Shown in pieces: positions 1 to 64,000 of a DNA stretch of 64,000 nucleotides. The stretch spans positions 94,709 through 158,708 of the forward strand of contig JAPLSY010000084.1 of the NCBI GenBank assembly GCA_026398415.1, written 5' to 3'. Both the position numbers and the translations under genes were made by a program. The notes beneath the pieces were generated by a model, which searched no databases, had not been told where the DNA came from, and saw nothing but the letters and a program-made list of their open reading frames with translations. Source of the stretch: Kiritimatiellota bacterium. GTDB lineage: Bacteria; Verrucomicrobiota; Kiritimatiellia; JAAZAB01. Position 1 is the stretch's first letter; each line of letters begins with the position of its first letter.

Positions 1-1
1 C

Positions 2-817
2 CGGAGCAATCCCGATCCCTATCTTTCCGCACTGCTACGCGGCGGGACGCTTGGGCGGGACCGGTTGCTCGGCGGCCCCCGTTACCATACCGTCAATGTT
101 GACACCTTCGCGCTGGTTAACGCCGCCGACGCCCTGACTGCCATCGAACAGGCGGTTTTTCGTAACCGAAGGTGGACGTTGTCGGAACTGCTCGCCGCCG
201 CCAAAAACAATTTTGCCGGCCAGGAAATCCTGCGCCGTGAATTGCTGTCATATCCCAAATACGGCAACGGCGACCCCGCTGCCGACGGTATGGCAAGAGA
301 ACTGGCCCAGTGTTTTGCCGCGATTATCCGCAGACACAGTGATCGCGACCTGATCTACATGCCTAGCTTTCACACTCTCCATGCCCATGTCCACGCAGGC
401 AGCAAGTGGGGGGCCAGCCTCGATGGCCGTCTCGCCGGGGAACCATTCGCCAAAAACGTCGGTCCGACGCAAGGTCGAAACAAAAACGGTATTACCGGCG
501 TCTTGAACTCTGCGGCGGCTATCGGACAGGAATTTTTTTACGGCGGCCAGGCGCTGGACCTGTATATCGAAGCCGGCTTACTTGATAATCCCTCCAGCAG
601 GTGCAAACTGCAGGACGCGTTACAAACCTATTTTAAGCTTGGCGGTTTGCAGGTACAAGTCAACGGCGTCAGCATTGAAGACCTGAAGAAGGCCATGGCC
701 GAACCTGAAAAATACGCCGATCTGACCGTGCGTATCGGCGGATACAGCGCACGTTTTGTTGACCTGGCACCGGATGATCAGCGCCAGATGATTAAACGTT
801 TTGAACATCACACCTAA
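2..817 (+). CDS. Glycyl radical enzyme, C-terminal fragment (PFL2/glycerol dehydratase/CutC-type); 5' end lies outside the window
   Basis: The ORF is open to the window start. The C-terminal motif 'TVRIGGYSARFVDL' matches the glycine-radical signature (V-R-[IV]-[AGS]-G-Y-S-A-x-F) followed by the characteristic short tail. Confidence 0.7.
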   Translation, partial: RSNPDPYLSALLRGGTLGRDRLLGGPRYHTVNVDTFALVNAADALTAIEQAVFRNRRWTLSELLAAAKNNFAGQEILRRELLSYPKYGNGDPAADGMARELAQCFAAIIRRHSDRDLIYMPSFHTLHAHVHAGSKWGASLDGRLAGEPFAKNVGPTQGRNKNGITGVLNSAAAIGQEFFYGGQALDLYIEAGLLDNPSSRCKLQDALQTYFKLGGLQVQVNGVSIEDLKKAMAEPEKYADLTVRIGGYSARFVDLAPDDQRQMIKRFEHHT

Positions 818-1128
818 AAATTAATGACTATATTTATGCTCCGATTTTTCCGGCCGCAAAGGCGCTAATCTATTGCACCGTCTTTAACATGCCAACCGCC
901 TTTTCTACAGAAGGAAAACAGAAAGGAATGCGCGCCGGGCGCATTACACGTCATGAAAAAAATATTTGCTTTCCGCTCAACGCCAACGTATATTGCTCCG
1001 TGTAGCTACACGATATTGGTTTTATCAACAATAGCATCACTAAGACTTCTGCAAAACGAATGTTCAGTGTGTGAGATTTACTAAACAGATGTCATTGTTC
1101 GAAAAACAATGCGAAAGTGAGGGGCACA

Positions 1129-2559
1129 ATGAAAACTCAATACTTGCAACGGATGTTGATTGGGTTGGGACTGGCGATGGCCCTGATAGCGCCATGGGCA
1201 TCGGCGACGAATTATTACGTGGTGGCGTCGAGTCAGCAGCCGTCGCCGACCCCGCCCTGGACCAACTGGGGATGGGCCCACACCAATCTGGTCGAAGTCG
1301 TTGCCGCCGCCCGCGACAACGACATTGTGTATGTGACCAACAACGCCAAATATTACCTCACGAATCAAATAACCGTCAGCTACGCCATCACGGTGCGGAG
1401 TTGGGGACCGGGCGGGATCTACGACCCGATCAACACGATCCTGGATGGCAACTATCCCACTACGACCAACCGTCATTTTACGCTTAATAATTACGGGGCC
1501 ACCGTAGCGGGCTTTACGCTCACAAACGGGTGGGGTTCAGAAAAAACCAACATCTTGGGCAATGCCGGGGCCAACGGCGGGTCCATTTTTCTATATTATG
1601 GAATGGTGACGAACTGCATTATCATGCGCAACTATGCGTTAAACACGAATGCTAGCTCTGATAGTGGTGGGGGCGGAATATTTTTTGGGAATGACAGTGC
1701 CAAAAGCGGGAGTGTGTGGAATTGCACGATTAGCGCTAATTCGTCAAGACAATATGGTGGCGGAATTAACATGAAAGTTGGAAAGTGGCGGATTGTAAAT
1801 TGCACAATCTCCGGCAATTCCACGGGCATTGAAGGAGGGGGCCTCTACGCATCCCCAAATCAGCCGTCCGTGGTTATCAGCAATTGCTGCGTTGTATCCA
1901 ATTTATCCGGATGCAGCGCCGGCGGAATTAAAATGAATAATTACACGGAATGCTATAATAGCGTTATCATGGGCAATACGGCCAATAATGATTGTGGTGG
2001 CGGTATTCGTATGGGTGGAGCTTGCGTGCTCAGAAACTGTTTGATTGCTGATAATCTTCATACGGTTGGCGGTGGCGGCGGCGGAATCGATGCTGCCGGT
2101 AGTGGCAGTTTAATTCAAAACTGCACGATTGTCAGTAATCGTACTGTTCAAAGTGGAGGTGGAATCACACTTGGGATTTGGTACGCGGCGAGTTTGACAA
2201 TCGAAAACACCATAATATGGGGCAATCGCGAAGGCGCAGACGGAAGCGGAGCTTCTTCTAACTTGTACATTGGACAAGGCCCGAACACATTCACCAACTG
2301 CTGCACCTCGCCGAGAATTGTCAGCGCTTATGCCACCGAGGTCAATACCATCACCAACGATCCGCGGTTTGTGAGTGTCACTGCTGCTGATTTCCGCCTG
2401 CAATCGGATTCGCCCTGCATCAATGCCGGGGTGAACCGGGACTGGATGGAGGGCGGGTGGGATGCTTACGGTAATCGGCGCATTGATAATTTCCGCAGAA
2501 CCGTTGATATCGGCGCCTACGAATACCTTAGTAAAGGCACAGTGTTCGGCTTCCAATAA
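1129..2559 (+). CDS. Secreted right-handed parallel beta-helix repeat protein (pectate-lyase-like fold)
   Basis: N-terminal signal peptide (MKTQYLQRMLIGLGLAMALIAPWASA). Repeated 'NCTI(S/V)xN' and G-rich turns are typical of PbH1 repeats, with a C-terminal 'DPRFV...DFRLQSDSPCINAG' motif. An SD (GTGAGGGG) precedes the Met at 1129. Confidence 0.6.
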   Translation: MKTQYLQRMLIGLGLAMALIAPWASATNYYVVASSQQPSPTPPWTNWGWAHTNLVEVVAAARDNDIVYVTNNAKYYLTNQITVSYAITVRSWGPGGIYDPINTILDGNYPTTTNRHFTLNNYGATVAGFTLTNGWGSEKTNILGNAGANGGSIFLYYGMVTNCIIMRNYALNTNASSDSGGGGIFFGNDSAKSGSVWNCTISANSSRQYGGGINMKVGKWRIVNCTISGNSTGIEGGGLYASPNQPSVVISNCCVVSNLSGCSAGGIKMNNYTECYNSVIMGNTANNDCGGGIRMGGACVLRNCLIADNLHTVGGGGGGIDAAGSGSLIQNCTIVSNRTVQSGGGITLGIWYAASLTIENTIIWGNREGADGSGASSNLYIGQGPNTFTNCCTSPRIVSAYATEVNTITNDPRFVSVTAADFRLQSDSPCINAGVNRDWMEGGWDAYGNRRIDNFRRTVDIGAYEYLSKGTVFGFQ

Positions 2560-2681
2560 GGTTAGACGCCATGCACATTATTGGCGGATGGAATAAAGAT
2601 ATTCATTTTGCATCGCGTCAGTTTGGCGCATCCGTAAACAACAATAATCTGCCTTAGGCCGGCTAAATTAGGAAGTTATAC

Positions 2682-5600
2682 ATGGCTACGCGACAGAATT
2701 CACCAGCAAAGATCAGAGTCATGCACTTCACATTCTGCCTTGCGGCCCTCTTGTGCCTCCAACTGTTGTCTTCCTGTACCGTTGATAAACATGCCACGGC
2801 CGGCCCTGGTTTTCCTCAGCCGGGCTCTGCAATTTTATCGATTTCTTTCGATCCGGCGCCTCGCGGCATTGCGGTTCAAACCGCTCCCGGCAAAACCGGC
2901 CTGGCCGCGGTGATTACGGACAAACCCCTGCTCTTTGCCTTGCCCGCGGAGTTCAATCCGGAAGCCAGCGCCATCGAGATGTGGATCCGGCCGGACTTCG
3001 CCAGTGCGGACAACGCCTACCACCGTTTTTTTGACATTCGCGGCGATGGGAAGACAAGCATCTCCATGTACAAGAGCGGCGCGGGTGGCGGCAACGGGCT
3101 GTTCATGGTCCTCTGCGACCGGAACGGTGTCAGGTTCGAGGCCGGGGCGAACGAAGGCCGGGACTATTCCTGGAAGCCGGGCGAGTGGCACCACCTGGCC
3201 GGAAGCTGGGATAGCGCCGGCGGTTTCGTGTCCTTGTTCTTTGACGGGCGCGAAGTGGCCCCGCGGCGCGGGACGCCGTTCAGCCTGGGCACCATGCAGC
3301 CCATCATGTCCGTCGGGGCGAACCTGTGGAACGGCGAGGTCTGCCCGGGACTCATCGACGAGATCCGGCTCTACCGCGAACCGGCCACTTTGGGAACGTT
3401 GGTGCGCACCGGCACCGCGGCGGCCGACCAAAGCCCCTGGAAACTGATTGACGGCGACACGGGCCAATCCGACGCGTGGTCCGGAACCGGTAGCTCTAAT
3501 TTTGTCGAGGTCGTCCTCCCACGCCCTGTGCAACTGGCGATGGTGCGGGTTTACCCAGGTGCTCTCGCCTACTGGGAGATGCCCAGCACAGAGTGCTCAC
3601 CGCGCCAGATCGAAGTTCAGGGATGGATTGGCAACCGGTGGCAGACCCTCGGCGCGGCCGTGCCCGTGCCGCGGTACGACGGCAAGCCGGGTCCCTTCTA
3701 CGTCGTGGCACAGTTCAAACCCCGGCAGGTCAGCCGGTTCCGGGTTGTAATGCCTTCGACCTATGACGAGGGGCGGCGTGTCGGGCGTGCGGACAGCGCA
3801 CCGCTGCCGACGGCAGAGCGCGAACTGGTTGTCCGCGAAATTGAGTGGCTGACCGCGGAGCAACTGGCGGACAACAATAGGCAGCTTCGCCAGTTGCAAT
3901 CACGGTTGCAGGACGAACTGGCAATGTGGACCAAAAGGTTTGCGGTGCAGACCCCGTCGCCGCTTGACCGGGCTGTCCGGGACCTGTATGGCGCCCAACT
4001 CGCGCAGTTCACCGAGCGGCTGGCAAAACTGCCGGCGGGCGGTGCGCAGGAACTCAGCGAGTTCGAGACGGAATGGAACCAGGTTGGGCAGTGGCTGACT
4101 CCCTGGCATGCGTGCGCAGTCCGCAACGGCAGCCAGACGGTCATCCCGGGGATGAACGATAAATCGGTTGGAGAACTGCTGCTTTCCGTGGACCCTGGCG
4201 CCACGCCGCACCAGTCGTATCCGGCCAAGGTGCATCTTGACCTGCGCCTTGCCGAGAGCGTCTTCGGACACCCGGTCAACCCTTACGAAATGCAGGTCGT
4301 GGAGGTGGACGCAAAGGGGATTCTTTTGCCTCAGCAGTCCGGCGCTGACGGAGTACGCCGATTCCTTTGCAATTCCCGGTTCGACCGCCTCGATCCGAAA
4401 CGTGGTGTCCTGGCCTGGACAATGCGGGACCGCAGTGCCCGGCAGTTTGTCGTGCGCTTCCTGCCGCCGCCGGAACGCCCGCCCGAGAAAGGCATGTGCA
4501 CGCTCGGCGACGGCGACCACTTCTACTTCGATAATGTGGCCAACGATTCCCTGCCGGCGGATCTCTATACCTGTACGTTCCTCGACTGGAATGGCGACGG
4601 CAGGCAGGATGCGGTTGCCGGCCGCTGGACCGACTATTGCCACGTGTGCTTGAACATAGGGACAACCAACAAACCGCAGTTCTCGGAACGCGAGCATTGG
4701 CTCGTGCGCGATACCACCGGCCTGCCGATCGCCGCCGCAACAGACCGTCACGGCACTGCTTTTTCCATGGCCAGCCCAATCGACTTCGATGGTGACGGCC
4801 GCGTGGACATTTTCCTGCGCGGGTACTTACGTGAGGGATACATGTTCTATCGCAACCTCGGCCCGGTGACGTTTCCGGTCATGGCGCCGAGTCGCATTCC
4901 GCGCGGCCTGCCCAAGGGCAAGGGTATGGCCGCCTTCGGTGACGTGAACGGCGATGGGATTGCCGATGCCATCGTGGTGGTGTCCGGCAAGGATTCCGAG
5001 CGGCTGAGCCTGCACGAAGGCACGGGGTTGGATCCGGACGGAACTCCGGTCTTCAAACCGGGCCGGGTGCTCGATGCCGCCATTGTCCGGAATCCTGACG
5101 TTGAGCGTGAAGGCAGGATGACGACTCTGGCGCTTGCCGACCTTGACGCGGACGGCGACCTGGACCTGACCGTCTGCGTGCCGCCACACGTCTGGCTGTA
5201 TGAGAACACCGGCGACAAGACGCATTTCATTCTGGCGCCGGGCCGTCAGCTCAAGATTGGCGACGAGCCACTGGACGTCGGGTTCTACTTTCCATCCATA
5301 TCCTGGTCAGACTATGACGGCGATGGCGACTTGGACATGGTACTCGCGCCCGGGTGCAGAGTCTATCTCAACGAAGGCGACCGGCATCATCTCAAACTCG
5401 GCCGGTCCTTGTGCCCGTCATTGGCCCAGCAACAGGTGATGCCGCGCAGCAACCTGCGTGCGCAGGCTATGGTTGACTGGGATGGCGATGGCGACTTGGA
5501 CCACCTCTTGCCCGCCGCCTACTGTCCCGATCTCGAAGTGGCGGTCTGGCAGGACGGGCTCTTCCGCGAGACCAAAACCATTCCCGTGGACCCGAACCGG

Positions 5601-7061
5601 TTGGACTGGTACGGCTGCCCTGACCCCATCGAGTACAGAGCCCTCTATGCCGGCGTCGTGCCGGTTGACTGGGACGGCGATGGCGACCTCGATCTGATTA
5701 TGAACTCCGAGCATGGCTGGCGGTTCGGATACCTGCACTATTACGAGAACCTGGGCGGGAATCGGTTTGCGCCGGAAGTGGAATTGCGGCCGGGTGGCGG
5801 GACGTGCGACCACGTACAGTTTGTCCCGGGCAAGACCGACCAGGGTGCCCTGATCAACGACAAAACGTTTTTGGATTACCTCTCGTACCGCACCGCGGGC
5901 GCATTTGCACCGGCCGGCGGCAAGATCCAGTTCTGGTTCAAGCCGGAGTGGCCGGCGGCTGGCGAGAACCGGGAGCACTATTTCTTCCATACCGCGCCCA
6001 CTCCGGGAGCAAGCGGGGTTGCGGACGATGCCCTGATGCGCTATTACCAGGGAAACCTGTCCGATCTCAAGGTCCCGGCTCCATTTGCATTGTTCGTGAC
6101 TGCCCAGGGCCAACTTTGCTTCCAGGCCGAAGAGCGCCGCCTTGAGGCGCCAACGCGGGCATGGGACAACCGCGCGTGGTACCGAATCGAAGCGGCGTGG
6201 GGAACAAACGGGATGACGCTCGCCGTTGACGGCAAGACACTCGCATCCAGTCCGGAGCCTGTCCGGAACGTGCCGGTCGGCACGCGTATGCACATCGGCA
6301 GCCGTGCCTGGATGGGAGTACAGCGGGAACGCGAATACCCCAGCCGGTGGGCAGACCATCCGACTGGTTTTTCGTCGCCCGCAGGGGGCGTGCTGGACGA
6401 ATTCGAGATCCAGGATGCCGCGGGAAAAGCGCTGTTCACCCTTGCCTTTGACGGGAATGCGAACAGCGTGCAGGGTGTCTCCGGCAACCGGCTCAAGGTC
6501 GGCTACCGCTGCACGCCGGGTATTGCGGACATGAACGGGGACGGACTGCTCGATATGGTCATGCTGATCGCCGACGGCGGAAGGGGAAATGGTGGCGAGC
6601 CCGAATACGAAACGTGGAGAGAGGGCTGCCTCGTTCTTTTCCCGAATGTCGGCACGAAGACACGGCCACAACTGGGCCAAAGCGTCACGCTCATGCACAA
6701 GGACGGCAGTGCATTCCGGTGCCAAGCACGAACCATGGTCACACTGGTCGACTGGGACGAGGACGGGCTTATCGACATCATCACGTCGTCAAATAATAGT
6801 GGGTTTAGATATAATTCAACCGTGGACTTTTTCCGGAACGTGGGCACGCGTACCAATCCGGTCTTCGCGGCGCGCCAGCCGATGAACAAGCTGAACGATA
6901 TGCTGGACGCGTCCCACGACGTCAAGCTCAATGCCGTGGACCTGAACGGCGACGGGCATCTCGACCTGGTCACCTCCACCGATCCTGGCAAATGCGTGTT
7001 CTACCGGTCGTTCCTGGAAGAAGCGCCGGTCAAGGTGGCAATTGCGGAAATCCGGGAGTGA
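2682..7061 (+). CDS. Giant lipoprotein (1459 aa) with LamG-like, discoidin (F5/8 type C)-like and FG-GAP/VCBS beta-propeller repeats
   Basis: Signal peptide and lipobox (LLSSC). An N-terminal concanavalin/LamG-like segment is followed by a discoidin-like segment (KLIDGDTGQSDAWSG...). There are many 'DWDGDGDLD', 'DFDGDGRVD' and 'DLDADGDLD' Ca-binding FG-GAP motifs and a second LamG-like block. It is paralogous to 8291..12073. Confidence 0.6.
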   Translation: MATRQNSPAKIRVMHFTFCLAALLCLQLLSSCTVDKHATAGPGFPQPGSAILSISFDPAPRGIAVQTAPGKTGLAAVITDKPLLFALPAEFNPEASAIEMWIRPDFASADNAYHRFFDIRGDGKTSISMYKSGAGGGNGLFMVLCDRNGVRFEAGANEGRDYSWKPGEWHHLAGSWDSAGGFVSLFFDGREVAPRRGTPFSLGTMQPIMSVGANLWNGEVCPGLIDEIRLYREPATLGTLVRTGTAAADQSPWKLIDGDTGQSDAWSGTGSSNFVEVVLPRPVQLAMVRVYPGALAYWEMPSTECSPRQIEVQGWIGNRWQTLGAAVPVPRYDGKPGPFYVVAQFKPRQVSRFRVVMPSTYDEGRRVGRADSAPLPTAERELVVREIEWLTAEQLADNNRQLRQLQSRLQDELAMWTKRFAVQTPSPLDRAVRDLYGAQLAQFTERLAKLPAGGAQELSEFETEWNQVGQWLTPWHACAVRNGSQTVIPGMNDKSVGELLLSVDPGATPHQSYPAKVHLDLRLAESVFGHPVNPYEMQVVEVDAKGILLPQQSGADGVRRFLCNSRFDRLDPKRGVLAWTMRDRSARQFVVRFLPPPERPPEKGMCTLGDGDHFYFDNVANDSLPADLYTCTFLDWNGDGRQDAVAGRWTDYCHVCLNIGTTNKPQFSEREHWLVRDTTGLPIAAATDRHGTAFSMASPIDFDGDGRVDIFLRGYLREGYMFYRNLGPVTFPVMAPSRIPRGLPKGKGMAAFGDVNGDGIADAIVVVSGKDSERLSLHEGTGLDPDGTPVFKPGRVLDAAIVRNPDVEREGRMTTLALADLDADGDLDLTVCVPPHVWLYENTGDKTHFILAPGRQLKIGDEPLDVGFYFPSISWSDYDGDGDLDMVLAPGCRVYLNEGDRHHLKLGRSLCPSLAQQQVMPRSNLRAQAMVDWDGDGDLDHLLPAAYCPDLEVAVWQDGLFRETKTIPVDPNRLDWYGCPDPIEYRALYAGVVPVDWDGDGDLDLIMNSEHGWRFGYLHYYENLGGNRFAPEVELRPGGGTCDHVQFVPGKTDQGALINDKTFLDYLSYRTAGAFAPAGGKIQFWFKPEWPAAGENREHYFFHTAPTPGASGVADDALMRYYQGNLSDLKVPAPFALFVTAQGQLCFQAEERRLEAPTRAWDNRAWYRIEAAWGTNGMTLAVDGKTLASSPEPVRNVPVGTRMHIGSRAWMGVQREREYPSRWADHPTGFSSPAGGVLDEFEIQDAAGKALFTLAFDGNANSVQGVSGNRLKVGYRCTPGIADMNGDGLLDMVMLIADGGRGNGGEPEYETWREGCLVLFPNVGTKTRPQLGQSVTLMHKDGSAFRCQARTMVTLVDWDEDGLIDIITSSNNSGFRYNSTVDFFRNVGTRTNPVFAARQPMNKLNDMLDASHDVKLNAVDLNGDGHLDLVTSTDPGKCVFYRSFLEEAPVKVAIAEIRE

Positions 7062-7150
7062 TACGTACACATAGGAGCCGATGGCAAAAAAGGGCGACTT
7101 TAAGGCGTTCCTCACGGACGGATTGACGTTGCCAGGATCGAATATCAGCA

Positions 7151-8143
7151 ATGATCTCATCTCTCCAGTTGGCCAAGTTGTGCGGGGTATCGCAGGGCAC
7201 GGTGGACCGGGCCCTGCATACCCGTCTGGGGATCAATACGGCCACACAGGAAAAAATACTTAAAATAGCAAAGCACCATGGATATAAACCCAATCCCGCC
7301 GCACGGGAATTACTGGGCGGCAAGCGCACGCTGGTGGGCGCGCTGGCGCCGGCAAAGGGCAGTGTATTTTTCATGGACCTGATGAACGCGATTCGGCAGG
7401 TTCTAATCCGCGAGCGGTTCCGGTTTTATCTTTATTCATTCTCTGATGAGACCGATTTTTTCGAGGCCATGGACGATTTCGCCGCGCGGCGCTGTGCGGC
7501 CCTGGTGACCGTCCCACCGCGGGAAGGGCTCAAGCTGGCCACACGTCATACCACGAACCAGCCAATCATAACACTGCTTAGTCCCTGCCATGGTGCTTCG
7601 GTTTATTTTGTGGCACCCGACGAGGTGAACACTGGCCGGCAGGCCGTGGAATACCTGTGGCGCAAGGGGCATCGCCGCATCCTGCATTTAACCTATCATC
7701 GGGAAGCCACCGGAATCCATGATCGCGCCGAAGGCTACCGTCAGGCCATGCGCCGGCGGAACGCCGCCCCGGATGTTCGGAAAGTGGCGGATAACCTTGC
7801 CATCATGCGTGCCATCCGCGCTTATCGGCCGAGCGCCGTTTTTTGTCACAACGATTGGCTGGCCTTGAAAACGATCCGCGCTTTGAACCAGGCGGGCTTG
7901 CGGGTTCCGGAAGATATCTCCGTGCTCGGGGTGGACAACAGCCCCACGTTTGCCGATCTGTGTCCGGATATCAGCACTCTGCAATATCCCATGACCGCCG
8001 TGGCCGAACGCTGTCTGGCCATCATCCAGGGCGGCTTCGCCCAAAGCGGCTTCGCCGCCAGACCGGTCGGCCGCTTTGAGATCGTGGAACGCCAGACCGT
8101 TGGAAGGGTGCACCCGAGAGGAGTTGAACCTCCACGGCCGTGA
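7151..8143 (+). CDS. LacI family transcriptional regulator
   Basis: N-terminal HTH 'LAKLCGVSQGTVDRALH' followed by a periplasmic-binding-protein-like sugar-binding core. Length is about 330 aa. Confidence 0.75.
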   Translation: MISSLQLAKLCGVSQGTVDRALHTRLGINTATQEKILKIAKHHGYKPNPAARELLGGKRTLVGALAPAKGSVFFMDLMNAIRQVLIRERFRFYLYSFSDETDFFEAMDDFAARRCAALVTVPPREGLKLATRHTTNQPIITLLSPCHGASVYFVAPDEVNTGRQAVEYLWRKGHRRILHLTYHREATGIHDRAEGYRQAMRRRNAAPDVRKVADNLAIMRAIRAYRPSAVFCHNDWLALKTIRALNQAGLRVPEDISVLGVDNSPTFADLCPDISTLQYPMTAVAERCLAIIQGGFAQSGFAARPVGRFEIVERQTVGRVHPRGVEPPRP

Positions 8144-8192
8144 GGCCACTAGAACCTGAATCTAGCGTGTATGCCAATTTCACCACGGGTGC
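8109..8192 (-). tRNA. tRNA-Leu (anticodon CAG)
   Basis: Manual fold of the reverse complement: acceptor GCACCCG/CGGGTGC with discriminator A; anticodon stem CTAGA/TCTAG with loop TTCAGGT, giving anticodon CAG. There is a long variable arm (GGCC..GGCC), typical of Leu. The T-arm is GGAGG-TTCAACT-CCTCT. Length is 84 nt without CCA. Confidence 0.8.
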
Positions 8193-8290
8193 GTAAAACG
8201 CGAATACCATACCATGCATTGAACCCGTGTCAATAGTCCGATCAGGTACTCACTCCCCACCCTTCGCGCCTCTGCATACCATGAACGGTC

Positions 8291-11200
8291 TTAGAGACCC
8301 GGCTCGACGGCAACGACCCGCACACGCACGGGTTCCTCCTCCAGGAACGAGCGGTAGAAGACGCTCGTGCCCGGGTCGGTGGAGGTGACCAGAACTTCCT
8401 CGCCGTTGCCGTTCAGGTCCACGGCCTCCAGCTTGACATCGTGATGGGCGTTCAGCAGGCTGTTGAGCCGGTCCATGGGCTGGCGCGGACCGAAGACCGG
8501 CGCGGTCTTCGTTCCGGTATTCATGAAAAGGTCCACGGCTCGATTAAACTCCGCCATCTCGTAATTTTCCGTGGAGAAGATCAGGTCAATGCGTCCATCC
8601 CGGTCCCAATCCACCGGCGTGATCTTGGTGCGGATGTGACAACGGAAAGGCGTCCCGTCGGTATGCTTCAGGGGGATGCCTTCGCCCCAGCGGGGTTTGG
8701 CGGCCGTCCCGACGTTCGGGAACAGAACCAGCACGCCGTCTCCCCAATTGCGGTGCTCCGGTTTAGTCCCGCGGTTGCGGCGGCCATCGCTGATCATGGC
8801 CACCATGTCAATCAACCCGTCCCCGTTGAAATCGGCAAAGCCGGGAGTGCACCGGTACCCCAACTTGGTACGGTTCCCGGATTGGCCCTGAGCGGAGTCG
8901 GCATTCCCGTTGAAGGCGAGCGTGAACAGCGCCTGCCCCTTCGCGTCACGGATTTCGAAATCGTCCAGCACACCGTCGGCGGGCGACGAAAAATCGGTCG
9001 GATGCAATATCCAGCGGCCCGGGTGTTCGCGCTCGCGCTGAACCCCCATCCACGCGCGGCTGCCCACCCACATGCGGCGGCCAACCGGCACGGCAGTTAC
9101 CGGCTCAGTAGACTCAGCCAAGCGCCGGCCATCCACCTCTACCAAACAACCTTCCTTACCCCAGCGCGTCTCCACGCGATGCCAGGAACCAGTTTTCCAA
9201 TCCAGCACGGGGGTTTCGGCACCCGTCTTGCCCATCTGCAAGCACAGGGTCCCGGCCTTTGTCTTGAACAGCGCGAAGGGTTTGGGCAGAACAAGATCGG
9301 ACTTGATGTCCGTATAGTAATGTTCCAAATCCCGGGCGCTGATGCCTGCCGCCGCGGGCGTGGGCGCGGTATAGAAGAAATAGTGCTCCTTGCCGTCGGC
9401 CGCATCCCAGTCGGGCTGGAACCAGAACGACAAGCTGCCCCCCGCGGGGTCCAGGCTGTCCTTGGTGTGGTAGGACAGGAAATCCAGGAAGGTCTGGGCG
9501 TCCACATGGGCGCCCTTGCCGTTCTTGCCCTCGACAAAACGCACGTAATCGCAGGTGGCCATGGGCCGCCATTCCACTTCCGGGGCAAACCCGTTCGTTC
9601 CCAGGTTCTCGTAATAGTGGATATAGCCGAACCGCCAGGAATGTTCCGAGGTCGCCGCCAAGTCCAGATCGCCGTCATTGTCGAAGTCCACCAGTTGGAC
9701 ATTCCCATACATCGCATAGTATTCGGGCGGATCGGGGCACCCGTACCAATCTTTCTTCTCGGGATCCACGTTGACGACGAAACTACGGCGGAAGAAGCCG
9801 TCCTGCCACTCATTCACCTCCAGGTCCGGGCAGGAAAATGCCATGAGCACGTGATCGAAGTCGCCGTCCTTGTCGAAGTCCACCATGTCAAAAGCCCGTA
9901 GTCCAGCCCGCTCCACGCGCCGCTGCTGTTTGAGCACCGGGCTGACCAACTGCCCCAGGCGCAGGGTCTTGGCATCTCCCTCGTTGAGGTACACCTGTAC
10001 CCCGGTGGATTTGACCAGATCCAGGTCGCCGTCCCGGTCGTAGTCCGACCAGGTAATCGAGACGTAGAAATAACCCACGTCCAGCGGAACGCCCTTGCGC
10101 TCGACCCGCCGTCCCTCGGCAAACTTGGGCGCCTTCGGCGTGCCAATGTTCTCATAAAACCACACGTAGGGGGGAACCACGAGGAACACGTCCAGGTCGC
10201 CGTCCGCGTCGATGTCGGCGAGGGCCGGTGCGGGCTGGCAACTCGTCCGATCAGACGAGTCGGCGAGTGGCGAGGAAATCCCCAACGGCCGGGCATCCGC
10301 GAACCGGGGTGCCCCGTCCTTGCCCAGGCCGCGGCCGGGGTTAAGCCGGAGAGAACAGACATTGCTCGAGATGGAAGTGACCACGGCATCGGCCTGCCCG
10401 TCGCCGTCCAAGTCCCCGAAGGCCATCTTGCCGCACGCCAGGTTGACCGGCACGGTCGGGGCAGCCACTACGGGAAAATCGTTGGGACCCAGATTACGAT
10501 AGAACAAAGGTCTGACGCCATGATAGCCGCCCATGAAAAGATCCACCCGTCCGTCACCATCGAAGTCCACCGGCTGCACGACCGAGAAGGCCTGACTATG
10601 ATGGTCGGCCAAGGCCGCGATGGGGGCGCCGGTAACGTCGCGCACCAACCAGTGTTCGCGTTCGCTGAAGACCGGCTTATCCTTCGTGCCGATGTTTTTC
10701 CAGAAGTGGCAATAGTCGGTCCAGCATCCCGTGATGACATCCTGCCGGCCATCCCCATCCCAGTCCAGAAACGCCGCCGACCAGATATTCCCGGACAAGG
10801 TACCATCCTGGGCCGTATCAAAGTAGAAGCCATCCCCATCGCCCACCGTCATCATACCCTTTTCCGGCGGAGCATCGGGGCGCGGGCCGAACTCCACCAC
10901 ATAACGCGTGTACGACTGGTCCGGCATTGTCCAAATGAGGAATCCCCGGAGCGGGGAGATGCGCTCGAATCGGCTGGCGCATAGATTGCGCTCAGTACCC
11001 TTGCGATTGGGATGGATGTCGGCCAGGTGTTTGCCATCCGGTGCGAGGGCATAGACCTGCATGACATAGGGGTCCACGGGCCGGCCCCAGAGGGCCTCCA
11101 GTACGCGCAGATCCAGTGCGCACGATGCGGGGTAGGACTTGTGCGGGGTCTTGCCCGGGTCCACGCTGAGTTCCAGCCGGCCGACCGGCGAGCCAATGGC

Positions 11201-12073
11201 CGAAACTTCCACCTTGCCACGATGGTCAGCCATCAACAACCGCCAAGGCATCAGCCACGCTTTCCAGTCTTTCCCCCGGCCCGCCACCAACGGCCGCCAA
11301 GGATCTAACCATGCCTTCAGGTCTTCCCACCGGCGAGCCGTCTCGGCATACTGGTCTTCCGCCCCCGGCCGCGCCAAGGTCTCCACCTGATTGCCGAGTT
11401 GCCGTAATTCCTCGGCATACAGTGTCTTCAGGGTCCGGCCCGCAGCCGCCCCTCGCTCACCGCTGAGTGCCTGCCCCCACCAACGGATTTCCTGCCCAAC
11501 GGTGCACTGCCACGCCTTCATCCGTACGCGGGCCGCGGCCACGTCGGCGACGCTGTACCACTGGATCTCCCGGATAGTTGCGACCCGGTCCTCCAAGGGT
11601 TCGTCGGGCGACCCGGGATGATCTATCCGGTAGCCCCCGTCATGCAACGCAGTAATGTACAGTCGAAAGCGCTTGAGGGTTACCGGTGGCACGTCCACCG
11701 TTACGAAGAACGGACCTGATCCGGTCGTGTATCGGGGCACCGACACCGGCGGAGCCAAATCGCGCCAAGCATCCTGGACCCAACCCTGTAAAGTGAATTC
11801 CTTAGGCGACCCCTCGGTGCTGGGTAAGGCCGCATAAGCCCGGTTGCCCGGATGAACCACCACGCGAGCCAATTCCACCGGCTCGGGCAACTCCACCTCC
11901 ACCCATACCGGACAGCCAAAACCATCCCACACGCTGGCATCGCTGGTATCCCCGTCAATTACGCGTTGAACGTTTTCTACGGGATGCTTGGCCGTCTGCG
12001 AGGCCGAGGCTATCCCGGAAACCATCGCCCATCCGATCAGCGTCAATATTCCAATGAGCAGTCGTGTTTGCAT
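8291..12073 (-). CDS. Giant secreted protein (1260 aa) with discoidin-like, FG-GAP/VCBS and LamG-like domains; paralog of 2682..7061
   Basis: Signal peptide MQTRLLIGILTLIGWAMVSGIASA. Domain order matches the paralog, and long stretches are near-identical (EKGMMTVGDGDGFYFD, LDWDGDGRQD, CWTDYCH, VDLNGNG..LVTSTDPG..VFYRSFLEE). Confidence 0.6.
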   Translation of the reverse strand: MQTRLLIGILTLIGWAMVSGIASASQTAKHPVENVQRVIDGDTSDASVWDGFGCPVWVEVELPEPVELARVVVHPGNRAYAALPSTEGSPKEFTLQGWVQDAWRDLAPPVSVPRYTTGSGPFFVTVDVPPVTLKRFRLYITALHDGGYRIDHPGSPDEPLEDRVATIREIQWYSVADVAAARVRMKAWQCTVGQEIRWWGQALSGERGAAAGRTLKTLYAEELRQLGNQVETLARPGAEDQYAETARRWEDLKAWLDPWRPLVAGRGKDWKAWLMPWRLLMADHRGKVEVSAIGSPVGRLELSVDPGKTPHKSYPASCALDLRVLEALWGRPVDPYVMQVYALAPDGKHLADIHPNRKGTERNLCASRFERISPLRGFLIWTMPDQSYTRYVVEFGPRPDAPPEKGMMTVGDGDGFYFDTAQDGTLSGNIWSAAFLDWDGDGRQDVITGCWTDYCHFWKNIGTKDKPVFSEREHWLVRDVTGAPIAALADHHSQAFSVVQPVDFDGDGRVDLFMGGYHGVRPLFYRNLGPNDFPVVAAPTVPVNLACGKMAFGDLDGDGQADAVVTSISSNVCSLRLNPGRGLGKDGAPRFADARPLGISSPLADSSDRTSCQPAPALADIDADGDLDVFLVVPPYVWFYENIGTPKAPKFAEGRRVERKGVPLDVGYFYVSITWSDYDRDGDLDLVKSTGVQVYLNEGDAKTLRLGQLVSPVLKQQRRVERAGLRAFDMVDFDKDGDFDHVLMAFSCPDLEVNEWQDGFFRRSFVVNVDPEKKDWYGCPDPPEYYAMYGNVQLVDFDNDGDLDLAATSEHSWRFGYIHYYENLGTNGFAPEVEWRPMATCDYVRFVEGKNGKGAHVDAQTFLDFLSYHTKDSLDPAGGSLSFWFQPDWDAADGKEHYFFYTAPTPAAAGISARDLEHYYTDIKSDLVLPKPFALFKTKAGTLCLQMGKTGAETPVLDWKTGSWHRVETRWGKEGCLVEVDGRRLAESTEPVTAVPVGRRMWVGSRAWMGVQREREHPGRWILHPTDFSSPADGVLDDFEIRDAKGQALFTLAFNGNADSAQGQSGNRTKLGYRCTPGFADFNGDGLIDMVAMISDGRRNRGTKPEHRNWGDGVLVLFPNVGTAAKPRWGEGIPLKHTDGTPFRCHIRTKITPVDWDRDGRIDLIFSTENYEMAEFNRAVDLFMNTGTKTAPVFGPRQPMDRLNSLLNAHHDVKLEAVDLNGNGEEVLVTSTDPGTSVFYRSFLEEEPVRVRVVAVEPGL

Positions 12074-12117
12074 CGGTCGTCTCCCCTCGCTTTGTTTTTA
12101 GAACAATGATACGCGCC

Positions 12118-13122
12118 TCACTGGTTCTGCAGGACGTCCAGCATGGCGGCAATGTTTTCAGGCTTGGCATCGCCGGGAATGGCATGCGCGGGCGCCGCAA
12201 TGTAGCCGCCCGATTCGCCAACGACCTTCAGCAGTTCGCGGACTTCCTTCTTGACCTGCGCCACCGTCCCGAACGGCAAAAGGCGCTGGGTGCTGATCCC
12301 GCCGAAAAACGTGAGGTGCCGGCCGAATTGCTTTTTCATCGTCACAGGGTCCATGACTTCCGGCTGGAAGGGATTAAAGACATCCAACCCGGCTTCGATC
12401 AGGTCGGGGAACACTTCCTGGACCCTGCCGCAGGAATGAATGAAGACAAATTTTTTATGCGCCTTGACGGCCTGGTACATCTGCCTGATCCGCGGATAGA
12501 TAAATTGACGCCAGAGTTCGGGTCCCATGATCAAGCCGGTCTGCTGACCCCAGTCGTCGCCGAATTCCATGGCGTCAATATCCAGGCGGCAGGTATTTTC
12601 GATCACGCGCAAGTTAAAGGCCAGGATCCGGTCCAGCAGGGTCTGGATAAAATCGGGATCAGTGACCATGGCCATGAGCACATTTTCCATGCCGGCCAGG
12701 GTCCAGGCCCGTTCGAACAGGCTGAACCCGAGATTGCCAACAACGAACCGTTCGCCTTTGCCGGCGGTCAGGGAGTCCCGGAGCGCCTGGTAACGCGAGG
12801 GATCTTCCGGGTCCGGCATGCGATACGTGCGCACATTGTCCGGCGTCACGCAGGTATTGCAGACCACGCCAATATCCTTATCCACGGAACGGTTCCACTG
12901 GACACCGAATTGGTCCTCCCAGATATCCGGCGCCGTTTCCCGCCACGCGTTGGCCGGCTCCATGCCGCACATCGTCAGGCAATTCTCCAGGGATTTCAGC
13001 CGGGCAACACCGGCGTAAGCCTGGAATCGCGCCAGGGCTTTTTGCGTAAAGTCAATATGGTAAGGGACCTGATCCGGTTGCTGATGCCGAAGGGTGGCCA
13101 AGACACGCTCGCGGTTGGTCAT
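12118..13122 (-). CDS. Uroporphyrinogen decarboxylase (URO-D) family protein (MtaA/CmuA-like methyltransferase or decarboxylase)
   Basis: 334 aa with a (beta/alpha)8-like composition. It resembles URO-D/MtaA family members (N-terminal 'RERVLATLRHQQPDQVPY', C-terminal 'GGYIAAPAHAIP'). Confidence 0.5.
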   Translation of the reverse strand: MTNRERVLATLRHQQPDQVPYHIDFTQKALARFQAYAGVARLKSLENCLTMCGMEPANAWRETAPDIWEDQFGVQWNRSVDKDIGVVCNTCVTPDNVRTYRMPDPEDPSRYQALRDSLTAGKGERFVVGNLGFSLFERAWTLAGMENVLMAMVTDPDFIQTLLDRILAFNLRVIENTCRLDIDAMEFGDDWGQQTGLIMGPELWRQFIYPRIRQMYQAVKAHKKFVFIHSCGRVQEVFPDLIEAGLDVFNPFQPEVMDPVTMKKQFGRHLTFFGGISTQRLLPFGTVAQVKKEVRELLKVVGESGGYIAAPAHAIPGDAKPENIAAMLDVLQNQ

Positions 13123-13154
13123 GATGCTGTTCCTTTAATAATAGCCCCGCCGGG

Positions 13155-14102
13155 TCAGGGCTTTTCATCCGACGACGGCTGCATAAACTGACCTACCATT
13201 CCACCCGTGCCCATTTTCTTTTTGGTCTTGTCCACGACGACTTTGTCTTCCACGGTTGTTGCCACCGGCGTCACCGGCGGCGGCACCGGCGCCGACACCA
13301 CCGTCTCGGTCCCTTCCGGGACCGTGATTTGCCCATTGGGCTGTTGCGCCAGGCTGGCCCGGCCCCGGGCGCCCGTATAGGTCCTGGCAAACAACTGCAC
13401 GCCGAATGGCGTAAAGGCCGTATGTACAAACCCCATGCCCATGGTTTGAAACAGAACGTGCACATTGCCGACCTCATCCACCTTAAACTCGACTGGCCGC
13501 ACCCGGATGACGCGTCCCAGATTGAACAAGCCATACACGTTCTTATCGGCATCTTCGATCCGCAGATAAATATTCTCGATGCCGTCTTTCGGAAAATAGG
13601 AGAGGATATAGGTGCGCATAGCGTGCGCATCGCCGGGAACCCCGACCGTCAGGCGCTGGAATTCGAAACCGCTGACTACTTCCAGCGTCGTCTCCTGCGA
13701 GACATAGTGAGCGCCGTTCAGCTCCACATCGGCGCGTATTTTATACAGCCCCTGGCTCCGAATGGCATACAGGTGGGGCACATTGAATCCAAACGTGCGG
13801 ACTTCGCCCGGCATAATCTTCACATCGCTCACCAGGGGGGCATCATCGCGCCGGGGAATGATCCGGCCACCGTCGTGTTCGACATCGAGCCAGAACCGGA
13901 CCGGACCACGGATAGAATCCATCGTCAGCATCTGGCCGCTGTTGTTTTGAATTACGACCTTGGCAATGACATCTTCGTACAGGAGCGCCTTGGCCGACGG
14001 CAGCGTCAGGGTGATCGCAAGCTGGGCCGCTACCCAGGCCGGAAGGGCCATCAGACCGATCACCGCGCCAAGTCCCATTTTCCATTGCCGGTTGATTGTC
14101 AT
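13155..14102 (-). CDS. Secreted hypothetical protein
   Basis: Signal peptide (MGLGAVIGLMALPAWVAAQ) and normal amino-acid composition. The + strand ORF opposite it is R/H/Q-rich antisense noise. It is tightly linked upstream of the URO-D gene. Confidence 0.4.
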   Translation of the reverse strand: MTINRQWKMGLGAVIGLMALPAWVAAQLAITLTLPSAKALLYEDVIAKVVIQNNSGQMLTMDSIRGPVRFWLDVEHDGGRIIPRRDDAPLVSDVKIMPGEVRTFGFNVPHLYAIRSQGLYKIRADVELNGAHYVSQETTLEVVSGFEFQRLTVGVPGDAHAMRTYILSYFPKDGIENIYLRIEDADKNVYGLFNLGRVIRVRPVEFKVDEVGNVHVLFQTMGMGFVHTAFTPFGVQLFARTYTGARGRASLAQQPNGQITVPEGTETVVSAPVPPPVTPVATTVEDKVVVDKTKKKMGTGGMVGQFMQPSSDEKP

Positions 14103-14289
14103 GGGCGTCTTTTTACTTTAACATACATCCTATCCACGGCCAACTTTTTCTTTACTTTAGTGCGCAATATCGGCAATATAACTGTCAAGAACAGATAAAT
14201 CAATGTGAATATCCGACAATAGTCGGTCCAACAATGGCCGGCTTTCTTCGGATGGAACGGCGCGGCTGGCGCAGGCGAACGGACAGCCC

Positions 14290-16218
14290 ATGAATTCGCA
14301 AAATCAGCAAGGCAATTCGGCCAAACCCTGGCTCATCGATCTTTTCAATCGCACGCCGGACATGATCATCGTCCTGGATAGCGCGGACATCATCCGGGAC
14401 ACCAATGCAGCCTTCCAAACTTTTTGCAAGCGGAGCGCCTCCGTTTTGCTGGGATGTAAAATAACCGAGTTCATCCCCGCCGAAAAGCACATCCAGTGGG
14501 CGCACGATCTTAACAAACTGGTCAGCGGGGAATGGACCAGTCTGGACGCCACCTTGATCAACGCTGAAAAACGCGCTGTGCCGTTTCATATCACCCATAT
14601 CGCGCATAGCACCCATGCCGGGCAGTCTCTGGCAATTTTGCATCTTCAGGACGCCTCCGTCTATCAGAACGTGGAACGGGCCATGGTCGCGGCCCAGGGA
14701 CAATGGGAACGCTCGTTCGACGCCATTGCCGACTACATGTGCCTGCTGGACCTATCCGGCCACATCCTGCGGGCCAATCAGGCCATGACCAAGCGCTTTG
14801 AGCCGCTATACGGCAATCTGGTCGGGTGCGATTATCGCAAAATCTTCGGCATAGCTGATGCACCGGCGAAAGGGCCTACCATGCCCCACGCGGTTGAGGC
14901 CTCGCCCTTTGTACTCCCGAAAATCGAATTACCGAACCTGAAAGGCTGGTTCACCGTCTCGTCCTTCCCCTTGAAGGACGAGCACGAAGCCATCACGGGC
15001 GTCGTGCTCATTGTCCGGGATATCACTGACCAGCACGCCACGGCTGAGGCCCTTAAAAAAGCCGAAGTGAATCAGCATCAGACTTCCAAGATGGAAGCCA
15101 TCGGCCGGCTGGCTGGCGGCATCGCCCACGATTTCAACAACATGCTGACTTCCGTCCTGGGTTACAGCTCGCTCATGCTGAAAATGACCAAGCCGGACGA
15201 TCCCCGGCATAATGACATCCATGAAATTATCCTGGCGGCGGAACGGGCCACGGCGCTCACCCGGCAACTGCTGGATTTCAGCCGCAACCAGGCCATCGAA
15301 ACCAAGAACGTGAGCCTGAACGCCATCATCCAGAACATACAGGAATTCCTGGGACGCACACTCGGGGAAAAGATCAAGCTGAACATACGCCTGGACCCGA
15401 ACCTGCGGAATATCAAGGCCGATGTTTCGCGGCTGGAGCAGGTGATCATTAACCTGGTCGTGAATGCCCGCGATGCCATGCCCAGCGGCGGCCAGCTGAT
15501 GATTGAAACCGTCAACCGGAAACTCGACCAGAACTTCTGTACCATGCACCCCAGCATGGCGCCAGGCAATTATGTCGAGTTGGAGGTCAGCGATACAGGT
15601 TGCGGGATGCCGCCCAATGTTCTGGAGCACTTATTCGAGCCATTTTTTACGACCAAGGCCAAAGGCAAGGGCACGGGATTAGGGTTGACGACAACCTACG
15701 GTATTGTCAAGCAGTTCGGCGGCCACATTACGGTATATTCGGAAATCAGCCGGGGATCCACGTTCAAGCTTTATTTCCCAGAATCGCAAGAGGCGAACGA
15801 GGCGGGGTCGCCGGCCAAACAAGCATCCGTTCTCCTGCGCGGCAATGAAACGATCATGGTGGTCGATGATGAGGCCAATATCGTCACCATGATCAGCCAG
15901 ATCCTGACCGAGTTGGGCTATCACGTCATTTCCGCCACCAGCCCCCGCAAGGCACTGACCCTCGGTGACCAGCATGCCCAGACAATTGACATGGTGCTCA
16001 CCGATATTATCATGCCGGAGATCAACGGGCCTGACTTGGTCCGGATGCTGCGCAAGAAACGGCCGACCCTTAAAGCGTTGTATATGTCGGGTTATGCCAG
16101 CAATGCCGCCGAGCAAATCGGCGTGCTTAAACTCAACTCGGCCTTTCTGCAGAAACCGTTCAGTTCGGAAACCCTGTCCAATTCCATCAGAAAAGTCTTG
16201 GATGTGCCGGGAAAATAA
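14290..16218 (+). CDS. Hybrid sensor histidine kinase/response regulator with PAS domains
   Basis: PAS-like N-terminal half. H-box '[19 protein letters not shown]' and HATPase_c G-boxes ([14 protein letters not shown]). C-terminal receiver domain (IMVVDDE...MVLTDIIMP...LYMSGY). Confidence 0.8.
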
Positions 16219-16226
16219 GGCATGAT

Positions 16227-16266
16227 AGAAGTCAGAAGTCAGAAGTCAGAAGTCAGAAGTCAGAAG
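16227..16266. repeat. Heptanucleotide microsatellite (AGAAGTC)x5.7 in the hybrid-kinase/guaB intergenic leader
   Basis: Read directly from the sequence: agaagtc repeated 5 times plus a partial copy, between the kinase stop (16216-18) and the guaB start (16315). Confidence 0.85.
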
Positions 16267-16314
16267 GCTGAGGGCAAAGCAAGGAGTTCCATACCCGTGA
16301 AGTCAGATCGCGCG

Positions 16315-17802
16315 ATGGTTTCGTTTATGGCCTCGGCGGCGCATGCCGGCCTTACGTTTGACGACGTCTCGCTGATTCCCCGCTATGCCGATTTCCTGCC
16401 GAAAGAGGCCGAGATCAGCAGCCGGTTCACCGCGCGTATTCCGGTCAATATCCCCTTCGTCAGCGCCTCCATGGATACCGTGACCGAGAGCAAGATGGCG
16501 ATTGCCATGGCCATGTTAGGCGGTATTGGCATCATCCACAAGAACCTGGATATTACCCGGCAAGGCCGCGAGGTGGAAGCCGTCAAGCATCACCTGAACG
16601 GACTGATCCGCCACCCAATCACCTTCCGTGCCAGCGACACGCTCCAGCAAGTTAAGGCCCGCAAGGCTGAAAAAGGATACAGCTTCTCGGGGTTCCCCGT
16701 GCTGGACGAGAACGACCACGTCGTGGGCATCCTGACGGCGGCGGACTCTAAATTCGCCCATGATCCGGATGCGCGCGTGGCCGATATCATGACAACGGCC
16801 ATCATCACCGCGCCGCCGGACACTTCGCTCCAGGACGCCTACACCATCATGAAGCGCAACAAGATCGGTAAACTCCCGCTGGTGGAAAACGGCCGCCTGG
16901 TGGGACTTTACAGTTTTTCGGATGTCAGCATCCTGATCGAAAATGCCCAACCGCTCTTCAACCGGGACGCCCGGCACCGCCTGCGGGTTGGTGCGGCCGT
17001 GGGCCCCAACGACCAGGAACGCGCGGAAGCATTGGCCGCCAAGGACGTGGATGTCATGGTTATCGATACGGCACACGGCCATAGCCAGGGCGTCATCGCC
17101 ATGTGCCAATGGATCAAGCGCCGCTATCCGGAGATTGACGTGGTAGCAGGCAATATTGCCACGGGCGAGGCGGCCGCGGCCTTGCGCAAGGCCGGCGCCG
17201 ATGCCGTGAAAGTGGGTATCGGGCCCGGTTCAATTTGCACGACGCGTGTGGTGGCCGGGGTCGGTATCCCGCAGATTTCAGCCATTTATGAATGCGCCCA
17301 AGCGCTGCGGGGTGAGATTCCGATCATCGCCGACGGCGGTATCCGGTATTCGGGCGATGTGCCCAAGGCCATTGCCGCCGGCGCGGACACGGTCATGATG
17401 GGCTCGACCCTCGCAGGCACCAACGAAAGCCCGGGCGAAAAAATCATCCATCAGGGCCGGCAATACGTGGTCTATCGCGGAATGGGAAGCCTGGCGGCCA
17501 TGAAAACCGCCCTGGGCAGTCGCGAACGTTACGGCCAGGCCGATGCCCGGGAGGACGAGCTTATTCCCCAGGGCGTGGAAGGAATCGTGCCGTTCTCCGG
17601 CAGTCTTGAAAAAGTGCTCACGCAGTTCTGCGGCGGCCTGAGGGCGGGCTTAGGCTATTGCGGGTGCCGGACCATTGCCGACCTCCAACAGCGCGCCTGC
17701 TTCGTCCGCGTGTCGCCGGCCGGCGTCCGCGAGGCCCATGCCCATGATGTGAAAATAATCAAGGAAGCCCCCAACTACAGCGCCAACGCCTTGGAGTCGT
17801 GA
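16315..17802 (+). CDS. guaB: IMP dehydrogenase
   Basis: '[16 protein letters not shown]', a tandem CBS pair, the catalytic '[11 protein letters not shown]' loop, and '[24 protein letters not shown]'. The start is placed at the Met after the repeat tract; the upstream in-frame extension only translates the microsatellite. Confidence 0.9.
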
Positions 17803-17986
17803 GGGTATTGACGATTCCTAATTCCTCGTTCTTCGTTCGCAACCATTCGGATTGCAGGACCGAAGTATCGCGGTCTCGCCACGCTTAACAGGGCTTTGCC
17901 CCCACGAGACCTTTTGCCGTTCCGCTCAATCCCCGCAGGACAATCCACTTAAAACGATCTGCCCCTCCGTTCCTTGGCTGGGACAT

Positions 17987-18529
17987 CTATTTTGAGCGGG
18001 GGCCAGCCGCAACCTGGATTTTGGCTGCCTTCCTGGCCAGCCACATTATCAGGATGAAGAGAGCAATTTCGATCAATACTGCTTCCCGCGTCAACCTCAG
18101 GTCGGGCAGTTTCTCAAGAGCTGTATTGAATAGGGGTATCGACCGGGCTAAACGCATGACGTTGCCGTGGAGGATCGGTGTTTTCCAGAAAGGAATTACA
18201 ATATGAAAACATTTCGGTAAAAACCAAACCATGACCCAATCAAGGTCGGGCAACAAAGAGAAGGTAATGGCCAGCATGTGCTTTTTCCAGTAAACGACCA
18301 GCATCCAGTATGTTGTAATTGCAACCACTACTTGAAAAAAACACCAGAACGAATCATTAAACAATAAAAGATCACGCGGATCGTAGACGCTTATATCCAG
18401 GCCATCCAAAACACCATGCGCCCCATAACAGAGCGTTGCCACGATTAACATCCTCAGCCACGCGGGATGAATACGCCGGGCCGTATTGTCAATCAAGATT
18501 CCCGACGCGATATGGGTCGGATACTGCAT
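17987..18529 (-). CDS. Membrane-bound metal-dependent hydrolase-like protein (YdjM/DUF457-like)
   Basis: Polytopic membrane protein with conserved His and Asp positions ('QYPTHIASG', 'LLPDLDW') reminiscent of the LexA-regulated YdjM family. The similarity is weak. Confidence 0.35.
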   Translation of the reverse strand: MQYPTHIASGILIDNTARRIHPAWLRMLIVATLCYGAHGVLDGLDISVYDPRDLLLFNDSFWCFFQVVVAITTYWMLVVYWKKHMLAITFSLLPDLDWVMVWFLPKCFHIVIPFWKTPILHGNVMRLARSIPLFNTALEKLPDLRLTREAVLIEIALFILIMWLARKAAKIQVAAGPRSK

Positions 18530-18553
18530 GAATTTCCCACGTTTCAGCGCGGA

Positions 18554-19063
18554 TTAGTCGCTGGGTCGTTTAGGCAGCTTGTTTTTAGTCGGGATCGCCA
18601 GCACCCCAAAGACGACCAATCCGCCGACACCTGCCGCAAGCCACAGGCCGTTTTGGGTCAAATGCGGTGTGCCTAATATCATTTTTGCCCAGGCGACGCC
18701 CGGTTGCAGGTCCAGCCAAGCCATTTCCGCCGGAGGCAATTTCCACTGAATGGCATAATAAGCCACATCTTCCCAGCCGGTGGCAAACAGGACGATTCCC
18801 GATACGGCCAAACGCCAATCCCGGCCGGCAATACCCAGCAGGACAAACATACTAATCCCAAACGGCAAAAACGCGACATGCCACCAGAAGACATGCGCCT
18901 TGAATCCGGGAACAAGCAAAACGCTGACCGGAACGGCATGTTGACGGATGAGCGGTTTATAGACGCATTCAAGGACAATTACATCCGCATACGCCAGCAA
19001 CAGGATTCCCGCCGCAAGTAGTCCCGCCCGGCGGCACCATTGAATGGTCATTCCAGAATCCAT
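18554..19063 (-). CDS. Hypothetical integral membrane protein
   Basis: Four or more hydrophobic helices and plausible codon usage. The start is placed at an internal Met (MDSGMTIQW) to avoid overlap with mlaD. Confidence 0.35.
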   Translation of the reverse strand: MDSGMTIQWCRRAGLLAAGILLLAYADVIVLECVYKPLIRQHAVPVSVLLVPGFKAHVFWWHVAFLPFGISMFVLLGIAGRDWRLAVSGIVLFATGWEDVAYYAIQWKLPPAEMAWLDLQPGVAWAKMILGTPHLTQNGLWLAAGVGGLVVFGVLAIPTKNKLPKRPSD

Positions 19064-19136
19064 GATGAACACCTTGCCCTGCCGCAGGGCAACGGGGCGG
19101 AGCGCAAGCGCCGTGGCGCGGCGGGCACAACCTGCG

Positions 19137-19862
19137 TTAGAACGCGCCGAAGAATATACTGGAGAAGGTGACGATCGGGGACGTTTCGCGAATTTCATCC
19201 ACCGTGGCGCTGATATCGTTGATCAGCTGCTTGACCTCAAGGTAGAGGCTTTCGTCATTGACCAGCAGACCCAGCGTGCCTTCGCCGTGGTTGATCTTGT
19301 CGGTAATCTCATTCACGTTCGCCAGCGCGGCCCGGGCATCATTGTAGAGCGCGTCTTCATTGATGAGTTTGCCTATAGTCCCCTGCCCGGAATTGATTTT
19401 CCTGGTAATGTCCTTGAGGTCAGAGGCCACGTCCGACACCAGCGCCATAACGTCTTTGGGCGTTCGACCCTTGATAATCATGCCCGACGCCAGCCCTTCC
19501 AAGGCCGGGCTGCCTTCGCTGATCTGCATATAGCGCCCGCCCAGCACGGACGAAAAAACGATATCGATGACATAATCTTTCTTCAGGTGAATCGGCCGCT
19601 GGAGGGCCGCCACCACGCGTACGCCGTCGTCCTGGAGTATCATGGTCTTGACTTTGCCCACGGTCATGCCGCGCATCATCACGTTGTCGCCGTCGCGCAG
19701 GCCCATGACATCGGTAAAGACCACTTCGAAGGGATAAGTCTTCGTGAACACGTTTTCACGGCTGAGCACGATGGTAAACACGCACAGGCTCAGCAGCGCC
19801 ACGAACATGAACGTCCCGACCAGCACTTCCATGCTCAATTCCCGCATTCTATTGCGTCTCAT
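19137..19862 (-). CDS. mlaD: MlaD / Mce-family outer-membrane lipid asymmetry protein
   Basis: N-terminal TM helix followed by an MCE domain (VFTDVMGLRDGDNVMMRGMTVGKVKTM). It lies directly downstream of mlaF and mlaE. Confidence 0.7.
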   Translation of the reverse strand: MRRNRMRELSMEVLVGTFMFVALLSLCVFTIVLSRENVFTKTYPFEVVFTDVMGLRDGDNVMMRGMTVGKVKTMILQDDGVRVVAALQRPIHLKKDYVIDIVFSSVLGGRYMQISEGSPALEGLASGMIIKGRTPKDVMALVSDVASDLKDITRKINSGQGTIGKLINEDALYNDARAALANVNEITDKINHGEGTLGLLVNDESLYLEVKQLINDISATVDEIRETSPIVTFSSIFFGAF

Positions 19863-20619
19863 GATCAGTCCTTTCCCAAGCTCCCCGTTTAGTAATATAT
19901 TGCGCATCCAGAAATCTTTTTACAATCTCATTTTGCGACCGGATGAAATCGGTCGGCCGTGAAATCTCGAGGATGCGCCCCTCGTAAATCATGGCAATCC
20001 GCGTACCGATGGCCAGCGCGCTGAATAGATCGTGCGTCACGACCACGCTGGTCACCTTCAGCTCCAGGCGCATCCGGTCAATCAACTGGTCAATGGCGCG
20101 CGAGGTAACCGGGTCCAACCCGGAGGTCGGCTCGTCATACAGGATGATCTCCGGGTTCATGACGATGGCGCGGGCCAAACCCACGCGCTTACGCATGCCG
20201 CCGGAAAGTTCCGACGGCATGGCGTCATGGACGCCTTCCAGGTTGACCTGGTGTAGTTTTTCCTCGACGCGCCTTTCGATTGCGGCGTTGCTCATATTCG
20301 TCTTCTCGCGCAGGGGCAAGGCCACGTTGTCAAACACGCTCATCCATTCCAGCAGGGCCGCGCCCTGGAACAGCATGCCGAACTTCTCCCGCAGGCGCAC
20401 CAGGTCGGCGCCGGCGGCCGCGCTCATGAGCTCGTCGCCCACGTAAATTTTGCCGATGTCCGGCGTAAGCAGGCGGATCATGTGCTTCAAAGTGACGCTC
20501 TTGCCCGCGCCGGAAAAGCCGACAATCACGAAGGTCTCGCCACGCTCGACCTTGAAATTAACGGCATCCAGCACCTTGCGCTCGCCGAAATACTTGATGA
20601 CATGTTCAAAACGGATCAT
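19849..20619 (-). CDS. mlaF: ABC transporter ATP-binding protein MlaF
   Basis: Walker A 'GFSGAGKS', ABC signature 'LSGGMRKRVGLARA' and Walker B 'ILYDEPTSGLD'. Its start overlaps the mlaE stop. Confidence 0.8.
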   Translation of the reverse strand: MIRFEHVIKYFGERKVLDAVNFKVERGETFVIVGFSGAGKSVTLKHMIRLLTPDIGKIYVGDELMSAAAGADLVRLREKFGMLFQGAALLEWMSVFDNVALPLREKTNMSNAAIERRVEEKLHQVNLEGVHDAMPSELSGGMRKRVGLARAIVMNPEIILYDEPTSGLDPVTSRAIDQLIDRMRLELKVTSVVVTHDLFSALAIGTRIAMIYEGRILEISRPTDFIRSQNEIVKRFLDAQYITKRGAWERTDHETQ

Positions 20620-21428
20620 TGGTAAAACAACCTCGTAATGATATACCCGACTACCAGGATGGACAGGAACGAAACAACCACGCTGCGGCGCGTGGCCCGG
20701 CCCACGCCCACCGCGCCCTCCGTGGTGGCAAAGCCCTGGTAACAGCAGATCGTCGTGATTATGATGCCAAACACGAAGGACTTGAGCAGGCCCACGTAAA
20801 GATCCTTGTTTTCCGCCCAGCGGGTCGCGTTGTCAATGTAGGCGGGGACCGACACCCCCAACTGGGTCGAGCCGACAATCGCGCCGCCAACCACCCCCAG
20901 CATGCAGGCGTAAAACGTCAGGATGGGCGTCATGATCATCATGGCCGCCAACTTGGGCATAACCAGGAACCGCACGGGAGAAATGGACATGACCTCCAAG
21001 GCCGCGATTTCTTCCGAGACAGTCATGGTCCCCAGTTCCGCCGCCATGGCCGAACCGACGCTGGCCGCCAAAATCAAGCCCGTCATAAAGGGGCCCATTT
21101 CGCGCAACATGGAGACCATGACCGCCAAGCCGATATTGACCTCCTGGCCATACTTGCGCAGTTCGAGCCCCATCTGCAGGGCCAGGATCATGCCGGTGAA
21201 CATGGCCACCACCGAAATCACGCCCAGGCTCTTGATCCCGGTGACGTAGAGCTGTTGCAAGACCACCGGGCGGGAGCGCTTACTCAAGACAAACCGCAGA
21301 CTGAGCACCGCTTCCCAGAGGATCAACAGCGCCCGGCCGGCGTTGCGGCAGTTCAGTAGGACGATCCGCCCCAATCTTCCGCGCGCGTTGATGGGCGGCG
21401 GCAAAAATTCAGGTTCATGCGTAATCAT
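20616..21428 (-). CDS. mlaE: ABC transporter permease MlaE
   Basis: Conserved MlaE/YrbE core (LYVTGIKSLGVISVVAMFTGMILALQ...REMGPFMTGLILAASVGSAMAAELGTM). Confidence 0.8.
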   Translation of the reverse strand: MITHEPEFLPPPINARGRLGRIVLLNCRNAGRALLILWEAVLSLRFVLSKRSRPVVLQQLYVTGIKSLGVISVVAMFTGMILALQMGLELRKYGQEVNIGLAVMVSMLREMGPFMTGLILAASVGSAMAAELGTMTVSEEIAALEVMSISPVRFLVMPKLAAMMIMTPILTFYACMLGVVGGAIVGSTQLGVSVPAYIDNATRWAENKDLYVGLLKSFVFGIIITTICCYQGFATTEGAVGVGRATRRSVVVSFLSILVVGYIITRLFYQ

Positions 21429-21443
21429 GGTTATTCCGAGTTA

Positions 21444-22865
21444 CTAAAACTTCAGGAAGTACAATACCTGAATCGTTTTCTTTTCGCCAGCGCGTTCGTA
21501 GCCCACCAGCCCTTTCAGCAGGGACCAGCTGCCACCCGCTCCGCCGGCCGCGCGGTCAACCGCAAAGAGCGGAAACACCGAAATGTGCTTCGGGCCGTTT
21601 TCGGCCCGGCGCCAGCGGAACAAACCCCAAAGCAGTTCATCCTCTTTTACGTTCCCGCAGGACGCATGCGAATATAGCGTCCACAGCGCCGCGTAATTTC
21701 GATCGATGTACTCGTAATCCATAAAGGGAAACAGGCTGAGCACACGCAGCTGGAAGCGGTCGGGAGCGCTCTTGCTGGAAAACAGCGGCCAGACCTTGAG
21801 CGAGCGCGACACCATGTCCCACTGTCCCGGCGCTTCGCGCGACGGCTTGTGTTCGCTCGTATAATACAGGATCGGCATCAGCATGATCCGCGCGCGCTCC
21901 TCCAGCGTACTGTAACGCCGTGCCTGCCGGTAGAGCGGCCATAGGACAAAAGAGGAATCATTGCCCTCCATGGATTTGTGACCCCAAAGCGGCCAGAAAT
22001 ACAGTCGGTCCACCTCGCCGGAACTCCATTGGAACAACGGCCAGGGACAGTTCACTTCGCTTTTTTTCGTGCCCTTGGAAAAACGGGTCAAGGGCGGCAC
22101 GACCATCCAGGTTTCCTGGTCGGTCAGCTTGAGATGCCCAACCAGCGGAAACAATATATAGCCGCTCCCGGAAGACTTCGGATAACCATATTTTACCGAA
22201 GACCAAAACGGCCAGAGAATAAAGCGCTTTTCGTAATCCATCCGGAACCGGGTGATCCCGTAAATGGGGAGGACGCGAAAACGGTCATGGCCCCCACCCC
22301 AGGTATAGGAGACAATCGGCCACAACCAGGAGCGCGTTTCGGTCTCATTGGTCCGGTTATACATCGTCAGCGGGAACAGCACAAACCACGTTTCATCCCA
22401 ACCGAGGAAATCGCGAATAACGCCGCCAATCGGGACCACCGCCAGGTAGGGTTTGCCGTCCAGGCCGCGGCCCTGGAAGTAGAACGGGAAAAGACAGAAC
22501 CGATAACGGCCGTCCGGGTCAGTCACATCATAATCGTTCCGATACAAGAGCACCATGAATTGCCACATGCGCTGTTTATCGATCTGCTTATTTACCCAGA
22601 CCGGCCAAAGCATATCGGTCTCACTGCGCTTAAGGTCGGGATCATCAATCGAGCTGTAGAGCGGGTGCACCGCCCGGAACACATGTTCACCGGGCGCCTG
22701 GTTCCATTCCAGGAACGGCCCCAAAGCCCGCCAGCGCGAGTTACCGAACACGTCTGTATCGCTCGAGAACAGCGGCGCAAAATCCACATTTGCCGCGCCG
22801 GCAAGCATTGCCGTAAAAATAACGACCGGAAAAATCACGAGCCGCAGATAGCGCCCAAAGTTCAT
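21444..22865 (-). CDS. Trp/Phe-rich secreted hypothetical protein (first gene of the mla operon)
   Basis: Signal peptide. 473 aa with repeated W-x-x-F/W-P-L motifs and no recognisable catalytic motif. Confidence 0.45.
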   Translation of the reverse strand: MNFGRYLRLVIFPVVIFTAMLAGAANVDFAPLFSSDTDVFGNSRWRALGPFLEWNQAPGEHVFRAVHPLYSSIDDPDLKRSETDMLWPVWVNKQIDKQRMWQFMVLLYRNDYDVTDPDGRYRFCLFPFYFQGRGLDGKPYLAVVPIGGVIRDFLGWDETWFVLFPLTMYNRTNETETRSWLWPIVSYTWGGGHDRFRVLPIYGITRFRMDYEKRFILWPFWSSVKYGYPKSSGSGYILFPLVGHLKLTDQETWMVVPPLTRFSKGTKKSEVNCPWPLFQWSSGEVDRLYFWPLWGHKSMEGNDSSFVLWPLYRQARRYSTLEERARIMLMPILYYTSEHKPSREAPGQWDMVSRSLKVWPLFSSKSAPDRFQLRVLSLFPFMDYEYIDRNYAALWTLYSHASCGNVKEDELLWGLFRWRRAENGPKHISVFPLFAVDRAAGGAGGSWSLLKGLVGYERAGEKKTIQVLYFLKF

Positions 22866-23136
22866 GGGGCAAGACTATACCACATCCCCGGTTTTTGACC
22901 ATAGTAACGAATTAATTTTCTTTCATTCGGCGACAAGTTCCAGTATTTGATTAGCACTTTCAGCATACAGAACGGCGAAAAAACAGGAAAATCAGGCGGC
23001 GGAATCATGCAAAGGAAAACATCACACAAAGGTCACAAAGCACACAAAGACCGGATTCCAACATCATAAACTTTGCGTCTTGGTGCCTTTGTGTGAAAAA
23101 TATCCGAATTCGACTCGCTGCCTGGAAAAACATCTC

Positions 23137-24255
23137 ATGAATGACACTCTTCAACGGAAAGCCGACCTGGATACCCCATGCCTGGCGCTGGATCTGGATA
23201 TCCTGGACCAGAACCTTCGGAAAATGCAGGCCCTGACACAACGCGCCGGCAAGCATCTGCGACCGCATGCCAAGACGCATAAATGCTCGACATTGGCCCG
23301 GCGCCAAATGGAGGCCGGCGCCATCGGCATCTGCACGGCCAAGGTATCGGAAGCCGAGGCCCTATGCCGGGCCGGCATCGCAAACATTCTTATTACCGGC
23401 CCCGTGGTGACGAAACAGAAAATCGCCCGGCTGGTGGCTTTGCGTGCCAAGGCGCCCGCCCTCATGGTGGTGGTAGATCACCCGGGCCCGATTGACCTGC
23501 TTAGCACCGCCCTGGGCGATCAAGGCTTAACCATGGATGTCCTGCTGGACGTGGATGTCGGATTGCATCGCACGGGCGTGCCACCGTCCATAGCAATCAA
23601 CCTGGCCGATCATATTCTGGACCATAGCAATCTCCGCCTGCGGGGCATTCAGGCCTATGCCGGCCAGATGCAACATGTCCGTTCTTATAACGAGCGCAAA
23701 AACGGCTCGCATCAATGCCTGCAACCGGCAATTGGAATATTTCGCGCCTTGCAGGCCAAGGCGCCAACCTGCACGGTATTCAGCGCTTCCGGTACGGGTA
23801 CATCCGATATTGACCTCGACATTCCCGAACTCACCGAATTACAGGCGGGATCTTATGTCTGCATGGATGCGGAATACCTGGCCATCGGATCGGCGGAAGA
23901 CAACAGCCGCTTTACGGCCTTCGGCCCGGCCTTGCGCCTGCTCACGACGGTGGTCAGCGTCAACCAGGATGGATATGTCACCGTAGATGCGGGTTTGAAA
24001 GCACTCTATCGGGACGGCGCCGTTCCGCAAATAATCAATCCGGAATATGCCGGCCTGCGGTATGACTGGTTCGGCGATGAATACGGGCGCATCACCGGTT
24101 CCGGTTCTGTCGGGATGCCGCCACTGGGCACCGTCCTGGAACTGGTAACCTCGCATTGTGATCCGACGATCAATCTCTTCGACCGGTATTATGTAACGCA
24201 AGGATCCAAGATTGTAGATACCTGGAGCATTGATCTGCGCGGCTGCAGTCAATAA
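23137..24255 (+). CDS. Alanine-racemase-domain PLP enzyme (D-serine deaminase-like / D-threonine aldolase family)
   Basis: The motif 'RPHAKTHKC' carries the PLP-lysine and is typical of the DSD1/D-TA family, followed by a C-terminal beta-domain. Confidence 0.6.
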   Translation: MNDTLQRKADLDTPCLALDLDILDQNLRKMQALTQRAGKHLRPHAKTHKCSTLARRQMEAGAIGICTAKVSEAEALCRAGIANILITGPVVTKQKIARLVALRAKAPALMVVVDHPGPIDLLSTALGDQGLTMDVLLDVDVGLHRTGVPPSIAINLADHILDHSNLRLRGIQAYAGQMQHVRSYNERKNGSHQCLQPAIGIFRALQAKAPTCTVFSASGTGTSDIDLDIPELTELQAGSYVCMDAEYLAIGSAEDNSRFTAFGPALRLLTTVVSVNQDGYVTVDAGLKALYRDGAVPQIINPEYAGLRYDWFGDEYGRITGSGSVGMPPLGTVLELVTSHCDPTINLFDRYYVTQGSKIVDTWSIDLRGCSQ

Positions 24256-24269
24256 TCCACTGGCCGCCG

Positions 24270-25409
24270 TTAGAATTGATGAACGCGGTCTTTGACGGCC
24301 TGGGTTTCCGCAGTCCCCACCCGACCGTGCGCATGCAGGGCGATATTATATAGCACACCGATCTCCAGCAGGGAAATGATCAGGCTGGAGCCGCCCGCGC
24401 TGATGAACGGCAGGGGCAATCCCTTGGTCGGCAGCAGACCGATGACCACCCCGATATTGATGACGGCCTGCAGGGTGATCATCAGGGTGATGCCAAACGC
24501 CAGTATCCGCCCGAACGTATCCGGCGCCCGCAGGCTGATCCGCAAGCCGCAGACAAAAAGCCCGGCAAACATCAGCACCACCGCCAGGGTGGCCGCGGCG
24601 CCCAATTCCTCGCCGATGATGGCGAAAATAAAATCAGTGTGCGCCTCCGGCAAATAGTAGTGCTTCTGGATACTGCCGCCCAGCCCCACGCCCATGGGGC
24701 CGCCGGCAATGAAGGCGTTGATTGCGCTTAGCAGTTGGAAGGAATAGGTCTGCGCATACTGTTCCGGATTTAAAAACGCCACGATCCGGTGCATGCGCAC
24801 GGGATCGCGCATGACGGCCACCGCGAACCCGCAGAAGCCGATGACGGCGAACACGGCCAGATAGGCCGCCCGCGTCCCACCCGCGTACAGGATCGCCAGC
24901 CCCACCACGCCGCAGAGCAGAGCCGTGCCAAAATCGGGCTCGATGAAGACCAGGCCGGCCACCAGCCCAATAATGACCAGCGGCGCTACGGCGCCCCGCC
25001 AGAACTCGCGCACATGCCATTTCTCGCGCGCCAGCCACCACGCCAAACCCAGGATCAGCGAAAACTTGGCCAACTCCGAGGGCTGGACACTGAGCATCCC
25101 GAGATGGAACCAGCGCCGGCTGCCGCCAATCCTGGAGCCGATGCCGGGAACCAGCACCAGCGCCAGGAGAGCAACCGACGCCACGAGGCAAACCAGCGCC
25201 AGGGGACGCCAGCGATGGTAGTCAATTTTGCAGGCCAAACCGCCCACGATCACGGCCATCAGAAGCCACAACGCCTGGCGCTTGACGAAATAATTCGGAT
25301 CATCGTAAAGCGCCACGGCCTTGATGCCACTGGTGCTGGCCAGCATAACGATGCCCAGGGCCAGCAGGAGCAGGACCAGAAGAATTAAAACGGTGGGGGT
25401 TTTCCACAT
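24270..25409 (-). CDS. ftsW: Peptidoglycan glycosyltransferase FtsW (SEDS family)
   Basis: SEDS core motifs (PSEL, GGSSL, 10 TM). It terminates the dcw-type cluster. Confidence 0.8.
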   Translation of the reverse strand: MWKTPTVLILLVLLLLALGIVMLASTSGIKAVALYDDPNYFVKRQALWLLMAVIVGGLACKIDYHRWRPLALVCLVASVALLALVLVPGIGSRIGGSRRWFHLGMLSVQPSELAKFSLILGLAWWLAREKWHVREFWRGAVAPLVIIGLVAGLVFIEPDFGTALLCGVVGLAILYAGGTRAAYLAVFAVIGFCGFAVAVMRDPVRMHRIVAFLNPEQYAQTYSFQLLSAINAFIAGGPMGVGLGGSIQKHYYLPEAHTDFIFAIIGEELGAAATLAVVLMFAGLFVCGLRISLRAPDTFGRILAFGITLMITLQAVINIGVVIGLLPTKGLPLPFISAGGSSLIISLLEIGVLYNIALHAHGRVGTAETQAVKDRVHQF

Positions 25410-25454
25410 TACCCGTCTCGGTCATCCGGGCACACTAAACGCGACCCGATTCGA

Positions 25455-25631
25455 TCATTGCTTCAATTTCCTGATAATGTGCCGTGCGAGATGTTCTTTG
25501 ATTTCGCGGTGACGCGGAATGGGCTGGCAAACGCCTGTCTGGAGATTTTGATACCAATCATGCCGTCCGCCGTGACGAATAAAAACGCAACCTGTCTTTT
25601 CAAGCTCACGAATCAGGTCATTTCTTTTCAT
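25455..25631 (-). CDS. hicA: Type II toxin HicA (YcfA-like mRNA interferase), 58 aa
   Basis: Manual translation of the minus strand gives MKRNDLIRELEKTGCVFIRHGGRHDWYQNLQTGVCQPIPRHREIKEHLARHIIRKLKQ. This matches the HicA pattern (G-x-H...P-x-H-x-E-I). The ORF is below the track's 60-aa cut-off. Its ATG overlaps the hicB stop (ATGA). Confidence 0.65.
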   Translation of the reverse strand: MKRNDLIRELEKTGCVFIRHGGRHDWYQNLQTGVCQPIPRHREIKEHLARHIIRKLKQ

Positions 25632-25819
25632 GCGAGTTGCAATTCCCCAACGTGCTTAACATTGGGTATCGCATTACTTGTGAGATCGGCATAGATATCC
25701 TTGAGATTTTCCTGTAATTCCTCAAAGGTCTCGCCCTGGGTCTGGTAATCCGGATATTCTTCCAGATAACCAAGCCACATGTCATCATCCTGCCAATAAA
25801 CATATCGAATGGAATCCAT
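25628..25819 (-). CDS. hicB: Type II antitoxin HicB-like (UPF0150 family), 63 aa
   Basis: 'YWQDDDMWLGYLEEYPDYQTQGETFEELQENLKD' is the hallmark of the short HicB/UPF0150 fold. It is translationally coupled to hicA. Local GC is ~47% against ~62% for the genome. Confidence 0.6.
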   Translation of the reverse strand: MDSIRYVYWQDDDMWLGYLEEYPDYQTQGETFEELQENLKDIYADLTSNAIPNVKHVGELQLA

Positions 25820-25881
25820 TTTTGTAGAACACTCAATAAATACGCCACAAGGAATTAATTGATTATGACCAAAGGCCCGCT

Positions 25882-26955
25882 TCAGGGAATCTTCAGCCGT
25901 TGCCCCACCTTAACCGTGCGATTGGCGCCAAGCTGATTGAGCTCGACGATTTCATCCACGGTCACCGCATACAGCTTGGCAACGGAATTGATATCCTCGT
26001 TCGGCTGAACAATGTGCGTAATGCCCGAATTGGCGATGGGCTTGGCAGGCACGGGCGCAGTGACCGGTGTCGCCGACGCGGCTGGTGCCGCCGGAGCAGG
26101 CTCTGCCGATGGTGCAGGTGCAGCAGCCGGTGCCGCCGACGCGGCCGGTGCCGCGGCTGGTGTAGCCGGCGCAGGCTCTGCCGATGGCGCGGGCGCAGCA
26201 GCTGGTGCCGCCGGTGCCGCCGGTGCGGCCGGTGCCGCCGGTGCGGCCGGTGCCGCCGGTGCGGCCGCAGAGGCAACCGTGGCTTCCGGAATGATCAGCT
26301 TCTGCCCGACTTTCAATTTGTCGCCCTGAAGTTTATTGGCTTCCCGCAAGGCACTGATTTTCGTGCCGCATTTCTTCGCAATCTTAGAAAGACTGTCGCC
26401 CTTCGCAACCACATACTCCTTACCGGCAACAGGCGCGGACACGGCTTCCGCTGTCGCAGGCGCCAACGACTCCGCCGGTGCGGCCACTTCGGCCGGAGCG
26501 GCAGTCTCAACTGCTTTGGCCTTTGCAGCGTGCTTGGCCGGCGCGGCCGACGCGGCTTTAATTTTCAGGTGTCCGGGCAGCATCAACTTCTGGCCGACGC
26601 GCAATTTATTTGGATCGGACAGCTTGTTCAGATCAGCAATCTCGCTCCGGGAAATTCCATACTGTTTGGCAATGCCCCCGATAGAGTCGCCGGACCGCAC
26701 GACATATTCCGTCGTTTCCGTGGCCTTAGTTAATTCCCTGGACTCGGACTTGGCGACCGGCGCCTTTTCCACTTGTTTCGGCGGCGGGTAATTTACGGCT
26801 TCCTTGGTCGTGGGCGGCATGGGCGGAGTTGTCGCTGCCGGAGGCGGGGTACCCGTTCGGGACGTGGTGCCGCACCCCTGGATAAAGAACAAAGCCCCGA
26901 GGGCGGCGCAGTGCAACATAACAACAACGGTAATTAACAAAGCTGACGTTTTCAT
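25882..26955 (-). CDS. LysM-domain peptidoglycan-binding lipoprotein with Pro/Ala-rich repeats
   Basis: Signal and lipobox (FIQGCG). Three LysM motifs (YVVRSGDSIGGIAKQYGIS..; YVVAKGDSLSKIAKKCGTK..; HIVQPNEDINSVAKLYAVT..) are separated by (PAAPAA)n low-complexity linkers. SD GGAGGAG precedes the Met at 26955. Confidence 0.7.
   Translation of the reverse strand: MKTSALLITVVVMLHCAALGALFFIQGCGTTSRTGTPPPAATTPPMPPTTKEAVNYPPPKQVEKAPVAKSESRELTKATETTEYVVRSGDSIGGIAKQYGISRSEIADLNKLSDPNKLRVGQKLMLPGHLKIKAASAAPAKHAAKAKAVETAAPAEVAAPAESLAPATAEAVSAPVAGKEYVVAKGDSLSKIAKKCGTKISALREANKLQGDKLKVGQKLIIPEATVASAAAPAAPAAPAAPAAPAAPAAPAAAPAPSAEPAPATPAAAPAASAAPAAAPAPSAEPAPAAPAASATPVTAPVPAKPIANSGITHIVQPNEDINSVAKLYAVTVDEIVELNQLGANRTVKVGQRLKIP
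26075..26270. repeat. Coding 6/12-nt tandem repeat (GCCGGTGCCGCCGGTGCGGCC)n encoding a (PAAPAA)n linker
   Basis: Direct reading: near-perfect 12-mer repeats over 26203-26268 and degenerate copies upstream. They lie inside the LysM gene. Confidence 0.8.
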
Positions 26956-26988
26956 TACTCCTCCTATGATGTTCAATGAGACCTGTTG

Positions 26989-27022
26989 TTTCCGCCGGAG
27001 GCGGATCCGCCTCCGGCGGAAA
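26989..27022. promoter_or_regulatory. Perfect 34-bp palindrome (TTTCCGCCGGAGGCG-GATC-CGCCTCCGGCGGAAA) about 35 nt upstream of the LysM gene start and downstream of murD
   Basis: Read directly. No U-tract on either side, so it is an operator or RNA stem rather than a canonical intrinsic terminator. Confidence 0.4.
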
Positions 27023-27117
27023 ATTCCTATGCCTTGAATAAACTACTTGCAAATATCCATCATCGCCCCGGCGGTGTCAAGTTTTTTTTCAACGGCTTTT
27101 TCAGCGGCCACCACAGC

Positions 27118-28464
27118 TTATGACAGCGCGCGAGTCGCGCTTATAAAACATTCGCCGCGTTCCTCAAAACTGCGAAACTGGTCGAAGCTGGCACAGGCGG
27201 GGGAAAGTAAAATCGTATCGCCCGGCCTGGCCTCCCGCCAAGCCTGCGCCACGGCCTGTGCCAGCGTTCCGCCCATCACGCAGGGCACCGTTCCGCGCCA
27301 GGCCGCAGCCATGGCTTCGGCCGCCCGGCCAATCAGGTAAACAGTCGCCACTTTTTCCGCCAGCAGTTCACGGGCCGGCTCATAGGATTCATGCTTGGGT
27401 AGCCCCCCGGCAATCAAACGGATCGGCCGTGGGGTCATGCACAGTGCCGCCAGCATGGCCGCCAGATTCGTGGCCTTGGAATCATTCACAAACCGAATGC
27501 CGCGCACCGCACCGACATTCTGCATGCGATGCGGCAGGGACTGGAAGACGCTCGCGGCCACCTCCAGAAAACGTCCCTCCACGCCGCAGGCCGAGAGCGC
27601 GGCGGCGGCCGCGGCGGCGGTCAGGCCCATGATCGCGTTAGCGAACAGCGTGCCACGTAATTCGATCCTTTCCCGGCCAAGCGAATTGTGAATCGCACCG
27701 GACTGATAAAAGAATTCTGCCGCCGGGCACACGCCCGTAGTCGGGCATACGCCCGCCGCAATCCAGCGATTGGGCGAACCGGCCAGGGAGCGAATCTCCG
27801 GCAGGATGTTCCGGTCCGTAATACCGGTATCCGCCGGCGTCATGCGCGTAAATAAGCGGGACTTGATCTGCCGGTAGGTTTGGAAATCCCCATGGCGGTC
27901 CAGATGATTCGGCGTCACGTTCAGCAAGACCCCCACGTCGGGACGGAAGGCCTGCACGGTTTCCAATTGGAAGGAACTGACTTCCAGCACCAGCCAGTCC
28001 AGTGAACGACGTTCTCCGACCACGGCGGAGACCGGCGGGCCGTAATTCCCGGCAATCGCCACCGAACAACCGGCTTGCGCCAGCGCTTCGGCGCACAGTT
28101 TAACGAGCGTGCTTTTACCATTCGAGCCGCTGATCGCCAACACCCGACAAGCGCAGCGGCTCCAGCCCAGTTCCAGTTCCGAAACCACCGGAATGCCCCG
28201 GGCCATAACGGACTTCACCGTGTCGGATGAGGTCGGAATGCCGGGACTGACAATGGCGATTTCGAAATCGCCCGGCGGCGGCGCCGTAACGCCCAGGCAC
28301 ACCTTGGCGCCCAGGGCCTGCAAAGTGGCAGCACACCGACGCAGGTCTTCCGAATCTCCGCGATCCATGACAACAACCTGCGTGCCCTCAGCCAGCAGGA
28401 GCCGGGCGGCGGCTTCCCCGCTGGCGGCAAGGCCGAGCACGAGGGCTGTTTGGTAATGTTGCAT
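27118..28464 (-). CDS. murD: UDP-N-acetylmuramoylalanine--D-glutamate ligase
   Basis: N-terminal Rossmann-like 'LVLGLAASGEAAARLLLAEGTQVVVMD', the Mur ligase central domain 'GSNGKST', and its position after mraY. Confidence 0.85.
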   Translation of the reverse strand: MQHYQTALVLGLAASGEAAARLLLAEGTQVVVMDRGDSEDLRRCAATLQALGAKVCLGVTAPPPGDFEIAIVSPGIPTSSDTVKSVMARGIPVVSELELGWSRCACRVLAISGSNGKSTLVKLCAEALAQAGCSVAIAGNYGPPVSAVVGERRSLDWLVLEVSSFQLETVQAFRPDVGVLLNVTPNHLDRHGDFQTYRQIKSRLFTRMTPADTGITDRNILPEIRSLAGSPNRWIAAGVCPTTGVCPAAEFFYQSGAIHNSLGRERIELRGTLFANAIMGLTAAAAAAALSACGVEGRFLEVAASVFQSLPHRMQNVGAVRGIRFVNDSKATNLAAMLAALCMTPRPIRLIAGGLPKHESYEPARELLAEKVATVYLIGRAAEAMAAAWRGTVPCVMGGTLAQAVAQAWREARPGDTILLSPACASFDQFRSFEERGECFISATRALS

Positions 28465-28465
28465 A

Positions 28466-28672
28466 TAACTGTTTAGGCTGTAGGCTGAAGACTGTTAGCG
28501 TATTTCAGAAAAACTGACACCCTTTTGCGCAGATCTTCTGGTAGGGCGAATCCGTCGGCTGACGGATGAACTGTCCTTTGTTTCACGGCTCAGCCTGAGG
28601 TTTACCCACCTTTGGCGGCGCCTTAGGCGACCAGGGCTTTGCCCTACCTACAGGCTAACAGCCTACAGCCTG
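28466..28672. repeat. Inverted-repeat-flanked ~200-bp element in the murD-mraY spacer (MITE/REP-like)
   Basis: The left arm AGGCTGTAGGCTG..CTGTTAGC (28473-28499) is the reverse complement of the right arm GCTAACAGCCTACAGCCT (28648-28670). The internal hairpin is CCGTCGGCTGACGG. The same CTACAGCC motif recurs at 61622-61655. Confidence 0.45.
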
Positions 28673-28704
28673 TCCACCTTGTGAATAGTTACGCGACTCA
28701 TAGA

Positions 28705-29829
28705 TCAGCGGATTTTCAGCAGGAGGACACCGATGAGCGCAAAAATGATGGAAATGATCCAGAACCGGATTGTCACTTGCGTTTCGCTCCAAGGCGCTTT
28801 CTTCAACTCGAAGTGATGATGAATCGGGGAACACACAAAAATACGACGGCGTTTCCATTTAAAGAAACCCACCTGCAGGATAACGCTTAAGGCTTCCAGT
28901 ACGAACACACCGCCGACGATAACCAGCGTCAGCTCCTGCTTGATCATCACAGCCACACAGCCAATGGCGCCGCCCAGCGCCAGACTGCCGGTATCACCCA
29001 TAAAAACAAGAGCCGGATGGCAGTTAAACCAGAGGAAGCCGAGGCAGGCGCCCAGCATGCATCCGCAGAAGACGGCCAACTCACCCGCTTCAGGCACATT
29101 AGGAACCTGCAGGTACGCCGCAAGCACGGCATGTCCGGCCACGTAAGCCATAAGCATGTATGCCAGCGTCACGGAACCGGCACAGCCGATGGCCAGTCCA
29201 TCCAGGCCGTCGGTCAGGTTAACGGCATTGCTGGCGCCGATCACGACCAGGGCCACAAACAGAAAAACGCATGCCAGGCACATTTCCGGAATCAACGGCG
29301 CTTTGAAAAAGGGCACCATCAACTGGCGCACATGATCGCGGGTGGCCGGCAGGACCAGCAGAACCCCTGTAAGGAGCACCACCCAGAGCGCCTGTAACAG
29401 CAGCTTGGTCCGGGCGCGCAATCCTTTCGAATCCCGCTTAACCGTCTTGATATAGTCGTCGGCAAACCCGATGGCGCCCATCGCGCACAAGGTCAGCAGG
29501 GCCAGCCAGAGAATGGCGCTGGTAAGCACGGCCCAGAGCAGGCAGGCGCCAACGATTGACAGGATAATAAGCAGGCCGCCCATGGTTGGGGTATTTTTTT
29601 TCTTTTCGCCGCGCAGGGTATCGAGTGCGGGCAGGTCTTCCTTATAGCGGTCACAGCCACAATAGTGGTCGCCGCCGCACAGGCGCGTCAGCCGGCGGAT
29701 GACCCAGGGTCCCAACACCAGGCTGATCAGGAACGCCGTGCCGGCGCCGGCCACAATCCGGACAGTAATGTATTGAAAAACGCGGAAATAGGAAATGTCG
29801 TCCGAAAGTAAATGGAGGTAATAAAGCAT
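28705..29829 (-). CDS. mraY: Phospho-N-acetylmuramoyl-pentapeptide transferase
   Basis: MraY signatures (KxxTPTMGG, DDxxD-like cytoplasmic loops, HHHFE, 10 TM). Confidence 0.85.
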   Translation of the reverse strand: MLYYLHLLSDDISYFRVFQYITVRIVAGAGTAFLISLVLGPWVIRRLTRLCGGDHYCGCDRYKEDLPALDTLRGEKKKNTPTMGGLLIILSIVGACLLWAVLTSAILWLALLTLCAMGAIGFADDYIKTVKRDSKGLRARTKLLLQALWVVLLTGVLLVLPATRDHVRQLMVPFFKAPLIPEMCLACVFLFVALVVIGASNAVNLTDGLDGLAIGCAGSVTLAYMLMAYVAGHAVLAAYLQVPNVPEAGELAVFCGCMLGACLGFLWFNCHPALVFMGDTGSLALGGAIGCVAVMIKQELTLVIVGGVFVLEALSVILQVGFFKWKRRRIFVCSPIHHHFELKKAPWSETQVTIRFWIISIIFALIGVLLLKIR

Positions 29830-30011
29830 AACTATCTTAATATTAAACCGTTATACGATTGACGGTCTTCATTCATTTGGTGTAAGAATGACTATTCGAA
29901 CACCCAATATCCAACAAGGAATGGCCAATTTCCAAATGAATGAGTCTGTATTCCGTTGGGTATTTGGGTGTTGAGTGTTGGTTATTGGATATTCAACTGC
30001 TCTTTTTTGAT

Positions 30012-31406
30012 TCAAAGCACCCGTTCCTTCCACAACGCCAGTACCTTTTCCAAATGCTGGCCGCGGGAGGCTTTCACCAACACGGCATCGCCGGACTGCA
30101 GGCAGCGGCCCAGGACTTCGGCCGCCGCGGCATGGTCGTCACAGGGAAACACGCGCGCCGCGCTCACGCCGGCGTTCACGGCTGCGCGGGCGATAACCGC
30201 CCCCAGCGAACCGACCGTTATAATACCAGTCCATGGTCCCGGCGCAAGCGACTTCCCTAAGTCCCGGTGCCACTGTTCTTCCGAAGGCCCCAATTCCAGC
30301 ATACCCGCCAGCACCAACCAGCGCCCTCCCGTAACCGGCAATTCCGCGAGCGGTAATTCCGCAAAGGTCCGCAAGGCGGCGACCATGCTCACGGGATTGG
30401 CGTTATAGGCATCATTAATAATAGTCACACCGGCCACGACCTGCCGTTCCCAGCGCATGGGCGGGGAACGATATTGCTCCAGCGCGGCCCGGATTTCCTC
30501 CCAGGCCAAACCATGCGCGCGGCCCACGGCCGCGGCAAACAGGGCATTGGCCGCGTGGTGCGCGCCCGGCAGGGGCGCCTGCAGGCGACAGATTTCGCCC
30601 GTCGCGCGTTCGCGGATTTCCATTTGGCCCTGCGCATCCGGAGGAAAACCTGTATAATCTGCCTTGCCGCTCAACGCCAGGGTAATGACCCGGTCCGGGG
30701 CGGCGGCGCGCAAAATTTCAAAATATGGTTCATCGCAACGCAGGACCGCCACACCCCCGGCAGGCAGGCTCTTGAGCAATGTGCTCTTCTCGGCGACAAT
30801 CGCCTCCACGGACTTAAAAAATTCCAGGTGCACCGGGCCAATGGTCGTTACCAGGCCCCAATCGGGCTGGAGCATGCGGCAGAGCGGCGCCAGTTCCCCC
30901 GGATGGTTCGTGCCAAGCTCGAAGACGCCGACACGGTCTTCCGTTTCCATCGCCAGCATGCTCAACGGCAAGCCTATCTCGTTGTTCCAGTTGCCCCGCG
31001 TGCGGGCAACCCTCAGGCGCTGCGCCAGGACATCGGCCACCATTTCTTTTACCGTGGTCTTACCGACACTGCCTGTGACGGCCACGATTGCAACCTGGTT
31101 CCGGCGGCGGTAATTAGCGGCCATATCCCGCAGAGCCTGCGCGGTATCCGGTACGCGCAACAAAGGATGGTCCTCACACAGCTTGACACCCGTATTTTCA
31201 CTGATCACGGCGCCGACCGCGCCCTGCGCAAAGGCCTCGCCGATAAAGCGGTGCCCATCGTATAATGGCCCGCGCAAAGCCACGAACAGGGCGCCACGGC
31301 CCAGCGTACGGCTATCGGTGGACACCCCCGCAATGGCGCCGGGCTGGCCAAAGCACCACTTTCCGCCGGTCCATTGCGCCACTTCCCGGGCATCGAAATT
31401 AGGCAT
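30012..31406 (-). CDS. murF: UDP-MurNAc-tripeptide--D-Ala-D-Ala ligase
   Basis: 'ALRGPLYDGHRFIGEAFAQGAVGAVI' and the Mur ligase 'GSVGKTT'. The start is trimmed to the Met that overlaps the murE stop by 8 nt. Confidence 0.85.
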   Translation of the reverse strand: MPNFDAREVAQWTGGKWCFGQPGAIAGVSTDSRTLGRGALFVALRGPLYDGHRFIGEAFAQGAVGAVISENTGVKLCEDHPLLRVPDTAQALRDMAANYRRRNQVAIVAVTGSVGKTTVKEMVADVLAQRLRVARTRGNWNNEIGLPLSMLAMETEDRVGVFELGTNHPGELAPLCRMLQPDWGLVTTIGPVHLEFFKSVEAIVAEKSTLLKSLPAGGVAVLRCDEPYFEILRAAAPDRVITLALSGKADYTGFPPDAQGQMEIRERATGEICRLQAPLPGAHHAANALFAAAVGRAHGLAWEEIRAALEQYRSPPMRWERQVVAGVTIINDAYNANPVSMVAALRTFAELPLAELPVTGGRWLVLAGMLELGPSEEQWHRDLGKSLAPGPWTGIITVGSLGAVIARAAVNAGVSAARVFPCDDHAAAAEVLGRCLQSGDAVLVKASRGQHLEKVLALWKERVL

Positions 31407-32874
31407 GACTGATTCCCAGACTTTCCCGCACGACCTGCCGGTCGTCAAAGGGGATAACGGTATTGGCAAACTCCTGGTAGTTTTCATGGCCCTTGCCGGC
31501 GATCAGCACCACATCGCCCGCCTCCGCCAGGGAAAGCGCGCGGACGATGGCCTCGTGGCGGTCCTCGACGACTTCCACGTTGTCGCTTTGCCTGCATCCC
31601 GCGCGGATCTGGGCAATGATCTCGATCGGGTTTTCCTTGCGGGGATTATCGGACGTCAGCAGAACATAATCGGCCAGGCGCGTGGCCACGGCGCCCATGA
31701 GCGGCCGCTTTTTACAATCGCGATTACCGCCGCATCCGAAAACCACGATGAGCTTGCCCGGCGTGATCGCGCGCAATGTGGACAGCACGTTATGCAAGGC
31801 ATCCTCCGTATGCGCATAATCCACGAACACCTGGAACCCGCCCGCAATTGAAATCTCCTCCAACCGACCGGGAACGGCCATCATCTGGGACACCACCCGG
31901 GCCGCGCGCGCCAGCGGCACACCGGCGACTCCCGCCGCGGCTAAGGCCGCCAGCGCGTTACTGACATTGTAATGGCCCAGGAGTTTCAGCTTGACCTGGG
32001 CTTCGCCCCAGGGACTATGCACGTCAAAGACACTGCCGGCGGATGTGATCTGCAGATTGACGGCGCGCACGGCGGCTTCCTGGCCGGTGGCATAAGTGAT
32101 CAGGTCAGCCTCGAGCGGCACGTCCTGGACCAACTCACGGCCGTAAGGATCATCCAGGTTGACCACCGCCACCGGTTTTTTCCGACACCGGTTCAAACTC
32201 CGGAATAACAACGTCTTGGCTTGAAAATAATTTTCCTTCGTCGCATGGTAATCGAGGTGATCGTGCGTCAGGTTGGTAAATACGGCAATATCGAAATCAA
32301 CACCCCCGACACGCTTCTGGATCAACGCGTGCGACGAGACCTCCATGACGGCACTCCGGCAACCGACATGCACCATCTGGGCCAGCATATCCTGCAGGTC
32401 AACGGATTCAGGGGTTGTACGGCTGGCCGGAATCGTGCGGTCGCCGATTTCGTAGGCCACCGTACCGATCAGACCAGTGCGGCGGCCGGCATCGGTAAAA
32501 ATATCCCGCAACATAAATGCCGTGGTGGTTTTGCCATTGGTGCCCGTGATGCCAACCACCTGCAGACTAGCCGAGGGGTTATTATAAAACGCGGCGGCAA
32601 GCTCCGCCATGGCAGCCCGCGGATCGCTGACACGGATAAAGATCGCGGAACCGTGGCTGACCGGGGCGGCCTGGTCCGAGACCACGGCTGCGGCCCCCCG
32701 CGTCAACGCATCCTGGACAAAATGGTTTCCATCCTGGTGTTGGCCAGGCAGGGCAAAGAACATAAACCCCGGTTTGATCTTGCGCGAGTCATACGCCAAA
32801 CCCTTGATATCCGGATCCCCTGACCCGCCGACCGCCAGCGGTTTGATGACTGTGAGCAGTGTGTTTAGTTTCAT
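31399..32874 (-). CDS. murE: UDP-MurNAc-L-Ala-D-Glu--2,6-diaminopimelate ligase
   Basis: 'GITGTNGKTTT' and the DAP-specificity motif 'DNPR'. Confidence 0.85.
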   Translation of the reverse strand: MKLNTLLTVIKPLAVGGSGDPDIKGLAYDSRKIKPGFMFFALPGQHQDGNHFVQDALTRGAAAVVSDQAAPVSHGSAIFIRVSDPRAAMAELAAAFYNNPSASLQVVGITGTNGKTTTAFMLRDIFTDAGRRTGLIGTVAYEIGDRTIPASRTTPESVDLQDMLAQMVHVGCRSAVMEVSSHALIQKRVGGVDFDIAVFTNLTHDHLDYHATKENYFQAKTLLFRSLNRCRKKPVAVVNLDDPYGRELVQDVPLEADLITYATGQEAAVRAVNLQITSAGSVFDVHSPWGEAQVKLKLLGHYNVSNALAALAAAGVAGVPLARAARVVSQMMAVPGRLEEISIAGGFQVFVDYAHTEDALHNVLSTLRAITPGKLIVVFGCGGNRDCKKRPLMGAVATRLADYVLLTSDNPRKENPIEIIAQIRAGCRQSDNVEVVEDRHEAIVRALSLAEAGDVVLIAGKGHENYQEFANTVIPFDDRQVVRESLGISHA

Positions 32875-32899
32875 GATGGTCGCGCTTTTTCTCCGTTCT

Positions 32900-33062
32900 G
32901 AAGGCCCCGAAGCGGGGCAAATTTGCCGTTCTCTCGAACGGCCTCTACAACGATCTGCCTGCCCGAGCTCGGCCAGGGGTGTAGCCGCGGTTCGTTAGAA
33001 CCGCTATGTTTTAAAATTCCTTAGCATTAAATCGGGCCCCGATCCGGATCGGGGCCACCTCA
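32900..33062. other. Structured 200-bp ftsI-murE spacer with three GC-rich hairpins
   Basis: Three hairpins are visible: GCCCCGAAGCGGGGC (~32906), GCGGTTCGTTAGAACCGC (~32985) and GGGCCCCGATCCGGATCGGGGCC (~33039). They lie between genes that are normally overlapping or adjacent. Confidence 0.45.
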
Positions 33063-33077
33063 ATTCACAACTTACAA

Positions 33078-34868
33078 TCAAATTCCAAGGTTCGCATCCG
33101 GCCCGGGCCGACCGGCCACGGCGGCATCGCCCTGGGGTGGACACCTCCACTGGGGCGCAATATCCAGGTACCGCACGGATTGTTCGGCAATTTCCTTGAA
33201 CACCGGCCCGGCCACGTACCCGCCGGTGCGCACATCGTTGCTGGGTTCATCCAAGACCACGATGATCGCGAGCTGAGGATCCTCGGCCGGAATAAATCCC
33301 ATGAAGGAGGACATGTTCAGCGTATCGGAATAGCCACCCGGGATGGCCTTCTGGGCGGTGCCGGTTTTGCCGCCTACGTTATAGCCTTCGACCCGGGCAC
33401 GGGTGCCCGTGCCGCCTTCTTCGGTGACACGGACCAGCAGACTTTTCATGAGCCGAGCCGTATCCGGGCGGATGGGCTGGCTGACGGCTACCGGCACCGA
33501 CTGATATAGCACACGCCCATCCGTGTCCGTAACCTGTTGGATAATGTACGGCTTCATACGCACCCCATCGTTGGCAATGGCACAGAGCACCCCCAGCATT
33601 TGCAAAGCGGTAACCGCCACTTCATGGCCGATGGCAATCCGCGTCGTCGAAATGGCGGTCCATTTCGAGACGGGATACAGCAAGCCGGTCTCCTCGCCCG
33701 GCAATTCGATGCCGGTGCATTCGCCAATGCCAAATTGCTTTAAGTAGGCATATAGGCGCGCATTGCCCAGGAGCACGGCGATTTTGGCCGCGCCGATATT
33801 GCTGGATTTTTTGATGATATCGGCCACTGAAAGATTGCCATAGGGATGGAAATCGTGTAAGGGACGCCGCTGGTAAAACCAGGTGCCGTTTTCACAATCG
33901 AATATCTGGGCGGGCGTCACCAGTTTTTCATTCAGGGCAGCCGCCACGACGGTGACCTTGAACGTGGACCCCGGCTCGTAATTGTTGGCAATACAGCGAT
34001 TGCGCATGGCATCCGGCGCCGTCGCCCGAAACGCACGCGGATCGAAAGTTGGGATATTGGCCATCGCCAGGATTTCGCCCGTGCGCACGCGCTCGACGAT
34101 CGCCCAGGCCGCCGTAGCCCGCTGTTCGCGCACGGCAGTTTCCAACGCGCGCTCGACGATATACTGCACATACTGATCGATCGTCAGCGTGACATTGGCG
34201 CCGGGGCACGACTTTATTTCCAGCAGGCGGCGGTCGTACAGTTCGCGGCGGTGGCCGTCCCGCTCACTGACCAGCAACCCCGGCACACCCCGCAGATAAC
34301 GGTCCCAGCGCTGTTCGATCCCGGCGCAGCCGTTACGCTCCGGTTCCAAGTTGACGTACCCGAGCACATGACACAGGCTGGCGCCGCGCGGATACGAGCG
34401 CATCATGATGTCCTGCAGGAACACGCCGGGCAATTTCGCGCGCAACAGGGCCTCGGCCTGATCGTCCTCAAGCACATGGCCGAACCCGGCGACATAGATA
34501 AACTGCCGCTCCGGCCGGTTAATCCGGTCCATGAGCACACGCGGCTCCACATTCAGGATCCGGCCGATGGTTTCGGCCACGGTCTGGACATTGCGGTTGC
34601 TGGCAATTTCGGCAGGACTGGCGCATAATTCTTTTTTTACCAGATCCAGGGCCAGCACGTTACCGTTACGATCCAGGATTTTTCCGCGACCCACCGCCAG
34701 CCTTTCCCGGAACTGACGCATGGCAGTGATCCGGGTGCCGCGATCCACACCGGGACCAAGGTGAAAATGCAGATAGACCAAGCGGGTGCTGACGCCGGCC
34801 AACGCCAGCATCATAAGTATAGCCAAACCGATCAGGCGGTTCCTATATCTCCGTTCAATCATTCGCAA
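33078..34868 (-). CDS. ftsI: Peptidoglycan D,D-transpeptidase FtsI (class B PBP)
   Basis: N-terminal TM and dimerisation domain. Transpeptidase motifs STFK (GSTFKVT), SSN (SSNIG) and KTGT (GKTGTAQ). Confidence 0.85.
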   Translation of the reverse strand: MRMIERRYRNRLIGLAILMMLALAGVSTRLVYLHFHLGPGVDRGTRITAMRQFRERLAVGRGKILDRNGNVLALDLVKKELCASPAEIASNRNVQTVAETIGRILNVEPRVLMDRINRPERQFIYVAGFGHVLEDDQAEALLRAKLPGVFLQDIMMRSYPRGASLCHVLGYVNLEPERNGCAGIEQRWDRYLRGVPGLLVSERDGHRRELYDRRLLEIKSCPGANVTLTIDQYVQYIVERALETAVREQRATAAWAIVERVRTGEILAMANIPTFDPRAFRATAPDAMRNRCIANNYEPGSTFKVTVVAAALNEKLVTPAQIFDCENGTWFYQRRPLHDFHPYGNLSVADIIKKSSNIGAAKIAVLLGNARLYAYLKQFGIGECTGIELPGEETGLLYPVSKWTAISTTRIAIGHEVAVTALQMLGVLCAIANDGVRMKPYIIQQVTDTDGRVLYQSVPVAVSQPIRPDTARLMKSLLVRVTEEGGTGTRARVEGYNVGGKTGTAQKAIPGGYSDTLNMSSFMGFIPAEDPQLAIIVVLDEPSNDVRTGGYVAGPVFKEIAEQSVRYLDIAPQWRCPPQGDAAVAGRPGPDANLGI

Positions 34869-35256
34869 CGGACCTTAGAGGCTGCGAAAGCTGGGCCATC
34901 TGCCGGCTGTAGGGGGGCACATTTTCGGCGGCCAGTTCCGGTTCCTGCAGGCGGACCAGACGGCCTTCTTCCGGCCAAATCATGGCGACACGGTTCTGGG
35001 CAAGCGCCTTTTCGATATTGGACGGCGACTTCAGGGTTTCCCATTTCCACAATTCGTAATCATACCGTTTCTGGATTTCCGCGCGCTGTTGTTCCGAAAA
35101 TTTAATCCGGCTACCCAGGGCCTGGCCGCGCGCATCGAGCCAGACGTACATGAGCATCAGGACCACAACGCCCATCAGTACCGCCGCCCAGGGTAATGCA
35201 ATTACAAAGCCTTCGGTTCTTTTGCGCCGGTTATGCTTGGCCATGATTGAAGTCAA
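34855..35256 (-). CDS. ftsL: Cell division protein FtsL-like (septum formation initiator family)
   Basis: 133 aa with a single TM (FVIALPWAAVLMGVVVLMLMYVW) and a periplasmic coiled-coil. It lies between rsmH and ftsI. Confidence 0.55.
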   Translation of the reverse strand: MTSIMAKHNRRKRTEGFVIALPWAAVLMGVVVLMLMYVWLDARGQALGSRIKFSEQQRAEIQKRYDYELWKWETLKSPSNIEKALAQNRVAMIWPEEGRLVRLQEPELAAENVPPYSRQMAQLSQPLRSVAND

Positions 35257-36172
35257 TCCTTTCGATTACACGCAGTTTGGCTGATCGCGATCTCGGGTTC
35301 CGTAAAATTTCTTCAGCGGAAGCCGTTAACGGCTTCCGCGTAAGCCAGCGCACAAGCGGCTGGGTTCCTTCCCAGCGTTCGCCCCCGGCCGGCAGGGACA
35401 TCCACCGGCCAATGTGCTCCTTCCCTATCCGTTTGACACAGCCGTCTTCCAGGCTGTGATAGCTCAGAACCGCCAGACGGCCCCCCGGTTTCAGCAAGTC
35501 GATGGCCGCCTCCAACCCCCCGGTCAGCGATTCCAACTCGCGGTTAACCGCCATTCGCAACGCCTGGAACGTGCGCGTGGCCGGATGAATCCGCCCATGC
35601 CGCGCCCCCAGTACGCGAACCACCAGGTCCGCAAGGCGCCCGGTGGTCTGGATCGCCCCCTGCCGACGTTCCCGCACAATTGCCCGTGCAATACGGCGCG
35701 CGGACGGCTCATCGCCCAGGGAACGAACGATCCCGGCCAAGGTCTCCTCGTCCAGCGAAGCAACCAAATGGGCGGCCGTTGTCGGCTGGCTCAGGTCCAT
35801 GCGCATGTCCAAGGGCCCGTCCTGCATAAAGCTGAAACCACGTCCGGCCTGGTCCACCTGCATAGACGACATACCCAAATCGAGGAGCACACCGTCCACC
35901 GTCTGAAGACCATGCCGTTCGGCCAGAGATTTCAGATCGGCAAAATTCCCATGTTCAAAGCGACACTGTGCCGACCAGGCCGCCAAAGTTTCATGCGCCG
36001 TCGCGATGGCGCTTGCATCGCGATCCAGCGCCAGCAAAAAGCCGCGCGTACCTAAGCGTTCCAGAATCGCGCGAGCATGCCCCCCACCCCCCACGGTACC
36101 ATCCACGTACGTGCCATCCGGCCGAATCGCCAGCAAGGCCAGGATTTCCTGCACCATGACCGGCGTATGCAT
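35231..36172 (-). CDS. rsmH: 16S rRNA (cytosine1402-N4)-methyltransferase RsmH (MraW)
   Basis: 'HTPVMVQE...YVDGTVGGGGHA' SAM-binding motif and 'LLDLGMSSMQVD'. The start is trimmed to the Met preceding HTPVM. Confidence 0.85.
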   Translation of the reverse strand: MHTPVMVQEILALLAIRPDGTYVDGTVGGGGHARAILERLGTRGFLLALDRDASAIATAHETLAAWSAQCRFEHGNFADLKSLAERHGLQTVDGVLLDLGMSSMQVDQAGRGFSFMQDGPLDMRMDLSQPTTAAHLVASLDEETLAGIVRSLGDEPSARRIARAIVRERRQGAIQTTGRLADLVVRVLGARHGRIHPATRTFQALRMAVNRELESLTGGLEAAIDLLKPGGRLAVLSYHSLEDGCVKRIGKEHIGRWMSLPAGGERWEGTQPLVRWLTRKPLTASAEEILRNPRSRSAKLRVIERIDFNHGQA

Positions 36173-36252
36173 GCGCGCCCTTTCTCCAGGCACCGGCCCG
36201 GCCCGCCGTCGTCCGGCATTAGCCGGGCTATGGCGGGCAGGCCGAAGCATCC

Positions 36253-36447
36253 TCAACGCAACGCAGCCATCGCCGGCATCGCGAGACGCATTTTGACTTT
36301 CATGACCTCAACATCGTAACAGGCCGAACAAAAGCCATGCGAATACACGATCTTCGTCTCGCTGGCTTGAAACGTGTATTGCCAGCCCTGGTCCGTCTTT
36401 TCACGACCGCAAACGCAACATTTCATGATGACTTTGTTACCGTTCAT
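36253..36447 (-). CDS. Small zinc-ribbon protein (64 aa, CxCxxC...CxxC), hypothetical
   Basis: A strong SD (AAGGAGG, 10 nt upstream of the ATG). Cys pairs 'KCCVCG' and 'FCSACY'. GC ~50% is below the genome average. It is inserted between mraZ and rsmH. Confidence 0.4.
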   Translation of the reverse strand: MNGNKVIMKCCVCGREKTDQGWQYTFQASETKIVYSHGFCSACYDVEVMKVKMRLAMPAMAALR

Positions 36448-36843
36448 GACGCGCCAGCCTCCTTTGCCGGGAAGCCATTAAAACCAAAGCATAGCTACAT
36501 AAGTAACGAAAATAATTTGCTGTTTGAAATCAGCGAAACCATCCGGCTGGCTGCGGAAGGCGCCGTTTCCTGCCGGCTCCGCGGTTCCAGACGCAGCCGA
36601 CGCGAATCACCCAAGGGCAGGATCTGCATGGTGTCTCCGCATGCCGCAGGACAGGCGTTCACCACCAGGGCGTGGTTGCCAAAACGCAGCGAACGCGCGG
36701 CCAGACCGGTTGCCGGCAACTGAAACCATTTGTCCGTGCGGCTGGCCCGCAGGGCGCCATTCACTGCCAGAAAACCTGTCATGCTCATAATCGTTCGCTC
36801 CATTTGTTGCGCGGGCCGGCGATCCGGCCGCCGTTATATTATT

Positions 36844-37329
36844 TTAGAAATCCAAATATCGTACAGCTTCGTCCATGGTCGTCGCATCGATGGATTCGGT
36901 AGACTGCTTCCATAATTCCGGATCCCACAATTCGAACCGGTCCCAGGCGCCCACGAGTTTCACCTGGTCGGCAATTCTGGCGCAGGCCAGCAATTCGTCC
37001 TTAATGCGGATGCGGCCCTGGGAATCCCAGGCCACCAAGTCGGAACTGGAGGCCAAAATGCGCGCAAAGAGCCGCGCCTTTTTATCGCCAATACCGATCT
37101 TGCGGAATTTATCCAAGCGCTTCGCCATTTCACGGGCCGGATAAACGTAGAGGCATTTTTCGTTGTTGAGCCCGGGCAGGACATAGAGGCTTTTTGGGGC
37201 GCCCACTTCCGCGCGCCAGATGGCGGGTATGGTGAGGCGTTTTTTGGGATCCAGCGCATGCAGGAAACTGCTGGCAAATCCCCCACTGCCCAGCACCGGT
37301 TCCGGTCGTTCTATGGCATGCTGTTCCAC
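36844..37329 (-). CDS. mraZ: Transcriptional regulator MraZ
   Basis: Duplicated MraZ/SpoVT-AbrB-like halves with DxxxR motifs (LDPKKRLTIP; WDSQGRIRI). SD AAGGGGGAT precedes the start. Confidence 0.85.
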   Translation of the reverse strand: MEQHAIERPEPVLGSGGFASSFLHALDPKKRLTIPAIWRAEVGAPKSLYVLPGLNNEKCLYVYPAREMAKRLDKFRKIGIGDKKARLFARILASSSDLVAWDSQGRIRIKDELLACARIADQVKLVGAWDRFELWDPELWKQSTESIDATTMDEAVRYLDF

Positions 37330-37342
37330 TTATCCCCCTTTG

Positions 37343-37400
37343 TTTGACACTATTTGACACTTTAACCCACCAATTGTCAACAATTATTTTCAATTATTTT
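37343..37400. promoter_or_regulatory. 10-bp-phased direct repeats upstream of mraZ (TTTGACAC x2, then CAATTGTCAA, CAATTATTTT x2) overlapping a TTGACA -35-like hexamer; candidate MraZ operator and P-mra
   Basis: Direct reading. MraZ operators are known to be short direct repeats with helical-turn phasing immediately upstream of mraZ. Confidence 0.4.
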
Positions 37401-37635
37401 TCAGGGTAAATGCAGGCCGACCCAAAGCCCAAAAGGGGTTCACGGCCGAATGCCGGCAGTTTGTTTCTCTGGGTTATCATCAACAGGCTGATAACCGCCT
37501 GTTAATAACATGTCAAAAGACGGCAACAACCCGGATTGACAATAACAAGGGAGCATAATATGCTTCGACCAGCAACCATCGCATCGGGGAGCACTCTTCC
37601 GGGGGATTCATTCGAACGACAGAAGGGAGTGTTAA

Positions 37636-39375
37636 TTGACCAATTTTTTACGATTGCCACGTCAGTTCTGGCGCATCAGTTGGCAACATGGTATTCACAA
37701 GGCCATTCTGCTGACGTTCGGTAAATTTGCCCGCCTGCGCGGTTTCCCGAAAATGGGTTTCGGACTCATGGAAAAATTCCCGCCGACCAAACCCTCCAAC
37801 GCGGCGGCGTATTTGCCGTTGCTGAAGCTGCGGCCGCTCGTTTCCATCGTCATGCCGGTCTATAATTCGTCCTGGCTGGAGGAAGCCGTGGCAAGTGTTT
37901 TGGCGCAGAGTTACGAACGCTTCGAATTGATCCTGGTGGATGACCAATCCACCCAGCCACGCACACTCGCCGCGCTTTCCGAGGCTGGCGGCGATCCGCA
38001 CGTTAAGCTGATCCGCAACGCGCGCAACCTGGGCATCAGCGGAGCCACCAATATCGGCATTGAAGCCAGCCGGGGCGATTATATCGCCTTCATGGACCAC
38101 GACGACCTGTTGCATCCGGACGCGCTGGCCTACTTCGCGCGCTCCGTGAACGACGGCCATGACGAGGACGTTTTTTTTACCGACGAGGTCGTGATCAACA
38201 GCAAGAACGGCATCGTCGGGCAGATGCGCAAATGCCCGATCTCGCTCGACCTTCTGCTGTCGTGCAACGCCGTCCTGCATTTCGTCATCATGAAGCGAGC
38301 GGCGCTCCGGCAGATCGGCCCGCTGAATTCAGACTACGACGGCGCGCAGGATCACGACCTCATGCTGCGCGCCCTGGAGCACGGGCTCCGGTTTTATCAC
38401 CTGCCGCTCATGCTCTACGCCTGGCGCGCCCACCATGCGGCCACCTCCAACGACATCCGTTCGTTCGACCGTCATTCCATGCCGGAATGGCCCAAGTCCT
38501 ACCTCAACGGGAAAAAAGCCATTCAGGCGTATCTCGACCGCCACGCCATCCGGGCCACCGTAACCGACGATGCGTTTTATTGGTACCGGGTCAAGTACGC
38601 CCTGCCGGATACACGCGACGAGGTAGCGATCATCATCCCGTTCAAGGATCAAGCGGCCTACTTGCGGCGTCTGCTGGAAAGTTTAAAAAAAACAACCTTC
38701 GCCAATACCGTCGTGTACCTGGTGGATAACCGGTCCGACCAAGCGGAAACCAAGGCTTATCTGGCCGCCCTGCACCCGAGCCCGACCGGCCGGCTCCGCC
38801 TGTTGACGTTTGACGAGCCGTTTAATTACGCCCGTTTACATAACTGGGCGGCTGCTCAAATCCCCAACGAGCTCCTGTTATTTCTGAATAACGACGTGGA
38901 AATCCAGCGGGGCGACTGGCTGGAAGCAATGCTGGAGCATATTTACCGCAAGCAGATTGGCGCGGTAGGCTGTCGGCTCAGGTACCCGAACGGCGAGCTT
39001 CAGCATGGCGGCATGGTGTTCCGGCCCGACGTGTATTATTGCGCCATGAACCTCCATCGCGATGAAGGCTATTACACCAAGGTTCAGCGGGATGTCAGCG
39101 GCGTGACGGCCGCCTGCATGCTGATCCGCAAATCGGTGTTTCAGGCCGTGGGCGGTTTTGACGAAGTCCGGTTCCCGATCGCGTTCAATGATGCCGACCT
39201 TTGTTTGAAAATTATTCGCGCCGGCTACAAAATCATGTACACGCCCTTCGCCGAGTTGGTTCACCATCAATCGGCCTCCCGCGCGGAGCAGGAAGAGAGC
39301 TACGAAAAATGGGCCTTGTTCAGCCGCCACATCGGTCCGTCACCGATGATTGACCGGCATTACCGGTTGTCGTGA
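37636..39375 (+). CDS. Tandem family-2 glycosyltransferase (two GT2 domains)
   Basis: Two GT2 cores, each with DxD and acceptor motifs: 'VSIVMPVYNSS...ILVDDQS' and 'VAIIIPFKDQ...YLVDNRSD...DGAQDHD'. Confidence 0.7.
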   Translation: MTNFLRLPRQFWRISWQHGIHKAILLTFGKFARLRGFPKMGFGLMEKFPPTKPSNAAAYLPLLKLRPLVSIVMPVYNSSWLEEAVASVLAQSYERFELILVDDQSTQPRTLAALSEAGGDPHVKLIRNARNLGISGATNIGIEASRGDYIAFMDHDDLLHPDALAYFARSVNDGHDEDVFFTDEVVINSKNGIVGQMRKCPISLDLLLSCNAVLHFVIMKRAALRQIGPLNSDYDGAQDHDLMLRALEHGLRFYHLPLMLYAWRAHHAATSNDIRSFDRHSMPEWPKSYLNGKKAIQAYLDRHAIRATVTDDAFYWYRVKYALPDTRDEVAIIIPFKDQAAYLRRLLESLKKTTFANTVVYLVDNRSDQAETKAYLAALHPSPTGRLRLLTFDEPFNYARLHNWAAAQIPNELLLFLNNDVEIQRGDWLEAMLEHIYRKQIGAVGCRLRYPNGELQHGGMVFRPDVYYCAMNLHRDEGYYTKVQRDVSGVTAACMLIRKSVFQAVGGFDEVRFPIAFNDADLCLKIIRAGYKIMYTPFAELVHHQSASRAEQEESYEKWALFSRHIGPSPMIDRHYRLS

Positions 39376-39378
39376 AAT

Positions 39379-40368
39379 TCACGCCTGGAAGCGGCGCAGG
39401 ATACGCTCCAGAACGCGGCGGCGGCGGGTGCCCGGCGGGAAATACGTGTCCATCAGGCGGCCGGTCTTCTGCACAAACTGCCAGCCGCGGCTGGTCTCCA
39501 TCACGGAAATCACCTGGCGCAGGTGTTCGATCTCCACGTGATAGCCCCGTACGACCTGCCGCTGGTGCTCAATGGTTTCCAGGAGCGACGGCACGGAATG
39601 GGCATATTTGACGTAGCGGTCCTTGTAGCGATAACAACGCTCGCGACCGAAGACATGCGCCTGGAAAGTTTCGTCCATCTCCCGGTAGCGGCGGACCGTC
39701 TCCGGCAAAAGAGCAAAGCGTTCCAGCACCGCAGCCAGGGGCATCCAGGCCTCGAGACCGAACGCCTTGTTCTTCTCGTAAAAGTAAAACAGGCTCCGGA
39801 ACAGGATAAACGAAACCGGCAGGCATCCCTCGAACACCCATTCATGGTCAACGAGATAATACCGGTCGCCGTCCACGAGAATATTTTCAAACACCAGGTC
39901 CACCAGGGCCGGCGTCAGAAATGGTCCCAGGCCTTCAAGCTCCGCCGGCGCTGCCAGCCCAAAGACTTGCCGCATGGCCTCCGTAAACACCGGCGCCGGG
40001 ACCGTGGTAAATGCGTTGTTCAGTAACGCCAGGTAATCGGCAACGATACCCAGGAATCGCGCCTGGTCCCGCTCCCGGAAGGCGCTGACCAGCAGGGCAT
40101 CCAGACTGCGGCCTGCCACGAAATCGAACCGCAGGGTTTGCTCGTCAATGATGGTAACTTCCGGCAACCGGAGGCGGTCGCCGTGCAGGCTGTGACGGAT
40201 CGGCGCAGCCTGTTCGTGCAGGCGCTGGAGGTGCGGGACCGCGTCGGGAGCAAGCGCTTTTTTCAGGACAAACTTCCGGTCACGGTCCCGCCAGATCGAA
40301 GTTTCAATCTGAAACGGGGGCAGGCGATGACGATTATATTTGGCATACAGTAAGTCCATGGGGTGCAT
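39379..40368 (-). CDS. Protein-kinase-like / aminoglycoside-phosphotransferase-fold protein, putative
   Basis: 'LVDLVFENILVDGDRYYLVDHEWV' resembles the catalytic loop (D-x-x-x-x-N) plus the DFE/DHE metal-binding motif of the APH, ChoK and CotS kinases. There is no other similarity. Confidence 0.35.
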   Translation of the reverse strand: MHPMDLLYAKYNRHRLPPFQIETSIWRDRDRKFVLKKALAPDAVPHLQRLHEQAAPIRHSLHGDRLRLPEVTIIDEQTLRFDFVAGRSLDALLVSAFRERDQARFLGIVADYLALLNNAFTTVPAPVFTEAMRQVFGLAAPAELEGLGPFLTPALVDLVFENILVDGDRYYLVDHEWVFEGCLPVSFILFRSLFYFYEKNKAFGLEAWMPLAAVLERFALLPETVRRYREMDETFQAHVFGRERCYRYKDRYVKYAHSVPSLLETIEHQRQVVRGYHVEIEHLRQVISVMETSRGWQFVQKTGRLMDTYFPPGTRRRRVLERILRRFQA

Positions 40369-40501
40369 TATAGCACGACAAGAAAATAATTGGTAGTCCT
40401 GTTACTTCTTGTCGGATTCATGGCCGGATTCTAGGTTTGACAACCCGTTCCGATTTCCTTATGTTAGCGCTATCTTGCGGTATAATTTACGGGTAAATAT
40501 T

Positions 40502-41785
40502 ATGATTTTGCGGCAATTACTATGTAGTGTTTTGCTGACCCTTGGCCTGCAGGCGGGCGCCGGCGGCGCGGAAGTGCTGGTCGCGAAGGTGGATGGCGTC
40601 ATCGGCCCCATTACGGCCAAGTTCATGATCGAAGCCATGGACCGTGCGGAACAACAAAAGGTCGAATGCGTGGTGTTTGAACTGGACACCCCCGGCGGCC
40701 TGGATGATTCCATGCGTACCATCATCAAGCGCATCATGTCGGCCAAATTACCGGTGGTGGTCTTCGTGGCGCCCCCCGGCTCGCGCGCGGCCTCGGCCGG
40801 CGCCTTTATTACCATGGCCGCGCACGTGGCGGCCATGTCACCCGGCACGGCCATCGGCGCCGCCCATCCCGTTTCCATCGGCCAATCGTTGCAGACGGAC
40901 ACCAACATGACGGCCAAGGTGGCCAACGATGCGGCGGCTTACATCCGCTCCATCGCCGAAAAGCGGGGACGCAACATTGAATGGGCCAATTCGGCCGTCA
41001 AGGAAAGCGTGTCGCTTTCGGAAACCGAAGCGTTGACGCACAAGGTAATTGACCTGGTGGCGCCGAGCACGGAAGCGTTGATGACCCTGCTGGATGGCCG
41101 CACCGTCAAGCTCAACGAAACCACCGTAACGTTGAAAACCAAGGGCGCCGTGTTGACGCGCTTCGAAATGAACTGGCGTGACGAACTGTTGCACGCCATC
41201 GCCAATCCCAACCTGGCTTATATCCTGTTAATGCTCGGTCTAATGGGCCTGTATTTCGAACTGGCGACCCCCGGCGCCATTCTGCCGGGAGTGGTAGGCG
41301 CCATTTCGCTTATTCTGTCCTTTTTTGCGTTTCAAACCTTGTCGGTAAATTACGCCGGAATTTTATTGATTGTACTGGCAGTTGTCCTGTTTATCGTGGA
41401 TATTAAGGCCGCAACACACGGTGTGCTGACCGTTGGAGGGCTGGTGTCCATGATCATTGGATCGCTCATGTTGTTTAACCACAATCCCGACCCTGCCATG
41501 CGGGTATCGTTGCAGGTTATCATTCCGGTTGTGCTGATCACCGGCGCCTTTTTCGCGCTCGGCGCATGGTTGTCGCTAAAAGCCATGATCCGACGTCCGG
41601 TCTCGGGCGCCGAGGGCCTGATCGGCCGGGAAGGCGATGCCCGTACAGCGATTACCAGGGACGGAGGCACGGCCTTTGTAGACGGCACACATTGGAATGC
41701 CGTGGCCGACACGGAGATTCCATCCGGCCGCCACGTGAAGGTCATAGCCGTCAAGCAAATGACGTTGAAGGTGGAAGCGGTGTAG
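40502..41785 (+). CDS. NfeD-like membrane-bound ClpP-class serine protease
   Basis: ClpP/SppA-like protease domain (VKVDGVIGPITAKFM...ELDTPGGL...RAASAGAFI), TM bundle, C-terminal OB/NfeD beta-domain. A TATAAT -10 box lies 15 nt upstream. It is followed by the stomatin gene. Confidence 0.7.
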   Translation: MILRQLLCSVLLTLGLQAGAGGAEVLVAKVDGVIGPITAKFMIEAMDRAEQQKVECVVFELDTPGGLDDSMRTIIKRIMSAKLPVVVFVAPPGSRAASAGAFITMAAHVAAMSPGTAIGAAHPVSIGQSLQTDTNMTAKVANDAAAYIRSIAEKRGRNIEWANSAVKESVSLSETEALTHKVIDLVAPSTEALMTLLDGRTVKLNETTVTLKTKGAVLTRFEMNWRDELLHAIANPNLAYILLMLGLMGLYFELATPGAILPGVVGAISLILSFFAFQTLSVNYAGILLIVLAVVLFIVDIKAATHGVLTVGGLVSMIIGSLMLFNHNPDPAMRVSLQVIIPVVLITGAFFALGAWLSLKAMIRRPVSGAEGLIGREGDARTAITRDGGTAFVDGTHWNAVADTEIPSGRHVKVIAVKQMTLKVEAV

Positions 41786-42017
41786 GCCGGACGACAGACG
41801 ACAGCCCTGATCAGAAGGACGACGGAACGGAGAAGACGGCCTGCCCGCAGAAACCTTGGCGAAGGCGGGACGATGGATGTAGGAGTCGATCCCAGATCGG
41901 CGATTGTAAGAGAACAGAACATAGGCAAAGCGGAGAACAGAAATCAGAATCATTCTTCCCGACCTCTCGGAGAGTCGGGATGACTTCTGACTTCTAATTA
42001 ACAGGAGGGTTCACACC

Positions 42018-42770
42018 ATGGGTACGGGACTAATTGCGGTTATCGTCATAATCTTCTTTCTCGTCGTCAATACGATCAAAATCCTGAAGGAATATGAACG
42101 CGGGGTGGTCTTCCGCCTGGGCCGGTTTGTCGGCGTGCGCGGACCGGGACTGATCCTGCTGATTCCCATGTTCGAAAAAATGGTCAAGGTCACGCTCCGC
42201 ACCGTAGCCATGGATGTGCCGCCGCAGGACGTGGTGACCAAGGACAACGTGTCGGTCAAAGTTAACGCGGTCATGTATTTCCAGGTTTTCGAACCGTCCA
42301 AGGCCATTATCGCCGTGGAGGACTATCTCTATGCCACTTCGCAGATGGGGCAGACGACGTTGCGTTCCATCCTGGGCGAGCACGAACTTGACGACCTGCT
42401 GTCCAACCGCGAGAAGATTAATCAGAAACTGCAAAAAGTCATTGACGAACGTACGGACCCCTGGGGCATCAAGGTCAGCGCGGTCGAGGTCAAGGATGTG
42501 GACCTGCCCGAAAACATGAAGCGCGCCATTGCCAAACAGGCCGAGGCCGAACGCGAACGCCGTGCCAAGGTCATTCATGCCGACGGCGAATTCCAGGCTT
42601 CCTCGAAATTGAAGGATGCCGCCGACATCATGGCCGTCCAGCCGGTTTCCGTGCAGTTGCGTTACCTGCAAACGCTCACGGAAATCGCCACCGAAAAGAA
42701 TTCCACCATTGTCTTCCCGTTCCCGATCGAGCTCCTGCAGTATTTCTTGAAAAAGAACCCGAATCCGTAA
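42018..42770 (+). CDS. SPFH/Band-7 (stomatin-like) protein
   Basis: N-terminal TM followed by an SPFH domain ([45 protein letters not shown]). Confidence 0.8.
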
Positions 42771-42811
42771 CAGCATACGGAATTGCGCCGGAGCTCGCCG
42801 GGCAGGTCTGC

Positions 42812-44818
42812 ATGTCATACTTTAATTTTGCATCGCGCATCAAATCCAAGCGGATTTTACCGATCGTCGTCATTACTTGCCTGATCCTGTGCGGTGGCAT
42901 CCTGACGGGCGCCCGGATCCACGGGTTTTCCTTCGCCTCCTGGCATTCCGCCATTGACGGCTCACCGCACCGCGAAGTGTTCTTTAGCAAGGTTAATCGC
43001 TACCGGACGGATGATTGGATTGTGATGTTGCCGCACATGCTGGCCCAGCGGGCCGACCAGCCGCCCTTTGCCGCTGAAAATCGGCTGATCGGCGACGGGC
43101 ACTACAACATGCTGATCACCTGCGCGGCGCCGGCGCGCGATCCGATGGTGTTATTCCGTCCCCAGGTGTGGGGTTATTTCATTTCCGGCGATATCGGCAT
43201 GGCGTTCCAGTGGTGGTTCTATGTGTTCGGCACCTGGATCGCCGTGTGGCTGGTCCTGCGCCGGTTGACGGGCAACGACGAATGGACTTCCGCATGCGGC
43301 GCTACGGCATTGCTTTTCTCGCCGTTTTTTCAGGCCTGGTCGCTCAACTGCACGCCGACGGTAATTTTCGCCTGCGGCACACTCTTTTCCCTGGCACAAC
43401 TAAGGACGACCCGATCAACCTTTCAGCTTCTGCTGTCAGCCGTTCTCCTGGCCTGGTTCGGAATGGCGTTTTTATTGACCTTCAATTACCTGCCATATCT
43501 GGTCACCCTGTTTTACTGCATCGTCTTTGTTTTTACCGGGATGGCGGTCAGGGCCCATGGCCCCGGCCCTGCCGATAACCGGGAAGCGCCGCGACGCCAT
43601 ATTCATTGGCCCAGCAGGACTCGCTGGGCTTGCGCCCTGTTAGCCGTTCTCTGCATTCTCGGCCTGGGCGCGTACATGGCCGCGAGCAACTGGGAAACGA
43701 TTGCCATCATTCGGAACAGCGATTACCCCGGCCAGCGTTTATCGTCCGGCGGCGATCAAACAATCTGGCATCTTTTTCGGGGTAATGTCCTCAGCATTAA
43801 ACCGCCACCGGCATGGCGGGATTTCAATCCGTGTGAAGGCGCCGCTTTTTTTCTGGTTTTTCCGCTGGTAGTTGCCGCCCTGCTCCGGGACTGGTGGCGC
43901 ACCCGCAAACCACCCCATGCCCTGCTCCTCGGGATTGCAGGTTACATTACCTTCCTGTTGTTCTGGAACCTGACCGGGTTTCCGGAACTATTGTCGCGCT
44001 GGACGCTGATGAATCGAGCGCCGCCCTTTCGGACGCTGATTGGACTGGGAATCGCGGATATTCTTTTATTGTCAGTTTATGTTTCCCACCGGCAACAATT
44101 GACTCCGGCATCCCATAAGGATTACGTTACGCCTTGGATCGTCAGCGCGCTCTGGATTACGTTTCATGTGGTGTTAGGAATCAAGTTTTCCAGGTACTTC
44201 CCGGATTATTCCATCAATACGGCGCTGATCGGCGGCCTTTTTGCGATGGCCCTGGCGCCCCTGCTCTACCTGGCGCCGCGCCTGGTCCTCCCGGCCATCA
44301 TGCTCGCCGCTATCCTGACCACCTATGACGTTAATCCTCTGGCCCGCGGCGGCACGACCTTCATTCAGGAGAACCCGCTCTCCCAGAAAATCCGGACAAT
44401 CGATCAGGAAACTAAAAATCAAGGCCACCAGCCGGTTTGGATTGCCTATGGCGACGCAGCATTGCCGAACCTGTTTCGCATGATCGGGTCGCGCGCGCTC
44501 AACGGCGTGCATGCCTATTCCCAGTTTGAACTGTGGAAAACGCTGGACCCGGAAGGCCAGTCCCGGCCGGTATATAACCGCTATGCCCATGTTGTCTTTG
44601 AAGTACCGCCCGTGCCGGACGATTTTAAAATCAATCTTGTTTATAATGATAACGTCGCCGTCGACCTGCACCCGGACAACCCGCGGTTTGCCGCCCTGAA
44701 CGTGGATTACCTTCTTTGCCTGGACAATCAAGTTGAATCGCTTGACCGCGTAGCGAAGCTGAAAAAGATTTATTCCTACGCCGGCAGGCACATTTACCGG
44801 GTTGAGCACGCGCCATAG
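42812..44818 (+). CDS. Large polytopic membrane protein, GT-C-like putative glycosyltransferase
   Basis: 668 aa with more than 12 TM helices, an acidic 'DD' in the first extracytoplasmic loop, and a soluble C-terminal domain. It lies upstream of the polyprenyl-P sugar synthase gene. Confidence 0.35.
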   Translation: MSYFNFASRIKSKRILPIVVITCLILCGGILTGARIHGFSFASWHSAIDGSPHREVFFSKVNRYRTDDWIVMLPHMLAQRADQPPFAAENRLIGDGHYNMLITCAAPARDPMVLFRPQVWGYFISGDIGMAFQWWFYVFGTWIAVWLVLRRLTGNDEWTSACGATALLFSPFFQAWSLNCTPTVIFACGTLFSLAQLRTTRSTFQLLLSAVLLAWFGMAFLLTFNYLPYLVTLFYCIVFVFTGMAVRAHGPGPADNREAPRRHIHWPSRTRWACALLAVLCILGLGAYMAASNWETIAIIRNSDYPGQRLSSGGDQTIWHLFRGNVLSIKPPPAWRDFNPCEGAAFFLVFPLVVAALLRDWWRTRKPPHALLLGIAGYITFLLFWNLTGFPELLSRWTLMNRAPPFRTLIGLGIADILLLSVYVSHRQQLTPASHKDYVTPWIVSALWITFHVVLGIKFSRYFPDYSINTALIGGLFAMALAPLLYLAPRLVLPAIMLAAILTTYDVNPLARGGTTFIQENPLSQKIRTIDQETKNQGHQPVWIAYGDAALPNLFRMIGSRALNGVHAYSQFELWKTLDPEGQSRPVYNRYAHVVFEVPPVPDDFKINLVYNDNVAVDLHPDNPRFAALNVDYLLCLDNQVESLDRVAKLKKIYSYAGRHIYRVEHAP

Positions 44819-44910
44819 GGAAGGCTTCGGCGTTGACATGCCACCCCTTTTTGTATAACTGTGTAATCTTGAAGTTTGTTGCCAAATCAATCCCGTCGGA
44901 ACCGCCGCAT

Positions 44911-46686
44911 ATGGACGATCAACAGTCAACACGTTGGATCTCCGAGTGGATGATCAAAGGCCATCGGCGTACGATAACGCTGATTGCGGCGCTGGCGTTG
45001 GCCGCACCAGCGGCGTTAGCCGCCGCGACCTGGATGCTTTACGGTTCGGCCTGTTCGGACTGGTGGTATGCCGATGATGCCGCTCACCTGTGGTTTGTGA
45101 TGCGGCACGATCAAATCTGGCAGTACTTTGCAGTGCCGGAAGTCAGCCGGGCAGCCTCAGCCCATTTGGTGCCCTGGGTCTTCATGCTCTATCGGCTGAT
45201 CTATGTTTGCTGCGGCATGGAACACCCGGGCACCGCGTATGCGTTGCAGTTGTTGTCCCTGTTTGCAGTGGCCTGGATGACCCGGGTCCTGTTGGGATTA
45301 TGGGTCTGCACGGCTTGGGCCTGGTTGGGGGCGTTCCTTTTTCTGTTGGGCGCGCCCGTAATGCACGTGGCCCACGAGCTCATGACCGTCAATTATGTGC
45401 AAGGCCTGTTTTTCGCGCTCATCGCCGCCTATGGATTTGTGCGCGCCATCAGGAACCTGACCTGGTGGCCGGCGGTGGCCGGCGGGTTTTGTTACCTGCT
45501 TGCCGTCACGGCCAAAGAAATCTATGTGCCGCTGCCGATGCTTCTGCTGTTTCTGCCGGAGAACACATGGAAACAGCGCGGCCTGAAGGCTCTGCCGTTC
45601 TTAATCGTGCTGACGGCCTATGTGCCGTGGCGCTGGTTCATGCTGGACACGTTAGTCGGGGGCTATCAGTCGCAAACCTCCGGCCCGGGCATCGTCCCGG
45701 TCTGCCAGGCATTACGGCACGTTCCGGTCATGATCCTGGGCGCCGACGGTTTGGGTTGGGGCGTCATGATCGCCGGCTTGCTCGGCCTGATGTTGCTTGT
45801 CGGGTTGAGCTGGCGGAAGATTGTCTTTGGACTGGTTGGCCTGTGCGCATTGCTGGGGCCGCTGGTGCCCTTGACGCAATTTCCCGGCTTGGTCTCCCCG
45901 GGACGCTATCTGTTTGTGGTGTGGTGGGGTATGACGGCCGCATGTGTGCTGGTCATGGAACGGCTGAGTTGCGGTCGCCATTGGCGGGGCCATCGCTGGC
46001 AGGGCCATCGTTGGCTGGCATGGGTCGCGCTCGCGTTGTGGGTGGCGATCAGCCTGGCCGCCGGCCGTGAAATGCGGCGGGAACAGCGCCAATCTCAATC
46101 CTGGATCGACAGCTATGAAACCCAGGGACGGTTTTTGTGGGCCGCTGCGAGCGACCGGATTTTTCTGATCCGCCCACCCTTTCATGTTGCGCGCTTCGTG
46201 GCGGCCATTAAGCAGAAACTCGCCGGCGCGGGATCGGCGCCGATCGTCATCGATGACCAGGCCGATTTGGAAATCCAGACCCGCCTGGGCCTGGTGGCCG
46301 GTGCGGCGCGTTCCAATGCCACGGTCTGGGCGTACAACGAATCGGGGCGCCGGATGGAAGAGATCACGGGAGAATTCCGGCAACAGCAGGCTGAATCTCC
46401 CGCCCGGGTCCAGGAATCGGCCCTGCGGATTGACTTGCAGTTTGAGAGGCAGGCCATGCGCTGGCGGTTCGGTCCATACGAGCAAGGGAACTATCTGATG
46501 GTGCGCCTGGCCGAAGGCCGCATAATTGACCGGATTCACTTTTTACCGGAGGGTCAGCGGGACGCCACGGGCGGCGGCGTCTTTGACTTCTTTCTGCGCT
46601 ACGACTCGCCCGAAGGCTGGACGACCTATTCGCCCGTGTTGCGGTTCGATCGCCAGCAGGGCGGCGTGGTATGGCGCCGGGATTGA
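44911..46686 (+). CDS. Large polytopic membrane protein, GT-C-like (ArnT/PMT-like) putative glycosyltransferase
   Basis: More than 11 TM helices, 'YADDAAH' in the first loop, and a C-terminal soluble domain. Assigned from context with the ArnC-like GT2 genes. Confidence 0.35.
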   Translation: MDDQQSTRWISEWMIKGHRRTITLIAALALAAPAALAAATWMLYGSACSDWWYADDAAHLWFVMRHDQIWQYFAVPEVSRAASAHLVPWVFMLYRLIYVCCGMEHPGTAYALQLLSLFAVAWMTRVLLGLWVCTAWAWLGAFLFLLGAPVMHVAHELMTVNYVQGLFFALIAAYGFVRAIRNLTWWPAVAGGFCYLLAVTAKEIYVPLPMLLLFLPENTWKQRGLKALPFLIVLTAYVPWRWFMLDTLVGGYQSQTSGPGIVPVCQALRHVPVMILGADGLGWGVMIAGLLGLMLLVGLSWRKIVFGLVGLCALLGPLVPLTQFPGLVSPGRYLFVVWWGMTAACVLVMERLSCGRHWRGHRWQGHRWLAWVALALWVAISLAAGREMRREQRQSQSWIDSYETQGRFLWAAASDRIFLIRPPFHVARFVAAIKQKLAGAGSAPIVIDDQADLEIQTRLGLVAGAARSNATVWAYNESGRRMEEITGEFRQQQAESPARVQESALRIDLQFERQAMRWRFGPYEQGNYLMVRLAEGRIIDRIHFLPEGQRDATGGGVFDFFLRYDSPEGWTTYSPVLRFDRQQGGVVWRRD

Positions 46687-46848
46687 CGGCGGACGCAGTC
46701 TATTTAAATGATTACGAAGATTTTTCGACAGGATTAACAGGATTTACAGGATGATGAAAAACCGATCGGATAATCTGTCAAATTGCTGAACCTTAACAGA
46801 TGACTTTGGATGTAATCAAACGCGTAACTTTATCCGGAGACGAAAAGC

Positions 46849-47817
46849 ATGAAATCAGTAACTATCGTCATTCCCGTGTTGAATGAAGCAACCGCGATCG
46901 CCGCGAATATGCGTCAAATCATGGAGTCCGTAAAGTCGTTAGGCGCTACGGTTGATGCCCGGATTCTCGTGGTGGACGACGGCTCCCGCGACGACACGGT
47001 GCGCATCGTACAGCGTCTGGCGGAAACCGAGCCGACCGTCCAGGTGCTGGCCCTCACGCGGAACTTTGGGAAAGAGGCGGCCATCCACGCGGGCTTGGAT
47101 CACGCATCGGGCGACGCCGTGATCGTCATGGACTGCGACCTGCAACATCCGCCGGCCTTGCTGCCCCGAATGATCCAGCTCTGGCGCGATGGTCTTGATG
47201 TTGTGGAGGCGTATAAAATCGATCGGGGCGGCGAGTCATGGCTCTCCGGACTTTTGGCCGGCGGGTTCTATGCGCTCTTCAACCGGCTGGCGGGATTCGA
47301 TCTGCGGAATCATTCTGATTTCAAGTTGCTGGACCGCAAGGTTGTGGAAGCCTATTGCCGATTGCCGGAGCGGGAACGATTCTTCCGGGGCCTGATCACG
47401 TGGATGCACTTCCCCTCCGCGCGCATCCCGTTTGAGGTTCCGGAGCGGAGCGGCGGCGGCTCGGCGTGGTCCCGGCTGCGCCTGGTCAAATATTCATTGA
47501 CCATCATTTCGTCCTTCTCCTCATTGCCGCTGCAGGTCGTGGGCTGGGCGGGCGCCTTGACGCTCTGCATCAGCCTGGTACTGGGCACAAAGGCGCTGTA
47601 TGACAAGTTCATGGGCCACGCCATTGACGGATTTGCCACCGTCATTTTGCTGGTCCTGATTCTCGGCAGTATCATCATGCTCAGCATCGGCGTCGTGGGC
47701 AATTATATCGCCCGTATTTACGAGGAAGTCAAGCGCCGGCCAAGCTATCTCATTGACCTGCGCCGCAGTTCCGTTACGGAACGGCAGAGCGCCGACCGGG
47801 CCGGGGAGCCTGAATGA
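46849..47817 (+). CDS. Polyprenyl-phosphate sugar synthase (GT2; ArnC/GtrB/DPM1-like)
   Basis: 'VTIVIPVLNE...ILVVDDGSRDDT...ALTRNFGKEAAIHAGLDHASGDAVIVMDCDLQHPP' plus two C-terminal TM helices, the ArnC/GtrB architecture. Confidence 0.75.
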   Translation: MKSVTIVIPVLNEATAIAANMRQIMESVKSLGATVDARILVVDDGSRDDTVRIVQRLAETEPTVQVLALTRNFGKEAAIHAGLDHASGDAVIVMDCDLQHPPALLPRMIQLWRDGLDVVEAYKIDRGGESWLSGLLAGGFYALFNRLAGFDLRNHSDFKLLDRKVVEAYCRLPERERFFRGLITWMHFPSARIPFEVPERSGGGSAWSRLRLVKYSLTIISSFSSLPLQVVGWAGALTLCISLVLGTKALYDKFMGHAIDGFATVILLVLILGSIIMLSIGVVGNYIARIYEEVKRRPSYLIDLRRSSVTERQSADRAGEPE

Positions 47818-48653
47818 GTCTGTCCGGCAACATCCAACTGGAAACGGCGGATTGTCCATTATGCGGCGCCGGCAACGGCAAGCCCACGCGGTTCGACTTT
47901 ACGCCCTATAAACTGGCGCGCTGCGCGGAATGCGGTTTGTATTTTTGCGCCACCCGCTTGAAGCCCGAGGATGTGGCCAAGCTTTATGCGCATCACGACT
48001 ATTTTGAGGGACAGGGCTATGATTCGTATGCCGCGCAGGAACCGGCCTTGCGGCTGACCTTTCGCCGGTTTTTAAAAAAACTGAACGCAGCCTTTCCCCT
48101 GCAGGGCGCGCTACTCGAGATTGGTTGCGGTTATGGCTACCTGCTGGATGAAGCCCGGCCATATTTCCAGCAACGTGTCGGCACGGATTTTTCTCCCCAG
48201 GCAGTCAAGCAGGCCGCCACCTATGGAGCCAAAATCTATCAGGGCGATATTGACGGACTGCCCCGTGACGACCGCTATGATTGCATCATCCTGGCGCACG
48301 TTATCGAGCATGTCTATCGGCCGGTTCCGTTGTTGCGCGCCATCCGGGACAAATTAAAGGCGGGCGGCGTGGTGGCCGTGGCCACGCCAAATATCGGCAG
48401 TCTCTGGTTCCCAATCATGGGTCGAAAATGGGCATCGTTCAAGATTCCGGAACATGTGGCTTTTTATGAACGGCCAACGCTGAACCGCTTGCTGGCATCG
48501 GCCGGATTCAGGGACATTCGCACCATTCCCTATTTACATGCGTTTCCGTTAGCGCTCATTGCGAACAAACTGGCGGCACGCATGCCGGCCAGGATGGGGC
48601 GGTGGTCGTGTTGGATTCCAGGGACAACCATTGCCATGGCAGCACGCAACTAA
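47814..48653 (+). CDS. Class I SAM-dependent methyltransferase
   Basis: Motif I 'LLEIGCGYGYLL', a post-I acidic residue, 'DCIILAHVIEHV'. An N-terminal Cys4 zinc ribbon (CPLCG...CAECG). Confidence 0.65.
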   Translation: MSLSGNIQLETADCPLCGAGNGKPTRFDFTPYKLARCAECGLYFCATRLKPEDVAKLYAHHDYFEGQGYDSYAAQEPALRLTFRRFLKKLNAAFPLQGALLEIGCGYGYLLDEARPYFQQRVGTDFSPQAVKQAATYGAKIYQGDIDGLPRDDRYDCIILAHVIEHVYRPVPLLRAIRDKLKAGGVVAVATPNIGSLWFPIMGRKWASFKIPEHVAFYERPTLNRLLASAGFRDIRTIPYLHAFPLALIANKLAARMPARMGRWSCWIPGTTIAMAARN

Positions 48654-48756
48654 CGGGCCAATGGCGAATACGCCTCCGCGCTTGACACCCCGGGCCGCTT
48701 TGTCCATCGTAATAGCCGGGAAACTGTTCTAACCGGCGTCCGATCATGGTGGTTTA

Positions 48757-49734
48757 ATGAAGATTCTTGTTACGGGAGCAACGGGCTTTCTTGGAGCGCA
48801 TGTTGTGCGGCGATTGATCGAACGCCGCGACGATGTGCGTTGCCTTATCCGCCAGGACAAGGCCTGTCTTCCGGAGGGTACTCAGCGCCTGATCGGGGAC
48901 ATTCTGGATCCGGAGGTCCTGGGCAAAGCCATGGAGGATGTGGACGTCGTCTGCCATTGTGCGGCCCTGGTGGCGGGACGGCACAAGCGGGACGATTTCT
49001 TCCGTGTGAACGTAAGGGGGTTGGAAAACATGCTCAACGCCGCCGCCCGTGCAAACGTGAAACGGTTTATTCACATCAGCACGTGCAGTGTGCTGGGCAG
49101 TGGCGTCCATCTCGACACTGACGAGCGCGCGCCTTTGATCGAGTCCGGACACCCCTACCGCGACTCGAAAGTCGCGGCCGAAAGGTTAATCAAGGCAAGC
49201 TCGTATCGTTCCTCGGTGGCCATCATCAGGCCCGGCTGGATCTACGGACCGGGAGAACGGAACGTATTGCCGATGATCCTCGAGCGATTAAAAACGGGCA
49301 AGATGTATGTCATCGCGGGGGGCAGGAAACTGGTCCATACTGTTTTTGTCGGCCACGTGGCCGACGCCGTTGTGGCCGCTGCAGACAAGCCTGCCGCCGC
49401 GGGTCAAGCATACAACCTGACGGATGGCCGGCATTTAACCATGATGGAGTTTCTGGAGACCCTGCGTCGCGCGGCGGCATTGAAACATGGCATCCGGAAC
49501 ATGCCTTATCCGGCGGCCTATGCCGCCGCGCTGGCAGGTACCGCGTGGGAGACTTTGTCAGGCCGGGAAGCCCTTTTCGACTTGCCCAAGTTAAGAACGG
49601 TCATGACCGACTTCAGCTTCTCCATTGAAAAGGCCAAACGGGACCTGGCCTATTCCCCGGCCGTATCAACCGAGGAAGGCTTGAGATTGTTTGTCGAAGA
49701 ATACGAAGCGCGCTTGAAGAAAGGCGGCCGCTGA
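48757..49734 (+). CDS. NAD-dependent sugar epimerase/reductase (extended SDR)
   Basis: 'ILVTGATGFLGAHVV' and the catalytic 'YRDSK'. Confidence 0.75.
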   Translation: MKILVTGATGFLGAHVVRRLIERRDDVRCLIRQDKACLPEGTQRLIGDILDPEVLGKAMEDVDVVCHCAALVAGRHKRDDFFRVNVRGLENMLNAAARANVKRFIHISTCSVLGSGVHLDTDERAPLIESGHPYRDSKVAAERLIKASSYRSSVAIIRPGWIYGPGERNVLPMILERLKTGKMYVIAGGRKLVHTVFVGHVADAVVAAADKPAAAGQAYNLTDGRHLTMMEFLETLRRAAALKHGIRNMPYPAAYAAALAGTAWETLSGREALFDLPKLRTVMTDFSFSIEKAKRDLAYSPAVSTEEGLRLFVEEYEARLKKGGR

Positions 49735-49735
49735 T

Positions 49736-50800
49736 ATGAATGCGATGGCTTCAGGAATGCTGAACATGGCCGGCATGGGCCTGCGCATGGTCGCGCACGG
49801 TTATGTTTCACCCCGGAAAGTTTTGAATTTCATCCGCTGCCTGGCGCACCCATACATGGGCAATGTGATTTCGACAGGCTACCCCCCGGCATTGGCGATC
49901 GACCCTTCGGCCACATGCAATCTGGGTTGTTTCGCCTGCCCGGCGGGTAACGCCGCGCCCACTCCGCTCAAGAATATGAACTTCGCCGACTACACGAAAC
50001 TTATTGACGAAGTCGGCGCTTACGCATTGATTACATTCCTCTACGTCACCGGGGAACCCTTTATGAACAAGGACCTGGCGCGTTATATCGAGTATGCGCA
50101 CCGCAAACGCATCTATACCGTGGTCAGCACTAACGGGCATTTCATCAATACCCCGGAACAAGCGGAAAAAATCGTCAACTCCGGCCTTGACGATTTGATC
50201 ATCACCATTTCGGGATTATCGCAGGAGGTTTACGAAAAATATCATCGGCACGGCCATATTGCCACGGTCCTGAAAGGACTTGATAATCTCGTGGCCGCGC
50301 GAATCAGACTGGGGAAAAAATCACCCAAACTGACTATTCGGTATGTTGAGTTCGCGTACAACCTGGAAGAGCGTGATAAAGCCCGGGCGCATTTTATGAA
50401 ATCCGGCGCCGATGCGTTTACAGCCCGGGCGGCACGTGGCAATATCGCGCCCGGCATGGTGCCCCAGGAATTGAAGGGCGTCATGGCTGAATACAAGCAA
50501 CAATTTATCGCCCCCGGCAATGTGGCGGCCAAGCAACCGCAATACCGGCGCTGCCTCTGGCCGTGGCTGATTGCAGTGGTGAACTGGGATGGCGTGTTAA
50601 CGCCCTGCACGCAATATCCCTGGGTAAAAGAGGAGAACACCCAGAATTATCTCGGCAACGTCTTCAAGGAGGGGAGCTTCCAAAAAGCATGGCAGGGCCG
50701 GAGATTGATGGATTACAGGACACACTTGCTGGATAAAAACCTGATTCCCGATTCCTGCAAGAACTGCATCCGTTCCGTAGGATTCGGCGATGACACTTGA
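49736..50800 (+). CDS. Radical SAM enzyme with C-terminal Cys-rich (SPASM/twitch-like) domain
   Basis: 'CNLGCFAC' (CxxxCxxC), 'FLYVTGEPFMN', and C-terminal cysteines (C..C..CKNC). Confidence 0.65.
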   Translation: MNAMASGMLNMAGMGLRMVAHGYVSPRKVLNFIRCLAHPYMGNVISTGYPPALAIDPSATCNLGCFACPAGNAAPTPLKNMNFADYTKLIDEVGAYALITFLYVTGEPFMNKDLARYIEYAHRKRIYTVVSTNGHFINTPEQAEKIVNSGLDDLIITISGLSQEVYEKYHRHGHIATVLKGLDNLVAARIRLGKKSPKLTIRYVEFAYNLEERDKARAHFMKSGADAFTARAARGNIAPGMVPQELKGVMAEYKQQFIAPGNVAAKQPQYRRCLWPWLIAVVNWDGVLTPCTQYPWVKEENTQNYLGNVFKEGSFQKAWQGRRLMDYRTHLLDKNLIPDSCKNCIRSVGFGDDT

Positions 50801-50834
50801 GCGCTCCCGTCCTTTACTTCCGTAATGCGATCCT

Positions 50835-51578
50835 CTATTCCCCGAACCATTTATGATAGTAGAGCAGGCAGGAGCGCGTAATGAAGCCGCTGCGTTGCAC
50901 CATGCGTTGGGTGGGCACGTTGCGGCCTTGGGTCGCCAGCCAAACGTGCTCGATGTTGTGACGCACGAACCAGTCCAGTCCGGCGCGGAATAATTCCTGG
51001 CCCACGCCGGTTTTGCGGGCAGTCTCGCGTACCCCGGTTAGTTCATACCGGGCTTCCGGCTTGTCCTTGCTGAGCACCCCCGTGATGTACCCGACGACTT
51101 CATTGTTTTTTTCGGCCACCAGGGCAAGCTCGACGCCGCCTTCCAAGCTTTTCTTGACCCAGGTGGCGTAATAGGCCTGACATTTTTCTTCCGAAAAATG
51201 TTCGTCAAAGTAATAACGCGAATCGACATAACTGGTGCGCGCAATATCCTGGCAAATGGGAACGTCGGCAGGTTTAGCGCCACGGATCAGCACATCCGCG
51301 GCGGTTCTCGGCCGGGTATCGGGATTCCAATCGCGCAAGGACCGTTCCACATTCAGGCGGATTTCGACCAGGCGAAAGCCGTTGCTTTCAGCCTGACGGA
51401 TGGTCTGGCGGTCTTCCGCGCCGGCTATAAAATACAGGCATGCGATGCGTTGGTTTGCGCACCAGTTGTAAATTTCCTTGATAATCCGGCTGTCCAGGGC
51501 AGGGACCGCCGCCCGCGCAATACGAAAGCCGAAGAAATCAGTATCCCATTGAAGAAATTGGCAGGGTTCACTCGTCAT
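50835..51578 (-). CDS. GNAT N-acetyltransferase, WecD (dTDP-4-amino-4,6-dideoxyhexose N-acetyltransferase)-like
   Basis: Collinear with E. coli WecD landmarks: N-terminal 'W.TDFFG', 'SR(Y/F)', 'YA.W', and C-terminal 'RVATQ.(G/R)N..A...Y...GF'. Confidence 0.5.
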   Translation of the reverse strand: MTSEPCQFLQWDTDFFGFRIARAAVPALDSRIIKEIYNWCANQRIACLYFIAGAEDRQTIRQAESNGFRLVEIRLNVERSLRDWNPDTRPRTAADVLIRGAKPADVPICQDIARTSYVDSRYYFDEHFSEEKCQAYYATWVKKSLEGGVELALVAEKNNEVVGYITGVLSKDKPEARYELTGVRETARKTGVGQELFRAGLDWFVRHNIEHVWLATQGRNVPTQRMVQRSGFITRSCLLYYHKWFGE

Positions 51579-51831
51579 CTTGGCGGTTTTCTCCTGAGCA
51601 GGCGTCTCATTGCACGTATTTTACCCGCATCATTCTTGGTTGCTAATACGCCTTTCCGCCTTAAGCGGATCCGCATCGGGCGGAAAAGCGTGATAAATTT
51701 CCTCGTTTTCCTGTCGTTTGTCAAGACATCCGTTGAATATTGACTTTCGTTTTTGATTGAATTCAGGTTGTTATTGCCTCCCGGCACGGTTGTGTTAAAC
51801 TGCAGCCGGTTTTCATAGAATTATAAGCATA

Positions 51832-52827
51832 ATGGAATCCGAACCTGTCAGCAACAGTTTGCCCGCAACCACCGCATCCGTCAGCGTGGTGGTGCCGGTA
51901 TATCGTTCCGAAGCGTCCCTGCGGCCGCTGGTAGAACGAATGCTGGCCGTGTTGCAGGGGCACCCGGCCAAGTTCGAAATCATCCTGGTCAACGACGGCA
52001 GTCCGGATCGCTGTTGGTCCTTGATCGAGGACCTGGCTCGCGCCAACCCGCGCATCCGGGGTATTAACCTCATGCGCAATTTCGGCCAGCAAAACGCCCT
52101 GCTCTGCGGTATCCGCGCGGCACGGTTCGACGTGACGGTCACCCTGGATGCGGACCTGCAGCATCCGCCCGAGGAAATCCCGAAGTTGCTGTCCAAACTG
52201 GCGGAAGGCTTTGATGTGGTTTATGGCGTGCCCGCCGAGGTAAAGCACAGTTTATTCCGCCGCCTGGCTTCGCGCCTGATGCGGGTTGTCGCGCTCCAGG
52301 CCCTGGGCATTGCCAACGCATCGCAAATCAGCGCCCTGCGGGCCTTTCGCACGCAATTGCGCGATGCCTTTGCGGAGTTCCAGGGTCCGTTTGCATCCAT
52401 TGACGTCCTGCTCACGTGGGGCACAATGCGCTTCACTTCCGTCCTGGTGCGGCATGATGCGCGCATCCACGGATGCTCCAGTTATTCGCTGGCCAAGTTA
52501 TTGGCGAATTGCTTTGACGTTATTACCGGCTTTTCGACGCTGCCTCTGCGACTGGCCAGTTGGATCGGATTCTTTTTCACGCTTTTCGGCATCGGCATCC
52601 TGATCTACGTGGTCAGCCTCTACCTGATCATGGGCTACAGCATACCCGGCTTCCCCTTTCTGGCTTCCATTATCGCCATTTTTGCCGGGGCCCAGCTTTT
52701 TGCCCTGGGCATTATCGGCGAGTATATTTCGCGGATGCATTTTCGGCTCATGGACCGTCCAACCTACGTCGTGCGCCAGACAGCGGAATACGTTGATACG
52801 AAGCAAACGCCGACTTGTCCGCCATAG
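51832..52827 (+). CDS. Polyprenyl-phosphate sugar synthase (GT2; ArnC/GtrB-like), second copy
   Basis: 'VSVVVPVYRSE...ILVNDGSPD...NLMRNFGQQNALLCGIRAARFDVTVTLDADLQHPP' plus C-terminal TM helices. Confidence 0.75.
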   Translation: MESEPVSNSLPATTASVSVVVPVYRSEASLRPLVERMLAVLQGHPAKFEIILVNDGSPDRCWSLIEDLARANPRIRGINLMRNFGQQNALLCGIRAARFDVTVTLDADLQHPPEEIPKLLSKLAEGFDVVYGVPAEVKHSLFRRLASRLMRVVALQALGIANASQISALRAFRTQLRDAFAEFQGPFASIDVLLTWGTMRFTSVLVRHDARIHGCSSYSLAKLLANCFDVITGFSTLPLRLASWIGFFFTLFGIGILIYVVSLYLIMGYSIPGFPFLASIIAIFAGAQLFALGIIGEYISRMHFRLMDRPTYVVRQTAEYVDTKQTPTCPP

Positions 52828-52881
52828 CTTTTGAGCGACGGAGGAACGCCCAACCCTCCTACGCCCACATCCTGAGGAACA

Positions 52882-54309
52882 ATGCCAACGCCATTTCGAA
52901 TTATGCTGGTCAACGCGGTCGGAGCGTCTTCGTGGCTGGAACGCCGCCAGCCGATGCTGGGGCTCGGCTATCTCGCGGCCAGCGTTCGCCACGCCATCCC
53001 TGACACCCCCTTCGAATTCCGCGTCGTCGAAGAAAATGTCCAACAGGCGGCGGAGCAGTTCAACCCCCAGCTGGTCGGCATCAGCTTCGCCTCCCAAAAC
53101 ACAAAACTTGCCTTGCTTTATGCCGACGAATTCAGCCGCCGCGGCATTCCCGTCGTCATGGGCGGCGTGCACATTTCCGTCCTGCCCCGTTGTCTGCCGC
53201 AAAACGCGATAGCCGCCTGCCTGGGCGAGGGCGAGCAAACCTTCGTCGAACTGGTCAAGGCCGTCATGGGCGGTAAAACCGATGGTCAAACCCTGAAAAC
53301 GATCCCGGGCATCGCCTACTGGGAAGGAAATACACTTATACAGACCGCGAACCGGCCTTGCCTGGCCGACCTCGACACCCTGCCGTTACCGGACCGCAGC
53401 TTGTTCCCGATTTATAAGCACACCCACATCTTTACCTCGCGTGGATGTCCTTATCGGTGCGTATTCTGCGCCTCCTCGCGTTTCTGGGATAAGGTTCGCT
53501 TTCACTCCGCCGAATATATCGCCGATGAGATTGACCTGCTGGTCCGGCAATTCGGCGTGAACTTTATTTCATTTTATGACGACTTGTTTGTCGCCAAGAT
53601 TGAGCGGGCCGAGGCCCTGGCGCGCCTGCTGGAAAAACGCGGGTTGCTCAACAAAATCGGGTTCAGTTGCAATTGCCGCGCCAATCTGGCCAATCATGAC
53701 TTGGCTGCCCTGCTGGTGCGCCTGGGCATTAAATATGTTACCATGGGATTGGAATCCGGCGACGAACAAACCCTGCGTTATCTGAAAGGCGACAATGTGA
53801 CCGTCGCCCAAAACCGGGAGGCAATCCGCATTTTCAGGGAACACGGCCTGCGGATTAACGCGTACTTCATTATCGGCGCGCCCCGGGAAACCGGCGCCCA
53901 AATCATGAAAACCTACGATTTTATCCGGCAATCCAAGCCGGACCTGGTGGGCGTGAGTGTCCTGACTCCGTTTCCCGGCACGCCGGTCTGGGAATATGCC
54001 AAGGGCCGGAACCTGGTAGCGGATGAATCCTTTGACTGGACTAAATTAAATACCGGCGTTTACGACCATTCGGATAAATTTGTCCTGCTCTCCGAAGTGT
54101 TGACCCGCGCCGCATTCATCGGTTTTTATAAAAAAATGCAGCGTCTGCAATTCCGGCGGAACCTTATCGGTATTTGCCGCCATCCCATGCTCAACGACAT
54201 TGTCCTGATGCTGATTAATATTATCGCGCACCATTGCCGTCAGTGGTTGCACATCGCTGCGCGGCCCCAACCCCTGGCCGCAGAAAAGCCGGCGCCGGAT
54301 GCCGTATGA
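52882..54309 (+). CDS. Cobalamin-binding radical SAM enzyme (class B; putative C-methyltransferase or epimerase)
   Basis: N-terminal B12-binding Rossmann (LGLGYLAA...VGISF...VVMGGVH) and the radical SAM core 'SRGCPYRCVFC'. Confidence 0.7.
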   Translation: MPTPFRIMLVNAVGASSWLERRQPMLGLGYLAASVRHAIPDTPFEFRVVEENVQQAAEQFNPQLVGISFASQNTKLALLYADEFSRRGIPVVMGGVHISVLPRCLPQNAIAACLGEGEQTFVELVKAVMGGKTDGQTLKTIPGIAYWEGNTLIQTANRPCLADLDTLPLPDRSLFPIYKHTHIFTSRGCPYRCVFCASSRFWDKVRFHSAEYIADEIDLLVRQFGVNFISFYDDLFVAKIERAEALARLLEKRGLLNKIGFSCNCRANLANHDLAALLVRLGIKYVTMGLESGDEQTLRYLKGDNVTVAQNREAIRIFREHGLRINAYFIIGAPRETGAQIMKTYDFIRQSKPDLVGVSVLTPFPGTPVWEYAKGRNLVADESFDWTKLNTGVYDHSDKFVLLSEVLTRAAFIGFYKKMQRLQFRRNLIGICRHPMLNDIVLMLINIIAHHCRQWLHIAARPQPLAAEKPAPDAV

Positions 54310-54419
54310 CTCGTCAATCTAAAAACATAAAATCAGCGCTCCGCACTAAGCCGCGTGGCAAGCAAGTTCACCACGCCCGCAGCGCGGTGGCCCCGTTGCC
54401 GCAAACGGGGCATTCCGCC

Positions 54420-55568
54420 ATGACCCAGTCCGATTATGCCATCCCCTTTAATCGCCCCTGTTTTGTCGGCAACGAACAGGCTTACATGACCCGGGCCATC
54501 GCCAACGGCCAGATTTCGGGCGATGGCGCCTTCACGCGCCAATGCCATGCTTATCTTGAAAAAGCGCTTGGCGTACCCAAGGCATTATTGACCACCTCCT
54601 GCACGCACGCGCTGGAAATGGCGGCGCTCCTGCTCAATATCCAGCCCGGCGATGAAGTCATCGTGCCATCCTTCACTTTCGTTTCCACCGTCAACGCCTT
54701 TGTGCTCCGCGGCGCGCGCCCGGTGTTCGTTGATATCCGGCCGGACACGCTTAACCTGGATGAATCCTGCCTGGAGCGGCTGATCACGCCGCGCACCAAA
54801 GCCATCGTGCCGGTGCATTACGCCGGCGTGGGCTGCGAAATGGATGCCATTCTGGCTATCGCCGGAGCGCATGGCATTCCCGTGGTGGAGGACAATGCCC
54901 ACGGTCTGTTGGGCCGTTACAAGGGCCGCTGGCTGGGAACCTTCGGATGCCTGGCGGCCCAGAGCTTTCACGAAACCAAGAACTTTACCTGCGGTGAGGG
55001 TGGCGCCCTGCTGATTAACGACCCACGGTTCATCGAGCGGGCCGAAATCCTGAGGGAAAAAGGCACAAACCGCAGCCAGATGTTCCGGGGTCAAGTCGCT
55101 AAATACTCCTGGATTGACGTGGGTTCCAGCTACCTGCCCTCCGACCTGCTGGCGGCTTTCCTGCTGGCCCAGTTCGAGGCCCGGGATCATATTCAATCCG
55201 TTCGCCGGCGACTCTGGGATTTTTATGCCGCGCATTTGCGCGATTGGGCCGGCCGGCGCCACGTTGGCCTGCCGTCTGTCCCGGAGCATTGCGAACAGTC
55301 CTATCACATGTTTTATATGCTCATGCCATCGCTGGCCGCGCGGCAGGCGTTAATCGATCATCTGAAAACCAAGGGCATCCTGGCGGTCTACCACTACCTG
55401 CCTTTGCACCTCTCGGTTATGGGCCGCCGCTTTGACGGACGGACGGGCGATTGCCCGGTAACGGAATCGGTCAGCGACCGCCTGGTGCGCCTGCCGTTTT
55501 ATATCGGGCTGAGCAAAGCGGACCAAGCCCGCGTGGTGGCCGCGATTCTCGAATGCCCGGTGATTTAA
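54420..55568 (+). CDS. DegT/ArnB/WecE-family PLP aminotransferase (dTDP-4-keto-6-deoxyhexose 4-aminotransferase-like)
   Basis: Extensive collinear identity with E. coli WecE, recalled from memory: FTFVSTVNAFVLRGA.PVFVD(I/V)RPDT.N(L/I)DE; HYAGV.CEMD; FHETKN(F/Y)T.GEGGA.LIND; RAEI(L/I)REKGTNRSQ.FRGQV.KY.W.D.GSSYL.SDL.AA.L.AQ(F/L)EA; LRLP(F/L)(Y)..L. Confidence 0.8.
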   Translation: MTQSDYAIPFNRPCFVGNEQAYMTRAIANGQISGDGAFTRQCHAYLEKALGVPKALLTTSCTHALEMAALLLNIQPGDEVIVPSFTFVSTVNAFVLRGARPVFVDIRPDTLNLDESCLERLITPRTKAIVPVHYAGVGCEMDAILAIAGAHGIPVVEDNAHGLLGRYKGRWLGTFGCLAAQSFHETKNFTCGEGGALLINDPRFIERAEILREKGTNRSQMFRGQVAKYSWIDVGSSYLPSDLLAAFLLAQFEARDHIQSVRRRLWDFYAAHLRDWAGRRHVGLPSVPEHCEQSYHMFYMLMPSLAARQALIDHLKTKGILAVYHYLPLHLSVMGRRFDGRTGDCPVTESVSDRLVRLPFYIGLSKADQARVVAAILECPVI

Positions 55569-55577
55569 CCTAATGTA

Positions 55578-57257
55578 ATGGACCAATTCACTAAATGGAT
55601 CAATGCTTCCTGGCCGCTCTTCATTCTGAACGGGCTCTTCATCGGCATCGGTTTATCCTGGCTTTTCCTGATCCCCTACAACAATGCCCCCGACGAAAAC
55701 ACGCATTTCAAATACAGCGTTGAGTTCATTCTCACCCACCATCGCCTGCCGGTCTGGGGCGTGGATGATTTAAACCAGTTCCGTCACTCAATCGGTACTT
55801 ATAACCAGATGCCGGCGCTGAACTACGTGGCCGCCGCCGCCACCGCACATGCCGGCCACACGCTGTTTGGCATCGAGCCCTACCACGGCGCCCGGCTGGC
55901 ATCGTTAGCCTGGGGCCTGATTTTCATCAATGGCCTCTTTCTAACCATCAGGACACTGATTGATCGTCCGCTATCGTCGGCGATTGTCACGATGGCGTTC
56001 GCCTTCATTCCCCAGGTCCTATTCATCTTTTGTTATGTGAACGCGGACGCCTACGCGCTGGGCATCACCGCCCTGCTGGCGTATACGCTGGCGCGATTCT
56101 GGAAAACGCCATCCAATGCCGCCCTGGTCATGGTCGGCTTGGCCGGGGGCCTGCTCTTTTCGGCCAAATATAATTATTTTATCTTCATCCCTTTTCTGGC
56201 GGCCGGTTTCAGCTACCTGGCTTATCGCGGTCGCCTGCCGTGGTCTGCCGTGTTCCGCATGGCCCTGGCCGTGGCCTGCGGCGCCATCCTGATTTCCGGA
56301 TTCTGGTATGCGCGTAATTACTGGCTTTACGGGACGCCCATGCCTGTGCTCCTCGGCGAGGAACGTCTGGCACAATTAGGGGTCCTGCGCGAGGCGGTTC
56401 CCGTGAATCATGGGTTTTCCCGCGCATCCCTCCTCTGGCTGGTTCAGCAGAAATTTGTGACGACCACGTTCGCTTCGTTCTTCGGCCTGTTCGGCTATCT
56501 GGATGTCGGGTTCTGGCCGGAAGTGTACGCCCTGCTCCGGATCATCATTCCCGCGCTGGGCGCCCTGTTTCTATTTGAACTCCTGATGACGCGCGATCGC
56601 CCCGCCGAGATCGCCGCCCTGTGGCTGAGCGCCTTAATGCTGGCGGTATTGGGCATGCATGTGTGGATGAGTCTGTCCAACAATTTCCAGCCCCAAGGCC
56701 GGTATTATTTCACCGTGCTGGTGCCGATGGCGGTATTTTTGGGATGGACCGCCCGGCGCCAGCGTCGATTGCTGAAATACGCCGTAGCCCTGATGGTGGT
56801 GACCGGCGCGCTGATGGTCCAGGCAACCATGCTTTTCGCCCAAACGTACGGGGAGCCCCTGGTTTTTGCGGTCTTCTGGGATGGACCGGCGGGCCGCTGT
56901 GCGGCGATCAGCCGGGCGGAGCGCGTGGGAAAAAACTGTATCCGGGTTTCCTGCGCGCCCGACGACGCCCACGATATTACCCTGGTGCGCGTGGATTTTC
57001 CCAAGCGGATCCTGGGGCGTTACCGGGATTTCACACTGACCTTCAATGCCGAAGGCGACAAGCAGGTTTTTAGCGGGACCAATCTGCCGGATCCGCAGTG
57101 CGTGGATATAACATACGACCCAAAACTGAAGGCCTTTGACGCGATCGGACCCAATCCTTCCGCATCCTTTACGCTTTCCCCTGCCCCAACACCAATCCGG
57201 GCCATTACCCTCGATACGGCCGTCGAACATCGCCGCTTGCGCGACCCGGTATTCTGA
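55578..57257 (+). CDS. Large polytopic membrane protein, GT-C-like putative glycosyltransferase (third in cluster)
   Basis: About 13 TM helices, and 'NAPDENTHF' in the first periplasmic loop (the DE motif position of ArnT/PMT-type GT-C enzymes). C-terminal soluble domain. Confidence 0.4.
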   Translation: MDQFTKWINASWPLFILNGLFIGIGLSWLFLIPYNNAPDENTHFKYSVEFILTHHRLPVWGVDDLNQFRHSIGTYNQMPALNYVAAAATAHAGHTLFGIEPYHGARLASLAWGLIFINGLFLTIRTLIDRPLSSAIVTMAFAFIPQVLFIFCYVNADAYALGITALLAYTLARFWKTPSNAALVMVGLAGGLLFSAKYNYFIFIPFLAAGFSYLAYRGRLPWSAVFRMALAVACGAILISGFWYARNYWLYGTPMPVLLGEERLAQLGVLREAVPVNHGFSRASLLWLVQQKFVTTTFASFFGLFGYLDVGFWPEVYALLRIIIPALGALFLFELLMTRDRPAEIAALWLSALMLAVLGMHVWMSLSNNFQPQGRYYFTVLVPMAVFLGWTARRQRRLLKYAVALMVVTGALMVQATMLFAQTYGEPLVFAVFWDGPAGRCAAISRAERVGKNCIRVSCAPDDAHDITLVRVDFPKRILGRYRDFTLTFNAEGDKQVFSGTNLPDPQCVDITYDPKLKAFDAIGPNPSASFTLSPAPTPIRAITLDTAVEHRRLRDPVF

Positions 57258-57337
57258 TGAGTTTGATTTTCGGGGGGTACCGAACGGCCGGGGTGCTGAG
57301 AGTTTGTGCGGAACATGCAACACCCTCGAGCACGTAG

Positions 57338-57883
57338 TTATGCCTTTGTTAGCAATCGTTCTCGAATCTGCTGGAACAGGTTGCTCTTGCCTTCGTTTGC
57401 AGACCACCTCTCGATTTCGCCGAAATCAATTACGTTTTCCCTGGCAACCAAAATTGCCTGTTCGAGACACTGGTGATCATTGTCGTAGTAGAACCATGTC
57501 AGCCGGTCTTTTACGCAATCGGTGGGCGATATGATCTTGAGAATGCCGGTAGCCTCATGCCAATCATGGATCTCTTTGACGGGTTCTTCGCCAACGGAGG
57601 GTGGTCCTTTGGGAAACTCAACAAAGAAGTCTGTGCCCGGATGTTTGAAATACCGTCCATTTTCGGAGAAGCCCATGCTTAACATCACTTCACGAACCAA
57701 GCTGCGTTTGGGCGCCATGAGCGTAGTGTGAACCATATCCAAATCCATCGAAACATATTTTCCCTTACTGTAAATGGAAACGCACGCGCCACCGCAGAGG
57801 ACCACATCAATTCCTCTACCGCGAAGATGTTCCTGAATAAATGCCGCAAGGCCAGCCCTGCCCATTTTGCCGATGGGCTTCAT
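57338..57883 (-). CDS. Nucleotidyltransferase-fold protein, AbiEii/DUF1814-like (putative toxin)
   Basis: 'LCGGACVSIYSKGKYVSMDLDMV' fits the pol-beta NTase motif (hG[GS]x9-14DhDh) and the AbiEii 'GGTAL....S.D.DLF' pattern. It overlaps the upstream wHTH gene by 4 nt. GC ~48%. Confidence 0.4.
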   Translation of the reverse strand: MKPIGKMGRAGLAAFIQEHLRGRGIDVVLCGGACVSIYSKGKYVSMDLDMVHTTLMAPKRSLVREVMLSMGFSENGRYFKHPGTDFFVEFPKGPPSVGEEPVKEIHDWHEATGILKIISPTDCVKDRLTWFYYDNDHQCLEQAILVARENVIDFGEIERWSANEGKSNLFQQIRERLLTKA

Positions 57884-58245
57884 AACGGCTTGCCTCTCCG
57901 CCTCGGTCTTCGTCTATTAATAAGCAGTCGCTCCTTGAGGTCTACGGGGCAAAACATCATTACCTTGACAAGTAAGGCCTTGAGTTCATTCAGGAATGGA
58001 CAACGCGGATTGAATGAGTACAACCGTGTTTTACCTGCTGATCGGCTACGAAAAACCCCCCCCGCTTCCAGTTTGTCCAATTGATTGCGGATAGGTCTAT
58101 AGTCAACACCAAAAAAACGGGCAATTTCCCGGGGATATCCTTCCTCACGCGCAAGAATGAAGAGCAGAACTTGTTCGCAACTTGTTGATCCAAGCAGAGT
58201 TTCCAGCATTTTGCCAACTCCTTTCCTTTGCATCATATGATGCAC
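57880..58245 (-). CDS. Winged-helix transcriptional regulator, AbiEi-like (putative antitoxin)
   Basis: A wHTH-like core 'EQVLLFILAREEGYPREIARFFGVDYRPIRNQLDKLEAGGV', translationally coupled to the NTase gene. Confidence 0.4.
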   Translation of the reverse strand: MHHMMQRKGVGKMLETLLGSTSCEQVLLFILAREEGYPREIARFFGVDYRPIRNQLDKLEAGGVFRSRSAGKTRLYSFNPRCPFLNELKALLVKVMMFCPVDLKERLLINRRRPRRRGKPL

Positions 58246-58373
58246 ACATTACATCACGTGATGTAATATGTGCATCAGTATGCGCAATGGAACCAAGAAC
58301 TGCAAGTTTAATATTCAGATGGCAGAACGATGCTAAAATATATTTATGTATTTCTGTCGATTATCAAAGCAAA

Positions 58374-59330
58374 CTATAGCTGGAGGCTCATCCGCAAGCC
58401 CACATACGCCGATTGATCGCCCACCACGGTGACCACCTTGTTGTCATCCTTGTCGCGGATCATCATCTGCTGATACACGTAACAGCCCCCCTCCAGGGCC
58501 ACTTCCAGTGCGTGGAAAAAGCGTCGGGTCAGTTCCAGGCCGACAGGATAGCGCTGGTCATAATACTTGCCCCCCGGCACCGGCGGATCGTCATCCAACC
58601 GGTACTGCCGGTATTCCCAGCGGGCCAGGACGTTCAGTTTCGTCGTGGGCGAGAGCGTGGTGGTGAAATTAAGCCCCGGCCCCTGTGTGGCCAGCCGATA
58701 GCGTTCGCTCATTTTCCAATCGAACCCCGGGATCGGGATTGCCAGGAAAGCCCCCTCGAACCCGAAGCCCACGGCCGTTAACGACCATTTAAAGTCCGGG
58801 CTGACGATACGACTGACGCCTGCCAGCGCGGCAGGATTGAAGGCCTCCCACAGGTCAGCCTTAGTCTCGCCGGACACGGACATACTCCCGCCCGCCTGCC
58901 AGCCCCATTTCTCGTTGATGGGCGCCATAACCATCAGACCGAGCCGAAGCGTCACGGCATCCTGCATGAATCCGCTCTTGCCGAAGATCGTGTCGTCGCG
59001 CTGGTTGAACGAGTAGGCGGCATATTCGGCATCCACGTCGCCCATCAACATCAAGCCGGGCCGAATGCTCCGGCGCACAATCGCGCCCAGCCTGAAGCGC
59101 TGGGCGGTGACATCACTGCCGTCGTTGTAATGCGAGGAGGGATCCAGGCGGTAGCCGGTGCGCAGTTCGATCCCGCGCCCCAGTGGCGATTGCCCCAGAG
59201 GCAATTGCCTAATGGCCGGCGCGTTGGTCGTTGAGGCAATATCGACAACCGACAGCGCATTGGTCGACTGGGCCATGCCCCTACCCGCCATCAGGATACT
59301 CACCACCATGAGCAAAAAAGCTTTCTTCAT
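58374..59330 (-). CDS. Outer-membrane beta-barrel protein, hypothetical
   Basis: Signal peptide (MKKAFLLMVVSILMAGRGMAQ) and alternating amphipathic beta-strand patterning. It lies inside the low-GC island. Confidence 0.4.
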   Translation of the reverse strand: MKKAFLLMVVSILMAGRGMAQSTNALSVVDIASTTNAPAIRQLPLGQSPLGRGIELRTGYRLDPSSHYNDGSDVTAQRFRLGAIVRRSIRPGLMLMGDVDAEYAAYSFNQRDDTIFGKSGFMQDAVTLRLGLMVMAPINEKWGWQAGGSMSVSGETKADLWEAFNPAALAGVSRIVSPDFKWSLTAVGFGFEGAFLAIPIPGFDWKMSERYRLATQGPGLNFTTTLSPTTKLNVLARWEYRQYRLDDDPPVPGGKYYDQRYPVGLELTRRFFHALEVALEGGCYVYQQMMIRDKDDNKVVTVVGDQSAYVGLRMSLQL

Positions 59331-59526
59331 CTAACGATACGGCTTGTTTGTCTAACGCTCAATTTGCGCTCGTCCCGCCTCAGCCATCTTTGTATACTCG
59401 CGGCACACTGGGTAAAACATTACGTCTTGTCAAGCGGTTTTTTGACGGATATCATTCCCTAGCTAGGTACCGATGGGATGCTATTATTGAGGCATAATAC
59501 CTTGTTCGGGAAGAAGGTAAAATGGT

Positions 59527-59856
59527 ATGGATCATAAAATCGCCATTGTTTTGGAGCTTAGCGCTGGTGTGGTTTTGATAATCAAATACTTAGCAGGCCC
59601 TTATCTTTATCGAGAAGCAGAACGATGGGTAATGAAAGCAGTTCTCTGCGCAGGAGTGGCATTCCTACTCTGCGGAATGATGGGGGCCATGATCTACTGG
59701 CATCTCGTCAAAATTTCGTCGCACCAGTTCATGGTTGCCGCTTCTGCGCGATCAGGAATTGGCGGTATCGCTGTCGGCATCCTGTTGTCTTTGCTATTGT
59801 CCGGTCAGATAAGGAAGCTTTTCGTCTTCTACAGGACCAAACTTCAAGAAAAATAG
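59527..59856 (+). CDS. Small membrane protein, hypothetical
   Basis: 109 aa with three hydrophobic helices. GC ~45%. No homology recognised. Confidence 0.3.
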   Translation: MDHKIAIVLELSAGVVLIIKYLAGPYLYREAERWVMKAVLCAGVAFLLCGMMGAMIYWHLVKISSHQFMVAASARSGIGGIAVGILLSLLLSGQIRKLFVFYRTKLQEK

Positions 59857-59936
59857 AACCCCGAACCAAGCCTTCCAGCCTATCGCCCACAAGGTAGGCT
59901 CAGGCCGAAAGCCGTCGTTGTGCAGGAGGACGAAGT

Positions 59937-61013
59937 ATGAACAGAATAATAGCAATCCTGGTGCTCGTAACGTCAGCAGTATTCGTACACGATGTCGCCG
60001 GACAGGGTATGTTTGAACGGCTGAATTCGCAACATTCCGACTTGGCTGCGCCAATTCTCCTTTACGAACAGACCGGAACCAATCCCATGGCGATTGTGGG
60101 TTTTGCAAGTGGCTCTATCTATGGTGTACCCGTAGCAACCAACCAATCCAGCAAATGGATATCAGTCGTTACGGCGCGACATGCCTTACAGAACGGAAGC
60201 ACAGGGAGACCCATCACAGGGATGCTTGTCAAGATCAACATGCAGTCCTACGGTGATGCGAGATATCTTCAGGTACCTCTCAAACACGACCCGCCGCGGA
60301 ACTACTGGGTCTCACCATCGGGACTCGATCTATGTGTTATTCCTGTACCACCCGAGAGCGTACAGGGAGCGCAACTCGTGATGTTCAATGAAGGACAGAT
60401 TGTGTCGCCGGAAACACACCAGAAATGGCAACTTGATCCTGGCCTGATTGTCGAGGCGATCTCTATTCAACCTGAATATCTCGATCCTATTGATTTCAGC
60501 ACTCCACGAAATCTCCCAACGGTCAGAATTGGGCACCTTTCTCGTGTTGGGTTTCTTAAGTTGCCAAATGGACAATGGCACATACGTCCGCATGTCATCG
60601 ACATGCATTCTGGCCCCGGGAATTCTGGTGCATCCGTCGTCCTGCATGTTCCAACAAACAAAGAGGGGACAGCTCCAGGTACCGATGTATGCCAATACAT
60701 GTTCCTTGGAATAGTCATGGGCTTCAAAGAAGAAATCGGATCGTATATTCCCTATGAGGCTTTGGTTACCAACCGAGTCAAAGAGACACAATTGAACCTC
60801 GTAACAGCAGATGGAGGGGTCAGCAACAACGTGGCCATTGCAATCAAGACCGTGGCCAATCCCAATCTTACCTACGTAGTGCCAGTCCATGAACTTGCTT
60901 TACTGCGAGATTCTGAGGAATACAAAACGGCAGTTGCCATTATGGGGAGCAATAAGCAAAACTACCGTATGTTTGCAAACCTGCCAACAACAGGGAAAAC
61001 GCCGGTACAATAA
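59937..61013 (+). CDS. Secreted trypsin-like (S1-fold) serine peptidase
   Basis: Signal peptide. 'VTARHAL' is a TAAHC-like His. 'GPGNSGASVV' is a GDSGGP-like Ser motif. An Asp candidate lies between them. Low GC. Confidence 0.5.
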   Translation: MNRIIAILVLVTSAVFVHDVAGQGMFERLNSQHSDLAAPILLYEQTGTNPMAIVGFASGSIYGVPVATNQSSKWISVVTARHALQNGSTGRPITGMLVKINMQSYGDARYLQVPLKHDPPRNYWVSPSGLDLCVIPVPPESVQGAQLVMFNEGQIVSPETHQKWQLDPGLIVEAISIQPEYLDPIDFSTPRNLPTVRIGHLSRVGFLKLPNGQWHIRPHVIDMHSGPGNSGASVVLHVPTNKEGTAPGTDVCQYMFLGIVMGFKEEIGSYIPYEALVTNRVKETQLNLVTADGGVSNNVAIAIKTVANPNLTYVVPVHELALLRDSEEYKTAVAIMGSNKQNYRMFANLPTTGKTPVQ

Positions 61014-61086
61014 TGAAATCTAGCCTACCTCGTGCCCGTTGCGGGCACTCGGCAGCTGATTTCTGACGTTCGGACAACATAACGCA

Positions 61087-61602
61087 TCATACCGGCGCCC
61101 CAGCGGCCATGGTAATCGTGCGCTTGTCAAGGTCCGGCCCGGTTTCAAAATAAATGTGCATGGTATTTTCCGGGAGCCAGCTGCCAGCACGCTCGGCCCA
61201 TTCGATCACGGTGATTCCTTCCGTATCGAGGTAATTTTCGAAATCAATGCTTAACAGTTCATCCGGATCGCTGATCCGGTAAAGATCCATGTGAACCAAT
61301 GGACACCGGCCGCGGTATTCGTTCACAATCGTAAAGGTGGGGCTGGTCACGGGTTGCCGGACACCCAGCGCCCGGGCCAAACCCTGGACAAAACAAGTCT
61401 TGCCGCTGCCCAGTTCCCCGTGCAAAGCCAGCACGGCGCCAATCTTTCCGCCGGAGGCGGCCTGCCCGAGTTCGGCCAGGGATCCGCCTCCGGCCGTCGC
61501 TAAAGCTATGGCGGGCACGCTGGCGGACAATTCTGCAACGAGGGCCGCGGCCAAAGCCTGGGTCTCCTCCGGACTCTTAGAAATGACTTTCCGCGTCTTC
61601 AT
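61087..61602 (-). CDS. tsaE: tRNA threonylcarbamoyladenosine biosynthesis protein TsaE
   Basis: P-loop 'GELGSGKTCFVQGLARALG' and 'VTSPTFTIVNEY'. Confidence 0.8.
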   Translation of the reverse strand: MKTRKVISKSPEETQALAAALVAELSASVPAIALATAGGGSLAELGQAASGGKIGAVLALHGELGSGKTCFVQGLARALGVRQPVTSPTFTIVNEYRGRCPLVHMDLYRISDPDELLSIDFENYLDTEGITVIEWAERAGSWLPENTMHIYFETGPDLDKRTITMAAGAPV

Positions 61603-61659
61603 CCGATCATCGCACAAAATTGTTTCCTACAGTCTACGGCCTACAGCCTTACAGCCTAT

Positions 61660-62655
61660 TTATCTAAAATGTTCATAGCCGGTCGCTTTCAGCCGCACCT
61701 TTCGCCCCCGCGCATCCACGCACTCAATGACATTACGGCGATCTGTGATCCGGCCGATGTATGCACATGGCGTCTTAAAAGTTTTTCGCCAAGCCCGGAT
61801 CAGCTTTGCCGCGTTGGCCGGCAAAACCGTAAACAACAATTCGTAGTCCTCGCCATCGCAAAAGGCATGCCGCAGAACTGTCTGCCGCGATGCCGATTTC
61901 TTGATCGCCGACGCCAGGGGAATTGACGTTAAAAACAGTTCGGCCCCCACACGGCTTTGCCGGATGAGATGCCGGAGATCGGTCGCCAATCCATCACTGA
62001 GATCAATCATGGCGGTGGCCCAGCGCCGGCTTTGGAGCCAGCGGCCTTCCGCCAGGCGCGGCTGAAACGCCAGGTGTTTTCCATGGCGACTGCCTCCAAG
62101 CGTGCCGGTGACGAACAGGTAATCGCCTACCCGCGCGCCGCCCCGCAAAACGGCCTGCCCCCGCGGCACGCGGCCCACGCAAAACACGTGCGCCTCCAGG
62201 CACGGCCCGCGCGCCACATCGCCGCCGACAATGGCCACCCGCCAATGGCGGGCCAGCTTACTCAGCCCGGAATAAATGCCTGTCACCCGCGCAACGGACG
62301 TCGAAGCCGGCACCACGAGATTTACGAGCGCCCAGAGCGGCTCCCCACCCATGGCGGCGATATCGCTCAGCACGCGGGCCAGCGCTTTATGGCCCACCGC
62401 CGCGCCGGGCGTCGAGCGGGTAAAATGCACGCCCTCAATCACGGGATCGGATTTGAGCAGGTAATCATAGCGCGCATCGTCCGCCGGTCGCACCACGGCA
62501 CAATCATCACCCGGCCCCACTACCACATCGGCGCGCTCCGGCAGGGCGCGAACCAAGCGCTGAATCATACCCAGTTCGCCAAGGGTGCCCACTGTTTGTA
62601 TGCGTTTTTTCACCATGGGACACGTTCTGTCGTTGTCCGATTCAACGCCGATCAT
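61660..62655 (-). CDS. thiL: Thiamine-monophosphate kinase
   Basis: AIR-synthase-related fold. 'GDDCAVV', 'IEGVHF', and 'DLSDGLATDL' near the C-terminus. Confidence 0.8.
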   Translation of the reverse strand: MIGVESDNDRTCPMVKKRIQTVGTLGELGMIQRLVRALPERADVVVGPGDDCAVVRPADDARYDYLLKSDPVIEGVHFTRSTPGAAVGHKALARVLSDIAAMGGEPLWALVNLVVPASTSVARVTGIYSGLSKLARHWRVAIVGGDVARGPCLEAHVFCVGRVPRGQAVLRGGARVGDYLFVTGTLGGSRHGKHLAFQPRLAEGRWLQSRRWATAMIDLSDGLATDLRHLIRQSRVGAELFLTSIPLASAIKKSASRQTVLRHAFCDGEDYELLFTVLPANAAKLIRAWRKTFKTPCAYIGRITDRRNVIECVDARGRKVRLKATGYEHFR

Positions 62656-62711
62656 GGATCGGCTCCTACAAGCTAGAGGTCAGAGTCCGTTGTCCCACCT
62701 TCGCCCTTCGC

Positions 62712-63833
<1,122 letters not shown>

Positions 63834-63889
63834 AACATTCCTAAGCATACAAGAGCTTGGTACTTTATCCGCCTCGGGCGGATGTAACT

Positions 63890-63941
63890 GCGTTCCGCCT
63901 TGGGTTGGGCGAGTCTGCTAACCCAACCCAAGGCGGAACGC
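63890..63941. other. Perfect 20-bp stem / 12-nt loop hairpin (GCGTTCCGCCTTGGGTTGGG..CCCAACCCAAGGCGGAACGC) about 45 nt upstream of mtnA, preceded by a smaller CCGCCTCGGGCGG hairpin
   Basis: Read directly. No U-tract follows on either strand. Confidence 0.5.
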
Positions 63942-64000
63942 ATCGATGCCGAAATATTGACACCATCAAGTCGTGGCAAGCAAAAGAATAGCCAGGTTCA

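Follow-up and report, generated by a model that had tools for sequence, protein, structure and literature searches.

Chromosomal integrons and the attC-site clusters without an integrase known as CALIN elements (Cury et al. 2016, PMC4889954) are the systems to which the right-hand part of the region described here compares most closely. As in these systems, promoterless cassettes of one or two genes lie in a single orientation downstream of attI/Pc, the attC hairpins have R and L boxes, an unpaired spacer and bulged bases, and the crossover falls at G|TT. Also shared are an integrase gene (intI) that is divergent from the array in relatives and decays to a pseudogene before being lost, and a cargo of unknown function or of toxin-antitoxin-like pairs. 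The locus differs in that intI is gone but attI and Pc are kept, a combination that is neither a complete integron, an In0 nor a typical CALIN. It has two cassettes only, its core sites are CCGAAC/GTTCGG-like and thus one position off RYYYAAC/GTTRRRY, the IntI proteins of the present clade have about 500 aa with an N-terminal extension of roughly 190 aa, and the host belongs to a Verrucomicrobiota/Kiritimatiellia-type MAG lineage.

The left-hand part resembles AbiE and MenAT, in which an upstream winged-helix (wHTH) gene likewise overlaps a downstream nucleotidyltransferase (NTase) gene by 4 bp, with an inverted-repeat operator, a mobile and patchy distribution, and a Pol-beta NTase fold bearing hG[GS]...DxD. 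It also resembles the HEPN-MNT systems and the PADLOC candidate PDC-M05, an HTH-MNT fusion with a HEPN protein (PMC12988326, bioRxiv 10.1101/2024.09.26.614923), in combining an ArsR-like wHTH with a small nucleotidyltransferase. We consider it likely that the region consists of two independent acquisitions flanking a native DUF6268 gene, with an integron remnant on the right and a regulator plus nucleotidyltransferase module on the left.

Composition and gene content of the region

The window, i.e. the whole stretch of 64,000 nucleotides that was analysed, contains 1-kb segments starting at 57292, 59505 and 60068 with a GC content of 48.4-49.6%, while all 1-kb segments average 57.8% (sd 3.5). 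This corresponds to z-scores of -2.3 to -2.7 and places them among the lowest 0.6-2.7%; their tetranucleotide distance is raised as well (z +2.4 to +3.4). GC3 is 0.45-0.56 in the four low-GC genes and 0.67-0.78 in PMT2, DegT, tsaE, thiL and mtnA. A preliminary description had proposed a single low-GC islet between flanks of about 62% GC. The drop is genuine (48-50% vs the 57.8% mean) and appears in both sliding-window measures, but it is broken at 58400-59300, the DUF6268 gene, where a GC content of 60-63% and a tetranucleotide z of -0.4 represent an ordinary profile; the flanks measured about 58-60%. The gene content given there was found again: a wHTH protein, a 181-aa protein with a GG..DLD motif (p181), a DUF6268 protein, a 109-aa membrane protein and a 358-aa protease (p358).

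Metagenome assemblies made independently from several runs (L001-L008) show an identical gene order, and the region is thus not an assembly artefact. In the closest available genomes the low-GC genes are missing or replaced and the flanking genes are kept, as expected from the horizontal acquisition that had been suggested; all relatives compared are MAGs or metagenome contigs, and the low-GC genes are not common to all of them.

The DUF6268 gene (58374-59330, minus strand; PF19783, E = 2.8e-9, above cutoff) encodes a secreted or outer-membrane protein with a signal peptide. It has a GC content of 0.607 and a GC3 of 0.777, and copies with 53-86% identity occupy the same place, beside tsaE or an integron, in L009, L011, L012 and L014. 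This middle gene, the “OM barrel” gene of the proposed islet, is native and lies outside the acquired DNA. To the right, homology with the empty-site genome L012 restarts at 61078 (CATAACGCATCA...); this boundary segment (61078-61617) contains tsaE (61087-61617, minus strand), whose product matches PF02367 and TIGR00150.

The attI/Pc-like element and its cassettes

An attI/Pc-like element of 81 bp (59426-59506, plus strand) comprises a promoter, two small stem-loops and the crossover G|TT at 59504-59506. The promoter scan identified a sigma-70-like sequence, TTGTCA-17-TATCAT (59427-59455), which matches 10 of 12 consensus positions and points at the cassettes. The element occurs once in the window and has homologues in L009 and L011 as well as in five further contigs (L089, L090, L091, L107 and L108), where it lies beside a bona fide integron integrase in four cases and beside a different tyrosine recombinase in one. 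In four of these five (L089, L090, L091 and L107) the homology stops at 59505/59506, that is, at G|TT, and the content beyond the element is different in every genome. A divergent intI is located 70-85 bp from the element, which lies upstream of it, in L009, L090 and L091, and is also found beside the element in L107 and L108. The L090 IntI has 503 aa and scores 445 bits on TIGR02249 (cutoff 265).

A tblastn search with this protein did not find intI in the window (best E 0.31). At the same locus, L009 has an intI pseudogene with an internal deletion and a frameshift between the element and DUF6268. In the window, the sequence that follows the L009 intI stop is joined directly to the attI/Pc element (59381-59425), and this junction is identical in the L011 alignment. 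Judging from this scar, the integrase gene that adjoins the element in related contigs is deleted here, and the array is therefore integrase-less.

The right segment (59505-61077) lies downstream of the element and holds two cassettes on the plus strand. Cassette 1 (59505-59917; GC 0.487), which is absent in all relatives compared, contains an ORF (59527-59856) for a small membrane protein whose 109 aa include three hydrophobic stretches. In the attC of this cassette, R'' is CCCGAAC (59860-59866) and R' is GTTGTGC (59917-59923); the cassette start TTCGGG exactly complements R'', and the bottom strand of the circularised attC folds with -18.2 kcal/mol (z -4.6). Cassette 2 (59918-61068) encodes p358 (ORF 59937-61013). 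Its attC has the R'' box GTACAAT (61005-61011) and the R' box GTTCGGA (61068-61074), and a single base is bulged in its L stem, GAAATCTAGC/GCTGATTTC. In the variable tetramer, R'' forms three Watson-Crick pairs and one GU pair with the cassette start, TTGTGC, and the fold has a z of -2.8 on the top and -3.9 on the bottom strand. The GC hairpin GTGCCCGTTGCGGGCAC (61032-61048), which had been noted at the right edge, exists and folds as the variable terminal stem-loop inside this attC. It was rejected as a terminator because no T run follows it.

The attC sites were called by hand from structure, geometry and covariation. A generic structural scan returns about 23 attC-like matches per 64 kb, so structure alone lacks specificity. 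The sites have the geometry R''-3nt-L''...L'-3/4nt-R' and bulged bases in common, and the variable tetramer at the cassette start pairs with the cassette's own R'' in all seven cassettes tested (two each in the window, L009 and L108 and one in L107), a result that was reached by 1 in 5040 permutations. The L009 attC folds with z of -4.6 and -5.2, and L108 is a textbook array (DUF4160/DUF2442, methyltransferase, HEPN_AbiV, RelB). Several details deviate: cassette 2 has AAT instead of AAC at the end of its R'' box, GTTCGGA (cassette 2 R') and GTTCGGG (attI junction and start of cassette 1) are off GTTRRRY at position 4, and the signature of the two L011 cassettes is not clean. In addition, the distal junctions at tsaE are unlike one another in the window, L009 and L011, which the simplest model of vertical inheritance does not predict.

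We propose that the right side (59426-61077) is the remnant of a chromosomal integron, in which Pc on the conserved element would read into two promoterless cassettes that were probably inserted at G|TT by site-specific recombination, each closed by its own attC hairpin, the small membrane protein preceding the secreted HtrA-like protease. Such an array, CALIN-like yet with attI and Pc retained, may go on expressing its cargo. A hypervariable intergenic slot in which alleles are exchanged by homologous recombination, the hairpins being ordinary terminators and the integron features incidental, would account easily for the fact that the window and L011 share the same intI-less allele with unlike cargo, as recombination could be anchored in the flanks. 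The neighbourhood is indeed a recombination hot spot, where relatives also differ in the terminal glycosyltransferase and the genes next to it, and where the distal junctions at tsaE vary genome by genome. We nevertheless regard this explanation as quite improbable: an integron integrase is present at the exact locus in L009 and beside the same element in four more contigs, divergence begins precisely at G|TT, the complementarity of cassette start and R'' covaries in all seven cassettes tested, and the hairpins have no T runs. Homologous recombination may shift whole arrays between strains, yet it leaves these integron features unexplained. Integron cassettes at an integrase-less attI are a mechanism that the preliminary description had overlooked.

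The secreted trypsin-like protease reported earlier was corroborated by the AF2 model and Foldseek, which show a chymotrypsin/HtrA fold with conserved His, Asp and Ser. In its double-barrel fold, its His-Asp-Ser motifs (TARH, GLDL, GNSGA) and its Sec signal peptide, p358 resembles HtrA/DegS/DegP (S1C, PA-clan). It differs from them in that it has no PDZ domain and no Pfam Trypsin or Trypsin_2 match, and in an additional C-terminal region of about 100 aa, the structure of which is partly of low confidence. The family is also small, with 26 homologues, two of which carry names (Pontiellaceae and Kiritimatiellia).

The regulator and nucleotidyltransferase module

The left acquired segment (57259-58375, minus strand; GC 0.484) contains the module with its flanks. 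In L009, DUF6268 and the PMT2 glycosyltransferase are instead separated by a spacer of 25 bp, with blastn homology edges at 58376<->10521 and 57258<->10547 (window<->L009). The wHTH gene (57880-58209, or to 58245, minus strand) encodes a DNA-binding protein, a predicted repressor or antitoxin, whose length of 109 aa is supported by gene callers and homologues. It matches HTH_29 (1e-4) and phrog_18520 (5e-17), and also PDC-M05A over the N-terminal HTH part of that profile (1.7e-9). Its stop overlaps the start of p181 by 4 bp (ATGA). The p181 gene (57338-57883, minus strand) encodes a predicted effector or toxin with a Pol-beta-type nucleotidyltransferase fold, in which little or no variation is seen at G31-G32, D47 and D49, and conservation of E89 reaches 90% or more. 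It matches phrog_13263 (E 2e-36) and had no match in Pfam, NCBIfam or PADLOC. There are more than 2000 homologues, spread patchily across phyla with 58-90% identity, and the family comprises 1919 clusters at 50% identity; in the contexts examined, which are unrelated and include plasmids, they are always paired with a wHTH neighbour, mostly with the 4-bp overlap.

A palindrome centred on TTACATCAC|GTGATGTAA (58223-58292, inverted repeat I1) lies upstream of the wHTH gene and is conserved in the homologous modules of L092 and L095, matching in both orientations; it is probably the operator. Directly after the p181 stop, an imperfect hairpin (57292-57337, minus strand; fold z only -0.8) marks the 3' end of the mobile module, and homology to the modules of L098/L099 (88% nucleotide identity) stops at 57292.

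The module most likely works as an addiction module of the toxin-antitoxin or abortive-infection type with AbiE/MenAT architecture. The wHTH protein would repress the operon through the palindrome and may neutralise the effector, a putatively toxic nucleotidyltransferase that would be translationally coupled to the wHTH gene. Of the AbiEi/AbiEii-like pair proposed before, the wHTH and the nucleotidyltransferase fold held; matches to AbiEi or AbiEii/DUF1814 (type IV) models in Pfam, NCBIfam and PADLOC did not appear. The wHTH protein, at just 109 aa, lacks the C-terminal antitoxicity domain of AbiEi, the C-terminal motifs of AbiEii/DUF1814 were not identified in p181, and the structural similarity of p181 to AbiE/MenAT is weak (TM about 0.5). 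PDC-M05 differs in that its HEPN partner has no counterpart here, its MNT part is missed by p181, and HTH and NTase are separate proteins in our module; one fused homologue (P0402) is without the catalytic motif.

No sequence link of the module to any validated toxin was found, and Foldseek against the PDB ranks ANT(2'')-Ia (E 4.9e-4), a fungal NTase-like protein and LnuA highest for the p181 model (pLDDT 95), with a TM of about 0.5. As p181 also equals these enzymes in size and in its layout of NTase domain plus helical bundle, and its catalytic acids are conserved, a repressor-controlled small-molecule nucleotidyltransferase that modifies an antibiotic or metabolite, with no toxin-antitoxin function, has to be considered. 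We think this unlikely, given that p181 resembles no ANT or Lnu family in sequence and that MenT1, near p181 in size (about 185-195 aa), is matched too, albeit more weakly (E 8e-3), as are AbiEi structures. Moreover, the obligate wHTH partner with its 4-bp overlap, the palindromic operator, the occurrence on plasmids and the patchy distribution across phyla typify an addiction module and not a resistance cassette.

Since cassettes are able to insert at secondary sites (Cury et al. 2016, PMC4889954), the module could also be a decayed integron cassette on the far side of DUF6268. A GTTCGGT 10 nt past the terminal hairpin (57276-57282, minus strand) is identical to an R' box in L009, and an R''-like GCATAAC overlaps the p181 stop codon, with a stem 3 nt later. 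This is very improbable, however: no cassette start that would pair with GCATAAC lies upstream, GTT stands at a distance of 7 nt vs 3-4 nt, GGCATAA is conserved Lys-Ala-stop coding sequence in homologues, and GTTCGG occurs 49 times on the two strands of the window. Similarity to the closest module (L098) is lost before any R' box, and homologous modules are found in ordinary chromosomal and plasmid contexts outside arrays.

Two proposed acquisitions around a native gene

The view of the preliminary description, a single genomic island with all five genes acquired in one event, is extremely improbable and was rated as already contradicted. Proximity and a similar GC content of the low-GC segments (about 0.48-0.50) would fit it, as would two junctions that the window and L011 have in common, one at p181 and one at the intI deletion. 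But the middle gene is host-like and is kept in L012 and L014, where tsaE directly adjoins it, without either flanking segment, and in L009 only one side of DUF6268 is occupied, by an integron. The boundary types differ between the two halves, and the region as a whole is bounded by neither an integrase nor a tRNA nor direct repeats, for which a search had been suggested. Two separate acquisitions accommodate these observations. The low-GC genes are confirmed as horizontally acquired cargo, and the elements that carry them are largely of familiar kinds.

Composition of the segment and its counterparts in related genomes

The GC content of the window averages 57.8% and falls to 48-50% in two dips, at 57300-58400 and 59300-61050. 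The sliding-window check proposed in the preliminary description was carried out. Among all 1-kb windows, those starting at 57292, 59505 and 60068 rank within the bottom 0.6-2.7% for GC (z = -2.3 to -2.7), and they also lie far from the window in tetranucleotide composition (z +2.4 to +3.4). GC3 is 0.45-0.56 in the four low-GC genes versus 0.67-0.78 in PMT2, DegT, tsaE, thiL and mtnA. The sharp drop in GC that had been described is thus real, but the flanks have a GC content of about 58-60% rather than 62%, and the dip is discontinuous. It is broken at 58400-59300 by a stretch with 60-63% GC, a GC3 of 0.78 and an ordinary tetranucleotide profile. This stretch belongs to a gene (58374-59330, minus strand) that matches the Pfam family PF19783 (DUF6268) with 36.8 bits at a gathering cutoff of 22.8. 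The gene had been counted as an outer membrane beta-barrel protein among the cargo of the islet; the family match was found, but the gene has host composition, is kept in relatives and is native.

The gene order of the window recurs in the metagenome contigs L001-L008, which stem from independent assemblies and several sequencing runs. Relatives were found via a thiL-based scan with one genome per species and were compared by tblastn and blastn. The resulting contigs, labelled as Verrucomicrobiota or Kiritimatiellia MAGs, have ThiL identities to the window of 83% (L009), 81% (L012), 78% (L011), 77% (L010), 76% (L013) and 63% (L014). The genes mtnA, thiL and tsaE are kept in all of them. DUF6268 is kept beside tsaE or beside inserted DNA, with 83-86% identity in L009, L011 and L012 and 53% in L014. 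In L012 and L014 it directly abuts tsaE, which represents the empty site.

In the window, the space between DUF6268 and tsaE (61087-61617, minus strand) contains a slot at 59505-61077 with genes for a 109-aa small membrane protein (mem109) and a 358-aa protease (p358), neither of which was found by tblastn or blastn in any of L009-L014. Other genes occupy this slot in L009 (bPH_5 and DUF4160/DUF2442) and L011 (a membrane protein and a C39-like peptidase), so that the cargo varies among related genomes while the flanks stay conserved, as in a cassette array. Compared with the empty site of L012, the right boundary lies at 61077/61078. The N-terminal signal peptide of DUF6268 in the window, L009 and L011 differs from that in L012 (window 59210-59330 vs L012 2597-2750), and in L012 the tsaE stop and the DUF6268 start overlap (ATGA), which places the integron-side boundary inside the 5' end of DUF6268.

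On the other side of DUF6268, the left slot (57259-58375, minus strand) carries a 109-aa winged helix-turn-helix (wHTH) gene and a gene for a 181-aa nucleotidyltransferase-fold protein (p181). L009 has only 25 bp between DUF6268 and the PMT2 glycosyltransferase and so lacks both genes, and in L011 the 5' third of p181 is missing, while the part that is left has the same PMT2 junction as in the window. L011 also contains, at 5805-8031, a 275-bp duplicate of the PMT2 3' end beside DUF6268, followed by a GH43-like gene and the 5'-truncated p181; empty-type and occupied-type junctions are thus both present in one genome. In L012 (3600-6600) the terminal glycosyltransferase of the glycan cluster is a 713-aa protein versus the 559-aa PMT2 of the window.

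Since the contents of the slots differ among relatives and DUF6268 is kept, the "islet" consists of two variable slots around a native gene, and the picture of a single islet is wrong. Horizontal acquisition of the low-GC genes is confirmed, as these are missing or replaced in relatives that keep the mtnA-thiL-tsaE flanks; the mechanisms are for the most part known ones. A search for direct repeats or target-site duplications flanking either segment gave nothing convincing. A tRNA scan found none, and an Rfam scan of 57000-61300 yielded no family at E <= 1. The sole other part of the window with a 1-kb GC below 0.51 is 200-2900, where the tetranucleotide distance is also high at 1001-2500; this part, too, may have been acquired. 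Just upstream of mtnA, at 63886-63958, there is a long GC-rich palindrome (CGTTCCGCCTTGGGTTGGG...CCCAACCCAAGGCGGAACG) that is almost perfect.

An attI/Pc-like element and its proposed cassettes in the right slot

The right slot of L009 contains an ORF that matches the integron-integrase model TIGR02249 (E 4e-36). It has suffered an internal deletion and a frameshift, and the canonical ...HSDVKTTMIYTHVL C-terminus follows in the shifted frame. The genes bPH_5, DUF4160 and DUF2442, all of them small, are divergent from this intI, and the DNA separating it from the first of them includes an element of about 90 bp that the window (59426-59506) and L011 share. The element is unique in the window, and a metagenome pattern scan recovered three more contigs that contain it (L089, L090 and L091). 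In L090 and L091 it is located about 70 bp upstream of a divergent intI; the L090 IntI has 503 aa and scores 445 bits on TIGR02249 (cutoff 265). Two longer contigs have the same element adjoining intI, with IntI proteins 76% (L108) and 71% (L107) identical to that of L090. IntI homologues are very numerous, and some, including ones from Kiritimatiellia, are named integron integrase by their source.

Homology to the window stops at 59505/59506, exactly at G/TT, in L089, L090, L091 and L107, and the sequence after GTT is different in every element-bearing contig. A predicted promoter in the element (TTGTCA-17-TATCAT, 10 of 12 consensus positions) is directed at the variable genes. Due to its position beside intI, the end of homology at G/TT and the promoter-like site, the element behaves as the predicted cognate attI/Pc of this IntI clade. 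The stretch 59426-59506 is homologous to the DNA that separates intI from the first cassette in L009, L090, L091, L107 and L108. A complete integron has an adjacent intI, whose product matches TIGR02249 and has the IntI-specific insertion; tblastn of the L090 IntI against the 64-kb window gave a best E of 0.31, and the window contains no intI remnant. L108 has a textbook array, comprising DUF4160/DUF2442, a methyltransferase, HEPN_AbiV with a desulfurase, and RelB. In L089 (990-2270) the element adjoins a tyrosine recombinase of 426 aa, which has the same orientation as the cassette and scores only 47 bits on TIGR02249; this protein is not an integron integrase. In L107 an IS200/IS605-type Y1 transposase gene (770-1441) comes directly after the first attC and apparently interrupts the site.

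An integron cassette starts with TTNNNN, which recombination leaves behind, and the attC of the same cassette opens with the complementary R'' box. The start of the putative mem109 cassette, G/TTCGGG (59504-59510), pairs with CCCGAAC (59860-59866), 4 nt past the mem109 stop. That of the p358 cassette, G/TTGTGC (59917-59923), pairs with GTACAAT (61005-61011) including G-T wobbles, and this box overlaps the p358 stop codons. The same pairing was found in two cassettes of L009, two of L108 and one of L107, and the variable tetramers differ and covary: all seven cassettes (7/7) are self-compatible, which is the case in only 1 of 5040 permutations. The sites have a common geometry of R''-3 nt-L''...L'-3/4 nt-R', in which a base bulges out of the L stem, and the window sites at 59860-59923 and 61005-61074 match the geometry of the attC sites of the complete integrons L009 and L108. 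In L011 the start/R'' signature was looked for and not found cleanly in the cassettes.

Detection by structure only was dropped, and the attC assignment rests on position and covariation, since structure scans were unspecific. When AAC...GTT folds were ranked by energy across the window, GC-rich coding hairpins dominated, and a geometric stem filter gave about 23 matches per 64 kb; a long hairpin with a 21-bp stem at 29887-29983 was picked up in the AAC...GTT stem scan. A MAFFT alignment of the attC sites was structurally inconsistent. The fold z-scores are -4.6 and -5.2 for the L009 attC and -2.8 (top strand) and -3.9 (bottom strand) for the p358 site. The mem109 site is weak as it stands in the array, and reaches -18.2 kcal/mol (z -4.6) when closed with its own TTCGGG. 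The GC hairpin noticed earlier near the right edge (GTGCCCGTTGCGGGCAC) is present at 61032-61048. As a terminator it was rejected, for it has no T run and fails a terminator scan; it forms the loop at the tip of the putative p358 attC.

Cassette DNA is low in GC in every array examined (0.46-0.49 vs 0.55-0.61 for the hosts). On a Pontiellaceae contig, a p358 homologue lies in a run of small co-oriented genes with 38% GC (51% for the remainder of the contig), and the run terminates in a canonical GTCTAAC...GTTGAGC site. A 31-nt palindrome, GTTGAG(A/C)CGACGCGAAGCGCGTCGTCTCAAT, is a repeated mini-element inside the L089 and L011 arrays; it occurs at about 800-830 (minus strand) of L089, at the attI junction, and at about 4045-4075 (minus strand) of L011, between its two cassettes.

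Both products of the cassettes agree with what had been read from the sequence. The small membrane protein mem109 contains three hydrophobic segments and matches no family. The secreted trypsin-like protease is p358, as judged from a signal peptide, a conserved His-Asp-Ser triad and HtrA-type matches of its predicted structure. It has 26 homologues at 43-56% identity and one further 100%-identical copy; the two named homologues are from Pontiellaceae and Kiritimatiellia. A p358 homologue in a Kiritimatiellia MAG (L104) likewise lies where a glycan/ABC-transporter (Wzt) cluster with PMT_2 ends. The homologues conserve TA[KR]H, GLD and GNSGA; in the 26-sequence alignment S230 is invariant, D131 is conserved in at least 90%, and the His of TA[KR]H is found in every full-length sequence. 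With the AF2 model (pLDDT 78), Foldseek retrieved the protease domains of HtrA1, DegQ, Deg1 and DegS at E values of about 1e-6, and the sequence and family profile gave nothing against PDB sequences. HtrA/S1C proteases have one or more C-terminal PDZ domains, whereas the Pfam search gave no match for p358, PDZ included; its C-terminal part is modelled as beta-strands and two helices, partly at low confidence.

The wHTH-p181 module of the left slot

The wHTH gene (57880-58209) lies upstream of p181 (57338-57883), and its stop and the p181 start share 4 bp (57880-57883). The two genes were found together in every context examined that included upstream sequence (L092-L097, L098, L101 and plasmids of Sulfurospirillum and Sulfurimonas), usually with the same 4-bp overlap and in unrelated neighbourhoods. 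Homologues of p181 were also found on Leptospira and Bdellovibrio plasmids, and number more than 2000 across phyla (58-90% identity among the best 120; 1919 clusters at 50% identity); there was none in the INPHARED phages. Module homology has its 3' end at 57292, just past a hairpin, and on the 5' side reaches at least 58283. Upstream of the wHTH gene, a palindrome centred on the junction of TTACATCAC and GTGATGTAA (58223-58292) is conserved in distant homologous modules. Fusions of wHTH and nucleotidyltransferase among the homologues were considered and dismissed: one is degenerate (P0402), and the others are Arg-rich and probable gene mis-calls. The module was likewise rejected as an integron cassette. 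A GTTCGGT occurs close by, yet a complementary cassette start is lacking, the spacing does not fit, and homologues were not found in arrays.

For p181 there was no Pfam, NCBIfam or PADLOC match at E <= 0.1-1, and its sequence and family profile yielded nothing against PDB sequences; it matches phrog_13263. The conserved residues G31-G32, D47, D49 and E89 constitute only generic nucleotidyltransferase motifs (GG..DxD..E). The AF2 model (pLDDT 95) has a Pol-beta nucleotidyltransferase domain and a helical bundle, and its structural matches include ANT(2'')-Ia (E 5e-4), a fungal nucleotidyltransferase-like protein, LnuA, TM1012, the MenT1 toxin (E 8e-3) and AbiEi. A BFVD structural search returned generic nucleotidyltransferases only. 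With TM-scores of about 0.5, the fold of p181 is established, but its subfamily is not.

The module had been described as an AbiEi/AbiEii-like pair. The wHTH, the nucleotidyltransferase fold and the architecture, which is of the AbiE/MenAT type, bear this out, but the two families by name do not. The AbiE toxin is AbiEii/DUF1814 (PF08843) with four motifs, which p181 does not match. The AbiEi antitoxin has an N-terminal wHTH and a C-terminal antitoxicity domain, while the 109-aa partner is a wHTH only, with weak matches to HTH_29 and ArsR-like rather than AbiEi models. The layout of AbiE operons (antitoxin first, overlapping genes, autoregulatory inverted repeat) is seen here in the 4-bp overlap and, putatively, in the conserved 58223-58292 palindrome. 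Because the defining AbiEii and AbiEi families are unmatched, we do not file the module as AbiE. PDC-M05, which consists of an HTH-MNT fusion and a HEPN protein (PMC12988326; bioRxiv 10.1101/2024.09.26.614923), was a further candidate. In PADLOC, wHTH residues 15-98 match positions 7-92 of the 201-position PDC-M05A profile, which is the HTH part only. No HEPN gene was found in the module or its homologues, and membership in PDC-M05/HEPN-MNT was rejected for want of a HEPN partner and an MNT match. The module is a reasonable candidate for a new nucleotidyltransferase toxin-antitoxin or defence type, as suggested by its architecture and distribution.

Probable loss of the integrase gene and possible later cassette exchange

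In both the window and L011, the sequence that follows the intI stop in L009 is joined straight to the start of the element, with an identical junction. This points to one ancestral deletion of intI with its upstream region, common to both genomes, in which Pc and attI would have been retained. The cassettes nevertheless differ between the two. Either they were exchanged later by an integrase acting in trans, or homologous recombination in the conserved flanks moved whole arrays. The distal junctions with tsaE differ, which favours some role for homologous recombination of whole arrays. For each slot a further reading can be offered tentatively, and we regard these as somewhat doubtful. In the left slot, wHTH and p181 would form an undescribed, very widespread nucleotidyltransferase addiction or anti-phage module, whose effector would come closer in structure to ANT/Lnu enzymes than to AbiEii or MNT. 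Separately, one deletion junction combined with entirely different cassettes in the window and L011 would mean that the intI-less attI/Pc platform keeps gaining cassettes via an integrase in trans.

Verrucomicrobia are known to contain integrons, and attC clusters that lack an integrase (CALIN) are frequent; loss of intI has been proposed as one way in which they arise (Cury et al. 2016, PMC4889954). As a probable member of the integron/CALIN type, the right segment is new and small, and it stands out for its kept attI/Pc and three stages of intI decay. None of these results overturns current understanding. A vague "low-GC islet" has been replaced by two defined mechanisms with base-pair boundaries, and a large unannotated wHTH-nucleotidyltransferase family is flagged as a candidate toxin-antitoxin or defence module. 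In Verrucomicrobiota/Kiritimatiellia-type bacteria, the data document a lineage of chromosomal integrons that has a long IntI, its cognate attI/Pc element and a CCGAAC/GTTCGG core. Across sister genomes, the decay of intI can be followed at one locus, from an intact IntI elsewhere in the clade through a pseudogene to a deletion. The platform without intI, which borders a variable glycan cluster, still carries cargo related to the envelope, namely a secreted protease and a small membrane protein, and probably expresses it.
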